From an uncultured Nitrospiraceae bacterium (GTDB lineage: Bacteria; Nitrospirota; Nitrospiria; Nitrospirales; Nitrospiraceae): a stretch of 64,000 bases of DNA. The notes under the pieces are model-generated. The model was not told the DNA's origin. It saw only the letters and a list, made by a program, of their open reading frames with translations, and did no database searches. The position numbers were made by a program, and so were the translations under genes. Positions 1 through 64,000 of the stretch are shown here, piece after piece. Position 1 is the first letter of the stretch, and the number at the start of each line of letters is the position of its first letter. The stretch lies in NCBI GenBank assembly GCA_963730935.1, contig CAVSTP010000002.1, positions 224,001 to 288,000 of the forward strand. The letters are read 5' to 3'.

Positions 1-1
1 A

Positions 2-403
2 TTTCTCGTTGAGCTGTGGGATATGGTCGTGCACGTTCAGGTCCTGGAAGAAACCAAGTTCATGCTCGGCGTCCTGGGATTGATCGACGTCACCATGGTG
101 GCCAATTTGCTGACCATGGTGATCATCGGGGGATATGCCACGTTCGTCAGCAAATTAAGCCTCGAGGGGCATCCGGACCGGCCGGATTGGCTAACCCACG
201 TCGATCCAGGCACGATCAAGGTCAAATTGGCAGCCTCGCTGATCGGGATTTCCAGCATTCACTTGCTCAAGGCCTTTGTGGACGTCGCGAACGAGAACCC
301 TGAGCACATCAAGTGGAAAATTTTCATCCACATGACCTTCTTGGGGTCGGCCATTCTCCTGGCCTGGACCGACAAGATTATGCAGAAGGATAAGAAGCAT
401 TAG
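2..403 (+). CDS. UPF0114/TIGR00645 (YqhA-like) membrane protein, 5'-truncated by window edge
   Basis: Frame open from base 2. Motifs LGLIDVTMVANLLTMVIIGGYATFVSKL and KVKLAASLIGISSIHLL are typical of the family. Confidence 0.85.
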   Translation, partial: FLVELWDMVVHVQVLEETKFMLGVLGLIDVTMVANLLTMVIIGGYATFVSKLSLEGHPDRPDWLTHVDPGTIKVKLAASLIGISSIHLLKAFVDVANENPEHIKWKIFIHMTFLGSAILLAWTDKIMQKDKKH

Positions 404-452
404 CCGTATGCACTCGTAAGGCCCTGGCCGTCGTTCTTGAACGAGGTCTCTC

Positions 453-1529
453 ATGAGCTGGCGCCCGGTCGCGCTTCCTCTACTCGGTCTCGGCCTGCTT
501 GCTGCAGGTTGCGAGGTGTCCGCCGTCGATCTTCGTGACAGTCTCGATCTCAACCAGGCCTCATTTCAAGACAAACTGGCCGCCCAGCAGGTCCTCATCG
601 ACGAATTTTCAGCCTGTACGGCACGGCCCTATGATGAGCGAATCGCGATCCCAGCCCACCAGTCCACCCCGGATGCCGGGGGCAAGCCCGACGGGCCCCT
701 GCAGGCGATTCACACCCTCATTGCACGCGTCAAGGAGGGACACCCTTCTCATGCGGAGTCACTCCAGATCCTTGAGGGGACACTTGCGGACTGGAAAGGC
801 ACCTCGTACCGGCGCCTGGATCTTCACAAGCTCCGGAAGGTCGTCGAGGTCATCAAGCAGTGGCATGTGCATGTTGATTTTGATGAAGATGCGCTGGCCG
901 AGGACGGGTCTCGCTTCGCCCAGTTGCTGCTGGCATATAACAAGGCCTACTTCGGTGACATCCGGTATACCGCGGGGCCGGGCACAGGCTCAGGCCTTCG
1001 GGCCGTCGCCCGGGTCACATCCGATGGCTTCATCGACCGCAATGGCAACGTCTGGAGGTTTCCGGGGCTCTCGGTCGAGGTGACCAAGGAGCCGGGACAA
1101 CGGCTGGCGGCGGCGTCCAGCCAAGTCGACTCAAGACGGATTGCCGCCGATTTGACTCGCGTGTTTCTCGAAGCCTTTTTTGATGCGGCCTTCCGGGAGC
1201 CGGCCGTCGAAGGCGCTACCGCATTGCGCATTCAGTGGAAGGCTGCCGGCCTCCCCTACCCCTCGTTTGGCGCCGATCATCCACCGATTCCTTTGAACGC
1301 ATTCGCACGCGTGACGCGCGATGCGCTTAGAGCCGAAGCCGCCGTCACATCCGAGGTGGGCAAAGCGGTCAGGGGAGGCAGCATCTTCAGCACGCAGAAT
1401 GAAACTCTGGCCGCCAGCTTGGAAACCGCCGCCGGCGTGATCGCGAAAAAGCTCTTCGAACATGGAGGCTTTTGTTATTTTCAAACCATCCAGCAGGGTG
1501 AACGACGGAAGGAGGGCATCAAAGACTGA
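453..1529 (+). CDS. Hypothetical lipoprotein
   Basis: 358 aa ORF with lipobox-like LLAAGC. Its stop overlaps the next start (TGATG). Confidence 0.7.
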   Translation: MSWRPVALPLLGLGLLAAGCEVSAVDLRDSLDLNQASFQDKLAAQQVLIDEFSACTARPYDERIAIPAHQSTPDAGGKPDGPLQAIHTLIARVKEGHPSHAESLQILEGTLADWKGTSYRRLDLHKLRKVVEVIKQWHVHVDFDEDALAEDGSRFAQLLLAYNKAYFGDIRYTAGPGTGSGLRAVARVTSDGFIDRNGNVWRFPGLSVEVTKEPGQRLAAASSQVDSRRIAADLTRVFLEAFFDAAFREPAVEGATALRIQWKAAGLPYPSFGADHPPIPLNAFARVTRDALRAEAAVTSEVGKAVRGGSIFSTQNETLAASLETAAGVIAKKLFEHGGFCYFQTIQQGERRKEGIKD

Positions 1530-2971
1530 TGAGACACGTTGCGGCCGTGCTCAGCGCCAGTATTCTCGTAACCGGATGCTTTGCCAAGATCCACGAACTC
1601 CCCTCGCAACCGGAAGGTGCCGAGGCGTTGTTCGCCCCCCTACCCGACCAGGATTTCATGGTGGGACTCGCCGTCTCCGGGGGCGGCAGCCGCGCAGCCA
1701 CGTTCGCGGCAGCAGCCTTGGAGGCTCTGGCTGAGCTCCCCGTTCAGGTCGGCACCGAAAAGCGCAGCGTTCTTGAAACCGTGAGCTACATGTCGAGCGT
1801 ATCCGGCGGCAGTCTGGCCACCGCCTACTATGTGACCAAGAAACCACCCAAGTCCGAACCAATGCTGGTCCAAGATGCACTTTCTCCTCGGTATCGTGAA
1901 TTCTTCTCCGCCTACAAGACCACCATGCAGTCGAATTTCCAGCGCAGCGCGGTGTTCCGCCAGCTCGTGTTCTTCCGGGCACTGAACCCGACAAAGCTCG
2001 CCTATTCGCTCTCCGAAGTCTGGGACAGCGAGTTTCTCGGGGACATGACCTTCGCACAACTGTATGAGCGGGAGCAGCGCGGCGACATCCCGCGCGTGAT
2101 CCTGAACGGCACCGTCTATAACTCCGGCCGACGCTTTGCCTTCACGACCTTGCCTGCCTCCGACTTCGACTATGACTTCATCGAGTTGCTGACGAAGGAA
2201 TTGAAGAAGCCCAATCGCCCAGTGCCGGTGACGCCCGAAGGGCTGGCCATCATTCAAAAAGGATTGGAAAAGTCCAGCAGGCAATTCCTGCCGCTCTCGT
2301 TCGAGCGGATTGGAGCCGATTATCGGAACCTTCGATTGTCGCTTGCCGTGGCCACGTCCGCCTCGTTCCCTCCCGTCGTCGGGCCGGTGACCTATCAAGT
2401 GGCCGGCCGGCCGGCCTACCTGCATATCGGCGACGGCGGACTCTTCGATAACCTAGGGACCGAGTCCCTCACAACCCTGTTTTTGAAGAAAATCCCGCAA
2501 GGTTCCTCCAAGAGTGGACTGATCATCGTCATCGATACGTCCTTTCCATTCGATGCAGGTGGCACCGAACTCGACAAGAGCGAGAAAGGATTCGAGGTGT
2601 TCCGTGACGATCCTTCACGCATCGTCGGCATCATGGAGGAACGGGCGAATACCTATCAAACGCTTCTCTGGCACAGCCTCAGAACGGAGGGGGTCGTGCT
2701 CCCTGATTTCGCCCATCTCAGGATCGAGGTGTTGAAACATGTCGACGCCGACTGGAGCGGCTATCAGGACCTCCCGGATGTCTGCCGTGAGGATTTTCCC
2801 CCTGATGTGACGCCCGCGCAGATCAAGCAGGCGGTCAGCCAGATTCCGACGTTGTTCAAAATCAAGACGCCTTGCCATGGCGCCTTGCTCGAGAAGGCGG
2901 CACGCAAAGTCGTCGAGCAACACCGGCCGCGGATCGTGAATTTCATCAAAGATCACACCCAGAAGCCTTAG
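1529..2971 (+). CDS. Patatin-like phospholipase, predicted lipoprotein
   Basis: Lipobox LVTGC, oxyanion motif SGGGSRAA, nucleophile motif SSVSGGS, catalytic DGG (IGDGGLFDNLG). Confidence 0.85.
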   Translation: MRHVAAVLSASILVTGCFAKIHELPSQPEGAEALFAPLPDQDFMVGLAVSGGGSRAATFAAAALEALAELPVQVGTEKRSVLETVSYMSSVSGGSLATAYYVTKKPPKSEPMLVQDALSPRYREFFSAYKTTMQSNFQRSAVFRQLVFFRALNPTKLAYSLSEVWDSEFLGDMTFAQLYEREQRGDIPRVILNGTVYNSGRRFAFTTLPASDFDYDFIELLTKELKKPNRPVPVTPEGLAIIQKGLEKSSRQFLPLSFERIGADYRNLRLSLAVATSASFPPVVGPVTYQVAGRPAYLHIGDGGLFDNLGTESLTTLFLKKIPQGSSKSGLIIVIDTSFPFDAGGTELDKSEKGFEVFRDDPSRIVGIMEERANTYQTLLWHSLRTEGVVLPDFAHLRIEVLKHVDADWSGYQDLPDVCREDFPPDVTPAQIKQAVSQIPTLFKIKTPCHGALLEKAARKVVEQHRPRIVNFIKDHTQKP

Positions 2972-2973
2972 CC

Positions 2974-5709
2974 ATGACCCATACCGGCCAGAATGATCCT
3001 TTTCCCCTTGCAACGGTTCTAGAAGCGGAATATGTCGCACTTCACGGCCGCATTCCTCCCACGACCACGGCGTCCGAGCCAGACCGGCTGGCTGCGCTGT
3101 ACGGGCACATCCACAACCTTCCTCAAAAGCGAACCGCGCTCTGTCTCTCCGGTGGCGGAATCAGAAGCGCCACGTTCGCGCTAGGTGTGCTTCAAGGACT
3201 TGCCCGGCTCTCGCTCCTGAAGCAGTTCGATTATCTCTCGACCGTCTCGGGCGGCGGCTATATCGGGAGCTGGCTCACCGCATGGATTCACCGCCATCCC
3301 GGTGGCGTCACCGGCGTCACGGAGGAATTGCGACGATCGCCTTCCAATACTCAGGATCCCGAGCCAAAACCGGTGAACTGGTTACGCCGGTATAGCAACT
3401 ACCTCACCCCGAGACTGGGATTGATGTCCGTCGACACTTGGACGTTGCTGGGGACTTACCTGAGGAACCTCACGCTCAATTGGCTGGTCTTAGTTCCACT
3501 CCTGGCGACGGGGCTCATGGCGCCGCGATTGCTGGTATCGATTCTTGACTGGGACGCGGCGGATCCCATGCCAGCCGCGCGGGCCATGTTCGTCATGGGG
3601 CTTCTCTTTGGACTGGTGGCGCTTACCCACCTCCACCTGTTCCGGCCCAGTCTCGATCAGTTGCGGACACACCCTCTGTGGAAACGGCTTGAGCGTCAGC
3701 AATGGTTTCTCATCGGCGGCCTGACTCCGCTGATGGCAGCGGCGCTGAACTTGACCACCGCGTATGCCTGGTATCGCAACGGAGGCGGCCGGCTCGACCA
3801 ACTCTCGGTGTTCGGCCTGGATAGCCGCGGCACCTTCGTGCTGGGGGGCGCAATCATGCACGGGCTCGGCTGGCTGATCGCCGCTGTGCTGCTGCGTCGC
3901 TGGCGTGGCATTAATCCGTGGCTGGCAGTCGAGTTTCTGGTGATTCTCTGGTCAGGCGCCCTGGGGGGCCTCTTCCTCTGGTCGGTGCTCGCGGAAACGC
4001 CTTCCGATATCCCCGTGAGCGAATTTGCGGAGTGGTACGGGACGTTTGCCGTCGCAGGCTTTCTGACCATGTTTCTCTTGACGGCGACGATTTTCGTCGG
4101 TGTGGCAAGCCGATATACGGACGACCACGATCGTGAATGGTGGGGACGAGCCGGTGCCTGGGTGCTCATTGCGAGCGTTATGTGGACGGGACTCAGTGGG
4201 CTGGTCGTCTTTGGTCCCGGCCTCCTGTCCTACACGCCTGCGCTTATGACGTCCCTTGGGGGACTCTCCGGGTTGATCTCACTGCTGCTGGGATTCAGTT
4301 CACGAACGAAAGCCACGGGCAAAGACAAGTCGAGCATGATGGACGTGGTCCTGGATCGAGCCGTTCGATTGGCTGCCCCGGTGTTCATCGCCTGCCTGCT
4401 CGTGATGATCACGCTCTTCTCGAGCCTACTTATGAAAGGAGTGGGCGGCCTCCACGGCGTCTCTGAGGGTTCTGCCATCGGGCTGCGGGTGCCCTCAGAC
4501 TTGTGGGGACATGCGGTCGTTCTCCACAACAGTCCGCCGTGGCTGGTGATTGAAGTCGCAGCACTCTTTGCCAGCTTGGCCGCAGCCTTGTCGCTGGTTA
4601 TCAACATCAACAAGTTTTCCCTGCACTCGATCTATCGCAACCGGCTCATCCGGGCATACTTGGGAGCCTCACGTCTGGCCGAGTATCATCAGGAGCGCAG
4701 GCCAAACCTCTTTACGGGGTTCGATCCCGACGACAACGTCGAGTTGCAGCAGCTGGCCACGGACCATTCGGCAGTCCGCAAGCCTTTCCATGTTCTGAAC
4801 ATCGCCATCAATCTTGTCAGGGGAGAGAACCTGGCCTGGCAACAGCGGAAAGCACAGTCGTTCACAGCCTCCCCGCTGTTTTGCGGAAGCTGGAACCTCG
4901 GGTATCGCCGCTCAAGCCAGTATGGAACCAACGGACAGCTCCATAAAGCCATCACGATCGGAACTGCCTTGGCGATTTCCGGCGCGGCGGCCAGTCCCAA
5001 CATGGGCTACCACTCGGCGCCGGCGGTTACGTTCCTGTTGGCCTTTTTCAATATCCGGCTGGGCTGGTGGCTGGGCAACCCCGGCCCCGCCGGACGCCAC
5101 ACGTTCAATCTTTCTTGTCCCCGGATCGCCATCCGTCCATTGCTGGCGGAGACATTCGGATTGACCGATGCCGCGAATCCTTATGTCTATCTCTCGGATG
5201 GTGGGCATTTCGAGAACCTGGGACTGTACGAGATGGTGCTTCGCCGCTGCCATTACATCGTCGTGAGCGACGGCAGCTGCGACGCAGACCGCTCCTTCAC
5301 GGATTTGGGCAATGCCATCCGCAAGATCCGGATCGACCTTGGGATCGATATCGAAATTGAGACGGAGTTGCTGGAGTTCCAGCCAGGCAGTCGGATGAGC
5401 CGCGCACACTTCGCCTTGGGGTTGATCCGCTACGACCGCGTCGATCACGGAGCGACGGCAGGACTGTTGATCTACCTCAAGCCATCTTTGACGGGGAATG
5501 AGCCGGCCGACGTGACCGAGTATGCCAACGGGCACGAAGAATTCCCGCATGAACCGACCGCCGACCAGTTTTTCGACGAATCACAATTCGAATCCTACCG
5601 CGCCCTTGGCTTCCACGTTGCCGAGAAGGTATTCACCCGTCCCATCACCAATCCGACTGGAGAAGCCGAGCAGATGTTCGAGCGGTTTCGATCCGCGCGC
5701 TCCGCGTGA
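2974..5709 (+). CDS. Patatin/cPLA2-like phospholipase with large central multi-TM region
   Basis: LSGGGIRSATF and STVSGGG at the N-terminus, LSDGGHFENLG at the C-terminus, many hydrophobic helices between. ATG at 2974 follows the previous stop. Confidence 0.85.
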   Translation: MTHTGQNDPFPLATVLEAEYVALHGRIPPTTTASEPDRLAALYGHIHNLPQKRTALCLSGGGIRSATFALGVLQGLARLSLLKQFDYLSTVSGGGYIGSWLTAWIHRHPGGVTGVTEELRRSPSNTQDPEPKPVNWLRRYSNYLTPRLGLMSVDTWTLLGTYLRNLTLNWLVLVPLLATGLMAPRLLVSILDWDAADPMPAARAMFVMGLLFGLVALTHLHLFRPSLDQLRTHPLWKRLERQQWFLIGGLTPLMAAALNLTTAYAWYRNGGGRLDQLSVFGLDSRGTFVLGGAIMHGLGWLIAAVLLRRWRGINPWLAVEFLVILWSGALGGLFLWSVLAETPSDIPVSEFAEWYGTFAVAGFLTMFLLTATIFVGVASRYTDDHDREWWGRAGAWVLIASVMWTGLSGLVVFGPGLLSYTPALMTSLGGLSGLISLLLGFSSRTKATGKDKSSMMDVVLDRAVRLAAPVFIACLLVMITLFSSLLMKGVGGLHGVSEGSAIGLRVPSDLWGHAVVLHNSPPWLVIEVAALFASLAAALSLVININKFSLHSIYRNRLIRAYLGASRLAEYHQERRPNLFTGFDPDDNVELQQLATDHSAVRKPFHVLNIAINLVRGENLAWQQRKAQSFTASPLFCGSWNLGYRRSSQYGTNGQLHKAITIGTALAISGAAASPNMGYHSAPAVTFLLAFFNIRLGWWLGNPGPAGRHTFNLSCPRIAIRPLLAETFGLTDAANPYVYLSDGGHFENLGLYEMVLRRCHYIVVSDGSCDADRSFTDLGNAIRKIRIDLGIDIEIETELLEFQPGSRMSRAHFALGLIRYDRVDHGATAGLLIYLKPSLTGNEPADVTEYANGHEEFPHEPTADQFFDESQFESYRALGFHVAEKVFTRPITNPTGEAEQMFERFRSARSA

Positions 5710-5739
5710 TCGACGCCCCTGTTCGGCCTGATTTGAGCA

Positions 5740-8229
5740 TTACGCCCAGGCAGGAGCCATTGAGCCATCAGACGACCGCCAGTGCGGCGTCCAGGCCAGT
5801 GAGACGAGCTTCACGGTGATATCGGCTTTGGCCGGCTTCAGTGATACCGGCTGGAGCTTTTCCTGCAATGGGTCGCTCGCCGCGGCGAGCGCCTCGCTTT
5901 CCGCCTTGAATTGTGCTTCGAGATCGGCCAATTGCTGCTGTAACGCGGCGACGTTCTCTTGCGCCATGCTCACATCCTGTGACTCCTTGAGCACGCGTCC
6001 GGCCCCGCGGATGGCCGTCGTGGCGCGGCCGATGTTGGTGGCGCTGATCGTCTTCCGTCCGAGAAATGCGCCCAAGATCGACGCTCCCACGGAGATGGCG
6101 GCCTGCATCTGACTCGATCGAGCCTCGGTCTGCTGCTTTTCTCTTTGCTGTTCCGCCCGCCTGACTCTCTCTTGCAGCGCTGCGATCTTCGGCGCGTATT
6201 TCCGTCGAAGCGAGTCGGCGCCCTTGTCCCGCTGCTCTCTGCCCGATTGTTGCAACCGGAGGCGGAAGTCTCTCTCTGACTCTCCCGGGTTGGACAGCTG
6301 CCCAGTGCTCGGACTGTTGAACAATTCGAGTTTTTGCGTTCGATACAGCCACCCTGCGAACTCTTTGGTCCAGGTCTCGTAGCTTTTTGCCTTGCCGGCA
6401 GCGGACGGAAGCCCGACGAACCGCGCCTCTTCATGCGGGGCCTGTTCGAGATCGGCCACGGTCGCCGGTGCCGGCGCGGCTTTCTCCCAATTGACGGTGA
6501 CGACGCCTTCGGACATCGGCACCAGCACCGTCACCTCTTGCGTCGTCTCGATCCCGCTCTTGCCGTCGGCGAAATGAACGTGGGACGACGCCAGCAGCAT
6601 CGGCGCATAGATCAATTCGCCGCCTTCCGGTTTCGTCCCGCGAATGGGCAAGAAGTGCTGTGGAACGTCCGGAGGCAGGATCGGACGCGGCGCTGTTCCC
6701 GCCTGTTGAGGACTGGAAGGAGCCGGAGTCCGCTCACGGCTTGATCCCGCAACGTCCGCCCTGCGTGCATCCATGAGCAGCTTGATCTGCGAGCGGGTCA
6801 GGGGGCCTCTCAAATACGAGAGACACCAGCGTGTTTCGAACACGACCGGTTCGTCTTCATGGACGTTGTTCATGAGGAAGATGCGGTTGCCGAGCCCCGC
6901 CAGCGTTTGCTCCATGCGGCCCCTATCGAACTTTTTTCCGGCGCTCGAGGAAGCCCCTTCCAAGCCTTCGAGCACACGGGCTTTGTCGCGCTCCGTCTGC
7001 AGACGGCCGATGAACCAGGTACCGGTGTTGGCCAACCCTTTGTAATCAAGGTCTACGGGATTTTGCGTCGCCAAGACGACGCCCAGGCCGAAGGCGCGTG
7101 CTTGCTTGAGCAAGGTCAACAGCGGGAGCTTGGACGGAGGATTGGCCACCGGCGGGAAATAGCCGAAGATCTCATCCATGTACAACAGCGCGCGCAAGCT
7201 GGTGGTCCCCGACTGCGCCCGCATCCAGCCGACCATCTGGCTGAGCAGCAGCGTGACGAAAAACATCCGCTCGGCGTCACTCAGATGCGCGATCGAAAAA
7301 ATTGCCAGACGCGGCTTGCCGGATGCCGTATACAGCAGTTGCTGAATGTCCAGCGGCGCGCCTTCGAGCCACGCTTGAAATCCGGGCGCAGCCAACAGAT
7401 TGTTGAGCTTCATCGCCAAGGCAAAACGGTCCTTCGAGGGGAAAAACGCCTCGACATCCATCACGCCGATCTTCGCCACCGGTGGCGACTGGATGCCCTG
7501 AATGACTGCGGCAAGGTCCAGATCGCTGCCCTGCCTCCAGGCATGGCCGAGAATCGTCGAGAGAAGGATATGCTCACGGCTTCGAATCGGATCGGCGTCG
7601 ACCCCGAGCAAGCCGAGAAGGCCGGTCACAGTCGTGCTGATCCGCTCGCGGAGCAATTCCGTGTCGTTGCGGACATCATCCTCGGGTGCGGCAAAGGATC
7701 TCAGAATGGAGACGGGCAGACCGGCATTACTCCCCGGCGTATAGATCATGGCCTCGGCAGACTCCTTGAGTCGCTGGATGCGTGCACCGTCCTGACCCCA
7801 TGCCGCTAAGCCCTTTTTCCAGAGGTCCGCTTGCCCGCTCGCATACTCGGCGGGGGACTGCCCTCTCTTACGCGCATCGTCTTCACTGATCCAGGGGAGA
7901 AAGTCTTCGCCCTTGAGAGCGGGAAACGTCAGCAGGAGATTGCCAAGATCGCCTTTAGGATCGATGATGATGGCGGGAATGTTGTCGATCGCAGCCTCTT
8001 CGAGCAATGAGAGGCAGAGGCCCGTTTTGCCACTCCCGGTCATACCCACGCAGACCGCGTGGGTCACCAGATCCTTCGAGTCGTACAACAGCCATCCTGG
8101 GTTCGCCCGCTTGGCAGGCAGATCATAAGGTCGGCCGAGGTAAAAGACGCCTAGTCGCTCGAAGTCCTGCGTATTCTTCGAGCCGCCGGCGGCTTCCTCC
8201 TTCGCCGGAGCAGACTTTTTGCGTGGCAT
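5740..8229 (-). CDS. HerA/FtsK-like P-loop ATPase (DUF87/DUF853-type) with C-terminal coiled coil
   Basis: Walker A GMTGSGKT, IIIDPKGD, Walker B LYMDE, RAFGLGVVLATQNP. Confidence 0.8.
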   Translation of the reverse strand: MPRKKSAPAKEEAAGGSKNTQDFERLGVFYLGRPYDLPAKRANPGWLLYDSKDLVTHAVCVGMTGSGKTGLCLSLLEEAAIDNIPAIIIDPKGDLGNLLLTFPALKGEDFLPWISEDDARKRGQSPAEYASGQADLWKKGLAAWGQDGARIQRLKESAEAMIYTPGSNAGLPVSILRSFAAPEDDVRNDTELLRERISTTVTGLLGLLGVDADPIRSREHILLSTILGHAWRQGSDLDLAAVIQGIQSPPVAKIGVMDVEAFFPSKDRFALAMKLNNLLAAPGFQAWLEGAPLDIQQLLYTASGKPRLAIFSIAHLSDAERMFFVTLLLSQMVGWMRAQSGTTSLRALLYMDEIFGYFPPVANPPSKLPLLTLLKQARAFGLGVVLATQNPVDLDYKGLANTGTWFIGRLQTERDKARVLEGLEGASSSAGKKFDRGRMEQTLAGLGNRIFLMNNVHEDEPVVFETRWCLSYLRGPLTRSQIKLLMDARRADVAGSSRERTPAPSSPQQAGTAPRPILPPDVPQHFLPIRGTKPEGGELIYAPMLLASSHVHFADGKSGIETTQEVTVLVPMSEGVVTVNWEKAAPAPATVADLEQAPHEEARFVGLPSAAGKAKSYETWTKEFAGWLYRTQKLELFNSPSTGQLSNPGESERDFRLRLQQSGREQRDKGADSLRRKYAPKIAALQERVRRAEQQREKQQTEARSSQMQAAISVGASILGAFLGRKTISATNIGRATTAIRGAGRVLKESQDVSMAQENVAALQQQLADLEAQFKAESEALAAASDPLQEKLQPVSLKPAKADITVKLVSLAWTPHWRSSDGSMAPAWA

Positions 8230-8332
8230 CGGTCCTCGATCCTAGAGAAAGGAAGGGCACAGCAACGGCGCATTGTATGGTGGGGACCGATCCGCTGCAA
8301 GGCCACGCATCAGGTCGTATTCTATTGCTGTG

Positions 8333-8378
8333 AAAAAGAGACGGAGGACCCGGGAGACGCGTATGGCCGCCTCCCGGG
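8333..8378 (-). terminator. Probable intrinsic terminator
   Basis: CCCGGGAG...CTCCCGGG inverted repeat (8349-8378) followed by a T-run on the minus strand, downstream of the crystallin gene. Confidence 0.55.
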
Positions 8379-8390
8379 CTGAGAGAGAAG

Positions 8391-8777
8391 TTAGCTGCCG
8401 CACGAAATCTTCATGGACTCGATATCGTTACTCATGTCCAGCTTCCCGAGCTTGGGAACGCGTTGCCCGGGGGCAAATGCGAGTTCCGTCCCCTTGAAAT
8501 CCTTGTCTGAGTAGGCCTTGACCCTGGCATTCGTACCCACGATCACGCTTTCGATGTCATTGTTCCAATTCTTGCCGCCCAAATCTTTTAGTGAAGCGAA
8601 TTCTTTCGGGCCTTGTATTTTGTAATGACCATCGTCCATGTCGAAGTTGTCATCGTCGAACACTTCGATATAACAATTCTTATCGATGACCTGCGTTTCC
8701 AGATCCGCGGCAAACGCCGGCGCGGCCCCAAACGCGATGGCGGCAAGTATCGGCAATCCAACCCTCAAAAAAGACAT
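8391..8777 (-). CDS. Secreted beta/gamma-crystallin domain protein
   Basis: Signal peptide ending AFA. Two Greek-key motifs (WNNDIESV, MSNDIESM). SD AAAGGAG. Confidence 0.75.
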   Translation of the reverse strand: MSFLRVGLPILAAIAFGAAPAFAADLETQVIDKNCYIEVFDDDNFDMDDGHYKIQGPKEFASLKDLGGKNWNNDIESVIVGTNARVKAYSDKDFKGTELAFAPGQRVPKLGKLDMSNDIESMKISCGS

Positions 8778-8966
8778 GATTTGCTCCTTTGTCGTTGTGT
8801 ATTGTGAATGAGCTGTCTCGGTCCGTGGTTAACGAAGAATGCCGAGAAACCACAGCAGTACCAACAGGCTCACCGGAACTCCGAGCAGCCACAAAATAAC
8901 GCCTTTCCCCATTGTTCCCATAAAGCACTCCTCCACAATTAGCGTTTGTACGACGGCAAGGTTCAC

Positions 8967-9392
8967 CTACTGCATCAGCGAAGGCTCTTGCGTCAGGACC
9001 TGGTTCAGCACGCTGACCATGCGCAGATGCGCGCGATTGTCCTCGCGCAGATCAGTAGCGAACAACTCCGCATGGCGCTGCTGCAAGACCTTGCCGAAGG
9101 CACCATGTTTTGCCTCAGGCACGCCGTACAGGGTGGCCAGCGACGCCACGTATTGCCCGCTTCCGGCCGCAGCCTCCTGGCGCAGATTTTCATATGCCAC
9201 TCCGGCGAACAGGTTGATCTTATGCTCCTGCTTCACCAGGCCATCTACCGTAAACAGGTCGTTCGGTGTAGTGCTCGAGAAAAAGTTCACAGTCGTGTCG
9301 ATCGTCGCCTTGGTCGTGTTGCAGGCGGCAAGGTTTAATCCAATCACGATCACTCCACAAGCAGTCAACACACGTGCCATCTGAGGTAACAT
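8967..9392 (-). CDS. DUF3015-like lipoprotein
   Basis: SD AAAGGAGG before ATG 9392, lipobox LAAC, motif YENLRQEAAAGSGQYVASLATLYGVP. Confidence 0.7.
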   Translation of the reverse strand: MLPQMARVLTACGVIVIGLNLAACNTTKATIDTTVNFFSSTTPNDLFTVDGLVKQEHKINLFAGVAYENLRQEAAAGSGQYVASLATLYGVPEAKHGAFGKVLQQRHAELFATDLREDNRAHLRMVSVLNQVLTQEPSLMQ

Positions 9393-9462
9393 CGCTCCTC
9401 CTTTCGCGTACAGGTCATGGCCCAAAACGTAATCACTAGCGAAACTCCCAGCTTTGTGAATA

Positions 9463-9478
9463 AGCAAAGGGCGGGCCG
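9463..9478 (-). promoter_or_regulatory. Candidate sigma-54 promoter (-24/-12)
   Basis: CGGCCCGCCCTTTGCT gives GG-N10-GC, about 70 bp upstream of the DUF3015 gene. Confidence 0.55.
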
Positions 9479-9583
9479 AAGTTGAAAGGGACCGATGCTG
9501 TGCGAGGTTACGTTACGGCTAAGTGATCTCCCTAGCGGAAATCACCAGATTTCTTACCTTGCCGCATTACAGTCAGGACAGAT

Positions 9584-9601
9584 TGTCCCTTTTTCGGGAC
9601 A
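9584..9601. promoter_or_regulatory. Candidate enhancer-binding protein site
   Basis: Palindrome TGTCCC-N6-GGGACA about 110 bp upstream of the sigma-54 motif. Confidence 0.45.
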
Positions 9602-9615
9602 GAATGGATGGACCG

Positions 9616-9945
9616 TTACCACTCTTTGAAGATCACAAAGACAGCGCCTGCCATCATGCTGAAGCCCAGCACATAATTCCATTTCAGCGGTTCTCGAAGA
9701 TACAGGACGGAAAACACACAAAAGACGGCGAGCGTGATGACTTCCTGAATCGTCTTCAACTGGGCAGCCGTGAAATCATAGTGGCCAATCCGGTTGGCGG
9801 GCACCTGAAAACAGTATTCGACAAAGGCGATGCCCCAACTTGCCAGGATCGCCATCCAGAGGGGAGTGTCTTTGTATTTGAGATGCCCCTACCAGGCGAG
9901 CGTCATGAAGATGTTGGAGATCGTCAGCAACAGGATTGTGTGCAT
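9616..9945 (-). pseudogene. DMT/DUF486-family small membrane protein with in-frame TAG at codon 19
   Basis: SD GAGGAGG, then MHTILLLTISNIFMTLAW*GHLK...EYCFQVPANRIG...QLKTIQEVITL. TAG at 9889-9891 replaces the Tyr of the family WYGHL motif. Confidence 0.8.
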
Positions 9946-10157
9946 GAGCCTCCTCTTGTTGTTTGATCATCAGCTGACGGCCATCGGCGTCATCAGCTGT
10001 TACTCCCCTTCCCTCTTTTATCGGGATGGATCTGAGATAATTTTGGCGGGTGGCGCTGACCTGGGAGCCCGAGCGCCCGCAGCGGGGTCCCCACACCGGG
10101 CGGGGGCCGAGGACGATCGGGCTGGTCAGCGACAGGACCCGCCCGCCCCGCACTTGT

Positions 10158-12668
10158 TCATCCCATTCCCGCTTCTTTCAGCACCTGGCCCGTATACGAC
10201 CGCTTTGAGCGTGCGATCTCTTTAGGCGGCCCTTCGGCCACGATTTCACCGCCCCGGTCTCCGCCTTCCGGACCCAGGTCGATGATCCAATCGGCATTCC
10301 TGATCACGTCCAGGTTGTGCTCGATCACAAGGACCGTGTTTCCTGTTTCGACGAGACGATCGAGGACATCGAGCAATCGCTGAACGTCGGCAAAATGCAA
10401 TCCGGTCGTCGGCTCGTCAAGAATGTACAGCGTGCGTCCGGTCGCCCGCTTCGATAATTCACGGGAGAGTTTGACTCGCTGCGCTTCGCCGCCGGAGAGC
10501 GTGGTCGCCGACTGGCCGAGTTTCACATAATGCAGCCCGACGTCATGCAAGGTCTGCAGTTTGGCCTTGATCAGCGGGATATGCTGAAAAAATTCCAGGG
10601 CCTCATCCACCGTCATGTTCAGCACATCGGCAATGCTCTTCCCTTTATATAAGATTTCCAACGTCTCACGGTTGTAACGCTGACCTTTGCAGACTTCGCA
10701 GGTGACGTACACGTCCGGCAGAAAATGCATTTCGATTTTGATCAGCCCGTCGCCTTGACAGGCCTCGCACCGCCCGCCTTTGACGTTGAAACTGTAGCGG
10801 CCCGGCTTGTACCCGCGGACGCGAGATTCCGGGAGATTCGAATAGAGATCGCGGATATGCCCGAAGAGTCCCGTATACGTAGCGGGATTCGAACGGGGGG
10901 TCCTGCCGATCGGCGATTGATCGATGTCGATCACCTTATCCAGCGCCAGGACACCGTGGAGGTCCTTGCAGCCGTCGATCTTCGGCTTTTTGTGGTACAG
11001 GAGCTGCGATAACGAGTGGAATAGTACTTCGAGCACGAGCGTGCTCTTGCCCGATCCCGAAACACCGGTGACACAGGTCAACAATCCTAACGGAAGGCGT
11101 ACCGTGACATCCTTCAGATTATGCTTGTTCGCACCGATGACGGACAGGAACCCCTTCGGCTTTCGCTCCCGCCGAGGAACGGCGACCGCCTGGAGGCCGC
11201 GAAGGTACTGCCCGGTCAGCGATTGGGGATCAGCCATGACCTGTTGCGGCGTGCCCTGCGCAATGACGTGCCCCCCATGCGAGCCGGCGCCGGGCCCCAT
11301 ATCAAGAATGTGATCCGCGGCCAGCATCGTCTCGGTATCGTGTTCCACCACGACCACCGTATTTCCGAGATCGCGCAACCGGAGCAGTGTCTGCAAGAGC
11401 CGGCGATTGTCGCGTTGATGCAAGCCAATGGACGGTTCATCGAGAATGTACAGGACTCCCACGAGTCCGGACCCGATCTGTGTGGCAAGCCTGATGCGCT
11501 GGCCTTCGCCTCCGGAGAGCGTCGCCGCGGCCCGATCGAGCGTGAGATAATCGAGGCCCACGTTCACGAGAAACCCAAGTCGTTCCCTGATTTCCTTCAG
11601 GATTCGATGGGCGATGACCATTTCACGCTCGGTGAAGGTCAGAGAAGCAAAATAGTCGGCCGCCGCTCTGACGGACCGGCGTGTCACATCCGCGATTGAT
11701 TGCTTGGCGATCTTGATGGACAGGCTTTCAGGTCTCAGTCTGGCGCCATGACAGGCTTCACAGAGCTCGAGCAGCGTGAAGTCCTCGTCTTCAGGAGCGT
11801 CTGCCGTCATCGCATATCCGATTCCGTCACACACCGGACAGGCGCCGTGCGGGCTGTTGAACGAGAAGATGCGCGGCGTGATTTCCGGATAACTCACGCC
11901 GCAGCGGATGCAAGCCAGTTTTTCACTGTAGAGCAGCGTTCTGCCGTCTTCGGTCAGCACGCCCACCAGCCCGCCCGTCAGCTTCAATGCGGTTTCGACC
12001 GAGTCGGCTAGCCGCCGCGCCAGCGCGTCCCCCGGCTTCATGACCAAACGGTCGATGACGATCTCAACCGTATGCTTCTTCTGTTTGTCGAGACTGATGT
12101 CGTCGCCCAACTCCACCGGCTTCCCGTCGATGCGCGCCCGGACATAGCCAGCCCGCCGCATCTCGAGAAGCTCTTTGCGGTATTCGCCTTTCCGGCCGCG
12201 AACGATCGGCGCGAGAATCTGAAACTTGCTGCCTTCGGGCAGCGCGCCGATGGCATCCACCATCTGCTGCACCGTCTGCGCGGTGATCTCATGGCCGCAT
12301 TGGTGGCAATAGGGACGCCCGACGCGCGCGAACAATAGGCGCAGATAATCATAAATTTCCGTGACCGTGCCGACGGTCGAGCGCGGATTGTGGCTCGTGG
12401 ATTTCTGCTCGATCGAGATGGCGGGGGAGAGCCCTTCGATCGAATCGACATCGGGTTTCCCCATCTGCTCCAGGAACTGGCGGGCGTAGGCCGACAGGGA
12501 TTCGACGTACCGGCGCTGTCCTTCCGCGTAGATGGTGTCGAAGGCGAGCGAGGATTTGCCGGAGCCGCTCAAGCCGGTGATGACGACCAGCTTGTCGCGG
12601 GGGATCTCGACATCGATGTTCTTGAGATTGTGCTCGCGCGCGCCTTTGATGATGATGGAGTTGCCCAT
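10158..12668 (-). CDS. uvrA: Excinuclease ABC subunit A (short form, 836 aa)
   Basis: GAREHNLKN, two Walker A motifs ([16 protein letters not shown]), LSGGE signatures, zinc fingers. Confidence 0.97.
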
Positions 12669-12748
12669 AGGCGCAAGATTATAACACTCGAACCGGTCCC
12701 ACTGTGAAATCCGCGTCCAAAAAATTCCGTCGTAGGTTACAGGAAGGC

Positions 12749-13067
12749 GGGATGTTCACACAGCCAGCGTCTCCCCCGCCCAACCCCGACGAATGTGTTC
12801 ACCCGCCCAGCCCGCCGATTGCTGCGCAATCCATCGCCCGTGACGCGTCTCTCCGCGAGCGAGGCGGCAGCGAGCGAAGGGCCGAGAGGTACCTACCAAG
12901 CTTCGCTTGTACCGCTCGCTTCGATCAAATGCGAGCGGAGAGGTACTTTCCCTCCCATGAGCTTTCAATCATCGAGGGTCTGAGCGATGCGAGAACGAAG
13001 CTTGGCGAAATGCGCGTCTCGGCGCGCCAGGGTGGGCGGGTGAGATGAGAGGCTTTTTCAACATCCC
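12749..13067. repeat. MITE-like palindromic intergenic element
   Basis: Terminal IR GGGATGTT...AACATCCC, nested internal IR (CTCCCCCGCCCAACCC / GGGTGGGCGGGTGAG). Shares GTCTGAGCGAnGCGAGAACGA with 52367-52519. Confidence 0.65.
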
Positions 13068-13077
13068 TTCAGTTGCC

Positions 13078-13107
13078 TTGACAAAGCCGGAAACCGGGTG
13101 CTACCAC
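13078..13107 (+). promoter_or_regulatory. Candidate sigma-70 promoter
   Basis: TTGACA-N18-TACCAC with extended TG, upstream of the ubiE-like gene. Confidence 0.45.
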
Positions 13108-13136
13108 CCATCTCCATGCTACTCATGAGGGAATCC

Positions 13137-13895
13137 GTGACCGATCGCCCGCTACGGGAGATTCCAGCCAGCACGATTTCGACCTGGTCGGGCTCCGCGC
13201 GCGAGCAAGCGGTTCAACGCATGTTCACGGCCATCGCGGGAGTCTACGATCTCAACAACACGCTCCTGAGCTTCGGACTGCATTACCGCTGGAAGAAAAT
13301 TACCGCGGACTATGTACCTTGCGTCGTAGATGGGACCGCGCTGGACGTGGGTGCTGGGACCGCCGATCTTGCGCTGTTTGTGGAGCCTCGCATGGGTGCT
13401 CACGGACGCGTCATCGCCTCCGACCTGAATCATGCCATGCTCGTGGAAGGGTTGAAGAAGATCGGTGGAAAGGGTCTAGGCGGGAAGATCACCTGCTTGC
13501 AGGCCAATGCAGAACATCTGGGATTCGACGACAACACGTTCGACGCCGTCACCACGGGGTTCTGCATGCGCAATGTCGGAAACCTCGCGCAGGCGATCGT
13601 CGAGATTCGTCGCGTCATGAAGCCAGGGGGCACATTCGTCTGCCTCGAATTTTCCCGTCCGGTCTTCGGCTGGCTCCGCGCTCTGTACGATTGGTATTCG
13701 TTCAAGCTGCTTCCGTGGATCGGCACGAAGGTCGCGCGGGACACAACCGGGGTCTATGAATATCTTCCCGCGTCCATCCGCGCGTTTCCCGATCAGGAGC
13801 GGCTCTGCCACATCTTTCGCGACGCGGGCTTTCGCGACGTCTCGTATCGCAATCTGACCGGCGGGATCGTCGCCATTCATCGAGCCGTGAAATGA
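13137..13895 (+). CDS. ubiE: UbiE/MenG-family quinone C-methyltransferase
   Basis: VQRMFTAIAGVYDLNNTLLSFGLH, LDVGAGTAD, RVMKPGG, YEYLPASIRAFP. Start taken as GTG 13137 after GAGG; start is uncertain. Confidence 0.85.
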   Translation: MTDRPLREIPASTISTWSGSAREQAVQRMFTAIAGVYDLNNTLLSFGLHYRWKKITADYVPCVVDGTALDVGAGTADLALFVEPRMGAHGRVIASDLNHAMLVEGLKKIGGKGLGGKITCLQANAEHLGFDDNTFDAVTTGFCMRNVGNLAQAIVEIRRVMKPGGTFVCLEFSRPVFGWLRALYDWYSFKLLPWIGTKVARDTTGVYEYLPASIRAFPDQERLCHIFRDAGFRDVSYRNLTGGIVAIHRAVK

Positions 13896-15517
13896 ACTCG
13901 GTGCTCTACATCTTTCTCCCCTGCAAGAAGGTCTACCCGATCGGCATCACCTATCTCGCCGATTTCCTTCACCGTCGGAAGCCTGAGATCCGCCAGCGCA
14001 TCCTTGACCTGTCGCTATACCCCGTCTCGCAACGGAGCCGTGCCATCCGAGAGGTCACGGCCGAGTTTCAGCCGGAACTGGTCTGCTTCTCCTGGCGGGA
14101 TATTCAGATCTTCTCGCCCCACGAGGGCGACTCTTCCCTCGAGCACGCGTTCAATTTTTATTTTGCGAGCAATCCCATCAAGCGTATTGCCGCCTCCTTC
14201 GCAGGACTGAAACAGCTGTACCGGTATTACAGCCATATTTATACGATCCTGTCTTATCCCTGGTTGGTGCGAAAAGAGTTTCCCAAGGCCCAGATCATGA
14301 TCGGAGGCGGCGCCTTCACCGCCTTCGCCGATCAGCTCATCGAGAGATTGCCGGAAGGCACCATCGGCCTGCTCGGAGAGGGCGAAGATGCGATTCTGAA
14401 AGTGCTCGAGGGCCGGTCGATCGAGGACGAGCGGTACATCATCAAGGAAGGGAACCAGGTCAAGAAAGGACGGCAGGGCTCGCCGGCGTTGCTCGATGCC
14501 CTCACCGTCGACCTGCCCTACCTGACCACAATTTTTCCGCAATACCGTGAGTACGTCGAGGAATCCATCGGTGTGCAATCGAAACGAGGCTGCCCCTACG
14601 ACTGCGCGTTTTGTCTGTATCCCTATATCGAAGGGAAACGCGTCCGCTACCGCCCTGCCGAAATGGTCGTGCGGGACATCTCCCAGCATTACCATCAATG
14701 GGGGGCCCGTCGATTCTGGTTCACCGATGCACAGTTTATTACCGGCAAGGAAGCCTATCCCCAATGCACCGAGATTCTGGAGCGCATCGTCAGCGAGAAG
14801 CTGGACATCGAATGGTCCGGCTATATCCGGACCTCATTGATCACGCCTGAATTGGCCAGGTTGATGGTGCGGTCGGGCGTCGGCGATTTGGAAGTCGCGA
14901 TCACTTCCGGCTCCCAGGAGGTCCTGAACAACCTCCATATGGGCTTCAAGCTCGAGCGGCTGTATGACGGCTGCCGGTACCTCGCGGAGGCAGGGTTCAG
15001 GGGCAAAGTCATCCTGAATTATTCGCTGAACAGCCCGAAGGAAACGGAAGAAACGCTCTTGCAGAGCGTCGAGTCCTACAAGGTCGTGGCGTCTATCTTG
15101 GGCGAAGAGCGGGTCTTTCCCCTGATGTTCTTTCTCGGAATCCAACCGAATACCGACCTCGAACAGCGCTTGCTCGAAGAGGGGTACCTGTCCGCCGGCT
15201 ATAATCCTCTCATGTTGACACCGACCAGTATCCGGAAATTGCTGTATAATCCGGCCCCCCTCAACACCTTCATCGCAAAGGCCTGCTTGCGCGCCTGGGA
15301 ACGCAAGGAAGGCAGCCGAGACCCACGGAGATGGACCGGCTCACTGTCCCAAACCGCCGGCTCGCAAGATTCTTATGCCGACAAGAGCTTGAGCCGCGGC
15401 ATTGAAGGTAATTCCGGACGGGACGCGCTCCTCTCCTTGGAAGAAATCCTGCGTTCACACCGCCCACCTTCGCCATCCCCTCGGGAGCCAAAAACTCACG
15501 CCACTTCGGCTGGTTAG
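13892..15517 (+). CDS. B12-binding radical SAM protein (resembles the cyanobacterial Slr0320-type family)
   Basis: N-terminal LPC..YPIG..YLADF, CFSWRDIQIF, IGGGAF, GEGE, KRGCPYDCAFC. ATGA-coupled to ubiE. Confidence 0.8.
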   Translation: MNSVLYIFLPCKKVYPIGITYLADFLHRRKPEIRQRILDLSLYPVSQRSRAIREVTAEFQPELVCFSWRDIQIFSPHEGDSSLEHAFNFYFASNPIKRIAASFAGLKQLYRYYSHIYTILSYPWLVRKEFPKAQIMIGGGAFTAFADQLIERLPEGTIGLLGEGEDAILKVLEGRSIEDERYIIKEGNQVKKGRQGSPALLDALTVDLPYLTTIFPQYREYVEESIGVQSKRGCPYDCAFCLYPYIEGKRVRYRPAEMVVRDISQHYHQWGARRFWFTDAQFITGKEAYPQCTEILERIVSEKLDIEWSGYIRTSLITPELARLMVRSGVGDLEVAITSGSQEVLNNLHMGFKLERLYDGCRYLAEAGFRGKVILNYSLNSPKETEETLLQSVESYKVVASILGEERVFPLMFFLGIQPNTDLEQRLLEEGYLSAGYNPLMLTPTSIRKLLYNPAPLNTFIAKACLRAWERKEGSRDPRRWTGSLSQTAGSQDSYADKSLSRGIEGNSGRDALLSLEEILRSHRPPSPSPREPKTHATSAG

Positions 15518-15532
15518 CTCATTTCTTCATTC

Positions 15533-15562
15533 TTGCAATCCTCTTCTGGCCAGTGCTATCAT
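15533..15562 (+). promoter_or_regulatory. Candidate sigma-70 promoter
   Basis: TTGCAA-N18-TATCAT with extended TG, about 100 bp upstream of the USP gene. Confidence 0.45.
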
Positions 15563-15663
15563 TCGCGCTCTTTGAAACCTCGGCAAGACGAGAACCATTT
15601 GGTTTTTCAAAAGTTTGCACCAGTCTGCCTTGGTCCGAAGAGCGCCTGGAGGAGGCATCTCTG

Positions 15664-17746
15664 ATGTATAAGACGATTTATATTCCGGTCGATAATTCCG
15701 ACCATTCGAACCAGGCGGTGGACACCGGTGTCCATCTGGCCAAACTCTTCGGCTCGAAGATCGTGGGGAGCCATGTGTACGCAGCCAAAATGCACGACAA
15801 ACGCTTCAAGCAGATGGAGGCGGGCCTTCCCGAGGAATACCACGACGAAAAGGAACTCGACCGGCAACGGCAGATCCACGATTCTCTGATTACCCGCGGG
15901 CTTCAGATCATCACCGACTCCTACCTCGATTACGTCGATAAAAAGTGCAATGAGGCCAACCTTCCGATTGAACGCCGCTCGCTCGAGGGGCGGAATTGGA
16001 AAGTCCTGGCGGATGACATCAATACCAACAGCTACGATTTGGTCATCATGGGCGCCCTGGGTGTGGGCGCCGTAAAAGACAGTGTGATCGGGAGCAATAC
16101 GGAACGGGTCGTTCGTCGGGTACGGAATTCGGACATGCTGATCATCAAGAACATCCAGCCGATCAACGGCGGCAAAATCGTGGTCGCGGTCGACGGCAGT
16201 CCCTACTCGTTCGGCGGCTTGATGACCGGCCTTCAACTCGGCAAGGCGTTGAATATGCCGGTCGAGGCGATTTCGGCCTTCGATCCCTATTTCCATTACG
16301 CGGCCTTCCACAGCATCTCGGGCGTCCTCAATGAAGAAGCAGGGAAGGTCTTCCGGTTCAAAGAGCAGGAAAAGCTGCACGAAGAGATCATCGACAGCGG
16401 CCTGGCCAAGATCTACCAGTCCCATCTGGACATCTCGCGCGAGATCGCTCAAGCGGAGAAGACAGACGTCAAAACCACGTTGCTGGACGGAAAAGCGTTC
16501 GAGAAGATCATTCAATATGTCCGCAAAGACGTACCGGCCCTCCTGATCGTCGGCCGCATCGGCGTCCACAGTGACGAAGACATGGACATCGGCAGTAACA
16601 CGGAAAACCTGCTCCGGAGCGCACCCTGTAACGTGCTGGTGTCCAACCGGAAGTACGTGCCGCCCATCGACACCCAGGCCGAATACACCATTGCCTGGAC
16701 GGAAGAGGCGCTTCGCCGGATGGAGAAAATTCCAGTGTTCGCCCGCGGAGTGGCCAAGACCGCGATTCACCGCTATGCGATCGAAAAAGGGCATACGATC
16801 ATCAGCAACACGGTCGTCGATGCAGCCGTCGGGCACATTCTCCCGAAAGGCGCCATGGACGCCATGCGGGCTTTGGGCGGTAGCCTCGATGCCGCGGGCA
16901 TCGATCGCGACAAAATGCAGGCGGACGACGCCGTCGCGAAGGACCTGATGGGCTCCACGCTGAGCGGCATGATGACGCAGGTCGTCGAAGAGAAGCCCAA
17001 GAACTCAGAGGCGACGCAGGCCTATCTCGACCGTATGAGCCAGAGCTACTACGTGTGCGACGGCTGCGGCTATATCGGCAAGGGGGATACACCGGTCAAG
17101 TGCCCGGTGTGCGGAGCGGAAGGCGCTCGGTTCAAACAAGTTGATAAAAGCATCTTCGAAGCGGCCGCCAAAGCGGAGGGCGAGATCGAAACGGATCTGG
17201 CCTATGACGATGTGCCCATGCAGTGGACGAAGGATGCCAAGGAGGCAATCCGCGCCGTCCCGGCCGGATTTCAACGGCGCCGCGCGAAAGCGAAGATCGA
17301 AAAGAGCGCCCGCAAGCTCGGCATGACGACGATCACGCTGGAGTATGCCGCGCCGATGATCAAGGAAGCGGCCTCCGAAGATTACCAACCGATCTTTGCC
17401 AACAAGGGGGCCGGCACTTCAGCTAGAGGCACAAGCCAAACTGGCCGGGGTTCAGGAAAACGAGACGCAGGCCCCGCAAGACGGCGGCAACGGCCATGCG
17501 GAAGCGCCACCCTACAGCTGGACGGCGGAGGCCCAAGTCAGGCTTGAGCGGGCACCAGAGGGCTTTATGCGTGACTGTACGAAGGCCCTCATCATCAAGC
17601 ACGCCGACAAGCTCGGCACGATCCACATCACGATTGAAGTAGCCAATGAGGGCATTGAGCAGGCCAAAGGGTACATGGAAGAAGCGATGAAGACGGGCAA
17701 TCTCAAGGACATGATCGCTAGCCTCACCGGCAAAGCCGCCAAATAA
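15664..17746 (+). CDS. Multidomain universal stress protein (USP-USP-PCP_red-rubredoxin-like-PCP_red-PCP_red) interrupted by a +1 frameshift near 17425
   Basis: SD GGAGG. Two USP folds (IYIPVDNS..MGALG..IGSNTE; VVAVDGS..VGRIG..IGSNTE), CDGC..CPVC, three W-T..A..R...P.F-type repeats. Removing A17425 joins the two track ORFs. Confidence 0.8.
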
Positions 17747-17749
17747 GGA

Positions 17750-19129
17750 ATGAAACCGCTACCGATCTTCAATCCGTCGCTCTCAGGAGCGCTGGGGTCC
17801 CTTCCGCAACAGCTCACGCAGTTCTTCACGCCGCGTCCGCAGAGCGAGGGTCCGTACGACGGCCGGACCGTCGACGACTTCAAGCCCTATCTCGTTGCGC
17901 TGAACCTCACCAAGCGCTGCAACTTGAAATGCGATCACTGCTATCTAGACGCGACCACCAAAGCCGCAGGCGGCGACGACGAGCTCACGACCGAAGAGTG
18001 TTTTCGCCTGATCGACCAGATCGCCGAGGTTAATAAGGGCTGTCTGCTGGTCATCACCGGCGGCGAGCCGCTGGTCCGTCCTGACATTCTCGACATTGCA
18101 CGTTATGCCGTGAAGCTCGGATTCATGGTGGTCTTCGGCACCAACGGCATGTTGATCGATGACCGGATGGCCAAACAGCTGGTCGAGATCGGCGTCATGG
18201 GCGTCGGGATCAGCATCGATTCTCTCGACCCGCAGAAGCACAATGCCTTCCGCGGTGTCCCGGGAGCCTGGGAAGCGGCCGTGGCGGGTATCGAAGCGAG
18301 CAAACGCAACGGACTCCAGTTCCAGGTGCATTTCAGCGCGCAGCCTATGAATTACCAGGAGCTGCCGGCCGTCGTGGAATGGGCCCATGGGCTCGGCGCC
18401 CGCGTCCTGAACGTGTTCTTCATGGTGTGCACGGGTCGCGGCGAGGAACTCACGGACATCACGCCGGCCCAGTACGAAGAAGTCCTCGGCTTCTTGGTGA
18501 AGTGCCAGGACAACTATCAAGGCATGCTGATTCGGGCCCGCTGCGCTCCGCACTTCAAGCGGCTGGCCTATGAAAAAGACCCCAACTCACCGATCACCAA
18601 AGCAACCGGCTACATGGGCGGCGGCTGCCTCGCCGGAACGAACTATGCCCGCGTGACGCCGAACGGCGAATTGACGCCTTGCCCCTACATGCCGCTTTCG
18701 GCCGGGAATGTTCGCGAGAAAAGCTTTGTGGACCTCTGGGAAAAGTCCGACATCTTCAATTCCTTTCGTTACCCTCAACTCAAAGGCAAATGCGGCGACT
18801 GTGAATACTCGGAGATCTGCGGGGGCTGCCGCGCCCGTCCGTATGTGGATCATGGCGACTGGCTGGACGAAGACCAGTGGTGCCTCTACACGCCCAAGGG
18901 CGGGGAGAAGATCAAGGTCGCGTTCAATGTCGAGGAAGCGTCCGTCGTGCAGTGGGACGACGCCGCGTCGTTACGGTTGAGCCGTATTCCCTACTTTCTC
19001 CGCGCAATGGTCAAGAAAGGGGTGGAGAAACACGCGCGGGAGAACGGCATCACGACCGTGACGATCGAGCTTATGGAAGAACTCCGGAAGAAACGCTTCG
19101 GCAACGACGCACCGGTATTCAAGTTCTGA
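17750..19129 (+). CDS. Radical SAM/SPASM enzyme (AhbC/AhbD/NirJ-like) with C-terminal PCP_red domain
   Basis: CNLKCDHC, TGGEP, RCAPH, GCLAG..PCPY..KGKCGDCEYSEICGGCRAR, tail WDDAASLRLSRIPYFLRAMVKKGVEKHA. Confidence 0.85.
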   Translation: MKPLPIFNPSLSGALGSLPQQLTQFFTPRPQSEGPYDGRTVDDFKPYLVALNLTKRCNLKCDHCYLDATTKAAGGDDELTTEECFRLIDQIAEVNKGCLLVITGGEPLVRPDILDIARYAVKLGFMVVFGTNGMLIDDRMAKQLVEIGVMGVGISIDSLDPQKHNAFRGVPGAWEAAVAGIEASKRNGLQFQVHFSAQPMNYQELPAVVEWAHGLGARVLNVFFMVCTGRGEELTDITPAQYEEVLGFLVKCQDNYQGMLIRARCAPHFKRLAYEKDPNSPITKATGYMGGGCLAGTNYARVTPNGELTPCPYMPLSAGNVREKSFVDLWEKSDIFNSFRYPQLKGKCGDCEYSEICGGCRARPYVDHGDWLDEDQWCLYTPKGGEKIKVAFNVEEASVVQWDDAASLRLSRIPYFLRAMVKKGVEKHARENGITTVTIELMEELRKKRFGNDAPVFKF

Positions 19130-19152
19130 GGCTCGAGGTCTGAGCTCCGCTG

Positions 19153-19662
19153 ATGGACGCACTTCAAAGCATCATCACCGACCTCAATACGCTGATTCCC
19201 ATCGTCAATCACTGGTTCCATCTCCTCTCCGCGGTGATCTGGATCGGCGGCCTGGCCTTTCTGGTCATGGCGGTCACGCCAGGCCTGCAGAAAGCGGTTG
19301 CCCGGGAACAGATCAAGCCGATTACGGACGTCTTTTATCAACACTACAAGAAAGTGGCGGGCATTTTGCTCGTCATTCTGTTGTTTACCGGCGGAATCAA
19401 TCTCCACTACGTCAACCAGGTGCTGACCTCACAGACCGGTTCAGGCGTCCAGCACCACGCCAAATACCTCACGGTCTTTTTTATCAAGCTCTTCCTCGTA
19501 CTCTGCCTCGTGACCCTTTTCCTGTATACGGTGATTTTCAAAGCCGATGACGAGGCTGAAGAAGGCGAATCCTACGAGGTGATCCCGTTCCAACGTGCAG
19601 CGCTCTGGATGGGGTTTTTCATTATCCTGTGTGCGGCTGCCATGAAGCACTTACATCAATAG
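19153..19662 (+). CDS. CopD/DUF4149-like 4-TM membrane protein
   Basis: HWFHLLSAVIWIGG motif, LLFTGG, four hydrophobic segments. Confidence 0.7.
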   Translation: MDALQSIITDLNTLIPIVNHWFHLLSAVIWIGGLAFLVMAVTPGLQKAVAREQIKPITDVFYQHYKKVAGILLVILLFTGGINLHYVNQVLTSQTGSGVQHHAKYLTVFFIKLFLVLCLVTLFLYTVIFKADDEAEEGESYEVIPFQRAALWMGFFIILCAAAMKHLHQ

Positions 19663-19704
19663 GGTCGTTGTCTCCCACACCTTCTCTCTAGTCATTCCCG
19701 CAGC

Positions 19705-19741
19705 GTATCCGAACCGATACCGCCGGTATTGATTCCGATAC
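19705..19741. promoter_or_regulatory. Tandem palindromic operator/enhancer boxes
   Basis: GTATC-CGAACC-GATAC (19705-19720) and GTATT-GATTCC-GATAC (19726-19741), 21-bp period. Confidence 0.5.
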
Positions 19742-19835
19742 GTGGATTTCTCTTCCTCCTTCTCAGGCTTGACCCGATCAGCGGTAGATCAACAATTTAG
19801 GATTCTTGAGTAAGAGAGTGATGCCGCGCTGGACG

Positions 19836-19851
19836 TGGCATGCCTGTTGCT
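19836..19851 (+). promoter_or_regulatory. sigma-54 promoter
   Basis: TGGCAT-GCCTG-TTGCT matches TGGCAY-N5-TTGCW. Confidence 0.7.
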
Positions 19852-20098
19852 GAACCGGTTCTGCACAGCGATACACCATGACCACGATGATGATCATTCC
19901 GAAGAATGGCGAGAGACGGCGCAGAACTCGGACGCGCCTCCGGATCGTGCCCATCCGGCGGCCCTCCGTCGCCCCGCTTCTCTGCCATCGAGGCTGCGGG
20001 CCTGCACTTCAAGCCCGCAGCCTTCCTCTGAATGCACGCCCGTGGCAACGGTGAGCAAGAGGCGACCGTCTTCCCTATCACCATGTGAGGAGGAATCC

Positions 20099-20500
20099 AT
20101 GCCGACGACGACAACGACTGCGGGCCCCACCGAGAGCCAACTCCATCGCGGAGGCACTGTCACGAGCCCGAGCCTCGTCAGAGAGAAGAGCGAAAGACCC
20201 CGTATGGTACGGCTGACGGTCAATCTGCCATCCCATCTCGTTGAACAAATGCGCGACGCTGTGTACTGGACTCCGGGACTGACGTTGGCCTGGATGATCG
20301 CGCGAGCGGTTCGCGCTTCGCTGGCAGATCTGGAAACCATTCATCAAGGACCGTTCCCCAGACGATTGAAGCCGCTGCGTGCAGGGCGGCCGCGGCTGGT
20401 CGGTCAGTCCATGAATGTCCGGCCGTTAGGCACTGGCGAGGGTGACGGCCCAGGGAAGAGCGTCGTAAGAGCCCCTATTCCTGTGGTCACGAGAAACTGA
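20099..20500 (+). CDS. Ribbon-helix-helix DNA-binding protein (ParB_C/ParG-like)
   Basis: SD GAGGAGG before ATG 20099. RLTVNLP..L.EQMRDAVY...LE..HQGPFP....LRAGRP pattern. Confidence 0.6.
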   Translation: MPTTTTTAGPTESQLHRGGTVTSPSLVREKSERPRMVRLTVNLPSHLVEQMRDAVYWTPGLTLAWMIARAVRASLADLETIHQGPFPRRLKPLRAGRPRLVGQSMNVRPLGTGEGDGPGKSVVRAPIPVVTRN

Positions 20501-20524
20501 CCGATCCGCCTACAGAGTTCTAAC

Positions 20525-21289
20525 TCAGCGGGGGTTGGGAGGAGTGGAGAATGCCCGTTTGAAGACACCGCGAATGCCGAAATAGGCGAAGGAGTCTTTG
20601 AGGTTGGAATACAATCGCTTGATGGAACCCATCTCGGGATTGGTCACGTACTCCATCGTCAATGCGATCCGCTCCTCTCCCTGTCCCAGCGGCGTCACTG
20701 CGTGCCACAGTTTGTCGCCGTTGAAGATCACCATGTCGCCGGGCTCCGTGACTAATTCCAACGTTCGTGGCGTCTTACCGGGAACATCCTTGAACAGCTC
20801 GCAGACCAGCTTGCACTGCGTCGATCTGTCGACCAATCCCATCAGAATCGTATAGCGGGCCCCTTTGTAATAGCTGGTGTCGTAGTGAAATCCGATATGA
20901 TCACCGGCCTCCGTGTAATAGTACAGGGCGCACGAGTGAGGATCGTTGTCCGGACAGAGCATGAGCTTGGCGTCGGTGAGCCGGCTGAGAAACGCCAAAA
21001 ACGCCGGTGAGCGATACAGATCAAGAAAGAGCGGGGCCTGTTCCTGCACCGTGTAGTAGCTCACGCTTCCGCCCTTCTTGTGGCCAGGAATGTAATTGCG
21101 ATTCAGCTGGTGTTTGACTCCCTGAGCCTGAGGCACGAGCGTCGCCTCGACGAACTCCCGCGGGAGAAACTGGGGGATGACGATGAACTCGTTCTGTTCC
21201 CAATAGTCGCGACGTACTCGATCAACGTTCAATCTGGCAATAGCCTGTTCGGTCGCTTCTGCGACTGAGCCCAAGACTGCTGTACTCAT
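20525..21289 (-). CDS. 2OG-Fe(II) oxygenase
   Basis: Facial triad HYD...HAV and 2OG-binding R in ERIALT. Confidence 0.8.
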   Translation of the reverse strand: MSTAVLGSVAEATEQAIARLNVDRVRRDYWEQNEFIVIPQFLPREFVEATLVPQAQGVKHQLNRNYIPGHKKGGSVSYYTVQEQAPLFLDLYRSPAFLAFLSRLTDAKLMLCPDNDPHSCALYYYTEAGDHIGFHYDTSYYKGARYTILMGLVDRSTQCKLVCELFKDVPGKTPRTLELVTEPGDMVIFNGDKLWHAVTPLGQGEERIALTMEYVTNPEMGSIKRLYSNLKDSFAYFGIRGVFKRAFSTPPNPR

Positions 21290-21332
21290 CGGTGATCGCT
21301 CCTTCCGGCCGGTCCCCCTGCCATTGGTCCCG

Positions 21333-22046
21333 TCAAGGCTGGGTCAACACCGGCGCCTTGACGACTTCGACATCGGGGGGAAATTTGGGGACAAACAGAT
21401 CGTCATCCAGCCCGATATTCGATTGCAGGGATGAAAATTCGAAATTCGACACGTTCCCGCTGATCTCATACAGGGAAAGGCTTCGAATAAAATACGTTTT
21501 GGGGAAGACTTCCACGACGATTCTCAGCACCGTCCCATGCGCCTCCGCCCCGTGCGACTTCGGCACCAGCGTCACGAGCCTGAGGCCTCCCACGCCACGG
21601 CTCTTCCCCGGCGTCGGTTCGGGGTCGAAGGAGGCGTCGAGCTTCGCCGCACCCTGAAGCAGCTCCAGCGGCGCTCGGGACGCCGCCATGTGAGTGAGTT
21701 TCCCGACCAGGACCTGCTTGTGCTCCGGCACATATACTTTAACGTCATCTCCTTGTACATAAATGTCCTCGGCCGAAGGCTCCAGGTAGTTCCAGCGCAA
21801 GCGACCAGGCTTCTTGATATACACCTTTCCGGACGAGGTCATCGGCCGTTCAAATCCTTCGATCGTCGTCTTCTGCGTGAAATCGGCCTGGAGGTCCTTC
21901 GTCTTTTCATAGCGCGCTTGCAAGCGCTTCATCACTTCCCGGACTTCCTTGCGCGCCTGCTCGTCGCCTCCGTCCTCTCCCAAGACGGGAGTCGAGGCGC
22001 TCACCGCAAGCACGGCGCCGATGGCCAGCACCCACAGCCTTATCAT
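21333..22046 (-). CDS. lolA: Outer-membrane lipoprotein carrier protein
   Basis: Signal peptide, ADFTQ, SGKVYIKKPGRLRWNY. Lies directly after ftsK. Confidence 0.88.
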   Translation of the reverse strand: MIRLWVLAIGAVLAVSASTPVLGEDGGDEQARKEVREVMKRLQARYEKTKDLQADFTQKTTIEGFERPMTSSGKVYIKKPGRLRWNYLEPSAEDIYVQGDDVKVYVPEHKQVLVGKLTHMAASRAPLELLQGAAKLDASFDPEPTPGKSRGVGGLRLVTLVPKSHGAEAHGTVLRIVVEVFPKTYFIRSLSLYEISGNVSNFEFSSLQSNIGLDDDLFVPKFPPDVEVVKAPVLTQP

Positions 22047-24460
22047 TCGTGGGCGTCCCCGACCGGCCCGCGGCGCCCGATCACTTCACGGCGGCCATCG
22101 CGTCCGGCAGCACCGACCAGCCCGTCGGCTTCCATCTGTTCGATCATTCGGGCCGCCCGCGGATATCCCACCCTCAGCCGCCGTTGGATCAGCGAAGCGG
22201 AGGCTTGTCCGGTCGACAGCACCAGCTCCTTGGCCTGCTCATAGACTTCGTCCTGCGCTTCCTCCTCCTTCACCTCTTCCTGTTTCAAGGATTGCAATTC
22301 CTGGTTATAGCTCGGCGTGGCTTGTTCTTTGACGAATTCAACCACGCGGCGGACGTCGTCGTCGGACACGAACGAGCCGTGCAGGCGCATCAAGCGGCCC
22401 GTCCCGGAGGCGAGGTAGAGCATGTCGCCTCGGCCCAACAACGCTTCCGCGCCGTTGGCATCGAGAATCGTCCGGGAATCCGTTTTCGAGGAGACTTGAA
22501 ATGCAATACGCGCTGGAAAATTCGCCTTGATCAATCCCGTCAGCACGTCGACCGAAGGGCGCTGGGTCGCCAGCACGAGATGGATGCCGGAAGCGCGCGC
22601 CATCTGTGCCAGCCGAGCGATCTTGTCCTCGACGTCCTTCGGCGCGACCATCATCAAATCCGCAAGCTCATCGATCATGACGACGATGTACGGCAGGGGT
22701 TCCGGTGGAGTCGGCGGCGGCATAAAGGATCCAGGATTGCCGTCCTGGATCGCCGTTTCCCCGGCAGACAAACGTTCCTCTTCCGAGAGAAAGCGCATCG
22801 GCAACTCCGGCTGATCCGGCTTGCCTTCTGCTCCGGCGTCGGGAAGGACGCCTTGGGCGCCGGCCACCTTGCGGTTGTAGGAATCGATGTTGCGGACTCC
22901 TGCTTCCGCCAGCAATTTATACCGGCGCTCCATTTCCTGCACGACCCAACTCAAGCCGCGGGCTGCGGACTTCGGGTCGGTAATGACCGGTCGCAGCAGA
23001 TGGGGGATCCCGTCGTAGGTCTGGAACTCCAGCATCTTGGGATCGATCAAGAGCAGTTTCACTTCATTGGGCTTTGCCGAGAGCAGGATGCTGATCAGCA
23101 TCGTATTCAGGCTGACGCTCTTGCCCGCACCCGTAGCGCCGGCGACAAGGAGATGCGGCATCGTTTTAAGATCCGCCGTGACGGGGCCGCCGAAAATGTC
23201 CTTTCCGAGCGCCAGCGTCAGTTTGGACCGGGCCCGTGTGAAGGCGTCGCTCGTTGCGACTTCCTTCATGGACACAGTTTCACGTTGCGTATTGGGCACT
23301 TCGATCCCGACGACCGACTTGCCGGGGATCGGGGCTACGATTCGCAAGCTGATGGCTTTCATCGCCAGGGCCAAGTCGTCGGCAAGGTTCACGATCCTGG
23401 CCACCTTGGTCCCGGGTGCCGGCTCGAACTCATACATGGTCACCACAGGCCCAGGGCGGACCTCGGTGATCCGGCCTTCGATACCGAAACTCAACAACGC
23501 CTTCGAGAGGATGTCGGACTGGGCCTTGAGCTCGTCGTCGGTGATGCGGGTCAAGACGCCCGATGGGTCCGTCAACAATTCGTCCGCATCCGGCAATTGG
23601 TAATCGCCGGCGTCGTCCGTCTTGCTCGAGACCGGCGCCTCTGGCTCAGGTTCGTCTACCTCTGCCGGCTCTAGTGGCACCACCGCCCGTGGCAGGACCG
23701 GCACTTCAGCGGGGACCGTCTCCTCCGGCTGCGGTAGCGCCTCTTCGATGACCGACCGGATGGATTTTGTCCGCTTCGGCTTGGCGGGCTTCGGTGCTTC
23801 TGCCTCGGCCTCTGTTGTCCGCTCCGGAATGAAAGCGCTGATACCCGCAAACACCTTCTTGCCCCATTCAGACGCTTGAATGGCCAACTGTGCGAGCGAG
23901 ACCGGAGCCGTAAAGAGCAGCGCGACGACGAACCCGCAAATGATAAGGATATGAGCACCGGTGCTGGCGAAATAGGCCCGCAGTCCGTCGGCCAGCAGTT
24001 GTCCGAACAGCCCCCCCGCCTGCCCCCGGAACACCATCCCGCTGGAAATCGTGGGCACAGCTGCGATCTCGAGATGGAGCAGGCCGCTCAGGAACAAGAG
24101 CGCCGCCAGCGAGGCGCCGGCATTGCGCAGCCGGATCGAAAGATCGCTCTGAGTGAAGCAACGGGCGCCGAGCAATCCGAGAAGCAGCGGAAACAGGTAC
24201 GCGGCGCCCCCGATTAGAGAAAAAAGCAATGACGAAAAGACGGCGCCTGCTGAGCCGATCAGATTGTGCGTCGGCGGTGTCGTCGTGGCGCTTGGCGTCG
24301 CCACGACCTTGGGCTCGCCGGGCACGAAGGACAGCAGACTCAACAGCGTAAGGAGGCTTAGCGCCACCAGGATTACGCCGATTACTTCACGCTTGAGATG
24401 GGAAGGGGGAGCTGGGGCGCGACGGGCCTCGCCCCGCTTGGCCGAGCTGGTTACGCCCAT
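22043..24460 (-). CDS. ftsK: DNA translocase FtsK
   Basis: 4TM N-terminus, MPHLLVAGATGAGKS, IDELADLMM, ATQRPSVDV, gamma domain LIQRRLRVGYPRAAR. Confidence 0.96.
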   Translation of the reverse strand: MGVTSSAKRGEARRAPAPPSHLKREVIGVILVALSLLTLLSLLSFVPGEPKVVATPSATTTPPTHNLIGSAGAVFSSLLFSLIGGAAYLFPLLLGLLGARCFTQSDLSIRLRNAGASLAALLFLSGLLHLEIAAVPTISSGMVFRGQAGGLFGQLLADGLRAYFASTGAHILIICGFVVALLFTAPVSLAQLAIQASEWGKKVFAGISAFIPERTTEAEAEAPKPAKPKRTKSIRSVIEEALPQPEETVPAEVPVLPRAVVPLEPAEVDEPEPEAPVSSKTDDAGDYQLPDADELLTDPSGVLTRITDDELKAQSDILSKALLSFGIEGRITEVRPGPVVTMYEFEPAPGTKVARIVNLADDLALAMKAISLRIVAPIPGKSVVGIEVPNTQRETVSMKEVATSDAFTRARSKLTLALGKDIFGGPVTADLKTMPHLLVAGATGAGKSVSLNTMLISILLSAKPNEVKLLLIDPKMLEFQTYDGIPHLLRPVITDPKSAARGLSWVVQEMERRYKLLAEAGVRNIDSYNRKVAGAQGVLPDAGAEGKPDQPELPMRFLSEEERLSAGETAIQDGNPGSFMPPPTPPEPLPYIVVMIDELADLMMVAPKDVEDKIARLAQMARASGIHLVLATQRPSVDVLTGLIKANFPARIAFQVSSKTDSRTILDANGAEALLGRGDMLYLASGTGRLMRLHGSFVSDDDVRRVVEFVKEQATPSYNQELQSLKQEEVKEEEAQDEVYEQAKELVLSTGQASASLIQRRLRVGYPRAARMIEQMEADGLVGAAGRDGRREVIGRRGPVGDAHE

Positions 24461-24467
24461 GCGCGGG

Positions 24468-24496
24468 ATGCTAACACAGGGGGTAGGCCAATTCAA
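24468..24496 (-). promoter_or_regulatory. sigma-70 promoter, probably leaderless ftsK transcript
   Basis: TTGAAT-N17-TAGCAT, 7 nt before the ATG. Confidence 0.55.
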
Positions 24497-24521
24497 ACAA
24501 ACGTCACGGCTCTTCCACGCG

Positions 24522-25325
24522 TCATAAGACCTTGCGTCGAGCCAGCTGTCCGGTCAGTTCCATGAATTGCTCGAGCGTCAACGTCTCGGCGCGGACGGTC
24601 GAGACCAGCTTCATCCCGGCCACTGCCCCGGTCACAATTGGCGCCTCATAGCCTTCGTCCCGAAGCGAATTCACCAGAGTCTTCCGGCGATGGGCAAATG
24701 CGGCTTTCACGAGGGCAGTAAAGCCCGGCTCCTCATGCGGAGAAAGCAACGCCTCCGGTCTCGGACGCAGCACCACGACGGCGGAGCCGACGTCCGGTCG
24801 CGGCCGAAAACAGTTGGCCGAGACCTTGAAGGCCTTTTTCACGTCAGCCGCATACTGCATCAAGAGCGACAGAACACCGTAATCGGCATCACCGGCCTTC
24901 GCCACGAGGCGGTCGGCGACTTCATTCTGCAGCATCAGCACCAGACGCGGGAACCGGCGGCGCTGCTCGAGGAACTTGAAGAGGAGTGGGGTCGAAATGT
25001 AGTACGGCAGGTTCGCGACCACCACACCGGCCGGCAGGGTTTCGAACGGATGGCTCAGGGCGTCCGCACAGATCACCTCCACATTCTTCCAGTCGGTTTG
25101 GCGCGTTTGCAGAAGCGCACACAGCTCGGCATCGATCTCGATCGCGACCACGCGACGGGCTGCACGAGAAAGCGCATCCGTCAAGATACCTCGGCCCGGA
25201 CCGATTTCAAGCACCGTGTCGTCCGGTGTGAGTTCCGCTGCGGCGACGATTTTTCGAACGATGTTCTGATCGATTAGGAAATGCTGTCCGAGGCGCTTGT
25301 TTGCTGGGGGGAACGGCGCTGGCAC
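24522..25325 (-). CDS. rsmA: 16S rRNA adenine dimethyltransferase
   Basis: LGQHFL, VLEIGPGRG, VANLPYYIS, MLQNEVADRL. Confidence 0.95.
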   Translation of the reverse strand: MPAPFPPANKRLGQHFLIDQNIVRKIVAAAELTPDDTVLEIGPGRGILTDALSRAARRVVAIEIDAELCALLQTRQTDWKNVEVICADALSHPFETLPAGVVVANLPYYISTPLLFKFLEQRRRFPRLVLMLQNEVADRLVAKAGDADYGVLSLLMQYAADVKKAFKVSANCFRPRPDVGSAVVVLRPRPEALLSPHEEPGFTALVKAAFAHRRKTLVNSLRDEGYEAPIVTGAVAGMKLVSTVRAETLTLEQFMELTGQLARRKVL

Positions 25326-25658
25326 CTACGAGCCTCCGTCGGGAGGGCGTTGAGCGGCTTTGGAGAGCTGCTGCCCCAACTCCTTAAGCGGCACGCGGAA
25401 GCAATCGACCAGATCAGTGAACTCCTCAACGAGATCATTGGTGAAGACCATGCCCGGTTGCAGACGGGCGAACTCCTGCGCGGCTTTCTCGCCGACCGAC
25501 TCGGTCAGCAGGGCAATCGTCCGGACACGCCATTTGGCGACCCGTTCGGTGCCGGCCACGGTGTTGAGCGACATCTCCATCGTGTCCTGATAAATCGAAT
25601 CTAGTTCCTTGAGTTGGTGTTGGATGACCACAAGCGCTTTGTTCGAATCCATGGGCAT
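25326..25658 (-). CDS. Hypothetical helical protein
   Basis: SD AAGGAG. Fills the gap between pdxA and rsmA on the same strand. Confidence 0.65.
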   Translation of the reverse strand: MPMDSNKALVVIQHQLKELDSIYQDTMEMSLNTVAGTERVAKWRVRTIALLTESVGEKAAQEFARLQPGMVFTNDLVEEFTDLVDCFRVPLKELGQQLSKAAQRPPDGGS

Positions 25659-25674
25659 GATCAGATGGTTCTCC

Positions 25675-26715
25675 TTATGGTGCGGCGTGGGCTGGTCGTC
25701 GCTTCTGCGCGAGCCTGGCAGCAAGTTTGACCGCTTCCATCAGGCTCCCGGGATCGGCGATGCCTTTGCCGACAATGTCGAAGGCGGTGCCGTGATCGAC
25801 CGACGTCCGGATGATCGGCAGGCCGACCGTGAGGTTGACGCAGCTGCCAAAGGCGACCATCTTCAGAGGAATCAATCCCTGATCGTGATAGAGCGCGACG
25901 ATCGCATCGTAGTCGCCTCGGGCGGCCTTCCCGAATAGCGTATCCGCCGGCATGGGGTCGCTGGCGAGAATCCCCTTGGCCTGCGCCGCGCGGGCGGCAG
26001 GTGAAATGACGCGCAACTCTTCATCGCCAAAAAGGCCTTGCTCTCCCGCGTGCGGATTGAGGGCGGCGATTCCGATACGGGGTTTCTTGAACCCGAAGAG
26101 CGTCGTCATGGCCATGTGCGCCAGCCGAATGCCCTTTTCGATCTTGGCTTGCGTCAACAACGATGGAAGGTCCCTGATGGCGACGTGTGTCGTCACGAAC
26201 ATGATCTTCAGCGGGCCTCCGATGATCATCATGCCGGATTCTTCCGCGTGAGTGAGGTCCGCCAGCAGTTCCGTATGGCCCGGGTAATGACACCCGGCCA
26301 TATTAATGGCTTCTTTATTGATCGGACCGGTGACCATCCCGTCGATACAGCCTGTCTGGGCCAGGTGCACGGCTTTCTTGATAAAGGCCACCGATGCCGC
26401 ACCGGTTTCCGGCGCCGCCACGCCAGATTGGTAGCGAGTGAGCGGGCGCTCGAGCGGATCCAACACGGCAATCTCTCCTGGTCGCCGCCCCGTGGGTTCA
26501 TGTCCCTCGACCACGCGCACCGTGAGCTTCAACTTCAGCCTCTTCACGGTCTCCTGCATGACGTCTGAAGAGCCGATGACAAGCGGTGAGCAGACACGCC
26601 GGAGGGCCGTTCCCATGAGAGCCTTGGCGATGACTTCCGGTCCGATACCTGCCGGGTCGCCCATCGTAATGCCAAGCAACGGCACTCTGTGTCCTGTTTG
26701 TGTTGCGGGCTTCAC
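25675..26715 (-). CDS. pdxA: 4-hydroxythreonine-4-phosphate dehydrogenase
   Basis: MGDPAGIGPE, GHTE, LNPHAGE, YHDQG, RTSVDHGTA. Confidence 0.96.
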   Translation of the reverse strand: MKPATQTGHRVPLLGITMGDPAGIGPEVIAKALMGTALRRVCSPLVIGSSDVMQETVKRLKLKLTVRVVEGHEPTGRRPGEIAVLDPLERPLTRYQSGVAAPETGAASVAFIKKAVHLAQTGCIDGMVTGPINKEAINMAGCHYPGHTELLADLTHAEESGMMIIGGPLKIMFVTTHVAIRDLPSLLTQAKIEKGIRLAHMAMTTLFGFKKPRIGIAALNPHAGEQGLFGDEELRVISPAARAAQAKGILASDPMPADTLFGKAARGDYDAIVALYHDQGLIPLKMVAFGSCVNLTVGLPIIRTSVDHGTAFDIVGKGIADPGSLMEAVKLAARLAQKRRPAHAAP

Positions 26716-26718
26716 AGC

Positions 26719-27720
26719 TCACCACCCATACAAATACATCGCATACCCTATATAAAGGACCGCGCCGATCATGAGCAACCAGGGACGCCACTGACCGGAC
26801 CACGCCGCTTGCAGCAGCAAACTTCCCGTCGCGACCACCGCAAGGACCATCGTGATCAACGCCGACGGCGCGAGCGTCCATTCGGTGCCCAGGAGGCCCA
26901 CCGACACGGGCACCGTCCCTTGAAACACCATGGCGCCGGTGACGTTTCCGACGGCCAGCCGGTCCTTCTTTTGATAGAGCCACAGAAAGCTGTTGGACAT
27001 CTCCGGCAGTTCTGTGGCGAGCGGTGCAATCAGGAGGGCCAAGATCAACGGGGAAATAGCCAGGAGATGTGCCGTTGAGTCAGCCGCGCTGACAAACAGA
27101 TGCGCCCCTAGTGCGAGTCCGCCCAGCCCCGCCAGCGCCTGGAGTGTGATGACAGCATACGAGGGTGTTTTCGCATGTTTGGAAAACAACAGCGGACCGA
27201 GCTCGCTCGGCTCATTCGACTCGTCGTCGCTGAACTTGAGCTTGACGTAGTACCCGTACAGGCTGAGTAAGCCAACGGCGGCCATTATGCGCACCGGCCG
27301 AGACGGGACAAAGGCGCAGGCCAACGCGACCATGTAGGCCAGCGCAAAACACGTCAAATCAACGGTGATGTCTTTGTAGTTGAGACGGAAGGAACGACCT
27401 CGTTTGCCCAGCCGAGCATAGACGAGCAACAACAACGCGAGCATTGGAACGACCAGCGTACTGAGCATGAAGGGCGCCCCAAGGATCGCGCCCAACCCCA
27501 CCTCGGCTTCTTCGCGCGTCGCACCGAAAAAGATGGCAACGATGGGGATCGAGGTTTCTGGAAGCGTGGTGCCGATCGCGGCCAGGACGCTGCCCACCGC
27601 ACCCTCTGACAGGTTCCGGCGCTTTCCCAGCCATTCGATCGCGTTCGTAAACAGCGCGCAGGCGCCGAGCGTGACCACCACGGATGCGACGAACAAGAAG
27701 ACGTAGGCGAGCAGCGTCAC
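26719..27720 (-). CDS. Sodium:calcium (CaCA/YrbG-like) antiporter
   Basis: Two alpha-repeats (AIGTTLPE, LATELPE). GTG start overlaps the larC stop. Confidence 0.85.
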   Translation of the reverse strand: MTLLAYVFLFVASVVVTLGACALFTNAIEWLGKRRNLSEGAVGSVLAAIGTTLPETSIPIVAIFFGATREEAEVGLGAILGAPFMLSTLVVPMLALLLLVYARLGKRGRSFRLNYKDITVDLTCFALAYMVALACAFVPSRPVRIMAAVGLLSLYGYYVKLKFSDDESNEPSELGPLLFSKHAKTPSYAVITLQALAGLGGLALGAHLFVSAADSTAHLLAISPLILALLIAPLATELPEMSNSFLWLYQKKDRLAVGNVTGAMVFQGTVPVSVGLLGTEWTLAPSALITMVLAVVATGSLLLQAAWSGQWRPWLLMIGAVLYIGYAMYLYGW

Positions 27721-28934
27721 AAACGACCCTTCGCTGCACGGCGGGTCTTCGCATAGGCTAATGCCGCTTCTTCCAGCACCGCTTTGACGGGACGTCCGGT
27801 CCGCTCGGCGATCCGCTTGCAGTCGAGATATTCCGGCGCGGCCTTGGTGTTTGCGGAGTCGACGGCCGCAATCTTGATCCTGACCGTTCCGCCTCGGATC
27901 TTCACTGACGCGAACCGTCTCGGAAGAATGTGCCGACTGATCTCCTGCACCCGGACTCCCAGCGCCGTCGTTTCTTCGAACAGCACATTCAGCGCTGGAT
28001 CGACGCCGACGGGCGGCACCAGACAAGCGAGCACAATGGCCGGACGGCCACGCTTCATAATGACGGGCGTGAGTGTGACGTCCAGGGCCCCGGCATGGAA
28101 GAGCCGCTCCATGATGTGTTCGTAGGTTTGGGGATTGACATCGTCGAGATTTGTTTCGATTTGGACCACGGTGTCCCGCGCCCGGCCATCCCTGGCGCCT
28201 TCCGGTGACAGAAAGACACGAAGGACGTTCGGCCATCCCTCCGGGTTGGCATCCCCGGCACCATATCCCACGGCGACCGGAGTCATCAGCGGCATCGGTC
28301 CGAATTCAGCGGTAAGCGTTCTCAGCAACGCAAGACCCGTCGGGGTGGTCAGTTCACGCGAAGGTCCGGCGCTGTAAATCGGCACCTGCTTGGCGAGCAT
28401 CGCGACCGCGGGGCCCGGCGCAGGCAAGACGCCGTGCTCGGAGTGCAACGTACCGGTCCCCACGTTCACGGCAGAAGCCGTGACCCTGCTCACGTCGAGC
28501 AGTTCGCAGCAGATGACCCCGCCGACGATGTCGACGAACGAATCCAGGACACCGACTTCATGAAAATGCACATGGTCTTTGGGGACGCGATGGGCCGTTC
28601 CTTCGGCTTCCGCCAGACGCTCGAACACCGCGAGGCTTTGCCGGCGTACGTTCGGCGAAAGCCGGCTCGAGGAGAGCACCGTACGAATGCGGGAGAGCGA
28701 CCACGGACGCCGGAGATTCGGCGTGATGAGCACGTCGATTTTGGTGGCCGAAATCGCCCCTCGCTGCACCCGGCGTTTCCGGAGCCTGAACCCCTGGACG
28801 CCCAGCCGCGACAGGCCTTTGACCAGCTCTGGAAACGGCGCGCCCGCGTCAACCAGCGCGCCCAACGTCATGTCCCCGCTGATGCCGGAGAAGCAATCGA
28901 AGTGTAAGTGAGCGCCCACGTTTGCCCTTTCCAC
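27717..28934 (-). CDS. larC: Nickel-pincer nucleotide cyclometallase
   Basis: DCFSGISGDM.LGAL, VHFHEVG, ELTTPTG, ETNLDD, MKRGRP, PEYLDC. Confidence 0.93.
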   Translation of the reverse strand: MERANVGAHLHFDCFSGISGDMTLGALVDAGAPFPELVKGLSRLGVQGFRLRKRRVQRGAISATKIDVLITPNLRRPWSLSRIRTVLSSSRLSPNVRRQSLAVFERLAEAEGTAHRVPKDHVHFHEVGVLDSFVDIVGGVICCELLDVSRVTASAVNVGTGTLHSEHGVLPAPGPAVAMLAKQVPIYSAGPSRELTTPTGLALLRTLTAEFGPMPLMTPVAVGYGAGDANPEGWPNVLRVFLSPEGARDGRARDTVVQIETNLDDVNPQTYEHIMERLFHAGALDVTLTPVIMKRGRPAIVLACLVPPVGVDPALNVLFEETTALGVRVQEISRHILPRRFASVKIRGGTVRIKIAAVDSANTKAAPEYLDCKRIAERTGRPVKAVLEEAALAYAKTRRAAKGRL

Positions 28935-28995
28935 GGCCCGTTCAGCCGCGCCATCTTACCCAACGGTGGGGTGAACGGCAATCACGGCACGCGCA

Positions 28996-29024
28996 TTGAC
29001 AGGCCGTAGACACTGTGTTATCCC
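28996..29024 (+). promoter_or_regulatory. Candidate sigma-70 promoter
   Basis: TTGACA-N17-TATCCC with extended TG. Confidence 0.5.
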
Positions 29025-29085
29025 ACAATGGCACATCAGCTCCTCCTGCCTCCCGGCAACCAGAAGGCCGCAGACGACACGACAC

Positions 29086-29625
29086 ATGTTAGGCACCACG
29101 ACGCACCCGACCTGCTTCCGTCTCGTTCTGGTCGTTCTGGCATGGACGATGGCCTGCTCGATGCTGTTCGTGCTGTCTCCTGACACGGTCTCGGCCAAGT
29201 CCAAGCCGACCAAGGCGCCTCGACCCGAGCCGGAACTCAAGGTCCTCGAACTGAAGATCAGACCTACTCCCTACACGGTATCGGCGGGTTCACTGGAATT
29301 TTCTGCGGTGGTCCAACTGCCCAAAGAACTTGACGGCGCCACGATCCTCGAAGTGTCCTCACTCGTCAGTTCTCCTTCCAAGACCTCCATTCGTTTTCTT
29401 TCGTTGCGCAAACCTCTGGAATCGCCGGTGGCAACGCCGGTCAGCACGGAACCGCCGAGGATCTCTGTCGTGCTGACGTGGGATGGCATGGATCACACAA
29501 AGACGCCGGCCGAAGCCGGAACGTATCACTTCGAACTCCGAGCCAAGCTCCTTTCAAACGGCGACAAAGGCCCGCGCACGCTCATGGTCTCTTGGCCCAA
29601 GCGAGGAACATTGGAAGTGCGGTAG
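29086..29625 (+). CDS. Exported hypothetical protein with FlgD-Ig-like C-terminus
   Basis: Hydrophobic N-terminus, LTWDG.D......GTY motif. Confidence 0.6.
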   Translation: MLGTTTHPTCFRLVLVVLAWTMACSMLFVLSPDTVSAKSKPTKAPRPEPELKVLELKIRPTPYTVSAGSLEFSAVVQLPKELDGATILEVSSLVSSPSKTSIRFLSLRKPLESPVATPVSTEPPRISVVLTWDGMDHTKTPAEAGTYHFELRAKLLSNGDKGPRTLMVSWPKRGTLEVR

Positions 29626-29648
29626 ACCGGCAGGTGTTGTGTGACGGC

Positions 29649-30422
29649 TTACTTCCGTGAACGGAGGGCTGCCCTCTCACCCAGCACGTTGATCCGGTGC
29701 GCGAGGCAGCCGGCGCCAAAACCGTTGTCGATGTTCATAACGCCGACGCCCGCCGCGCAGGAATTGAGCATGGTCAAGAGCGCGGCTAACCCATTGAAGC
29801 TCGCCCCGTAGCCGCGGCTGGTGGGCACAGCCACGACGGGACAATCCACCAATCCCCCGACGACGCTCGGCAGTACGCCGTCCATTCCGGCGACCACCAC
29901 AATGACGTGGGCGTCTGTGAGTTGCTTGTGGCGTCCCAACAATCGGTGTATGCCTGCGACGCCCACGTCGTAGAGCGTCTCCACCCGGCTGCCCATGATT
30001 TCCGCGGTAATTCTCGCTTCCTCCGCCACCGGGACATCGGAAGTGCCGGCGGTGATCACCAACACCTGTCCCTCCAGCCGCCGTTTGAGATCGCGACGGG
30101 CCACGATGCGGGCCTGCTCATGATAGACCGCGCGACGGTCGATCCGCTTAATGAGAGCCGCTACCTGAGGAGTCGCCCGCGTGGCCAGGAACGGCCTGTG
30201 ATGTTTGAGCAGTGAAGCCGCGATGCCGCGAATCTGCACGGGTGTCTTGCCTTCGCACAAAATCACTTCCGGGAAGCCCTGCCGGATGGAACGATGGTGA
30301 TCGAGGGAAGCGAATCCCAAGTCTTCGAAGGGCAGCGCGCGCAGTTGTTCCAGTGCCGCGGGCACAGTCACTTTCCCGCTTCTCACACGGGTGAGCAGGC
30401 GCTCGAGCCGTTCACGGTTCAC
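29649..30422 (-). CDS. larB: Nickel-pincer cofactor biosynthesis carboxylase/hydrolase
   Basis: LDHHRSIRQGFPEVILCEGKT, AGTSD.PVAEEA, DVGVAG.HRL, VPTS.GYG, NIDNGFGA. Confidence 0.95.
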   Translation of the reverse strand: MNRERLERLLTRVRSGKVTVPAALEQLRALPFEDLGFASLDHHRSIRQGFPEVILCEGKTPVQIRGIAASLLKHHRPFLATRATPQVAALIKRIDRRAVYHEQARIVARRDLKRRLEGQVLVITAGTSDVPVAEEARITAEIMGSRVETLYDVGVAGIHRLLGRHKQLTDAHVIVVVAGMDGVLPSVVGGLVDCPVVAVPTSRGYGASFNGLAALLTMLNSCAAGVGVMNIDNGFGAGCLAHRINVLGERAALRSRK

Positions 30423-31438
30423 GGTCCGGCCTTTTCCGGTTTGGCGACCCGTTCCATCAGATCGCTCACGGCTTTGCGGCAGGATTTTCCTTCAAACAGG
30501 ACGGCATTGACTTCGCGAACGATCGGCATCTCCACGCCATGCCGCACCGCCAATCCGGCAGCCGCCCGACTCGTTCGCACGCCCTCCGCGACCGCTTGCA
30601 TCCCTCCCAAGATGGTCTCCAGTTTGTCGCCTTGTCCGAGACGAACGCCGACATGATGGTTCCGGCTTAAGGCGCCGGTGCAGGTCAGCACGAGATCGCC
30701 GACACCCGACAAGCCATAGAATGTCCTCGGATCTGCTCCCATCGCCATACCCAGACGCACCATTTCGGCCAGTCCCCTCGTGATCATGGCGGCCCTCGTG
30801 TTGTGTCCCAAACCCAATCCGTCGACGACGCCGGCCGCGAGGGCCATCACATTTTTCAACGCCCCACCCAATTGCACCCCGACGACGTCGCTGTCGGCAT
30901 AGACGCGAAGAGAGGACGTCATGAAGGCGGTCTGGAAGGATTCGACCAACGCAGCATTGGTTCCCGCAAGACACAGCGCCGTTGGCTGCCCCTGACTGAC
31001 TTCCACCGCAAAGCTGGGTCCGGACAGCACCATGAGCCCATCGTGCAAAGCGGGAGGCAGCACATCGGTGATGACTTGCGTCATGAGCTTAAAGGTATCT
31101 TCCTCGACGCCTTTCGTGGCACTCACGATGGGAAGTGGGCGAGAGAGCAAAGGGGCAAGCTGCTGGAGGACGAGGCGAGCCACATGCGATGGCACGACGA
31201 ACAGCAGGCCGTCGCACGATTCCACGGCTTCCGCCAGAACGTTCGTCACCTTGAGTGCGGCAGGAAGCGTGACACCCGGTAAAAACAGCTGGTTCTCGCG
31301 CTTGGCGGCGATCGAATCGAGCACCTCCCGCTCGTAGGCCCATAAGGCGATCTGGAGTCCTTTTTCCGCGAGATGCTTCGCAAGCGCCGTTCCCCAGGCT
31401 CCGGCACCGATCACAGCAATTCGTTGGGCGGGTGGCAT
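30419..31438 (-). CDS. gpsA: NAD(P)H-dependent glycerol-3-phosphate dehydrogenase
   Basis: GAGAWGTALA, LSGPSFA, GGALKN, GLSGVGDL.LTC...SRN. Confidence 0.96.
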   Translation of the reverse strand: MPPAQRIAVIGAGAWGTALAKHLAEKGLQIALWAYEREVLDSIAAKRENQLFLPGVTLPAALKVTNVLAEAVESCDGLLFVVPSHVARLVLQQLAPLLSRPLPIVSATKGVEEDTFKLMTQVITDVLPPALHDGLMVLSGPSFAVEVSQGQPTALCLAGTNAALVESFQTAFMTSSLRVYADSDVVGVQLGGALKNVMALAAGVVDGLGLGHNTRAAMITRGLAEMVRLGMAMGADPRTFYGLSGVGDLVLTCTGALSRNHHVGVRLGQGDKLETILGGMQAVAEGVRTSRAAAGLAVRHGVEMPIVREVNAVLFEGKSCRKAVSDLMERVAKPEKAGP

Positions 31439-31506
31439 TGTTCAGGATGAAGAGTTAGGTGGATGGGATGGATATCGCGTCTCTTCGCGTCCAATCGAGC
31501 GGCCGG

Positions 31507-31536
31507 ATTATAGGAAGGCCTCCTTTCTTCTGTCAA
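31507..31536 (-). promoter_or_regulatory. sigma-70 promoter for gpsA-larB
   Basis: Perfect hexamers TTGACA-N18-TATAAT. Confidence 0.7.
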
Positions 31537-31643
31537 CGAAGCGCGTTGTCCACGGACTGTACAAGGCCGACTGGTCTAGACGACAGAACCACGCGATCAT
31601 GGCCTAGAACATGCGATTTATGCGGACTTTTTGCGATTCTTCG

Positions 31644-31659
31644 TGGCACATCGTTTGCT
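31644..31659 (+). promoter_or_regulatory. sigma-54 promoter
   Basis: TGGCAC-ATCGT-TTGCT, a full consensus match, 90 bp upstream of the OMP gene. Confidence 0.75.
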
Positions 31660-31748
31660 CAGCCACAACACGATTTCACAAATTACTTCGTGGTTCAGCG
31701 TTCGATGGGTAGGATGGCAAGGACACGAACGCAAGCGAGGATTCGATA

Positions 31749-32456
31749 ATGCACAGACTGCTAACAGTGATGGTCGCGGTTGCCGGAATGAGTCTTCTGG
31801 CCATGCTGGCAGAGCAGGCGTGGAGACCATCTGTGGCGCAGGCGGAAACTTACGTGGCTGGGAAATTCGGGGTCACCTTTCCTCAGAGCTTGAGCGGTGG
31901 CGTCACGACGCAGGAAGGCATCGCTGGACTTGATATGTCCGATCAGGCGCTCAAGAGTTCGGTCAACGTGGGGGCAAAGCTGGGACACTATTTTTCGCGT
32001 GCCAAATGGCTGGGCATTGAGACCGGTCTCTCGTACACGACCCCGCACATCAAGGAAGGTTCGATTACGTTCACCGGACCGGGAGGTTCGCTGAATTCCG
32101 GTATGCTGCCAGGGGTCCATCAGCAAATGATCATTTGGGAAGTGGCGACCTTGATGATGCGCTACCCCGGCAATCGTCTCCAGCCCTATGTCGGCGTCGG
32201 TCCAGCGCTCTTTTTCGGCAGCTTGAAAGGTCCGACCGCTCCTCCGGGACAGTCCGCCACATCGATCGGGTTCAATGCGGAAGCCGGTGTGCGCTACTTC
32301 CTGACGCGCCATTGGGCTCTCTTCGGAGAAGGGACGTATAACCGGGCGAGAATGTCGTACACCTCCAACGACAGCAACTCGAATGCCGACCCGTTCGGAT
32401 TCCGTGCCACGTACAGCGCCTTCACGTTGAATCTTGGCGTGAGTTACCATTTCTAG
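31749..32456 (+). CDS. Outer-membrane beta-barrel protein (8-strand OmpA/OmpW-like)
   Basis: Signal peptide, QPYVGVG, C-terminal GVSYHF. Confidence 0.85.
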   Translation: MHRLLTVMVAVAGMSLLAMLAEQAWRPSVAQAETYVAGKFGVTFPQSLSGGVTTQEGIAGLDMSDQALKSSVNVGAKLGHYFSRAKWLGIETGLSYTTPHIKEGSITFTGPGGSLNSGMLPGVHQQMIIWEVATLMMRYPGNRLQPYVGVGPALFFGSLKGPTAPPGQSATSIGFNAEAGVRYFLTRHWALFGEGTYNRARMSYTSNDSNSNADPFGFRATYSAFTLNLGVSYHF

Positions 32457-32516
32457 CGCGCTGTCTCTTCGCCGGCTCTAGCAAAGACTCTCCGTTCCGT
32501 GTAGCCTGGACGGGGT

Positions 32517-32867
32517 ATGAAGCCCTGCCCCAGGTGCCGTAAAGACCTGCCCGAGATCTACCGCTACTGCACAGAATGCGGCAATCCGCTCGACGCCTCA
32601 GTCGTCCCGAGCAGCCCGAAAATTGCCCTGTCTCCGGAAGCGCTCAACCTCCAGGTGCTCTACGGCATGGTGGCCGTTCTCGTCCTTGCGCTTCTGTTCC
32701 CACCGTGGGAAACGCCGCCGACACAGGCGCCGGAGTTTCTGGGACTGCATTTTATCCTGATACCTCCGACGCCCGACGCCGTGGTGAGCCGGGTTCTGAT
32801 GACCATCGAACTCGTCACCATCGCCATCGCCGGCCTCTACGGTGCGTTTCTGTTCAGACAACGGTAG
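32517..32867 (+). CDS. Zinc-ribbon membrane protein
   Basis: CPRC...YCTECG followed by two TM segments. Confidence 0.7.
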   Translation: MKPCPRCRKDLPEIYRYCTECGNPLDASVVPSSPKIALSPEALNLQVLYGMVAVLVLALLFPPWETPPTQAPEFLGLHFILIPPTPDAVVSRVLMTIELVTIAIAGLYGAFLFRQR

Positions 32868-32921
32868 CGGTGTTAACCGGAGAGCTGGAAGGAGAGAAAC
32901 CACCATCAGACGTTGGATTGC

Positions 32922-33722
32922 TCAATCCAACGCTAAGGTCAGGCACTTCGCGGAACCTCCCGATTTCATGAATTCATTCAAGGGAACCTCGTGCGGCTCA
33001 TAGCCGCGGGCGTCCAACCATTTCATGGTCTCCGGACAGCCGGACGGCAGCACGACGTGCTTTCCCACGCAGACCGCGTTGGAGGCGAATTTAAGTGCTT
33101 CCGGTTCGGGCACCGCGAACCGACGGCTGGCCGGAATGCGTTCCGCAATGGCCGAGTGTGCGTATTGGTCAAATGCGGCGGGATAGTACAGCAGGTCTCC
33201 TCCGCTTAGGGGACAGAAGCATGTATCCAGATGGTAAAACCGGCCGTCGACGAGCTCCAGGGGAAGAATCTCCCGTTCGAATATCTCGCTCAGAATCGGA
33301 AACGCGCGGAATTCCGACCGTTGCCTGTAGCCGCCGAACCAACCATCAGCAAAGCCGAGGAGATCGCCTGCACCTTCGAAATACATGTCCGCCTCGAGCA
33401 TCACGATTTCGTAGCCATGCTCTCGAAACCACCCTTCGAAATGCGCCTCTTCGCGTTGCCGCTCGGCATGGCGAAAGCGGCTGGGGACGGCCCTGCGGCC
33501 GACCACAACACCGGCGTTGGCAGTGAACACCAGGTCCGGCAGTCCTGGAACAGGCGTCATCCGTTCAAGCACGGCACCCGCGTCGCGTTCAAGCACCTCC
33601 ATTAACCCGTGCCACTGCCGCACCGCCGCTTGCGGGTCCACCATGTTGGACCGGCGCATCCATGGATTGATTTCGTAGTCGATGCTGAAGTAATCGGGCG
33701 GGCACACCAACAACCGGCTCAT
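32922..33722 (-). CDS. Amidinotransferase/pentein protein resembling the ArgZ arginine dihydrolase domain
   Basis: CPPDYF.IDYEINPWM, LPDLVFTANAG, FEGAGD, FYHLDTCF, GGSAKCLTL. Confidence 0.85.
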   Translation of the reverse strand: MSRLLVCPPDYFSIDYEINPWMRRSNMVDPQAAVRQWHGLMEVLERDAGAVLERMTPVPGLPDLVFTANAGVVVGRRAVPSRFRHAERQREEAHFEGWFREHGYEIVMLEADMYFEGAGDLLGFADGWFGGYRQRSEFRAFPILSEIFEREILPLELVDGRFYHLDTCFCPLSGGDLLYYPAAFDQYAHSAIAERIPASRRFAVPEPEALKFASNAVCVGKHVVLPSGCPETMKWLDARGYEPHEVPLNEFMKSGGSAKCLTLALD

Positions 33723-33725
33723 CGC

Positions 33726-34967
33726 TCAACCCTTCCAACCGAGCTCTCTTGCGACATCCCGCAAGAAGGACGCGGCGTCCATGACGAGCCCTACGGCTTG
33801 AAAGCTGCCTCTGTCCGCCAGCTTGGTCGGTACAGCGGGATTGACATCGACACACACCGTCGGGATCGTCGCGGGCAGCAGATTGCCGGTGGCCACGGCA
33901 TGAAGGGTGGAGGCCACCAGCAATGCCAAGCCGACGCCCGGAATGGCCGCGCGCATTGCAGCCTGCGCCGTAACCGAATCGGTGATGACGCCGGGCAGCG
34001 GCCCGTCGTCACGAATCGTCCCTGCCATGACGACATGCACGCCACGCCTGACGCATGACGCCATGATGCCCTGCTTGATCACCCCGGTCTCCACCGCTTT
34101 CTCGATGCTCCCGATGCCGCGCACCCGATTGATGGTTCGCAGATGATGCTCATGGCCATGTGCCACGACTCTTCCGGCCGACAAACCATAGCCCAAGGAA
34201 GTCCCATAGAGATCCGCCTCCATGTCGTGCGCGGCCAGCGCGTTTCCGCAGAACAGCACATGCACGAGTCCTTCTTCGATGAGCCATGTCAAGGCATCAC
34301 GCCCTCCCGCGTGGATGATCGCCGGCCCTCCAGCTACCAGCACCTTGCATCCGTCCTTGCCGGCCCGATGCCCCTCGCGCAGCTGCTGCATGCGTTTCGC
34401 CACATCGGCGATGATGTGACCGTGGGGCCGCTCGGCCGACACCTGCGACTCCATGAAGCTGAAGACGTCGCGCTCCTCGGGCCGCCGCAGAGGAGTCACT
34501 CGGATGCCGCTGCGCCCGATCACCACGGCATCACCGCGCATGACGCCGGCCATCGGCACTGTGCGTGCACGGGATCTCTTCTGGTCCACGACGATGCCGA
34601 GATCCATCTCCATCCCTTCGACGTCGATCCATTGACCCGCGAGCCTCACCTGAGTGGGCAAATGCGTGGTCGCATAAAAATCCTCGGGAAATACGCCATC
34701 GGCGGGTGCCGCCCGATACTGACAATCGGATTCGCCTTCTACCGAGGCACCGTGCGGCTGAATGGCCCGAAGGATGTCAGAGAGCAGCTTCGCGGACTTG
34801 GCTCGAACCACAATGCGTGCCCGGGAAGCTTCGTTGCGCGTTTTTCCGATCGAGACTTCTTCGAGATCGAAGGTCCCTCCTGTCATGAGGATGGTATCTA
34901 ACACCTTCGCCAAGATGAGCGAATCGATGATGTGACCGCTGAGTACGACGGTTTCTTGGGCGGCCAT
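33726..34967 (-). CDS. TIGR00300-family (LOR/SDH) protein, ornithine cyclodeaminase-like
   Basis: GHIIDS, APADGVFPEDFYATT, EMD, VSAERP, GPAIIHAG, GNALAAHD.E, GTIRDDGPLP, TKLADRGS. Confidence 0.88.
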   Translation of the reverse strand: MAAQETVVLSGHIIDSLILAKVLDTILMTGGTFDLEEVSIGKTRNEASRARIVVRAKSAKLLSDILRAIQPHGASVEGESDCQYRAAPADGVFPEDFYATTHLPTQVRLAGQWIDVEGMEMDLGIVVDQKRSRARTVPMAGVMRGDAVVIGRSGIRVTPLRRPEERDVFSFMESQVSAERPHGHIIADVAKRMQQLREGHRAGKDGCKVLVAGGPAIIHAGGRDALTWLIEEGLVHVLFCGNALAAHDMEADLYGTSLGYGLSAGRVVAHGHEHHLRTINRVRGIGSIEKAVETGVIKQGIMASCVRRGVHVVMAGTIRDDGPLPGVITDSVTAQAAMRAAIPGVGLALLVASTLHAVATGNLLPATIPTVCVDVNPAVPTKLADRGSFQAVGLVMDAASFLRDVARELGWKG

Positions 34968-35043
34968 TGGCACACTCCGTTGTCTTGATTTTATCACGCG
35001 ACGGGAATCGCCGAGGTCATTGGGATTCGACGTCGTTGTCGCG

Positions 35044-36105
35044 TCAGCCCGCCTGGGGGGTTTTCATCAGTTCGCGCAGGACACTCGTGGCATAGGCGCC
35101 CGGAGGGAGGCTGAAGGCCAGCGTGAGCACCGACCCGTCGAGCATCCATTCACGTTCAACCAGCGGCACCCGGAGGGAGCGGCGCTCCCCCCGAAAACCG
35201 CAGGCTTTGGCCGCCTCAATCAAGTGCTCAGGCGTGGAGCCCTGTTCGATGACGACAGCTCTCTCAATCTCGCCCGGCTCGTCGGTGGCCCACGACACCC
35301 GCGACCCGAAGAGAATCCCGGTGGGGCTGATCTCGAACCGGTCGGCCCGCGGCTGCTCCTGGGCGGCATCCTGGACTGGGAAACAGGCACCGTTGTCCAT
35401 TTTCATGGCCCAATCGCCGGTGAGCATGCGATCGATGCGGTCGATCCGACGCGACAGCATCTGGTTAAACAGGTGCGATTGAAAGGTGTTGAGATACCAC
35501 ATCCGCTTGGCGCGGCTCATTGTCTCTCGTTGGGACCGGTCAGTGAGCAGCGCGGCGCCGACCTGATAGTTGTCTCCGGTTTTGCCTTGCCGCTGTGGGC
35601 CAAAATAGTTGGGGATGCCCCTGCGCGACAATTCGTCGAGAATCGCCGGTATGGCCTCTCCGGCTCCTGCGTTCACGTCGCGGATGACCAGTCGGAACCG
35701 GTTGCCGGCATGATGTCCGGGACGTAAGCGATTTCGATGGCGACCCAACACCTCGATAGCCAAAATCTGCTCGTCAAGTTTCAGCCGAGAAACCCGTTCA
35801 TCCGGGACGCCGTGAAGAGAGACGAGTTGCGTCGTCACTGCCCTGGCATCCTTGAGGCCCGCAGTGCCGATGCCTTGCACCTTGACGCCGAGGGTTGATG
35901 AAATCCGGCGAACCAGATCGGGCGTCGAGAGCAATCGCTTGGTCACCCTGAGATAGAGGTGTTCACCCTCACCGCAGGGCAGATACAGCGGACGCTCATC
36001 GACCCGGAAATCTTCCGGTTCGGAGCGAATCCGCCCGCCGATCCCCACGACGGCACGGGTCAGATACGGCAACTGGCTGGATGATCCGGTCCCGTCTGCT
36101 TCCAT
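35044..36105 (-). CDS. truD: tRNA pseudouridine(13) synthase
   Basis: PEDFRVDE, AGLKDARAVTTQ, GNRF, PNYFGPQR, F.LPPGAYAT. Confidence 0.93.
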   Translation of the reverse strand: MEADGTGSSSQLPYLTRAVVGIGGRIRSEPEDFRVDERPLYLPCGEGEHLYLRVTKRLLSTPDLVRRISSTLGVKVQGIGTAGLKDARAVTTQLVSLHGVPDERVSRLKLDEQILAIEVLGRHRNRLRPGHHAGNRFRLVIRDVNAGAGEAIPAILDELSRRGIPNYFGPQRQGKTGDNYQVGAALLTDRSQRETMSRAKRMWYLNTFQSHLFNQMLSRRIDRIDRMLTGDWAMKMDNGACFPVQDAAQEQPRADRFEISPTGILFGSRVSWATDEPGEIERAVVIEQGSTPEHLIEAAKACGFRGERRSLRVPLVEREWMLDGSVLTLAFSLPPGAYATSVLRELMKTPQAG

Positions 36106-36120
36106 GGTATACTCGAGATG

Positions 36121-36747
36121 ATGCGTCCCCAGTCGGCCATACCGGCGGCAACCCTTGCTGTCTTCTTGTCCGTCCTCACGGAAGGTGAAGCGCGATCTGC
36201 GCTGATCGCCGACAACGACGTCTTCCCCACCTTTACTGGTTACATCGCCAAACAGGTCGGCATCGACAAGGAAGCGTTCGCACAGGCCAGCACCTGCCTG
36301 TCATGGTTCTATAAAGGCTCGAAGAAAGCGCCGCCAGCAGAGGCGCAAGGGATCGCATGGCACCTCCCCGTTCTTCTTCTCGAGCCTGGACGCGATTGCC
36401 CTCGCCAGTATCCCGGCGGCATGGAAACGGCACGGGATGACTTCGCGAGGAAGCAGGCCTTGTTGTCCGTAAGCCTGACCGTCTATGAATTCGCGTTGGT
36501 CGCCGACCACAACGACGATGATCAGTACAATGCCGCCGAACTCCGGGATTTATTTCAGTCGCTTTCGCTCACCTATGATGCCGCCACTCCGCCCCGCGCA
36601 GCTGGTGCGACTTTAACCGCCAGGTTCGATCAGTGGTACCGCTCCAGGAACCTGGAGGAAGTCATGCAGGGCATGAGCGCCCTTTATGAACAAGGGTATC
36701 GCATGACCCCACATGACCGGGCAGAACTCGATCGGGTCATGAAATGA
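36121..36747 (+). CDS. Exported hypothetical protein with EF-hand-like loop
   Basis: Signal-like N-terminus, loop DHNDDDQYNAAE. TG-TATACT 7 nt upstream of ATG 36121. Confidence 0.6.
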   Translation: MRPQSAIPAATLAVFLSVLTEGEARSALIADNDVFPTFTGYIAKQVGIDKEAFAQASTCLSWFYKGSKKAPPAEAQGIAWHLPVLLLEPGRDCPRQYPGGMETARDDFARKQALLSVSLTVYEFALVADHNDDDQYNAAELRDLFQSLSLTYDAATPPRAAGATLTARFDQWYRSRNLEEVMQGMSALYEQGYRMTPHDRAELDRVMK

Positions 36748-37601
36748 TCAGACGCATCTCCTCCTGGCCCGATCGAGTTCGTACGTACATTGGACATAGC
36801 CTCAGCGAGCCGTTCTATCGCTTTTTTCGTCTCTTCCCCCATTGGGAATTGGGCTTGGATCGGCACGAGATCACCTACCTGTACCACATGCATGGACCGC
36901 TTGCAGGCCGTCGAGCCATCCATCTCAGCGATCTTCACGTGGACCGGCATCAATCGCGGCATGACGAGGTCATTCGCTCGGTCCGCGACCTTCGGCCCGA
37001 TTGGATTTTCATCACCGGAGATCTGCTGAACGTGCCCGAGGGCGTGCCGCCTCTGTTCCAGTTTTTGGCACGCTTACGGGAGATTGCCCCAGTCTTCATC
37101 ACCCTGGGCAACCACGACCATTACAGCGGGGTGCCTATCTCGGAGTATGCCGAGCTGGCGGACCGGCATAAGATCACCTTGCTCGTGAATCAGAGCACGT
37201 TCATTCCTACCGGTACCGGCGAACTCGCGATCGTCGGCGTCGATGATCCCTCGCTTCACCGCGCCGATCTGCGATGCATTCCGCCGCCGGCACAGCACCG
37301 CTTTACGCTGCTCTTGGCTCATGCGCCCAACATCCTCGACATGCTGGGCAACGAGCATGCCGTCGACCTGATTCTGTGCGGTCACAGCCATGGCGGTCAA
37401 TGGCAGATTCCCGGAGTTCCGACCTTCTGGCTTCCGCCCGGCTGTCGCGGCCGCATCTCCGGACAGCATGGCAACGCTCGCCACCGGATGTATGTGAATC
37501 GCGGCCTCGGATGGTCTTTCCTGCCTTTTCGATGGAACTGCCTCCCGGAAATCGCCGTCATCACCTGGACCAACCAGCAGGTTCAGCACCCAGCCGCCTA
37601 A
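36744..37601 (+). CDS. Metallophosphoesterase (YkuE-like)
   Basis: SDLH, TGD, GNHD, LAHAP, GHSHGGQ, VNRGLG. Confidence 0.9.
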   Translation: MIRRISSWPDRVRTYIGHSLSEPFYRFFRLFPHWELGLDRHEITYLYHMHGPLAGRRAIHLSDLHVDRHQSRHDEVIRSVRDLRPDWIFITGDLLNVPEGVPPLFQFLARLREIAPVFITLGNHDHYSGVPISEYAELADRHKITLLVNQSTFIPTGTGELAIVGVDDPSLHRADLRCIPPPAQHRFTLLLAHAPNILDMLGNEHAVDLILCGHSHGGQWQIPGVPTFWLPPGCRGRISGQHGNARHRMYVNRGLGWSFLPFRWNCLPEIAVITWTNQQVQHPAA

Positions 37602-37852
37602 CTCTTTTTCTTTCCTTCTCCTTCAGACGAGGAAGGCACGACTCCCAGGCGAACGGTCGAGTCCTGCGACTTGCGATGGGTGCATGGCCTTGCCGCTGCA
37701 GTCGCCACAGGCGATGGCGAGACGCACTGTTCGAAGGTCCGTTCGGACGAAGTCCGGGATGGACCGAGTTGCGGAGGCAAGCAGCGACAGGGCCGTGCGT
37801 TTCACCCATCGCTGAAGCAAGAACGGCCGTTCGCCTTGATCCGCTGCTCTAT

Positions 37853-38485
37853 TCACGCGCCCATCCGCTCCAGCGCTTCTTTCGCCCGACTCCTTACGGT
37901 CTGATCCCAATCTTCTTCCATCACCGTCACCAGGCGCGCTTTGGTTTCGATTGCCCGAAGGCGGCCGAGGGCGAGCGCCGCGCAGGAACGGACATAGGCA
38001 TGATCGTCCTCGAGGGCCTTGACGAGCAATGACACGACGCTCAAATCCTGTAACACTCCAAGATGGCTCGCTGCCATTCCCCGAAGGCGATGCTGTTTAT
38101 CGCCGACCGCCCGTTGCAACGTGGTGGCAAACAATTCTTTGAGGGCCGGCAGTTCAGACTCGAGGCCATCCAGGCGGTAGTTATTGACTTCGATCAATGC
38201 AAATGCGGTTTCCAATCGCTTATCCGAAGCGGTCTCCCGCGCAAAGCGCGCCAAGAGCATCTCGCGCCGGCGCAGGCGTTGTTGACGCCTTCGGACGGCA
38301 CGGACGATGAGCCACACGATGACCAGGCAGACCGCCGCGAGCAGCGCGATCGGAATCGCTTGGTCGATGAGGTAGTCCTGTGTGTCGAGCGACAGCCGTT
38401 TCCAAATCCACACGGCCGTAATGATAGTTCCGAACAAGATTGCGATCGCGGTTAAATTGGCCTGTCCCGAGGTGGGGTGCGTCAT
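37853..38485 (-). CDS. Membrane-anchored HEAT-repeat protein
   Basis: Two TM helices followed by HEAT/PBS repeats (ALEDDHAYVRSCAALALG). Confidence 0.75.
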   Translation of the reverse strand: MTHPTSGQANLTAIAILFGTIITAVWIWKRLSLDTQDYLIDQAIPIALLAAVCLVIVWLIVRAVRRRQQRLRRREMLLARFARETASDKRLETAFALIEVNNYRLDGLESELPALKELFATTLQRAVGDKQHRLRGMAASHLGVLQDLSVVSLLVKALEDDHAYVRSCAALALGRLRAIETKARLVTVMEEDWDQTVRSRAKEALERMGA

Positions 38486-38576
38486 AGGGCCGGCATCATA
38501 GGAGTCCGTGGCGATTGCGTCAACGACGCCACCGGCTTGACGGTCGTACGTATTCGCTCTATTCTGCGACCTCTTC

Positions 38577-39041
38577 ATGGAACTGCCGCATCTGAAAGAC
38601 GATCCTCATCTCAAAGTACTCCGTCCCTTGGTGGAAGCCTACCTGGCCTTTTCCCGCATCGATAACCGCCATATCAGAGCGCTCCGCCTGACGCCGTCAC
38701 AGTTCGACGTCCTCGTGACGCTGGGCGACACGACCGGGCTGACCTGCTCGCAACTTTCATCCCAGACCCTCGTGACGAAAGGCACCTTGACCGGAGTCCT
38801 CGATCGGTTGGCGAGAAAGGGGCTGATTCGTCGAGAATCCGTCGTTGGCGACAAGCGCCGTACGAAGATCAGGTTGACGGAAAAGGGCCATGCCCTGTTT
38901 CAACAGGTCTTCGCAGCTCACATTGCGTTCATCCGGCCCTTTTTCGAACGGGCCCTCTCGCAGCAGGAGGTGGAGACCGCCCGGCGGTTGCTGATCCGGA
39001 TGCGCGACAGCTTTCAAGCAAGGGAGAACGGCCAAGGCTGA
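38577..39041 (+). CDS. MarR-family transcriptional regulator
   Basis: LTPSQFDVL, TLTGVLDRL..KGLI.R, DKR...LTEKG. Confidence 0.92.
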   Translation: MELPHLKDDPHLKVLRPLVEAYLAFSRIDNRHIRALRLTPSQFDVLVTLGDTTGLTCSQLSSQTLVTKGTLTGVLDRLARKGLIRRESVVGDKRRTKIRLTEKGHALFQQVFAAHIAFIRPFFERALSQQEVETARRLLIRMRDSFQARENGQG

Positions 39042-39091
39042 GATCGCGCCGGGCGCGCCCGGCATCGGCAGATCTGAGCGGCAGCCACGCT

Positions 39092-39847
39092 ATGCGCCTT
39101 ACCATCCTTGGATCCGGCACGAATGTCCATCCGGCAAGGGCCGCCGCCGGCTATCTCGTTCACACCGACCAGGTCATGTTGCTGGATTTCGGCCCGCGCA
39201 CGCTGATGAATCTCGTCAAAACCGGCGTCAACCGGCATCGTATTACGCATATCCTGTTCTCGCACTACCACGCCGATCACTTTTCGGACTTCATTACATA
39301 CCTGTTCGACGAGATCATCTTCGCCAAGTTTGAAGGCATGTCCCGTCCGCCGTTGACCGTGATGGGGCCACCGGGGACCAGCCGTCTGTTCCGTACGATG
39401 TTCGGGTTGCTGCCCGGGTTTGATCAGGCGCCGTTCCCGGTCCGGTACCGTGACCTGGGGGATCGTGCCGTCCGCATCGGAGCCACGAAGATCATTCCCA
39501 CCACCGTGCTCCATGTGCCCGGCCTGCATTGTCTCGGCTACCGGGTGGAATACCAAGGAAGAGCGCTCGCCTACTCTGGCGATTCTCAATATTGCGCCCC
39601 GCTCGTGCGGCTCTGTGGGGATACGGATCTCGCCGTGCTGGACTGTTCGTTCCCGGCCAGCCGGCCAAATCCCGTGCACTTGCACGCTGGCCAGTGTGGA
39701 CAGGTGGCCCGTGAAGCCAGCGTGGGCCGCCTCGTCCTCTCGCATTTTTATCCGATTGCCGAGCGATACGATGTCAGGGCACAGGCAGGAGAGGCGTTCG
39801 ACGGGCCGATCACGAAGGCGAAGGATTTGCTTCGAATCGATCTCTGA
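39092..39847 (+). CDS. MBL-fold hydrolase (RNase Z-like)
   Basis: LGSG, LDFG, SHYHADH, YSGDS, LSHFYP. Confidence 0.85.
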   Translation: MRLTILGSGTNVHPARAAAGYLVHTDQVMLLDFGPRTLMNLVKTGVNRHRITHILFSHYHADHFSDFITYLFDEIIFAKFEGMSRPPLTVMGPPGTSRLFRTMFGLLPGFDQAPFPVRYRDLGDRAVRIGATKIIPTTVLHVPGLHCLGYRVEYQGRALAYSGDSQYCAPLVRLCGDTDLAVLDCSFPASRPNPVHLHAGQCGQVAREASVGRLVLSHFYPIAERYDVRAQAGEAFDGPITKAKDLLRIDL

Positions 39848-39857
39848 TGGAGGCGGC

Positions 39858-40718
39858 TTACAATCCGCCTTCCTTGATCTCACAGCCCAGGATTTCCATG
39901 AACTTGGTCAGACGGGTTTGGCGAAGAGTATCGTCCAGCTTCGCATAGATCGCGAGGAGGTTCTTGAGCATACGCGAGAGGATTGCACGCACGGCGCTGT
40001 GCTGGAGATACCGTTCGTCGAAGCCGTACCCGGCTTCGGTCAAGAAGCGCTGGCAGTTCTTTTCGGTGAGCAGTGCGCCGCCGTTGAAGCAGTCGACGAA
40101 AATCTTGTAGCGGTCCGATTCATACTTGACGAGGAAGTGTCCCGGCATCCCGATGCCGTGCACGGGCAGGCGCAGGCGCTTGCCAATCAACAGATAGACG
40201 ATGGATAGGCTGATCGGAATTCCCGTACGCCGGTCGATGACGCGATTCAGATAGGTGTTTTCGACTTCATAGTAATTCTTGGTGTTGCCCTTGAACCCCT
40301 GCTCAGTAAACAAGTATCGGTTCAACGTCTTGACGGTTTCCTCGCCGGAGGCGCGCGGCCCGATGCGGTCACGCACTTCTTGCGCCATCTCGTCCAGTTG
40401 ACGGATATACGCGGACAGGTCCAGGGACGGATAGGCGTACCGCGCGATCAGAAAGGCGCAGTGCTCCAGATCCATGCGGTCCTCCGGCAACGCCGCTTGC
40501 GCGATCAGTTCATCTTCAAGCTTGCCTCCGCGGATTTCTTCGAGCACCGAGGCAATGCGTTCCGCCATTTCCGGCTGTTCGATTTCAGCTTCCTGAAGGA
40601 GGGGAACCGCCGAAGGACCGATATCGATCAATCGGCCGCTGATGGTCTGGACGATTTTTTCGTCCTCGTCGGCAAGGAGTCGGATCAGGGCGCGGATCTG
40701 ACTTTCTGGGATGACCAT
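39858..40718 (-). CDS. SirB1/transglutaminase-like (Transglut_core2) protein
   Basis: GFKGN...YY, RRTGIPISLS, GIGMPGHFL, RML.NL. Confidence 0.85.
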   Translation of the reverse strand: MVIPESQIRALIRLLADEDEKIVQTISGRLIDIGPSAVPLLQEAEIEQPEMAERIASVLEEIRGGKLEDELIAQAALPEDRMDLEHCAFLIARYAYPSLDLSAYIRQLDEMAQEVRDRIGPRASGEETVKTLNRYLFTEQGFKGNTKNYYEVENTYLNRVIDRRTGIPISLSIVYLLIGKRLRLPVHGIGMPGHFLVKYESDRYKIFVDCFNGGALLTEKNCQRFLTEAGYGFDERYLQHSAVRAILSRMLKNLLAIYAKLDDTLRQTRLTKFMEILGCEIKEGGL

Positions 40719-40766
40719 CGTCTCTTCTTACCAGCCCAACCGCATGACGGTCAACGTGCCGCGGCC

Positions 40767-41546
40767 CTATCCCATGGCCCGGCGAAAGGCTTTGGCGCCG
40801 CCGTACAAACACAGCGCGTCGAACACGATCATCACCACCACGACCATCGCCAGATGCGGAAACGCCTCGCTCCAGCTGGACAGTATCAGCGGCCGCACCG
40901 CGTCGATCACCCAGGTCATCGGATTGAATTTCGCCAACAGGCTCATCCAGCCTGGCATGGCGTTCAATGGCACCAAGGCTGAGCTCAAGAATATCATTGG
41001 AAGCGAAAGAAAGCCCAGCACAGAGAAAAAATCCCCATGGCTCTTGACCGAGAACGCCATAGCCATCGAGATCGCCGTCAAGCCCACGCCGAACATCATG
41101 CCGATTATTAAGATTGCGGCGATGCCGAGTAAGCCGGTCGCAGGCTGTACACCGAAAAGAAAGGCCACAGCGAGGATGACCAACACTTGAAGCGAAGTAA
41201 TGGTCATGACGAAGATGAACCGACTCAAGATGACGGAGCTTCGATGGATCGGCGTCGACATGAGCCGCTCCAAAAAGCCGTTCTCCTTGTCGAACAACAA
41301 ATCCACGCCGCCGGCCAAGCCGTTATTGAGCACGGTCATGACCACGACGCCTGCCGCTAAGAAGCTGATGTAGTTGGGTGCCTGTGTCACCTGCGAATCG
41401 GCGGCGCGCTGGAAGAGATTGCCGAAAAAGATCAGCCAGAACAGCATGGGCTGGACTAGCGTGAAGAGCATGCTGAATTTCTCGCGGCTCAGCCGGCGCA
41501 CCCACCGCATCGTCAAGGCACTGATTTCCTGCCAATACTGGTTCAT
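40767..41546 (-). CDS. ABC-2 type transporter permease
   Basis: Six TM segments, DKENGFLERL.STP, NPMTW..DA.R. Confidence 0.9.
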   Translation of the reverse strand: MNQYWQEISALTMRWVRRLSREKFSMLFTLVQPMLFWLIFFGNLFQRAADSQVTQAPNYISFLAAGVVVMTVLNNGLAGGVDLLFDKENGFLERLMSTPIHRSSVILSRFIFVMTITSLQVLVILAVAFLFGVQPATGLLGIAAILIIGMMFGVGLTAISMAMAFSVKSHGDFFSVLGFLSLPMIFLSSALVPLNAMPGWMSLLAKFNPMTWVIDAVRPLILSSWSEAFPHLAMVVVVMIVFDALCLYGGAKAFRRAMG

Positions 41547-41584
41547 GACGTTTACTCACCCAATGTTGGAATGTGTCTCATAGC

Positions 41585-42553
41585 TCATTGCCCATCGCTC
41601 ACCGGTTCCTCTTCGATGCGTCGGCCCGTGTGCGCGAGAAACACGTCGTCCAATCGCGGCCTATTGTACTGGATGAACTCGACGCTGCACCCGACCCGGT
41701 TGGCGCATTCAAGGATAATGGGCAGCGCCTTTTCGGGCGATTCGACGCGGATATCGAGGCCCTTCGACGTCGCTCTGACTGCCTTGATCGCGGGTTGGCC
41801 TTTCAACACCGATTCGAGCGTCGGGACCTTGTCCGTTTCCTTGAGCGTCAGCGACACGATGTCTCCGCCCAGCCCGACCTTGAGTTCGACGGGGGAACCA
41901 ATCGTCTTGATCACCCCGCCATCGATAATCGCCAGCCGGTCGCACAACTGATCGGCTTCATCCAGATAATTGCTCGTCATGACGACCGTCATGCCGCGCG
42001 TCTTCAACAGTCGGATATAGTCCCAGATTTTGAGCCGGCTCTGCACATCGAGCCCCAGGGTCGGTTCGTCGAGAAACAGGACTTTGGGGTCGGGTAAGAG
42101 ACCGCAAGCAATATCGAGCTTGCGTTTCATCCCTCCCGAGTAGGTTTTTGCCGGACGATCGGCGTGCGCTTCGAGTTCCACGAGTTTCAGCAATTCGGCG
42201 ATCCGCCGGTGCGCCTCGTCCTTTGTGAGGTGATACAGGGCCCCCAGCAGTTCCAGATGCTCTCTGCCGGTGAGAAACCGGTCGATGGCTCGTTCCTGCG
42301 GAACATAGCCGATCAACTGCCGGACGCGATCAGCATCGCGCACGCTCTCGAGGCCGAAGATCGTGGCGCGCCCGGAGGTCGGCGAGAGCAGGGTGATCAG
42401 TATGCGCAGCGTGGTGCTTTTACCGGCGCCGTTCGGGCCCAGCAGGCCGAAAATTTCGCCGGCATATACCTGGAATGAGATGTCCTTGACGGCGTGATGG
42501 CCGTCATACGATTTGGACAGATGGCAGACATCGATCGCGACCGCCCGATCCAT
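41585..42553 (-). CDS. ABC transporter ATP-binding protein (DrrA-like)
   Basis: GPNGAGKST, YSGGMKR, LDEPT. Confidence 0.92.
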   Translation of the reverse strand: MDRAVAIDVCHLSKSYDGHHAVKDISFQVYAGEIFGLLGPNGAGKSTTLRILITLLSPTSGRATIFGLESVRDADRVRQLIGYVPQERAIDRFLTGREHLELLGALYHLTKDEAHRRIAELLKLVELEAHADRPAKTYSGGMKRKLDIACGLLPDPKVLFLDEPTLGLDVQSRLKIWDYIRLLKTRGMTVVMTSNYLDEADQLCDRLAIIDGGVIKTIGSPVELKVGLGGDIVSLTLKETDKVPTLESVLKGQPAIKAVRATSKGLDIRVESPEKALPIILECANRVGCSVEFIQYNRPRLDDVFLAHTGRRIEEEPVSDGQ

Positions 42554-43242
42554 CACCCCCAGCCCTTCGCGCCGTGATGATCATGCATCAGGAATTGAAT
42601 GAGATCGCTGAGGCGGCGAGCCTGTTGATGGAGGTTCAGGGCTTCCAACAGGAATTGCTTCTCCAGCGGCGTGCAATCCAGATAGGTGGACAGGGTATTG
42701 ACGAGGATGTCATCGCTCACGTCTTCCCGAAACCAGCCTTGCCAGGTCGGCGCCTCCTGACGTGACCGGAGATACTCTTCCAGCGTCGTCACCAGCCGTT
42801 GCCGAACGGCAGGGTCAAGTGAGGGTTCCGCCGCTCGCGCCATCAGCGAAATCGAGGCGCGGCGATAGGGCTTGTCCTGAAATTCTTCGGTAATTTCAAA
42901 TCGCTCGAGACCCTGAAGCAGAATGTTGGATCGGCCGTCGGCGAGAGGCTGCACACTGACCAGCCGTCCGACGCAGCCCATCGTGAACACGGGAGGATTG
43001 CCGTAGTATTCCAACTCCCAGCCTTCCTTGAGCAGCGCGATGCCGATACACTGTCCGCCCATGACGGCGTCGTCAACCATCTCTCGATACCGCGGCTCAA
43101 AGATGTGCAGGGGAAGATAGGTCTTGGGAAACAGTACGACGTTTGGAAGCGCGAACACCGGGATCTGAGAGGGAATAGGAAACGGCGCGCTCTTGTCGGA
43201 CGGCTCCGGTTCGTGATGTTCCCGCTCGCGATCGGTTTGCAT
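42553..43242 (-). CDS. Stand-alone LON substrate-binding domain protein
   Basis: VVLFP...LPLHIFEPRY, GCVG, DGRSNI...G..RF. Confidence 0.88.
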   Translation of the reverse strand: MQTDREREHHEPEPSDKSAPFPIPSQIPVFALPNVVLFPKTYLPLHIFEPRYREMVDDAVMGGQCIGIALLKEGWELEYYGNPPVFTMGCVGRLVSVQPLADGRSNILLQGLERFEITEEFQDKPYRRASISLMARAAEPSLDPAVRQRLVTTLEEYLRSRQEAPTWQGWFREDVSDDILVNTLSTYLDCTPLEKQFLLEALNLHQQARRLSDLIQFLMHDHHGAKGWG

Positions 43243-43396
43243 GTGGCCACGATAGCCGATGGCCGGCAAAATTGTCAACGGCGCGATGGCCGTTTTCGAG
43301 CGTGCAGACAGCGCAGAAATCCCTCATCATTACTGGCGATTTGTGACTTTCAGCCGCCGCATGTTATAAGCGCAACACCCCCTACACGGAAACGCT

Positions 43397-44530
43397 GTGA
43401 TGACTCTCGGACCACGATTGCTGCTCCTCTTCTGCTGCCTCTGTCTCGTTCCCACCGTGTCGGCGGACAACGGTGCCTTCACTCAGGCGCGAGAAGGGTA
43501 TCACTACCAATTTCCGCGCGACCATGGCTCGCACGATGCATTCCGCACCGAATGGTGGTACTACACGGGGAACCTCACGGCGAAGAACGGCCGCGCCTTC
43601 GGCTACCAACTCACGTTCTTTCGCCGCGGAATCCCGCCGGATCAGGTCGAAACATTGCCCTCGAAATGGTCCATCACACAGCTGTACCTCGCGCACTTTG
43701 CCGTGAGTGATCTAAAGAAGGGCCGATTTCAGTACGCGGAAAAGCTCAGCCGGGCCGCTCTCGGCAAAGCGGGAGCAGAAGCTGAGCGTTTGCACGTGTG
43801 GATCGATCGATGGCGCACCGAAACGCTCGGGCCGGAGACATCTGGACGGGACGCCCCGGCGCAGATCCTGGAAGCCTCCGACGGCGACTTCTCCATCACG
43901 CTGACCGTCGTGCCCGACAAACCCTTGGTCGTGCACGGCACCGGAGGAATCAGCCGCAAGGGCACCGAGAGTGGACAATCCTCCCATTACTATTCGTGGA
44001 CCAATCTGGCAACGAGGGGGAGCCTCACGATTGGGGGCGAATCGTTCGACGTTGCGGGGACCAGTTGGATGGACCACGAGTTCGGATCCGCCGACTTGAG
44101 TCCGGAACTCGTCGGATGGGATTGGTTCAGTCTCCAGATGGCCGATCAGACGGAGATTATGCTCTATCGCCTGCGGCGTGCCGACGGGTCAGCCCATCCT
44201 GCCTCGAGCGGCACGTTCATCGACCGGGAGGGCGGAGCGCATCCTCTGTCCCTCAAGGATTTCACGTTGGAGCCGACCAGTTATTGGAGCAGTCCGCTCA
44301 GCAAGGCTCGTTACCCGCAGAGATGGCGCCTGACCGTGCCTTCGAAAAACCTTTCACTCGAACTGGTTCCACGCATGGACGAGCAAGAGCTTCGGACGGA
44401 ACGCAGCACTCAGGTCACGTACTGGGAAGGCGCGATCGAGAGCACGGGCACCTCTAGCGGTAAGCCTATCACCGGGCTGGGCTACATGGAATTGACCGGG
44501 TACGCCGAACGATTCACGAAAAAGCTGTAG
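43397..44530 (+). CDS. Secreted AttH/CrtC-like lipocalin-fold protein
   Basis: FPRDHG.H..FRTEWWYYTG, S.YYS, WMDHEFG, GWDWF, YWEGA, GYMELTGY. Confidence 0.85.
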   Translation: MMTLGPRLLLLFCCLCLVPTVSADNGAFTQAREGYHYQFPRDHGSHDAFRTEWWYYTGNLTAKNGRAFGYQLTFFRRGIPPDQVETLPSKWSITQLYLAHFAVSDLKKGRFQYAEKLSRAALGKAGAEAERLHVWIDRWRTETLGPETSGRDAPAQILEASDGDFSITLTVVPDKPLVVHGTGGISRKGTESGQSSHYYSWTNLATRGSLTIGGESFDVAGTSWMDHEFGSADLSPELVGWDWFSLQMADQTEIMLYRLRRADGSAHPASSGTFIDREGGAHPLSLKDFTLEPTSYWSSPLSKARYPQRWRLTVPSKNLSLELVPRMDEQELRTERSTQVTYWEGAIESTGTSSGKPITGLGYMELTGYAERFTKKL

Positions 44531-44545
44531 AGACGAGACCACCGG

Positions 44546-45583
44546 ATGCCGATTTCCCGTATGCTGATGTTCTATCACCTGGCGGCCATCGTCCTGATGC
44601 TCTGGCTCAGCGGTTGTCAGAAGGACAGCGAGGCCATCGTGTCGATCGCCCTGCACCCTACCAACCGGAAGATTCTGTACGTGGCCACCAATGATGCCGT
44701 ATACAAATCTCGCGACGGCGGCGACTCCTGGGAAAAATTTCCAAGCTTCAGTGCCCGGCGGGTGACGACGGTAGCGATTGATCCGCAGCTACCGGCAACC
44801 GTCTATGCCGGCACGATGGGCGACGCTGTCTATAAGAGTCCGGACGGAGGACAACATTGGCTGCCGCACAACGTCGGCCTCAAGGAACACGTGTCATTTG
44901 TCAATCAGTTCGTCTTTCATCCGGCCCTCAGCGAGAAAATCTATGCCGCCACTACTGTCGGCGCCTTCTATACAAAAGATGCGGGACGTGAATGGGAAGA
45001 GCGGATGAACGGGATGAAGGAGGTCCACATCGTCACCGCGATCGCCATCAATCCGAAGGACCCCGCTGTGCTCTACGGAGGCACGACCGGCGGAATGTAC
45101 CGCTCGGAAGATGGAGCAATGACCTGGAAGAAAATCAACAACGGTCTCATCCCCGAAAGCGAACTGATGGCTTCCATGGCTCTTGGTGTCAACGCCATCG
45201 AAATCGACCACATGAATCCCGATATCGTGTATGCGGGTACGACGAAGGGACTCTATCGCACGACGAACAAGGGAGAGTCCTGGGCACGGATCGGGCAGTC
45301 GATCCCCGAACCGTTTATCAGCAGTATCGTGCTCCACCCCAGCGACTCGTCAATTCTCTACGTCGGAGGGCCCGGCGGAGTCTGGAAGAGTGACGACAGC
45401 GGAAAAACATGGGCGGCCAGAATTGACGGCCTGGCCAGTCTCAATATCAGGGCACTCGCGATGGAGCCCAAAGATCTTCGGACATTGTATGCCGGCACCA
45501 ACGGGAGCGGCCTCTATCGTTCCACTGATGCCGGGGGGAGATGGACCGGGGTCCCGCTCAAAGCCGCGGATGCCCGCAGTTAG
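44546..45583 (+). CDS. BNR/YCF48/VPS10-like beta-propeller lipoprotein
   Basis: Lipobox LSGC, repeated Asp-boxes S.DGG..W. Confidence 0.85.
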   Translation: MPISRMLMFYHLAAIVLMLWLSGCQKDSEAIVSIALHPTNRKILYVATNDAVYKSRDGGDSWEKFPSFSARRVTTVAIDPQLPATVYAGTMGDAVYKSPDGGQHWLPHNVGLKEHVSFVNQFVFHPALSEKIYAATTVGAFYTKDAGREWEERMNGMKEVHIVTAIAINPKDPAVLYGGTTGGMYRSEDGAMTWKKINNGLIPESELMASMALGVNAIEIDHMNPDIVYAGTTKGLYRTTNKGESWARIGQSIPEPFISSIVLHPSDSSILYVGGPGGVWKSDDSGKTWAARIDGLASLNIRALAMEPKDLRTLYAGTNGSGLYRSTDAGGRWTGVPLKAADARS

Positions 45584-45664
45584 CCTCCTAATACCCTGTC
45601 TTCGGCCTCTGCGCTTCCGTGGCCATTGTCAGTGTCAACGAGCATACCGTATCATTCATTCGCC

Positions 45665-46027
45665 ATGACTCACCCGACTGCCGCCCAATCGGATCTCGTT
45701 CTGACGCTCCGCGAGGAATTCCGCTCTCATTTGGAAACGTTCTACTCACGGCTCAAGCTTGCGCCTCCCTACGAAAGCGTCGAGAAGGCCATCCGTTCCC
45801 TGACGACAGCCGTGCACGGCCTGCCGAACGCTCAGCGGGCTCGTCTTGCGCAGGATCCGGGGCAGAGATGGGATCAGTTCCGCCGGGCGTTCGAAACGTC
45901 GGGACTCGCCAAGAAACATCGCGGCATCATTGCAGGCTTGGCGCGGAACAGAGAGGGTCTCGGGCTGCCCGCAGAGTACGACCATTTTCTAAACTTGTTC
46001 ACCTCAAGCTCCCCTGGACCTTCCTGA
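45665..46027 (+). CDS. Hypothetical protein
   Basis: Helical, protein-like ORF. Start inferred. Confidence 0.6.
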   Translation: MTHPTAAQSDLVLTLREEFRSHLETFYSRLKLAPPYESVEKAIRSLTTAVHGLPNAQRARLAQDPGQRWDQFRRAFETSGLAKKHRGIIAGLARNREGLGLPAEYDHFLNLFTSSSPGPS

Positions 46028-46645
46028 GGAGACGGTCGTCGTATCATCCACGACGGCTTTCAGTTCGTCGTACACTTGAGCGAAACGACTGCTCTCCAGC
46101 CGATAGGAGAGCATGACGGTCACAATCCCGAATGCGAACACGAGCAGCCCGATGCCTAAAATCCCAGCGCCCATCAAGAGACCGCTCAGCGACTCGAACC
46201 CGCCCTGCGTTCCGTAGGTGATCATGAAGGCCGTGGTGCCTAGCCCTACGAGAAGAAACCAGACCAGGGTAAGGATAGCTGACGACCAGGGAATTCGCTT
46301 GATGCATACGGCGCGAACTCCCTGGGCGTCGGGCAGCAAGTGAATGAGGCCCTTGAGCGGCCAGGCGGTTCGAAAGCCCACGGCGAACAACCGATATTGA
46401 GGCCGCAGCGCAATCTGCCGGATCTCTGGGTAAAAGCGGGCAATGCCGTGGGGAAGCGTGAGGGCGCCATCCGCATCGACGCGGGCCTCAAGACGCATTA
46501 CACTCTGTAAGGAGAACCGGTCCACTGTGCGCGCAATTCCGCAGCCGTAACGTCCGGCATCCGGAGTCAGGCGCACGAAATAGAGCCAGTCCCCGAGGAT
46601 CAACCCGAGGAACAGAACTCCTGCAAACAGTCCCGCAAGTATCAT
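46004..46645 (-). CDS. Hypothetical membrane protein
   Basis: Three hydrophobic segments. Confidence 0.65.
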   Translation of the reverse strand: MILAGLFAGVLFLGLILGDWLYFVRLTPDAGRYGCGIARTVDRFSLQSVMRLEARVDADGALTLPHGIARFYPEIRQIALRPQYRLFAVGFRTAWPLKGLIHLLPDAQGVRAVCIKRIPWSSAILTLVWFLLVGLGTTAFMITYGTQGGFESLSGLLMGAGILGIGLLVFAFGIVTVMLSYRLESSRFAQVYDELKAVVDDTTTVSSGRSRGA

Positions 46646-46888
46646 GGCCCTAGTCGTTTCCGCAGTGCGAGAAGCACGAAGCCGATTCCCCTAGCATTTC
46701 CCTAGGACCAAATCAATTCTGTTGACTCGCTATCTGGAGTTGGTTATTGTAGCGATGGTTTTTTGGGTTGGCGGGTTCCTCGCTCCATTCAGGCGCTCCG
46801 CCGCTACGGATTCTCCCCAATGGAATAATTCCGCCATTCCTCCCTGCTTCGAGCAGAAGCAGGAGTCTGATGTGTGGTTGGAGGTGAC

Positions 46889-47614
46889 ATGGATTTGCAC
46901 AAGGTCGAGCGGGTCTATACGTCCTACGCCGGTGTATACGATAAAATTTTCGGCAAGGTGTTTCACGAAGGACGTGAGTCCGCCATCCGCAACCTGAACG
47001 TCCAACCCAATGAGCGCATCCTTGAAGTCGGAGTCGGCACCGGCATCGCCCTCCCCATGTATCCCCGGCACTGCGAGATCATCGCCATCGATTTTTCAGA
47101 AGGCATGTTGGAAATTGCCAGGAAGCGCACGGCCGAGCATCAAATGAGCCACGTCACCTTGCATCGCATGGACGCCGGCGCCATGGAATTCGAGGACAGC
47201 ACCTTCGATACCGTCGTTGCGGCTTACGTGGTGACGGCCGTACCCGACTACCGTAAGGTGGTCAGTGAAATGATCCGCGTCTGCCGTCCCGGCGGCCGCA
47301 TCATCATGCTCAATCATTTCAGCAACGAAAACAAGATGGTGGCAGCTGTCGAGAAAGTGATTTCACCACTGACGAAGCATCTGGGCTGGCGAACAGACCT
47401 ATCATTGGATAACGTGCTGGAAGGCACCGAACTGCACGTGGCCAGGAAGCAGAACGTCAATCCGCTCCGGTTTTGGGCCCTTGTCGAATGCGTCAACTGC
47501 AAGAACGGGCATAGCATCGCGCATAAGAAAGGCGCGGCCTACGCCAACGGTACGACGGTCTACACCCCCAGCGCGCTCGGGGCCGGAGCCACGAACGAAG
47601 AAGCCCTCGCCTGA
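46889..47614 (+). CDS. Class I SAM methyltransferase, phospholipid N-methyltransferase (PmtA)-like
   Basis: SD GGAGGT, Y..YA.VYD..FG, LEVGVGTG, RVCRPGG....NHF. Confidence 0.78.
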   Translation: MDLHKVERVYTSYAGVYDKIFGKVFHEGRESAIRNLNVQPNERILEVGVGTGIALPMYPRHCEIIAIDFSEGMLEIARKRTAEHQMSHVTLHRMDAGAMEFEDSTFDTVVAAYVVTAVPDYRKVVSEMIRVCRPGGRIIMLNHFSNENKMVAAVEKVISPLTKHLGWRTDLSLDNVLEGTELHVARKQNVNPLRFWALVECVNCKNGHSIAHKKGAAYANGTTVYTPSALGAGATNEEALA

Positions 47615-47618
47615 CAGG

Positions 47619-48452
47619 CTACTGGTCCGCTTTTCCCGTGTTCGTCCACCGCAGCTGCTCCAATGACTTCCAACTGAGCCATTCTCCGCCGGGTATGATC
47701 GTATTGCCGACCAGGCACTGACCTGAAAAGCGGCGAACGATGAGGTCTGACAGACAGGACAGCAACCGGTTCGCCGCCGTCCCGTGCGAGCCGTTGACGT
47801 GCAGCAGAATCCCGAATCCGGGTCCATCCAGCGGTCCGTACAGCATCACGTGCACCGCAGACTGCTCAATGGCATCCGCGCCATGGGCCGGCAGCATGGT
47901 CCCTTCCCACCGGATAAGCGACGCATCTTCTTGGGACGCCTTGGCCTTCTTCCATGTGCAGGGCATCCCGGCATTATCCAATTCACCGAGCAACCACTCG
48001 ATGGTCGGCCATTCGCTGGTTGGACTCTGGAAAATCCAACGCGCGACCGGTTCACGCGTTCGGTCATCGCACGACGGCATTGACACTTCCTCGAGTTGAG
48101 CCTCGTCGCAGACCACATACAGTTCCCCTTGCGGATCAAACCAGAATCGCAGCTTCCCGGCCGTACACTCCGCGTGAATCACGCTGAGACCGGAGCAGTC
48201 GGCGCCCTCCTGCTCGAACACTGAAAAATCGGTTACCCCTCTCATGGTGAGCTTTGCCACTCGTTCCATGTGACGAAGACTGTACCGTATGACCACCGTC
48301 ACGACTGTATCGGCAAGCACTTCGCGGCCTGATCCTTCATCGAAGAGACGGCGCTTCGACATCTGCACATCGGTGACATAGCCGCCCCGGAATCCGCCTG
48401 TATGGCCCAGCAGCCACCGGAGATCCTCCACGTCCTTGATAGGCATTTGCAT
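47619..48452 (-). CDS. Hypothetical protein
   Basis: 277 aa ORF. TACAAT lies 6 nt before the ATG. Confidence 0.65.
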   Translation of the reverse strand: MQMPIKDVEDLRWLLGHTGGFRGGYVTDVQMSKRRLFDEGSGREVLADTVVTVVIRYSLRHMERVAKLTMRGVTDFSVFEQEGADCSGLSVIHAECTAGKLRFWFDPQGELYVVCDEAQLEEVSMPSCDDRTREPVARWIFQSPTSEWPTIEWLLGELDNAGMPCTWKKAKASQEDASLIRWEGTMLPAHGADAIEQSAVHVMLYGPLDGPGFGILLHVNGSHGTAANRLLSCLSDLIVRRFSGQCLVGNTIIPGGEWLSWKSLEQLRWTNTGKADQ

Positions 48453-48551
48453 AGTGGGATTGTAACGCAGGATGATGCGAGAGGCTAGAGAACTACGACG
48501 GGTTGCAAACCCCGGGCTGGATCGCCGGAGGAGAATTGCGCCCGAAAGGGG

Positions 48552-48938
48552 TTATGCACATCCCACGCGCTCGCCCCTGAGGATCTTGCCGCTCTGATCC
48601 GCAAAAAAATGGAGCTGGCAATTGACGTTGCCGCCATACAGAGGAAGGAGTTCGTACGCGTCCGCCTGCCCTGGCATACGATCGATGGCGAAGTCCCATA
48701 CCATCTGGATCGTGCCATCCTCCAACTGATGGGGATGGAGATTGGGAGGCCCGAGTTCCACATAGAGATCAGTGACCTGTCCGCCGACCCATCGCTTAAT
48801 GACATCGTCCCAAGTCTGATACGGCCCAGCGACATCGCGCTTCGCCGCGTCCTTGCTTTCGGTCGCACAGCCGGTAGCGATGACGGCGGCAACACACAGT
48901 ACGCATAGTTTGAACGCCAGCATGGTTCGACATCGCAT
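48552..48938 (-). CDS. Hypothetical lipoprotein
   Basis: SD GAAGGAG, lipobox IATGC, W.G.....L...LGPP...C.L.F pattern. Confidence 0.7.
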   Translation of the reverse strand: MRCRTMLAFKLCVLCVAAVIATGCATESKDAAKRDVAGPYQTWDDVIKRWVGGQVTDLYVELGPPNLHPHQLEDGTIQMVWDFAIDRMPGQADAYELLPLYGGNVNCQLHFFADQSGKILRGERVGCA

Positions 48939-49004
48939 CATCAACTCCTTCCGGTGAGGTTGCAGAGAGCGTCCAAACGCATGACTCTGACGTCTCCGAC
49001 CGCA

Positions 49005-49526
49005 TTACGTGAGAAGGTTCACGTCCTCGAGCAGGCTTCCGTACACTCTGAAGTCGCCCTCCGAGAAGCAACAAAACGTCACCTCGCGCAGGCCAGAGGG
49101 TTTTCCTGCGAACTCGCGAGTGGCGGTGATGGCAATCCTGGCGGCTTCATCGAATGGATAGCCATAGATTCCAGTACTGATGCTCGGGAAAGCCAAGGTC
49201 GTAATCCCTTTGTCGTTGGCAAGTGCCAGGGAGGTTCGATAGCAAGACGCGAGCAACTCCGGCTCACCTCGCTGGCCGCCATGCCACACAGGCCCGACGG
49301 TGTGAATGATGTAGCGGGCTGGGAGACGATATCCCTTCGTCAATTTGGCATCGCCGGTCCGGCAGCCACCGAGCAGACGGCATTCATCCAACAACTCGGG
49401 TCCAGCTGCACGATGAATTGCACCGCACACACCGCCGCCTGGAAGGAGTGATTCATTCGCGGCATTCACGACGGCGTCGACATTCAATGTGGTGATGTCG
49501 GCCTGAATCGCCCGAAGCCTGGCCAT
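49005..49526 (-). CDS. ymdB: Macrodomain O-acetyl-ADP-ribose deacetylase
   Basis: [38 protein letters not shown]. Confidence 0.9.
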
Positions 49527-49726
49527 GACGCAAGACGCCCTTCACAGTCGGGGGGAGGATAGTGTGATTACCTGAACGTGTCAATGGAAACGGGCGGCAT
49601 CGGGACGCACGACCATCCTTGTCCTGGTCCGCCGTGTTTCTTGCGTTGATTACCGCTATATACCTGAAGTAGCCTAGAAAGCTTGTTTCGCACGAAGCTT
49701 CTTTGCAGAAAGGAGATGTGTCGATC

Positions 49727-50902
49727 ATGGCCGGTTTTCCCATCGAAGTCGCGACCCGCATCAAGACATTGCCGCCCTATTTGTTCGCTGCCATCGATAA
49801 GATGAAGCAGGCAGCCATTGCCCGTGGAGTCGATATCATCAACCTCGGTATCGGCGATCCTGATTTGCCGACTCCTGCCCCCATTGTCGAGAGCCTTGCC
49901 CAGGCCGCCAAGAATTCTAAACACCATCAGTACCCGTCGTATGAAGGCATGCTGTCGTTCCGCAAAGCTGTGGCCGAGTGGTATCAACGGCGATTCGGCG
50001 TCAAGCTGGACGCGGCGGACGAAGTACTCACACTCATCGGTTCCAAGGAAGGCATCGGTCATATTCACCTGGCTTTCGTCGATCCCGGCGATGTCGTGCT
50101 GGTGCCGAGTCCCGGCTATCCGGTGTACCCGGTCGGCACAAGCTTCTGCGGCGGCGTCTCGCATCTCATGCCGCTCACCAAGGCGAACGGCTTCTTGCCC
50201 GACCTCAATGCAATTCCGGAGGAGGTGGCCAGAAAAGCCAAACTGATGTGGCTGAATTCGCCGAATAATCCCACTTCGGTCGTCATGACGAAAGAGTACT
50301 TCAAGCGAGCCGTCGCATTCGCACGGGAGCACCAGGTTATCGTCTGCCATGATGCGGCCTATTCGGAGATTTATTACGACGGCCAGCGTCCGGCAAGCTT
50401 CATGGAAGTCGACGGTGCAAAAGACGTCGGCGTGGAGTTTCATTCCCTGTCCAAGACCTACAACATGACCGGCTGGCGGCTCGGGTTTGCCGTCGGCAAC
50501 AAAGAGGTGCTTGCTGGGCTCGGCAAGGTGAAGAGCAATCTGGACTCGGGCGTCTTTGAAGCGGTCCAGGCCGCCGGCATCACGGCGCTCGGGTTGGACG
50601 ACGCCGTGACCGATACCATCAGAAAGACCTATCAGGAACGGCGCGACACCTTGATCCCGGGATTGAAGCAGCTGGCCTTGGAGGTCGACGCGCCTCCGGC
50701 CGCCTTCTACGTTTGGGTGGCTGTACCGAAAGGGTACACGTCAGCTTCGTTTACGGCGCATCTCCTCGAAAAAGCGGGCATCGTCACCACACCGGGCAAT
50801 GGATTCGGCGCGCCGGGAGAAGGCTACATCAGGATGACGGTCTGCACGTCGAAGGACCGATTAGCCGAGGCGGTTGAGCGGATCAAGAAAGCTGGATTTT
50901 AG
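49727..50902 (+). CDS. dapL: LL-diaminopimelate aminotransferase
   Basis: LPPYLFA, LGIGDPD, LIGSKEGI, PNNPT, HDAAY, SLSKTYNMTGWR. Confidence 0.8.
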   Translation: MAGFPIEVATRIKTLPPYLFAAIDKMKQAAIARGVDIINLGIGDPDLPTPAPIVESLAQAAKNSKHHQYPSYEGMLSFRKAVAEWYQRRFGVKLDAADEVLTLIGSKEGIGHIHLAFVDPGDVVLVPSPGYPVYPVGTSFCGGVSHLMPLTKANGFLPDLNAIPEEVARKAKLMWLNSPNNPTSVVMTKEYFKRAVAFAREHQVIVCHDAAYSEIYYDGQRPASFMEVDGAKDVGVEFHSLSKTYNMTGWRLGFAVGNKEVLAGLGKVKSNLDSGVFEAVQAAGITALGLDDAVTDTIRKTYQERRDTLIPGLKQLALEVDAPPAAFYVWVAVPKGYTSASFTAHLLEKAGIVTTPGNGFGAPGEGYIRMTVCTSKDRLAEAVERIKKAGF

Positions 50903-50939
50903 CCCGGGTGATGCAGGTTTCTCAAGAAACGCACGCCAC

Positions 50940-51497
50940 ATGGGAAGAGAGACGGTCTATATCGGGTTCGGATCGAACGTAGGAGACCGCGTCGATTTTT
51001 GCGACCGCGCCGTGACGCTCCTGAGCTTGCTGCCGCATTCGCAGGTGACAGGCGTCTCTCTCCTGTACGAAACGGAGCCGGTAAAAGATACGGTCGACCC
51101 CGGCGAAGGCTGGTTTCTCAACGGCGTGCTCGAGCTGGAGACCGACATCGCCCCACAGAGTCTGCTGGACATGCTGCGGGAGATCGAGCGGTCGCTGGGC
51201 CGCGACGAGGATCACCGTGCTGGGCCGAGGACCATCGACCTCGACATCCTCTTCTACGGCGAACGCGTCATCAATGAACCAGGGCTGACCGTGCCCCATC
51301 CGCGCCTGCACCAACGCCGCTTCGTGCTCATGCCCTTGAGCGAGCTGGCACCGCTCTTGGTCCATCCCACGCGTCTTCGTTCCGTGAACCAGATGCTCGC
51401 CGAGACCACGGATCCGACGGAAGTGCGCCTGCTGTTTCCCCAGCCTTCGACGAGATACGGGTCACGGCCGGCCTGCAGTCCCCGTCTGGACTCATGA
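50940..51497 (+). CDS. folK: 6-hydroxymethyl-7,8-dihydropterin pyrophosphokinase
   Basis: YIGFGSN.G, YETEP, GPRTIDLDIL, VPHPR...RRFVL.PL. Confidence 0.95.
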   Translation: MGRETVYIGFGSNVGDRVDFCDRAVTLLSLLPHSQVTGVSLLYETEPVKDTVDPGEGWFLNGVLELETDIAPQSLLDMLREIERSLGRDEDHRAGPRTIDLDILFYGERVINEPGLTVPHPRLHQRRFVLMPLSELAPLLVHPTRLRSVNQMLAETTDPTEVRLLFPQPSTRYGSRPACSPRLDS

Positions 51498-52357
51498 GGA
51501 CGATTCACTCTCCGCCGGCCATGACCGCATGGAGCCAACGCCTGCGGCGTGAAGGAGTCGTGATCGGCTTTGTTCCCACGATGGGTGCGCTGCATGAAGG
51601 GCATCGGGCCCTGATTCGGGCGGCGCGTCTCAAGTGCGACGCGCTCGTCGTCAGTATTTTCGTAAATCCCACCCAGTTTGCTCCGACCGAAGATCTGACC
51701 ACCTACCCACGTCGCCTCTCACAGGACCGGGCGATGTGCCGGGAAGAAGGCGTCGATGTATGCTTCGAGCCGAGCCCTGCCGCGATGTATCCGGAGGGAT
51801 TTCAAACGGTCGTGACTGTCCCGTCCGTCGCCCGCCGTTGGGAAGGCGAATCACGGCCTCATCACTTTGCCGGTGTCGCGACCGTCGTCACGAAACTCTT
51901 TGGCGTGGTCCGGCCGGACGTCGTATGGTTCGGACAAAAAGATTTTCAGCAGTGTGCAGTCGTTCGGCAACTCGTGAAGGATTTGAATATCAACATCCGT
52001 CTCATCGTTCAACCGACAGTCAGGGAGCGTGACGGGTTCGCCATGAGTTCCCGCAATGTCTACCTTTCAACCGAAGAGCGCCGGCTGGCGCCGATGTTTT
52101 ACCAGGCTTTGCTCACAGGGCGACGGGCGGTCGAGGCCGGCGTGACTGATCCGGAGACGGTGCAGGCCATGATGCGGAAAGTCCTCGGAGGGCAGCCGGC
52201 GATCCGAATAGACTACCTCGCCATTTGTGAGCCCGAGACGCTGGAGCCGCTCGACCGAATTGACCGACAGGCAGTGATCCTCGGGGCGATTCGCCTCGGG
52301 TCGGTCCGTCTCATCGACAATGTGCTCACGAGGGCGAAAGCCGTCAGGCGGGGCTGA
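51494..52357 (+). CDS. panC: Pantoate-beta-alanine ligase
   Basis: VPTMGALHEGH, SIFVNPTQF, FGQKDFQQ, AMSSRN, RLIDN. Confidence 0.97.
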   Translation: MRTIHSPPAMTAWSQRLRREGVVIGFVPTMGALHEGHRALIRAARLKCDALVVSIFVNPTQFAPTEDLTTYPRRLSQDRAMCREEGVDVCFEPSPAAMYPEGFQTVVTVPSVARRWEGESRPHHFAGVATVVTKLFGVVRPDVVWFGQKDFQQCAVVRQLVKDLNINIRLIVQPTVRERDGFAMSSRNVYLSTEERRLAPMFYQALLTGRRAVEAGVTDPETVQAMMRKVLGGQPAIRIDYLAICEPETLEPLDRIDRQAVILGAIRLGSVRLIDNVLTRAKAVRRG

Positions 52358-52366
52358 TTCGAGGTA

Positions 52367-52519
52367 ACAGGCTGTTCAAAATAGGTTGAAAGTCTGAGCG
52401 AAGCGAGAACGATGTCCGGCGCAAGCCCGGTCAATCGATTGCAAAGCAATCGGGGGTGGAGGGTGGAAATAATCACCCGGAGCGGGTGGGTGAGAAGACG
52501 ACCGTTTTCAAGAGCCTGT
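52367..52519. repeat. MITE-like element flanked by TA dinucleotides
   Basis: TA|ACAGGCTGTTCAAAA...TTTTCAAGAGCCTGT|TA, imperfect 15-bp terminal IR. Internal motifs are shared with 12749-13067. Confidence 0.7.
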
Positions 52520-53028
52520 TAGGCGGTGCTGGCCGGATGGTGCCCCTGGCTCACCAGCAAACCCAAGACGACCTGGCTCAAGCGACGTTGATCGGACAGC
52601 GGTATCTCCAGAAACCGAAGCCCGACCGATGTCGGACGGACTGAGCAGACCATCGCCGTATCAATACGAATCGACTCGTCCTCTTGATCAGACTTGAGCA
52701 CCAGCCCCAGAAACGTCCCGCGCGGCAGGCCGGTGGTCTGTAAGGTGCACCCGTCCATCGAAATGTCCGTAATGCGATTCGTCGACTGCACGCGGTTATC
52801 GGCGAGGAACTGCGCCTGAATCGAGGTTGGGAGGCGCTTGTATTGGCGACGATCGAGGGCCTGGGCGCTTCCGCCGGCCTCTCGGTGGAAGGCGCGGAAC
52901 TTATTCATACACAGCTGACAGCGAAACGGAAACACGTGCAACTGCTGCAGCACCCGTTCCATCATCCCGGTCTGAGGCGCGACACGGACGAATGGCGTAC
53001 CGCAATTGGGGCAATGGAGTGTCTTCAT
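52519..53028 (-). CDS. PilZ-domain protein with N-terminal zinc ribbon
   Basis: CPNC...CQLC, RRQYKR (RxxxR), DISMDG (DxSxxG). Confidence 0.85.
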   Translation of the reverse strand: MKTLHCPNCGTPFVRVAPQTGMMERVLQQLHVFPFRCQLCMNKFRAFHREAGGSAQALDRRQYKRLPTSIQAQFLADNRVQSTNRITDISMDGCTLQTTGLPRGTFLGLVLKSDQEDESIRIDTAMVCSVRPTSVGLRFLEIPLSDQRRLSQVVLGLLVSQGHHPASTA

Positions 53029-53471
53029 GCCCGCGGTTCGACCTCTTCACAGGTGTGCGGTGATTCTACCACCCGCTCGCGCGTGTGTTGTTGCGCAGCG
53101 AGGATCGGTTCAATTGCGGCCGGCGAGTAGGTCGACGGCTTTACCCATTTGCCATCGTCGCGCTTATAGCCGCCAACCTTGCTCATGTTGGACCGGTGCA
53201 CTTCGCGGAACACCGGGTCCATGTCGATTCCGTACGACACAGCCGTCCCGTAGACCACGTACAACAGATCGGCCAGTTCCTTGGCGATCGCCGCCAGGTC
53301 GACCTTTTCCATCGCCTCTTTCAGCTCTTCGAACTCTTCGTGAATCAGTCGCTCGCGCAAGACACGCGTCCGCTCATCGACCTGGCCCGGAGTCTGCTGA
53401 ACCAGGATATCGAAGAGGCGATGAAAACGCTCCACCATCGATTGCGGATCCAGGTCCGGCTGTTCATTCAT
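53025..53471 (-). CDS. MazG-like / PRA-PH NTP pyrophosphohydrolase
   Basis: LIHEEFEEL, ELADLLYVVYG, EVHRSNMSK, DGKW.KP. Confidence 0.85.
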   Translation of the reverse strand: MNEQPDLDPQSMVERFHRLFDILVQQTPGQVDERTRVLRERLIHEEFEELKEAMEKVDLAAIAKELADLLYVVYGTAVSYGIDMDPVFREVHRSNMSKVGGYKRDDGKWVKPSTYSPAAIEPILAAQQHTRERVVESPHTCEEVEPRA

Positions 53472-54855
53472 CTTCATAGGGCAACGCCTTTCTGGCAACG
53501 ACTTCCACAGGTTCGAGTGCGCCGATCTCCTTCTCGGACGAGACGCCCAATTCCTTGAACCGGCGCGCCGCCGGCAAAATCCTGGTTTCCAACGACCCGA
53601 CCGCTTTGTTGTAAGCGATCACGCTTTTCCCCAGCGACTGCCCTACGTCGTTCACATGCTCCGCAAGAATGGCCATGCGCTCGTAGAGGTCTTTTCCCAG
53701 TCGGCCGGCTTCTTCGGCGTGCGCGGCCAACCGTTCCTGCCGCCAGCCGTAGGCCACGGCCCTTAGGAGCGCCATCAGCGTGGTGGGTGTGGCCAGCACA
53801 ACTCCCTGAGCAAATCCCTCTTCGATCAACCGCGGCTCTTGCTCCAATGCGGCACCTAGAAACTGCTCTCCGGGCAGAAACAGCACGACGAATTCCGGCG
53901 CCTGCTCGAACTGGTTCCAGTAAGCTTTGAGACTCAATTCGTTGATGCGCATTCGCACTTGCGCGGCATGGCGCCGCAGCCCTTCCAGTCGATGCTCTTC
54001 ATCCGGAGCCTCATGAGCATCGAGATATCCGGAGAGGACGGTTTTGGCATCCACAATGATTTGACGGCCGCCCGGCAACTGGACGACCATATCCGGTCGC
54101 AACCGACCGTCGTCGGACATGACCGATTCCTGCTCGAAAAAATCGCAGTGAGCGACCATGCCCGCCAATTCGGCCACGCGCTTGAGCGTAATTTCCCCCC
54201 AGCGGCCACGGACCGCGGGCGCTTTCAGGGCATTGACGAGATTGCCCGTTTCCTGCTGCAGCCGCTGCTGAGTTTCTGCCAGTAGCTTCAAATGCTGATC
54301 GAGCCCTCCGTAGGCGGCCTGACGTGACTGCTCCAGCTGACGCAGCTGCTCGTCATAGCGATGCAGTGACTCCGAAAGGGGTTTAACCAGGTCGTCGATC
54401 GCCTGCTGTCGTTGGGCCAGGTCGCCCTTGGCTTCCGCATGCAGGGTGTGAAACGTCGTCTTGGCAAGGCTGAGGAACGCTTCATTGTTCTGCTTGAGCG
54501 CTTCACCCGAGAGGGCTTGAAACGATTCAGCCAGTTCGTGACGCGCCTGAGCGAGCAGCAGTTTCTGTTCTTCGACGTGCTTGACGGTTTCAGCGGCTTG
54601 GGTTTCCGCGACGGCGCGGGCTCGCGCGGCTTCGGCGAGATCGCTGCGAAGGCGATCAAGTTCCACCCGGTTCGTCTCCACTGATCGGCGCAGCTCGTCC
54701 GCGAGGGTTTCAGCACGTTGGGCACGCTCCGCGGCCCCGAGCACTTGGGCCTCGAATTGGGACCGGAGACGGGTCAACCGCCACAGCCCTACTGCCAATG
54801 CCCCAAGCACGAGACCTCCGAACAGACCCAGGATGAAGGTAGTACTCTCAACCAT
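53464..54855 (-). CDS. rmuC: DNA recombination protein RmuC
   Basis: N-terminal TM plus coiled coil, RGRWGE, LRPD...LPG, VDAK, FVVLFLP, ATPTTL. Confidence 0.93.
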   Translation of the reverse strand: MVESTTFILGLFGGLVLGALAVGLWRLTRLRSQFEAQVLGAAERAQRAETLADELRRSVETNRVELDRLRSDLAEAARARAVAETQAAETVKHVEEQKLLLAQARHELAESFQALSGEALKQNNEAFLSLAKTTFHTLHAEAKGDLAQRQQAIDDLVKPLSESLHRYDEQLRQLEQSRQAAYGGLDQHLKLLAETQQRLQQETGNLVNALKAPAVRGRWGEITLKRVAELAGMVAHCDFFEQESVMSDDGRLRPDMVVQLPGGRQIIVDAKTVLSGYLDAHEAPDEEHRLEGLRRHAAQVRMRINELSLKAYWNQFEQAPEFVVLFLPGEQFLGAALEQEPRLIEEGFAQGVVLATPTTLMALLRAVAYGWRQERLAAHAEEAGRLGKDLYERMAILAEHVNDVGQSLGKSVIAYNKAVGSLETRILPAARRFKELGVSSEKEIGALEPVEVVARKALPYEDE

Positions 54856-54929
54856 GGAGGACTCCGCAGGGCAGATAAACGTTGGTACCGGTGTTGTTCT
54901 CGACGGGCAGTTGTACGTTTGTTTTCGGG

Positions 54930-54958
54930 AGGTTACGTAAAGTCTTACAAAACGTCAA
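54930..54958 (-). promoter_or_regulatory. Candidate sigma-70 promoter of the rmuC operon
   Basis: TTGACG-N17-TAACCT. Confidence 0.55.
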
Positions 54959-55109
54959 GGGCGCGAGATAGCCAGAGCCGTTCGGCCCTACCGCCATGAC
55001 ATTGGAACTGAGCACTGTTTTCTTAGGGTTGTTGAGAACCGTCGGGCCCTCGCGGCGGGTGAAGAGACATGCGCCTACGTCAGCGCAGTGATTCGGCGAC
55101 CGAAGCCTA

Positions 55110-57734
55110 TTAGGGTCCCGAGGTGGAGGCGCGGCGTCTGACGACGCCCTGCGCCGCATCGAGATTTACGTGCTCTCCTTCAGATAAGCGTGCCATCGCC
55201 TGCACTACGTTTGCAACCGTCGGCAACCCGTACTCACGCGCAATGATCGCCCCGTGGGACAGCGTGCCGCCCAACTCCACAATCAAGCCGCCGGCGATGC
55301 CGAACAGCGGGGCCATGCCGGGATCGATGACAGGGGCCACGATGATGTCGCCGCGTCGAACACGGCTCCAATCCGTCGTTCCCCGCACGAACCGTACGGG
55401 ACCGGTCACGAGTCCCGAACTGACCGGAATGCCGCGCAACAAGCCGTCGGCCCCCGGTAAAGATTCATGAGACCCGGTTTGCGGATCGTCCCAGCCGCAA
55501 ATGACGTCAGGAACCTCCAGGGTCTTCCAATACTCGCGTTCAGCACGGCGAGCCTGGATCAGCGCGGACCACGTTTCAGTCGATACCTTCTCCAATGCTT
55601 CGCGCTCTTGCAACGAGAGAAAGAAGATATCCTCGTTGTGCGTGAAGATGCCCCGATCGATCAGGAGTTCACCGAGGTGGAGCAGAAGACGTCTCGCCGC
55701 CAGTGAGTACCACATGAGATGGTGGCGATTCGCTTCACGCAACGAAAAGAACCGACACAGACGCCGATACCACCAGAGAAAGACGAGCCAGCGATCGAAG
55801 CGCCAGCCGCATCGCGCTCTGATAGTTCCCAATGCATGATCTCTGACCGTTCGCTGACGCCGGATGAGCTCATCTGGCATCGCGGGCGGTCCCTCAAGCT
55901 GCGTTTTGATTACCTCGAGAAGCGCTTCCGGCTGATCGGCCAGCCGTGGAGACATGATGTCCGACTCGCCGACCGCACGATGGCCATAGTCTTCAAGATA
56001 GCGGTCGAAAGCGGAGAGGAAGGGACTTCCCTCGAACCTCTGCCGAGCAAGGCCGGGGTCCCAACCACGCTTGAGCGCATTCGACAGGGCCACATCTTTT
56101 CTGGCGAGTTCCACAAGATCAGCAATGCGCAGGATCTGTTGGGCACTGACGACCGTGCCCTGGCCTTGCAGCGACTCGTTCAGCAGACGCCGCCAGTCTG
56201 GTCCCAACCAGCCGGGCAGAAGCCGGCGAAAGGCTTGCAGGCACTGACCCGTCCCTGCAGCGATTGCAAACGTCATCTCGCGGCCATCGAGCCAACGGCC
56301 CAACTCGTCCAGGCGCGCTCGGACTTCCGTGAGCGACATCGGCTGCACCCGCTCACGACTGTACCGCGCGGCCAGCGCTTTCATCTCCGCAAACACCACA
56401 GGACTCTCCCGCAAGACCCGTCGCATCTCCAGCCACATCAGCCAACCGGCCCGCAACAATGCAGGCCGCCCGAGTTGTTGCACGGGAGGAGCCGATCGAA
56501 TCGGATCGCCTCCCATGTGTTCCGCATTCAATGCGGGATCGCCTCCCATCTGGCCGACCAGCATATGAAACAGCGTCACATTCAGATAGGGACGGCCGGC
56601 ATATATACGAACTGAACGTAGCCCAGAAGGTATCCGACAGCCCAACCGGCGATAGTGCGAGAGAATATAGGCGTCCATAAAATGTTCGAGGAAGGACAGC
56701 CCCATAGGGCTCGGCAGCTCCGGCATCGTCTCTTTGAAATTCGCACGTGACCACTCACTCTCTTCATTCGTGGGATCCGAACTCGCTTGGACGGCCGTGA
56801 CCGGCCGGACCTGCAGGGCCCAAAGGCGCTCGCGATCAATCGCCCATTCCACATCCACAGGGTGCTGAAAGATCCGTTCGATGCGCTTTGTCACCGCTGC
56901 CACTTCGAATAGTTGCTGGTCAGAAAGCGGCGGCTGCTTGCGCTCAAGCCATGGAACCGGCTCCATCGCAACCCCGCCGGCGGAGGCAACCAACCGTTCG
57001 TGCTGCTGTCCGGAAGTGTGTCGGATCACCCGCCGAGGCTGACCGTCGATTGTCTCGACAAGGTACTGATCGGGCGTGACCGTTCCATCGACCAGGGGCT
57101 GACCCAACCCCCGAATGGCGTTGACCGTCACATGACTATCACGGCCTGTGACCGGATCAATGGAATAGGCAACACCAGTGATCGTGGGGTTCAGCAAGGG
57201 CTGAATGACGACCGCCATGGAAGGCGGCAGATCACCAGTGCCCGATTTCCCCGTGTACTCGAAGACCCGCTCCTCCCAGAGTGAGGCCCAGACCTCGATG
57301 ATTCCGTGTGCAAGCTCTTCACTCCGCACACCCAATACCGTTCGATACAAGCCCGCAGCGCTTGACTGCGCCGAATCTTCGTTACTTGCCGATGACCTCA
57401 AGGCCCATTGTCGTTCATGCGCACCGGCCACCCGCCGCAACTCTTCCCATACACCCGGAAGAATACCGGAAAGGTCCGAGCGGCGGATCGCGGCCTGGCA
57501 GTCTTGCAGCTCCCGCCGTCGATCTTCCCCCATTAGTCCAAGCGCACGGCGCCAGCGTTCACGAGGATCAAAACCGAGAGTTGCCAGGGACTGCTCATAG
57601 GCGCGTGTCGTCACACAGCAGCCATCCGGAACCGCCAGACCGGCTGCGAGAAGACGCGCGATGCCCGAGGCTTTGCCGCCGACGAGCGAAGAATCGTTGC
57701 ACCGCGAGAGGGGCAGTACCAATGGATCGGCCAT
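55110..57734 (-). CDS. PEP-utilising dikinase-type enzyme (rifampin phosphotransferase/PigC-like architecture)
   Basis: VGGKA, RSSA..ED, DVEWA (ATP-grasp), central helical domain (WSRANF.E..P), C-terminal phospho-His SHGAIIAREYGLP. Confidence 0.85.
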   Translation of the reverse strand: MADPLVLPLSRCNDSSLVGGKASGIARLLAAGLAVPDGCCVTTRAYEQSLATLGFDPRERWRRALGLMGEDRRRELQDCQAAIRRSDLSGILPGVWEELRRVAGAHERQWALRSSASNEDSAQSSAAGLYRTVLGVRSEELAHGIIEVWASLWEERVFEYTGKSGTGDLPPSMAVVIQPLLNPTITGVAYSIDPVTGRDSHVTVNAIRGLGQPLVDGTVTPDQYLVETIDGQPRRVIRHTSGQQHERLVASAGGVAMEPVPWLERKQPPLSDQQLFEVAAVTKRIERIFQHPVDVEWAIDRERLWALQVRPVTAVQASSDPTNEESEWSRANFKETMPELPSPMGLSFLEHFMDAYILSHYRRLGCRIPSGLRSVRIYAGRPYLNVTLFHMLVGQMGGDPALNAEHMGGDPIRSAPPVQQLGRPALLRAGWLMWLEMRRVLRESPVVFAEMKALAARYSRERVQPMSLTEVRARLDELGRWLDGREMTFAIAAGTGQCLQAFRRLLPGWLGPDWRRLLNESLQGQGTVVSAQQILRIADLVELARKDVALSNALKRGWDPGLARQRFEGSPFLSAFDRYLEDYGHRAVGESDIMSPRLADQPEALLEVIKTQLEGPPAMPDELIRRQRTVRDHALGTIRARCGWRFDRWLVFLWWYRRLCRFFSLREANRHHLMWYSLAARRLLLHLGELLIDRGIFTHNEDIFFLSLQEREALEKVSTETWSALIQARRAEREYWKTLEVPDVICGWDDPQTGSHESLPGADGLLRGIPVSSGLVTGPVRFVRGTTDWSRVRRGDIIVAPVIDPGMAPLFGIAGGLIVELGGTLSHGAIIAREYGLPTVANVVQAMARLSEGEHVNLDAAQGVVRRRASTSGP

Positions 57735-57749
57735 CGGGGGGGATACTAC

Positions 57750-59102
57750 CTAGAAGACGAAGACGAGGTAAAGATCGTTGACGTTCGTGCCGGTCGGACC
57801 GGTCGTGATATGGCAGTTCAGGCGTTTCAGTGCGCGGTAACTGTCATGGCGGCTCAACGCTGCATCCAGATCCAACCCCATGGCTTTGGCGCGGCTCCAC
57901 GTCTCGCCACTGACAAGAGCCCCTGCGGCATCCGTGGGACCATCGGTGCCATCCGTGGCAACGGCCGCGACGTAGACGCCGCGAAGGCCGGCCACCGCTT
58001 TGGCAGCAGCCAACGCGAACTCTTGAGCGCGTCCTCCTTTACCGCTTCCCGTCACGGTGACGGTGGTCTCTCCGCCGGCCATCACACAACAGGGTCTTGG
58101 CAGGGGCCGCCGCCGCATGAGAATCCTCTTTGCCAGTGTGCCCATGTCCGCACCGGCTTTTCGGGCGTCCTTGGTGAACGGCGGCAACAGGAGGGTTCGC
58201 CAACCCGCCGCTCGCGCTGTTGCGATGAGGGCAGCAAGGGCCGTGGCATTGTTGCCGATGATCTCGTGCTGAATGCGCCGGAACAGCCTGGCTCCTGGCT
58301 TCGGCGTCTCGGTCAGTCGCCTATCCACGCCTCTGATGAGATGCCGCCGCACACTCCGTGGGGCCGAAGACCACAGGCCATACCGCCGTAAGCACTGGAT
58401 GGCGTCGCCGTAGGTCGTCGGGTCGTTGGCCGTCGGCCCCGACCCGATGGCGCTCAGCTGATCGCCGATCACGTCCGAGAGAATGAGGGTCACGATCCTC
58501 GCTTCGCTCAGGGCGGCGAGCCGGCCGCCTTTGAGTTTAGACAGATGTTTGCGGACGGTATTGACCTCGGCAATGCCGGCACCGCAACGCAGCAACTGCT
58601 CAGTCACGCGCTGTTTGTCGGCGAGCTTCACGCCGGACACCGGCGCCGGCAGCAAGCTCGAAGCTCCCCCTGAGAGCAGCACGATCAACAAATCGCGGGC
58701 GGTGAGGCCTGTGACGAGTTTCATGATGCGCCGGGCTGCCGTCAGACCCGCCCGATCCGGGAGCGGATGGCCGGCCTCTACGACGGCAATGCGTGTGGTG
58801 GGAAGCCCGTGGCCGTACTTTACGACGACCACGCCGCCGTCCAGATGGCGTCCAAGGATCGGCTCAATTGCGTGGGCCATCGCGGCGGCGGCCTTGCCTG
58901 CTCCGACGACAACGACCCGTTCATAGTCGCGGAGGTCGTAGCGGCGACGCCCGATCGTGAGATGATCACCGTGCTTCCGAAGATACCGTCGGAGTACGCG
59001 ACCGGCGTGAGCGGAAGCCAGCGCCTGTTTCAACATGTTGGCCAGCAGAGGGCGCGCGCGCGACACAGGAATCCGCATCAGCATGGATGGACGCTGGAAC
59101 AC
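57750..59102 (-). CDS. Glycerate kinase type 2 (TtuD/MOFRL)
   Basis: GAGKAA, AGHPLPD, LSGGASSL, VRKHLS..KGG, GGETTV, GTDGPT, TGTNVND. Confidence 0.9.
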   Translation of the reverse strand: MFQRPSMLMRIPVSRARPLLANMLKQALASAHAGRVLRRYLRKHGDHLTIGRRRYDLRDYERVVVVGAGKAAAAMAHAIEPILGRHLDGGVVVVKYGHGLPTTRIAVVEAGHPLPDRAGLTAARRIMKLVTGLTARDLLIVLLSGGASSLLPAPVSGVKLADKQRVTEQLLRCGAGIAEVNTVRKHLSKLKGGRLAALSEARIVTLILSDVIGDQLSAIGSGPTANDPTTYGDAIQCLRRYGLWSSAPRSVRRHLIRGVDRRLTETPKPGARLFRRIQHEIIGNNATALAALIATARAAGWRTLLLPPFTKDARKAGADMGTLAKRILMRRRPLPRPCCVMAGGETTVTVTGSGKGGRAQEFALAAAKAVAGLRGVYVAAVATDGTDGPTDAAGALVSGETWSRAKAMGLDLDAALSRHDSYRALKRLNCHITTGPTGTNVNDLYLVFVF

Positions 59103-59159
59103 CGAGAAGCACCCGGAGGTCGCTGGAAGACGACGCGGACTGCCGTTTTCACCATCGGG

Positions 59160-60212
59160 TCAGGGCGACTTCTCTTGCTTGAAGCAGCGGGAGGGACAGG
59201 TTTGACGAGGGACCTTGATCTGATATGTACCGTGCGGCAAGAAATCTTTCTTGAACTCAGGGTTCAGTAATTTCAGTTCCAGGAAGTAGGTACCGAACTC
59301 CTCGGCGATGGAGGTGAGGGCGCGCTGGGACTCCTTGATGTTCACGGTGATCGTTTCTGTTTCGAGGGGAATATACAGATCCTTTTTGCTCAACCCCAAA
59401 TATTTTTCCGGCTGGCTATAGATCTCCTTGGCGGCAATGATGCGGGGCACGTAGCGCATGGTTTCCCGCGGCCCGTGCATTTTCCAATAATCGGTAATCT
59501 TCTGCTCCTTGAGCAGCTTGCGGATGCGCTCTTCGCCGGCATTGTAAGATGCCATGGCCATGAACCAGTCGTTGCTCTGAAAATCCTTGAGATACTTGAG
59601 GTACTTCACAGCCGCTTCCGTGGACATCTCCAGGTTCCGGCGCTCATCGCGCACGGCGTCACTTTTCAATCGATAGCGCCGACCTGTGGAAGGGATGAAC
59701 TGCCAGGGTCCCGACGCCTTGGCTCTGGAGTAGGCGGCGGAAATACATTTACTTTCTACGAGCAGCATATACTTGAGATCGTCAGGCAATCCGGCCTCCG
59801 CCAGTTGGCGCTCCGCCGGGGGAAAGCAGCGGCCCGTGCGTTTCGCCAAAATGATGCTTTCTCCCTGATCTTCCAGAAATTGATAAAACTCGTATTCAAT
59901 CCGTTCGCGAACCTGCCAGTTGTCGAGCGGCACGGGTTGCCCTGCGAACGTCAGCTTCTCCGGAAGCTTGAAGGAACTGAGGTAATAGCGCTCGCCGTCG
60001 CGTTTGATCTCAGGAAGGATCACGAGGCGGTCTTCAGGCTCGTTCGGGTTGTCCAGCGGGTCGGGAAGCGCAAGGTCCCGTTCCGTTTCACCGTTGGCGC
60101 CCGCTGCGGCAGGAGATTCTTTTGAAACGGCGTCCGGTTGCGGCTGAGCCTTTGCGGACATCGGAACCGTCATCGCCAACACCGCCGCGAGTAACACGCG
60201 CAGCATGCCCAT
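59160..60212 (-). CDS. Lytic transglycosylase (SLT/MltD-like)
   Basis: SD GGAGG, signal peptide, catalytic VES, A.GPWQF...T, ASYNAGE, ET..YVP. Confidence 0.88.
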   Translation of the reverse strand: MGMLRVLLAAVLAMTVPMSAKAQPQPDAVSKESPAAAGANGETERDLALPDPLDNPNEPEDRLVILPEIKRDGERYYLSSFKLPEKLTFAGQPVPLDNWQVRERIEYEFYQFLEDQGESIILAKRTGRCFPPAERQLAEAGLPDDLKYMLLVESKCISAAYSRAKASGPWQFIPSTGRRYRLKSDAVRDERRNLEMSTEAAVKYLKYLKDFQSNDWFMAMASYNAGEERIRKLLKEQKITDYWKMHGPRETMRYVPRIIAAKEIYSQPEKYLGLSKKDLYIPLETETITVNIKESQRALTSIAEEFGTYFLELKLLNPEFKKDFLPHGTYQIKVPRQTCPSRCFKQEKSP

Positions 60213-60323
60213 CGTTCCTCCCAGTTGAACGGACTTTTTCATCCTCACCGTCGTCATGCTAGCAGCAAGCGATGACTCCGGCAAGCAGGATCGCCTTTCA
60301 GAAACGTGTTACACTTCTGCGCG

Positions 60324-61103
60324 ATGAAATCCCTCACGGTCCTCAATCAATGCATCACTTCGTGTACCGCCTGTCCGCGTCTGGTGACGTACCGGCAAAC
60401 GGTCGCAAAGGAAAAACGCCGGCAATATCAGGACTGGATCTATTGGGGTCGTCCAGTCCCTGGATTCGGCGATCCGGCCGCGCGCCTTTACATTCTCGGC
60501 TTGGCGCCGGCTGCGCATGGTGGCAATCGAACGGGGCGCATCTTCACCGGTGATCGGAGCGGGGACTGGCTCTACGAGGCGCTGTACCACTTTGGATTTG
60601 CGAACCAGGCAACCTCTCAGCATAAAGACGACGGCCTGGTCTTGTCGGATTGCTACATCGGAGCGACGGTGCGTTGTGCCCCGCCAGACAACAAACCGTC
60701 ACTTGAGGAGTTCGAACGATGTCGCCCCTACCTGAGGGATGAACTGAGGCTCCTAAAGAACATGCGGGTCGTCGTCAGCCTGGGGAAGATCGCTTTTGAT
60801 CATTACCTCAAGGCCTGCCGCGAAGAAGAACGCGTGATTCCTTCACCGCTTCCGACCTTCGGGCACGGCCAAATTTACGGGCTGCCTTGGGGCGTGACGC
60901 TCATCGGCTCGTACCATCCCAGCCAGCAGAACACGTTCACCGGGAAACTGACCAGACCCATGTTTCACGCCGTGTTCGCCGAAGCCCAAAAGGCTATTCG
61001 CAAGGGAAAGCCGCCGAAACGCGCGGGCCGGCTTCTTCCGGCCCGCGCGAGGCACGTGGTTATTTCTTGTTCTGGGAGTCCCAATCCGCGAGAAACTTCT
61101 TGA
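60324..61103 (+). CDS. Uracil-DNA glycosylase family 5 (UdgB-like, 4Fe-4S)
   Basis: [43 protein letters not shown]. Confidence 0.9.
61020..61049 (-). terminator. 12-bp perfect hairpin, probable terminator of the transaldolase gene
   Basis: CGCGCGGGCCGG-CTTCTT-CCGGCCCGCGCG, 10 nt past the tal stop, followed by TTT on the minus strand. Confidence 0.6.
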
Positions 61104-61707
61104 GACCAAGATCGGTCAAGGGATGCTTGACCATCTGCTGGAAGATCGCGAAGGGCATGGTGCAGATGTGCCCGCCGGCCAACGCCGCTTCGACCACATG
61201 TTGGGGATGCCGCACGCTCGCCACGAGGACGTACGTTTTGAAATCATAATTTTTGTAAATCGTGAGGATCTGCCGAATGAGCTCCATGCCGTTTGAGCTG
61301 ATGTCGTCCAGCCTACCAATGAAGGGAGACACGCACCAGGCGCCGGCCTTCGCCGCCAGCAGGGCTTGCGTGGGCGAAAAGCAGAGTGTGACGTTGACCC
61401 TGATGCCTTCAGCGGCCAGGCGTTTCGTGGCCTTGAGCCCTTCCGCGATCAAAGGCACCTTCACGACGATGTTCTTGTGGATCTTGGCAAGTTCGCGCCC
61501 TTCCTTCACCATCGCGTCGGCTTCGATGCTCACCACCTCGGCACTGATTGGTCCGTCGACGATGTTACAAATCTCGACAAGCACTTCCCGGAAGACGCGA
61601 CCTTCTTTCGCCACCAGCGAGGGATTGGTCGTGACGCCATCCAGCAATCCAAGGCTTGCCGCCTCCTGGATTTCTTTTACGCTGGCTGTATCAAGATAGA
61701 ATTTCAT
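61060..61707 (-). CDS. tal: Transaldolase / fructose-6-phosphate aldolase family (TalC type)
   Basis: [39 protein letters not shown]. Confidence 0.92.
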
Positions 61708-61800
61708 GGTGATGTCCTTTCATGGGTTCAAGGCTCGTGGGGGAAAATGCGATCTCTCATTGTAAAAAGAACCCTGGGCTGATGCAAACAGCTTCTCCGT

Positions 61801-61829
61801 TTGACAGCCAGGGGACCCGCAGTTAGAAT
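61801..61829 (+). promoter_or_regulatory. sigma-70 promoter
   Basis: TTGACA-N17-TAGAAT. Confidence 0.65.
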
Positions 61830-61891
61830 CCAGCCGCGAACGGATCCGCCTCTCAGAAGCGGTGATCCCTTCGAATCGAGGAGACATTCCC

Positions 61892-62203
61892 ATGATGCGA
61901 TCGAGCGTGTGGGTGCTGGCCCTGTGCCTGTTCATTTCTGGCTGCGGAGGCAATCCGTACCTCGAACAGTCACTGAAGCCGGCCGAGTTGCAGGGGAAAG
62001 ACAAGGCCTGGTTTCTCAAGAACTGGGGCGAACCCAGCGGCAAAGCGCCCCGTTTTTTCGGCGGCGAAACCTGGACCTATTATCGTATCGCCGGCGGCAA
62101 GTCGGGCCCGCCGTTCTTCAACTTCTCGCCCAATCAGTGTGAAATTACGCTCAAGTTCGACAAGGAAGAAAAACTCGACGACTACGGTTATTCCGGGTGC
62201 TGA
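61892..62203 (+). CDS. Small lipoprotein (SmpA/OmlA-like fold possible)
   Basis: SD GAGGAG, lipobox ISGC, WGEP...ETWTY...C.ITL.F. Confidence 0.72.
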   Translation: MMRSSVWVLALCLFISGCGGNPYLEQSLKPAELQGKDKAWFLKNWGEPSGKAPRFFGGETWTYYRIAGGKSGPPFFNFSPNQCEITLKFDKEEKLDDYGYSGC

Positions 62204-62214
62204 CCAACCCGCAG

Positions 62215-62445
62215 CTCAATGCTCCCTCCGAGCTTGCTCGTCTCCCCTTTTCCATTTGAGCCAAAGCATCTAAACGGGTGGCGCCGGTCCTGGCGACGTT
62301 CTCACCCACCCAACCAACCGCTTCCGCACGGGCAGGGTGAGGGCGCACGTCGCGATACATAAAGAGCGCGACGTTTGTGTGCGCCGTCGAGTTGATGAGG
62401 TGGCCGGGCCGGATAGGCTGACCGGCGACAGGACCCGCGCTCGCT
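62215..62445. repeat. Degenerate intergenic repeat mosaic
   Basis: TTCTCACCCACCC is the reverse complement of GGGTGGGTGAGAA in the 52.4-kb element. GCGACAGGACCCGC is also present at 10129-10142. Confidence 0.4.
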
Positions 62446-62450
62446 AGCTC

Positions 62451-62699
62451 CTACCCCGTCATCTGCTTTTGGAACGCCGCTGCACAGCCCTGACTGCAGA
62501 AACAATACGTCTGACCTCCGATGACCTCGATCACCGCTGAGCCTCTGGGAACAAACACCCGGCAAACAGGATCCTGCACCATCTGATCCTTGCTCTTCGG
62601 TAGCCGCTCGGGCTGCCGGTTTCCGAATTCCCGAAAGGCGCTGCGGAGAAGGAAATAGAGGACGATAAGTAGGATTAGAATGAAGATGATTCTATACAT
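62451..62699 (-). CDS. Membrane-anchored YHS/TRASH-domain protein
   Basis: N-terminal TM, MVQDPVC...Y.FCS..C...F. Upstream TTGACA-N17-TAGGAT (62726-62754). Confidence 0.82.
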   Translation of the reverse strand: MYRIIFILILLIVLYFLLRSAFREFGNRQPERLPKSKDQMVQDPVCRVFVPRGSAVIEVIGGQTYCFCSQGCAAAFQKQMTG

Positions 62700-62916
62700 A
62701 GTGGATGGACGACCGTGCCGCCACAATCCTATGGGATGGTCGTTATTCTGTCAACAATGCTCCTGACTGATAATTTTTTAAAAACCAACGAGTTGATAGA
62801 ACCCGTCATAGCACAAACGGCCTAGCCTCCTGCCTTTCTTCAGGGCCTAAATCCCATCTTTTCCCCGTACTTCCGATGGATAGGCAGGTTCGAAGGTGAA
62901 TGTTACAGTCACCTTC

Positions 62917-63069
62917 ATGAAGACCTGTGATAAATGTCGCGGAACAATGTTACCGGAGCGGGCAGTGGACTTGGATGCCGGGCTGGCGATCACCGTATTC
63001 GCATGTTTGAACTGTGGTCGTCGGAAGGCAGCGGATCAGGAACCTCGTCCTCTTACGGCTAGATATTGA
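62917..63069 (+). CDS. 50-aa zinc-ribbon microprotein (not in ORF track)
   Basis: Translated by hand: MKTCDKCRGTMLPERAVDLDAGLAITVFACLNCGRRKAADQEPRPLTARY*, with CxxC...CxxCG. Confidence 0.65.
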   Translation: MKTCDKCRGTMLPERAVDLDAGLAITVFACLNCGRRKAADQEPRPLTARY

Positions 63070-63355
63070 CGCGATGACCAATTTCCCTCGTTTCTGACGA
63101 GCATGAAGCCGCCCGTGCGGAGCTGCGGGTTTCATCGGGTGATGCAGCAGTCTGATCCCCCTTCGTTTTGATCCCAACCGCTCCCCGCTTCCTTTTTCAC
63201 CATCGCTGTCCCACGCTAACACGTGACATGCATCTTGCGTGTCTCGGGACAGCAGTCCAACTTGAGTTTCAGCGGTTCGTTCTCTGTTGGATTTTGGTTG
63301 GGGAAGAGAACACACTCCTACAACATAATAAATAAGGGATTTCAAGTTAGCGTAG

Positions 63356-63391
63356 TTGACTGAGCATGTGTCCGGCTATAGCATCCGGACA
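63356..63391 (+). promoter_or_regulatory. sigma-70 promoter with overlapping inverted repeat
   Basis: TTGACT-N17-TAGCAT. TGTCCGG-N9-CCGGACA straddles the -10. Confidence 0.55.
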
Positions 63392-63720
63392 TGCGACGGA
63401 TGGCCATATTTCTCACTTGTTTGCTGCTTGTCCTAACGTTCAATGCTTATGCCTGTCTATTGCCTTTACCTACGCCATCAGGCATGGATTGTTCCTCGGA
63501 TTCCCACGAGCCGGTTCGACAAACTTGCGACGCGTTTCTTGAAATAGGACCGCATTCTGAATTTTCTTCTAACCCTAGCGTTACCGCCCTGCACTTCGAT
63601 TTTGCTGTTCCTGCCCAAATCATCCATGTTGTCTTCTTTGTTTCTCAACCAGACCAGCTCCCACGCAGTCGCGACACCCCGGTTCATTCGTCGATTCAAT
63701 CCACGGTCCTGAGAATTTGA
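63391..63720 (+). CDS. Small exported Cys/His-containing hypothetical protein
   Basis: Signal peptide ending AYA-C, GMDC, TCD, C-terminal VLRI. Confidence 0.6.
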   Translation: MRRMAIFLTCLLLVLTFNAYACLLPLPTPSGMDCSSDSHEPVRQTCDAFLEIGPHSEFSSNPSVTALHFDFAVPAQIIHVVFFVSQPDQLPRSRDTPVHSSIQSTVLRI

Positions 63721-63809
63721 TACCTCCTTCGAGTTTCGATCCTCGAAACTTGGTGCGCCTCCGTGTGCCCTCAGAGCGGCATAGCCCGAGGCGAGAAGGA
63801 GGATTATCA

Positions 63810-64000
63810 ATGAGAAAACCTCGATTCTGCTTGCTGAAGGTCACGAGCTGGTTCTCGCTGGGCTGCGTGCTCTTTTGGAGCGACACTATGATCTGGTCGG
63901 CACTGCGCAGGACGGTCTGTCAGTCCGTCAGAGAGGCTCGGCGATTGCACCCAGATCTCATCCTGATGGATGTCGCCTTGCCACGGATCAGCGGATTGGA
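63810..64000 (+). pseudogene. NarL/FixJ-type response regulator receiver with two compensating frameshifts (runs off window)
   Basis: SD AAGGAGG. MRKPR, then ILLAEGHELVLAGLRALLERHYDLVGTAQDGLSV in the alternative frame (63824-63925), then VREARRLHPDLILMDVALPRISGL back in frame. Confidence 0.75.

Follow-up and report, generated by a model that had tools for sequence, protein, structure and literature searches.

Haem-copper oxidases have assembly genes of their own, those for haem a/o and CtaM (DUF420). Most Nitrospira lineages lack a canonical haem-copper oxidase, and OR-N bd-like complexes are the proposed terminal oxidase and partner of NXR. We know of no OR-N enzyme whose haem has been identified. 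Our literature searches found no purified OR-N, and the available part of PMC12342949 states the oxygen affinity of OR-N as unknown. NirJ removes propionates by radical SAM chemistry, according to the accessible sections of PMC7242693.

We analyzed a 64,000-nucleotide stretch of DNA from an uncultured Nitrospiraceae bacterium, a nitrite-oxidising Nitrospira (the window), in which three genes on the + strand, as are all features below, encode a tandem-USP protein (gene 1), a radical SAM/SPASM enzyme (gene 2), and a small membrane protein (gene 3). The gene set is almost confined to microbes with cytochrome bd-like OR-N complexes. Our best explanation, held tentatively and with slightly less than even confidence, is that these genes lie at the core of a module that matures the cofactor of the OR-N complexes; it would tailor coprohaem to give a haem other than haem b and load it into those complexes, with the histidine-rich USP protein as carrier. 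In broader terms, supply of a haem to OR-N is the most likely role of the genes, and that haem may be a new one. Cofactor maturation was one of two roles offered in a sequence-only reading of the locus, and it became the best reading through the co-occurrence with OR-N CydA and the standing of the enzyme as an extra AhbD/NirJ2 paralogue. Searches of the open-access literature returned no account of the module.

Gene 1 starts with an ATG at 15664, and in the window as written it falls into two pieces, 15664-17547 (627 aa) and 17396-17746. With one extra base at 17423 discounted, it encodes a protein of about 693 aa (15664..17746), a putative haem carrier or scaffold. This base is absent from the near-identical locus L098 and from the contigs of four of four runs, one contig being otherwise identical over 528 bases. 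The relatives have a single frame in 29 of 29 cases (688-703 aa), and 74 of the 76 USP loci with a stop encode 678-712 aa. The split of the USP gene, which separates the third PCP_red repeat from it because of this one base, is an assembly error, and the three-repeat protein is the true one. A programmed frameshift and a strain pseudogene were both rejected on these grounds.

The Usp Pfam profile (PF00582) matched this protein twice (113.8 bits; cut-off, 24) over 15664..16653, and a structure comparison returned the tandem-USP fold (3cis; Z 27.9, rmsd 3.4, 276 aligned). Both domains have a predicted ATP-binding motif, G-2x-G-9x-G-(S/T), with glycines (G130/G133/G143 and G297/G300/G310) that are 93-100% conserved in 233 sequences. 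Two helical segments, residues 41-97 (15784..15954) and 210-264 (16291..16455), hold histidines that are 99% conserved among 233 sequences, namely, H44 and H72 in the first, together with E52 and R69, and their internal-repeat equivalents H211 and H239 in the second. Pfam confirmed, where the sequence-only reading had placed them, the two USP domains and a rubrerythrin-type rubredoxin knuckle, CxxC..CxxC (residues 463-491, 17050..17136; PF21349, 26.7 bits; cut-off, 26.5). It also bore out the assignment of the W-T-x-x-A repeats to PCP_red and of a fourth repeat to the end of the radical SAM enzyme. Repeats 1 (residues 345-388, 16696..16827) and 2 (17224..17355) reached 83.1 bits together (cut-off, 32.5) and the tail of the enzyme (its residues 402-446, 18953..19087) reached 56.3 bits, so three of the four are over the cut-off; repeat 3 of the USP protein (17519..17644) is under it at about 28.1-28.6 bits. 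The true protein has the three repeats that had been counted, but the third is out of frame in the window as written. An ESM Atlas search returned generic USP clusters only, and the best 80 of 592 matches in a scan of genome contigs were nearly all from Nitrospirales.

The second role that had been offered was a redox-stress system. As a rival explanation, the USP and rubredoxin domains would sense redox or oxygen stress and control the enzyme. Both kinds of domain are present, and the available portion of PMC8115632 reports a low-oxygen increase in several UspA proteins of N. marina, which may or may not include this one. However, the rubredoxin is optional, being present in 6 of 73 scanned homologues, and the transcript of the N. 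moscoviensis orthologue stayed at a constant high level across three time points in steady state; steady, high transcription there also favours the maturation reading. The module is also present in anaerobic lineages and tied to OR-N. A stress system is not supported, and we consider it very unlikely. RNA contigs of one run (X15) span all the genes, although such contigs show neither transcript nor level.

Gene 2 (17750..19129) encodes a protein of 459 aa with Radical_SAM, SPASM, and PCP_red matches. Its CX3CX2C motif (cysteines 57/61/64) and its eight SPASM cysteines (265, 293, 311, 348, 351, 357, 360, and 378) agree with the full AhbD motif, CX3CX2C plus CX20-33CX17CX36-37CX2CX5CX2CX17-35C (PMC10452713); the SPASM pattern is as in M. 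barkeri AhbD, and the CAP motif is common to both. The best family score was that for NirJ2 (TIGR04055, 324 bits), followed by AhbD (TIGR04545, 314.6 bits), each under a cut-off of 500, and the scores for NirJ (174 of 515 bits) and AhbC (171 of 650 bits) were also under cut-off. The likeness to AhbC, AhbD, and NirJ claimed earlier holds for the SPASM pattern and for a closest relationship to AhbD/NirJ2, but at scores that are all below the cut-offs.

AhbD-type copies scored 398-528 bits on TIGR04545, two of them over the cut-off, and those in Nitrospirota are 34-39% identical to the gene 2 enzyme, with fixed differences between the two families at many positions (N52/E, Y65/R, C227/P, R264/T, and others). 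In a quick tree of 59 rows, none of them a characterized AhbD sequence, the 12 AhbD-type rows formed their own clade (SH-aLRT 95, branch 0.75) with the gene 2 enzyme outside it; the single origin of the 45 USP-linked rows had a support of only 34. The USP-linked enzyme was whole in 30 of 33 USP genomes, cut short in 2, and found in none of 47 USP-free genomes. An AhbD-type copy, often in ahbD-hemE-hemH-hemY, was also present in 21 of the 33. Judged by these comparisons, the gene 2 enzyme is an AhbD/NirJ2 relative and a separate paralogue of AhbD, and the suspicion that it is more than the ordinary host AhbD was upheld by the separate clade of AhbD-type copies in the same genomes. We rejected it as the sole haem synthase in AhbAB hosts, since another AhbD-like gene occurs in four more genomes (G006, G016, G007, and G124); G011 has a partial one.

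Among proteins of solved structure, the sequence relatives of the enzyme are chiefly maturases of peptides or proteins (PqqE, SkfB, and anSME). They would fit a different maturation of OR-N or its partners, in which the SPASM enzyme would cross-link the protein or attach haem to it covalently, or the USP histidines would bind a metal, for example copper. Copper ligands are predicted in one Nitrospira OR-N in the available text of PMC6606698, genes for NosZ, for clade III NosZ, and for a multicopper oxidase occur beside cassettes, and gene 3 is CopD-like. However, the HMM scores are far nearer AhbD and NirJ2 (315-324 bits) than PqqE (111 bits) or the mycofactocin maturase (130 bits), and the HemY pattern described below tracks the host tetrapyrrole route. 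We regard maturation of this kind as rather improbable.

Gene 3 (19153..19662) encodes a membrane protein of 169 aa with about four hydrophobic segments, in which H23 and K112 are invariant. It had been called CopD-like, and it does resemble DUF4149/CopD, but both Pfam scores are under cut-off (DUF4149, 22.4 bits; CopD, 18.9 of 32.1 bits). It scored 34.7 of 195 bits against NF033808, and no copC-like neighbour was seen at the locus in the window. An identity with HemJ (PF03653) was rejected for want of a profile match (hhalign probability, 1.2%; 1 of 14 members, at E 0.13 only). Gene 3 and a HemY of the cassette occur together in two genomes (G108 and G269); therefore, gene 3 is not simply a HemY substitute, and its role as a stand-in was rejected.

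The radical SAM gene follows the USP gene in 72 of 72 loci with enough DNA and gene 3 follows in 71 of 71, and because this order is kept, the linkage of the three genes, rightly called tight beforehand, is not due to chance. The trio as such is not the unit that is conserved: its genes co-occur, but gene 3 is present only in the window's class among the taxa examined, and the rubredoxin is scarce. Upstream and outside the module lie mpqE, for the methyl-plastoquinone methyltransferase (13098..13895; 399.9 bits; cut-off, 335), and a gene for an Slr0320-related, B12-binding radical SAM protein (13892..15517; 451 bits; cut-off, 775). Of the loci compared, mpqE is directly adjacent in 54 of 66 and the B12 radical SAM gene in 58 of 72. 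Such adjacency would suit a missing step of methyl-plastoquinone synthesis (ring hydroxylation or decarboxylation), of which the C1 hydroxylase is unresolved in the part of PMC11874023 available. However, it is gone in loci L133-L145, in a second phylum, and in a further locus set except L056 and L057, and that same part of PMC11874023 reports methyl-plastoquinone from aerobic Nitrospirota only, whereas the module occurs well beyond those. This role was rejected on the limited range of the adjacency and retains the slimmest of chances; stress and quinone roles are thus both unlikely.

Mrp/ApbC belongs to the wider module, as do two or three additional PCP_red proteins, a HemY-like oxidase, and a split-barrel protein. 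The last is absent from the window genome, and its fold is about equally close to haem-, FMN-, and F420-binding split barrels (E 9e-5 to 2e-3). The window genome, that of a non-phototroph, has 12 PCP_red copies in 5 genes, none of them on a nitrogenase-like subunit. At some cassettes (L180), the neighbour is clade III NosZ and no OR-N is seen nearby. Neither the OR-N client nor the wider module had figured in the sequence-only reading.

Among 301 genomes, the USP family was found in 84 of 84 of the window's class and 33 of 217 others, and OR-N CydA in 83 of 84 and 30 of 217, respectively, with all 30 among the 33 USP genomes; these counts are inflated by co-transfer of one island and by kinship, and profiles A2 and A5 were partly built from genomes in which they were then counted. 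In the second phylum (400 genomes), 15 had USP, 12 had OR-N, and 11 had both. OR-N is absent from four USP genomes of that phylum and from three drafts of Nitrospirota, and one genome (G599) has OR-N without USP. The module often clusters with OR-N CydA, but USP and OR-N co-occur also when unlinked, lying 515 kb apart in the one-contig genome G106. A CydA-like gene is present in 13 of 20 metagenome USP loci of at least 8 kb, and at the level of loci only, 8 of the 20 have USP and CydA-like genes with no radical SAM gene nearby. Because of the latter, and because some USPs of the family lack PCP_red (L048-L051), PCP_red-to-PCP_red docking of the enzyme on the USP protein cannot be a general rule.

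In the window genome, hemE-hemH-hemY is present together with a ChdC-like gene, and no HemN, HemF, HemJ, or AhbAB was found; the search for AhbAB/NirDLGH used PF17805, and the genome is 99.9% complete. HemN occurred in 19 of 60 hosts; 17 of those 19 have the cassette HemY, 8 of these also with HemJ. In contrast, hosts with ChdC or AhbD have one HemY only and none beside the module (30 of 30), and none of the seven AhbAB hosts tested has a cassette HemY. As the extra HemY-like gene occurs only in protoporphyrin-route hosts, the distribution points to coproporphyrin or coprohaem as the feedstock. The HemYs of the cassette form a clade that does not join the HemYs of the coproporphyrin route, so their putative substrate is read from the distribution among hosts. 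No coproporphyrin chelatase is obvious in protoporphyrin-route hosts, three of which (G017, G374, and G526) lack CbiX as well. In family f2, HemH is absent from 10 of 10 genomes, but a small CbiX is present in all 10, and the USP protein is not forced to be the only possible chelatase there.

The same module and OR-N client could instead yield ordinary haem b, with a dedicated AhbD-type coprohaem decarboxylase on the USP carrier channelling it into OR-N. This is compatible with the NirJ2 and AhbD scores and with the CAP motif and SPASM cysteines that the enzyme has in common with AhbD; the pairing of a cassette HemY with AhbD chemistry is a known hybrid route (PMC13564367, available part), and archaeal CydAA' works with b-type haems only, as far as the accessible text of 10.1101/2021.01.16.426971 goes. 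However, most hosts examined show a separate gene set leading to haem b, in many cases by a route that needs no oxygen (AhbD in 21 of 33, HemN in 19 of 60), and the enzyme has the fixed differences from the AhbD clade listed above. We consider haem b as the product somewhat unlikely.

Under maturation to a different haem, iron-coproporphyrin III would come from the host or from the added HemY-like enzyme plus a chelatase. For the later steps, we infer that the tandem-USP protein would bind it at the four conserved histidines of the two helical segments, using ATP binding to hold and release it, and that the radical SAM enzyme would attack the propionate side chains by AhbD/NirJ-type chemistry, giving a haem other than plain haem b. 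Mrp/ApbC and a PCP_red partner may build the 4Fe-4S clusters of the enzyme, with the PCP_red repeats as interaction modules, and a small membrane protein, the gene 3 product in the window and DUF420 in other hosts, may help to load the haem into OR-N. In its strongest form, that OR-N complexes carry a new haem made from coprohaem by this enzyme and that the USP protein is an ATP-dependent haem chaperone and perhaps a coproporphyrin chelatase too, the proposal is possible but doubtful. If OR-N needs the module, these are the genes to co-express for a first active OR-N enzyme. The same dependence would predict a haem that LC-MS of cultures already available could look for, and would give the PCP_red domain and a USP-fold protein a defined role beyond photosynthesis and stress response.

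Several described systems share parts of this arrangement. AhbD and NirJ2 have the same radical SAM and eight-cysteine SPASM architecture, CAP motif, and probable coprohaem substrate, but the window enzyme has a PCP_red tail and is paired with a USP protein instead of ahbABC or hemEHY. The tandem USPs Rv2623 (3cis) and TTHA0350 (3ab7/3ab8) share the fold and the ATP-binding glycine motif in both domains; at 16-19% identity, the window protein differs from them in its longer helical segments, four invariant histidines, and PCP_red and rubredoxin tails, and it is 81-95% identical across the whole order, unlike a loose stress protein. With the DPOR subunit BchB/ChlB (PF08369), only the 45-residue C-terminal PCP_red domain is common, over or near the cut-off, and the window genome is that of a non-phototroph. 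Like HemJ/PgdH2 (PF03653) and CopD (PF05425), the gene 3 product is a small membrane protein whose N-terminal helix has the pattern H-x6-W-x-[AG]-G. Haem a/o and CtaM assembly is likewise a dedicated cassette for one respiratory enzyme, and DUF420 genes occur in several of the cassettes. Finally, the haem d1 module (NirJ and NirN) for cd1 nitrite reductase is also a tetrapyrrole cassette that travels with one respiratory enzyme, but here the client is OR-N, the NirJ score is far under its cut-off, NirDLGH is not found in the window genome, and the partner has a USP fold.

The module formed by the USP and radical SAM/SPASM enzyme genes with their linked genes is real and, as far as the literature was searched, undescribed; as the sequence-only reading had held, no description of it was found in the open-access literature. 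Profile matches in the window confirmed the domains named in all three genes, including the two USP domains of the first gene, its rubredoxin knuckle at 17050-17136 and the PCP_red tail of the enzyme at 18953. The PCP_red repeats placed in the first gene, at 16696, 17224 and 17519, are all present, but the one at 17519 is out of frame as written. An extra base at 17423 is missing from L098, a locus 96.6% identical to that of the window, and from the contigs of 4/4 public runs, and the USP gene reads through without a frame break in 29/29 relatives; this base is an assembly error. The tight linkage also held, with the enzyme gene behind the USP gene in 72/72 loci with enough DNA and the third gene in order in 71/71. 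The third gene, proposed to be CopD-like, does encode a small membrane protein, but its DUF4149 and CopD scores are weak, and by the tests run it is not a CopD member. It was found only in the class of the window, and its H23 and K112 are invariant in 77 sequences. HemJ was rejected as its identity, as there was no profile match.

The USP core is unusually conserved (identity across the order, 81-95%), and the predicted structure (pLDDT 86) is a tandem-USP fold in which residues 41-97 and 210-264 form long helical segments. Across 233 family members, conservation stands at 99% for H37, H44, H72, H211, and H239 and at 93-100% for the ATP-motif glycines, with H211/H239 being the internal-repeat equivalents of H44/H72. 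We infer a putative haem or metal site in this protein. A role of the module in protein or metal maturation is improbable. Of the 150 best-matching USP homologues, 73 were scanned, and PCP_red was found on 66 and rubredoxin on 6 of these. PCP_red modules may dock the enzyme onto USP, as the sequence-only reading proposed, but not as a general rule: some USPs without PCP_red adjoin enzymes carrying one. A short USP type with no radical SAM gene beside it (L147, L148, L151, L155, L156, L168, and L174) adjoins paired or single CydA-like genes plus a split-barrel gene or an ABC transporter. Degenerate copies at L322, L323, and L325, in which the conserved histidines are mostly gone, are fused at the N-terminus to a hemerythrin-like domain; two of them also have a PilZ-like C-terminal part (both assignments by eye).

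The enzyme had been likened to AhbC, AhbD, and NirJ. It is closest to NirJ2 and AhbD (324 and 315 bits) and shares the eight-cysteine SPASM pattern given for M. barkeri AhbD in PMC10452713, but with cut-offs of 500 bits for both, it did not prove a member of AhbD, NirJ2, NirJ, or AhbC by the tests run. We surveyed 80 of 217 genomes outside the class, i.e., all 33 with USP and 47 without, defining the USP-linked form at 425 bits or more (AhbD-type copies, 313-357 bits). This form was whole in 30/33 USP genomes, cut short in 2, and absent from 1 draft of 70%, and was found in 0/47 USP-free genomes. An AhbD-type copy was also present in 21/33; such copies form their own clade apart from the USP-linked enzyme, score 398-528 bits on TIGR04545 (5 scanned), and often lie within ahbD-hemE-hemH-hemY. 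The USP-linked enzyme is an extra one, beside the host AhbD-type copy or other haem genes. The ahbD-hemE-hemH-hemY operons at L258, L262, and L263 (Nitrospirota) represent, for Gram-negative bacteria, a hybrid coproporphyrin route whose last step is AhbD.

In other Nitrospirota, operons encoding a CydA-like protein, c-type cytochromes, and an NxrC-like domain end with the USP and enzyme genes; these operons adjoin NXR/Nar-like or NosZ genes. The CydA-like proteins match, at family level, the uncharacterised bd-like OR-N family of Murali et al. (10.1101/2021.01.16.426971). In one set of 301 genomes (all USP calls had E-values of at most 1e-21, and the next genome had 1e-10), USP was present in 84/84 genomes of the class and 33/217 others, and OR-N in 83/84 and 30/217, all 30 among the 33 USP genomes. 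Kinship and co-transfer inflate the co-occurrence counts here and below, as does the use of some counted genomes in building the profiles. The three USP genomes outside the class without OR-N are drafts of 120-470 contigs, and family f17 had neither (0/28). In a second phylum, to which G301 belongs, 400 genomes were covered; USP was found in 15, OR-N in 12, and both in 11; the G511 copy and two of three G447 USP copies are degenerate fusions. The pairing persists when the genes are far apart, e.g., in the one-contig G106. Of 44 metagenome USP loci, 20 were at least 8 kb long, with a CydA-like gene in 13, the enzyme in 8, and neither in 4; 8 of the 20 had CydA-like genes without the enzyme. We consider it fairly probable that the module serves a tetrapyrrole for OR-N, whichever the product.

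At L180 (5957-14304), L313 (7379-15349), L314, L327, L340, L341, and L349, a beta-propeller gene and a cytochrome c directly precede USP, enzyme, or HemY-like genes; the L180 propeller is a clade III NosZ (770 bits, over the cut-off), and the others are of this type by likeness only.

The module exceeds the trio. The window genome holds 12 PCP_red matches across five genes. Besides the USP protein and the enzyme, these encode a four-repeat protein, a zinc-finger-like protein that follows Mrp/ApbC, and a small protein next to a bd-like cluster. In G269, the neighbours of the trio are the Mrp pair, a DUF420 gene, a haem-oxygenase-like gene, and the four-repeat gene. In G041 and G058, the enzyme and the four-repeat protein form a single fusion, and a split-barrel protein adjoins or is fused to module genes in other lineages. 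At G000 C2:382959-384660 (L032), Mrp/ApbC and a PCP_red zinc-finger-like gene end a sulfate-assimilation operon (Rrf2, sulfite reductase, cysH, cysD, and cysN, named by eye).

Upstream of the trio, window 13098-15517 holds mpqE and then a radical SAM gene of the B12-binding kind, related to Slr0320 (451 bits). In the consulted part of Elling et al., such a gene appears in the Leptospirillum mpq cluster as a listed member rather than a tested one. The gene may encode a methyl-plastoquinone methyltransferase in lineages without mpqQ. For the module itself, a methyl-plastoquinone role (PMC11874023 and PMC12324825) is scarcely credible. A short high-depth stretch with many loose ends in 4/4 runs, at ~12950-13050 between uvrA and mpqE, is probably a repeated element. 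Downstream, 20525-21289 (minus strand) encodes a 2-oxoglutarate/Fe(II) oxygenase that matches HalD above the Pfam cut-off (38.6 bits) and BesD weakly.

In N. moscoviensis, NITMOv2_0498, 0497, and 0496 match the trio by order and length. The data of PMC6606698 give transcript means of 912, 319, and 136, versus 181 for the upstream gene, and ranks of 152, 748, and 1760 (the column being taken as rank); bd-like clusters are among the most transcribed genes there. Those data list no significant temporal change for NITMOv2_0498, and the profile is consistent with a housekeeping gene under a promoter of its own; a stress role of the module is very improbable.

We sorted 60 genomes bearing the module or OR-N by haem route. 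For the window genome, the searches turned up hemE-hemH-hemY plus a ChdC-like gene (labelled from PF06778, 200 bits) but no HemN, HemF, HemJ, or AhbAB. A HemY-like gene lies beside USP, enzyme, or OR-N genes in 17/19 HemN genomes, the exceptions being G536 (no HemY-like gene found) and G614 (its HemY position lay outside the comparison). Because 7 of these 17 (G017, G058, G335, G351, G367, G383, and G411) hold a further HemY, in a housekeeping operon or elsewhere, and 8/19 HemN genomes have HemJ, the cassette HemY is an extra beyond what the making of haem b requires. The same pattern is seen in family f4 (G108, G171, and G231; HemF in G108). The 30 ChdC (17) or AhbD (13) genomes have one HemY each, none beside the module, and seven genomes without HemY and HemH all have AhbAB, the sirohaem route, which gives coprohaem directly according to PMC13564367. 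G283 (no ChdC found; single HemY beside hemH) was excluded from the route groups. Read most simply, these patterns mean that the module requires coproporphyrin III or coprohaem and comes with an oxidase of its own in hosts that do not make this substrate. Counting against this, the cassette HemYs form their own clade (21 rows, SH-aLRT 98; the G335 copy outside), which does not join the coproporphyrin-route HemYs, and such hosts show no obvious coproporphyrin chelatase. In family f2 (G088, G096, G112, G120, G128, G148, G159, G186, G249, and G275; L345 and L346), hemE-hemY and ChdC-like genes are present, HemH was not found in 10/10 genomes, and all have a small protein of the CbiX type that may act as their coproporphyrin ferrochelatase.

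Our best reading, held at somewhat under even confidence, is that the USP protein would hold coprohaem, which the enzyme would tailor into a haem other than b for loading into OR-N. The same carrier, enzyme, and OR-N scheme with haem b as the product is rather unlikely. In its way of working, the cassette would resemble the haem d1 genes and the haem a genes, which tailor a haem to a single respiratory enzyme.
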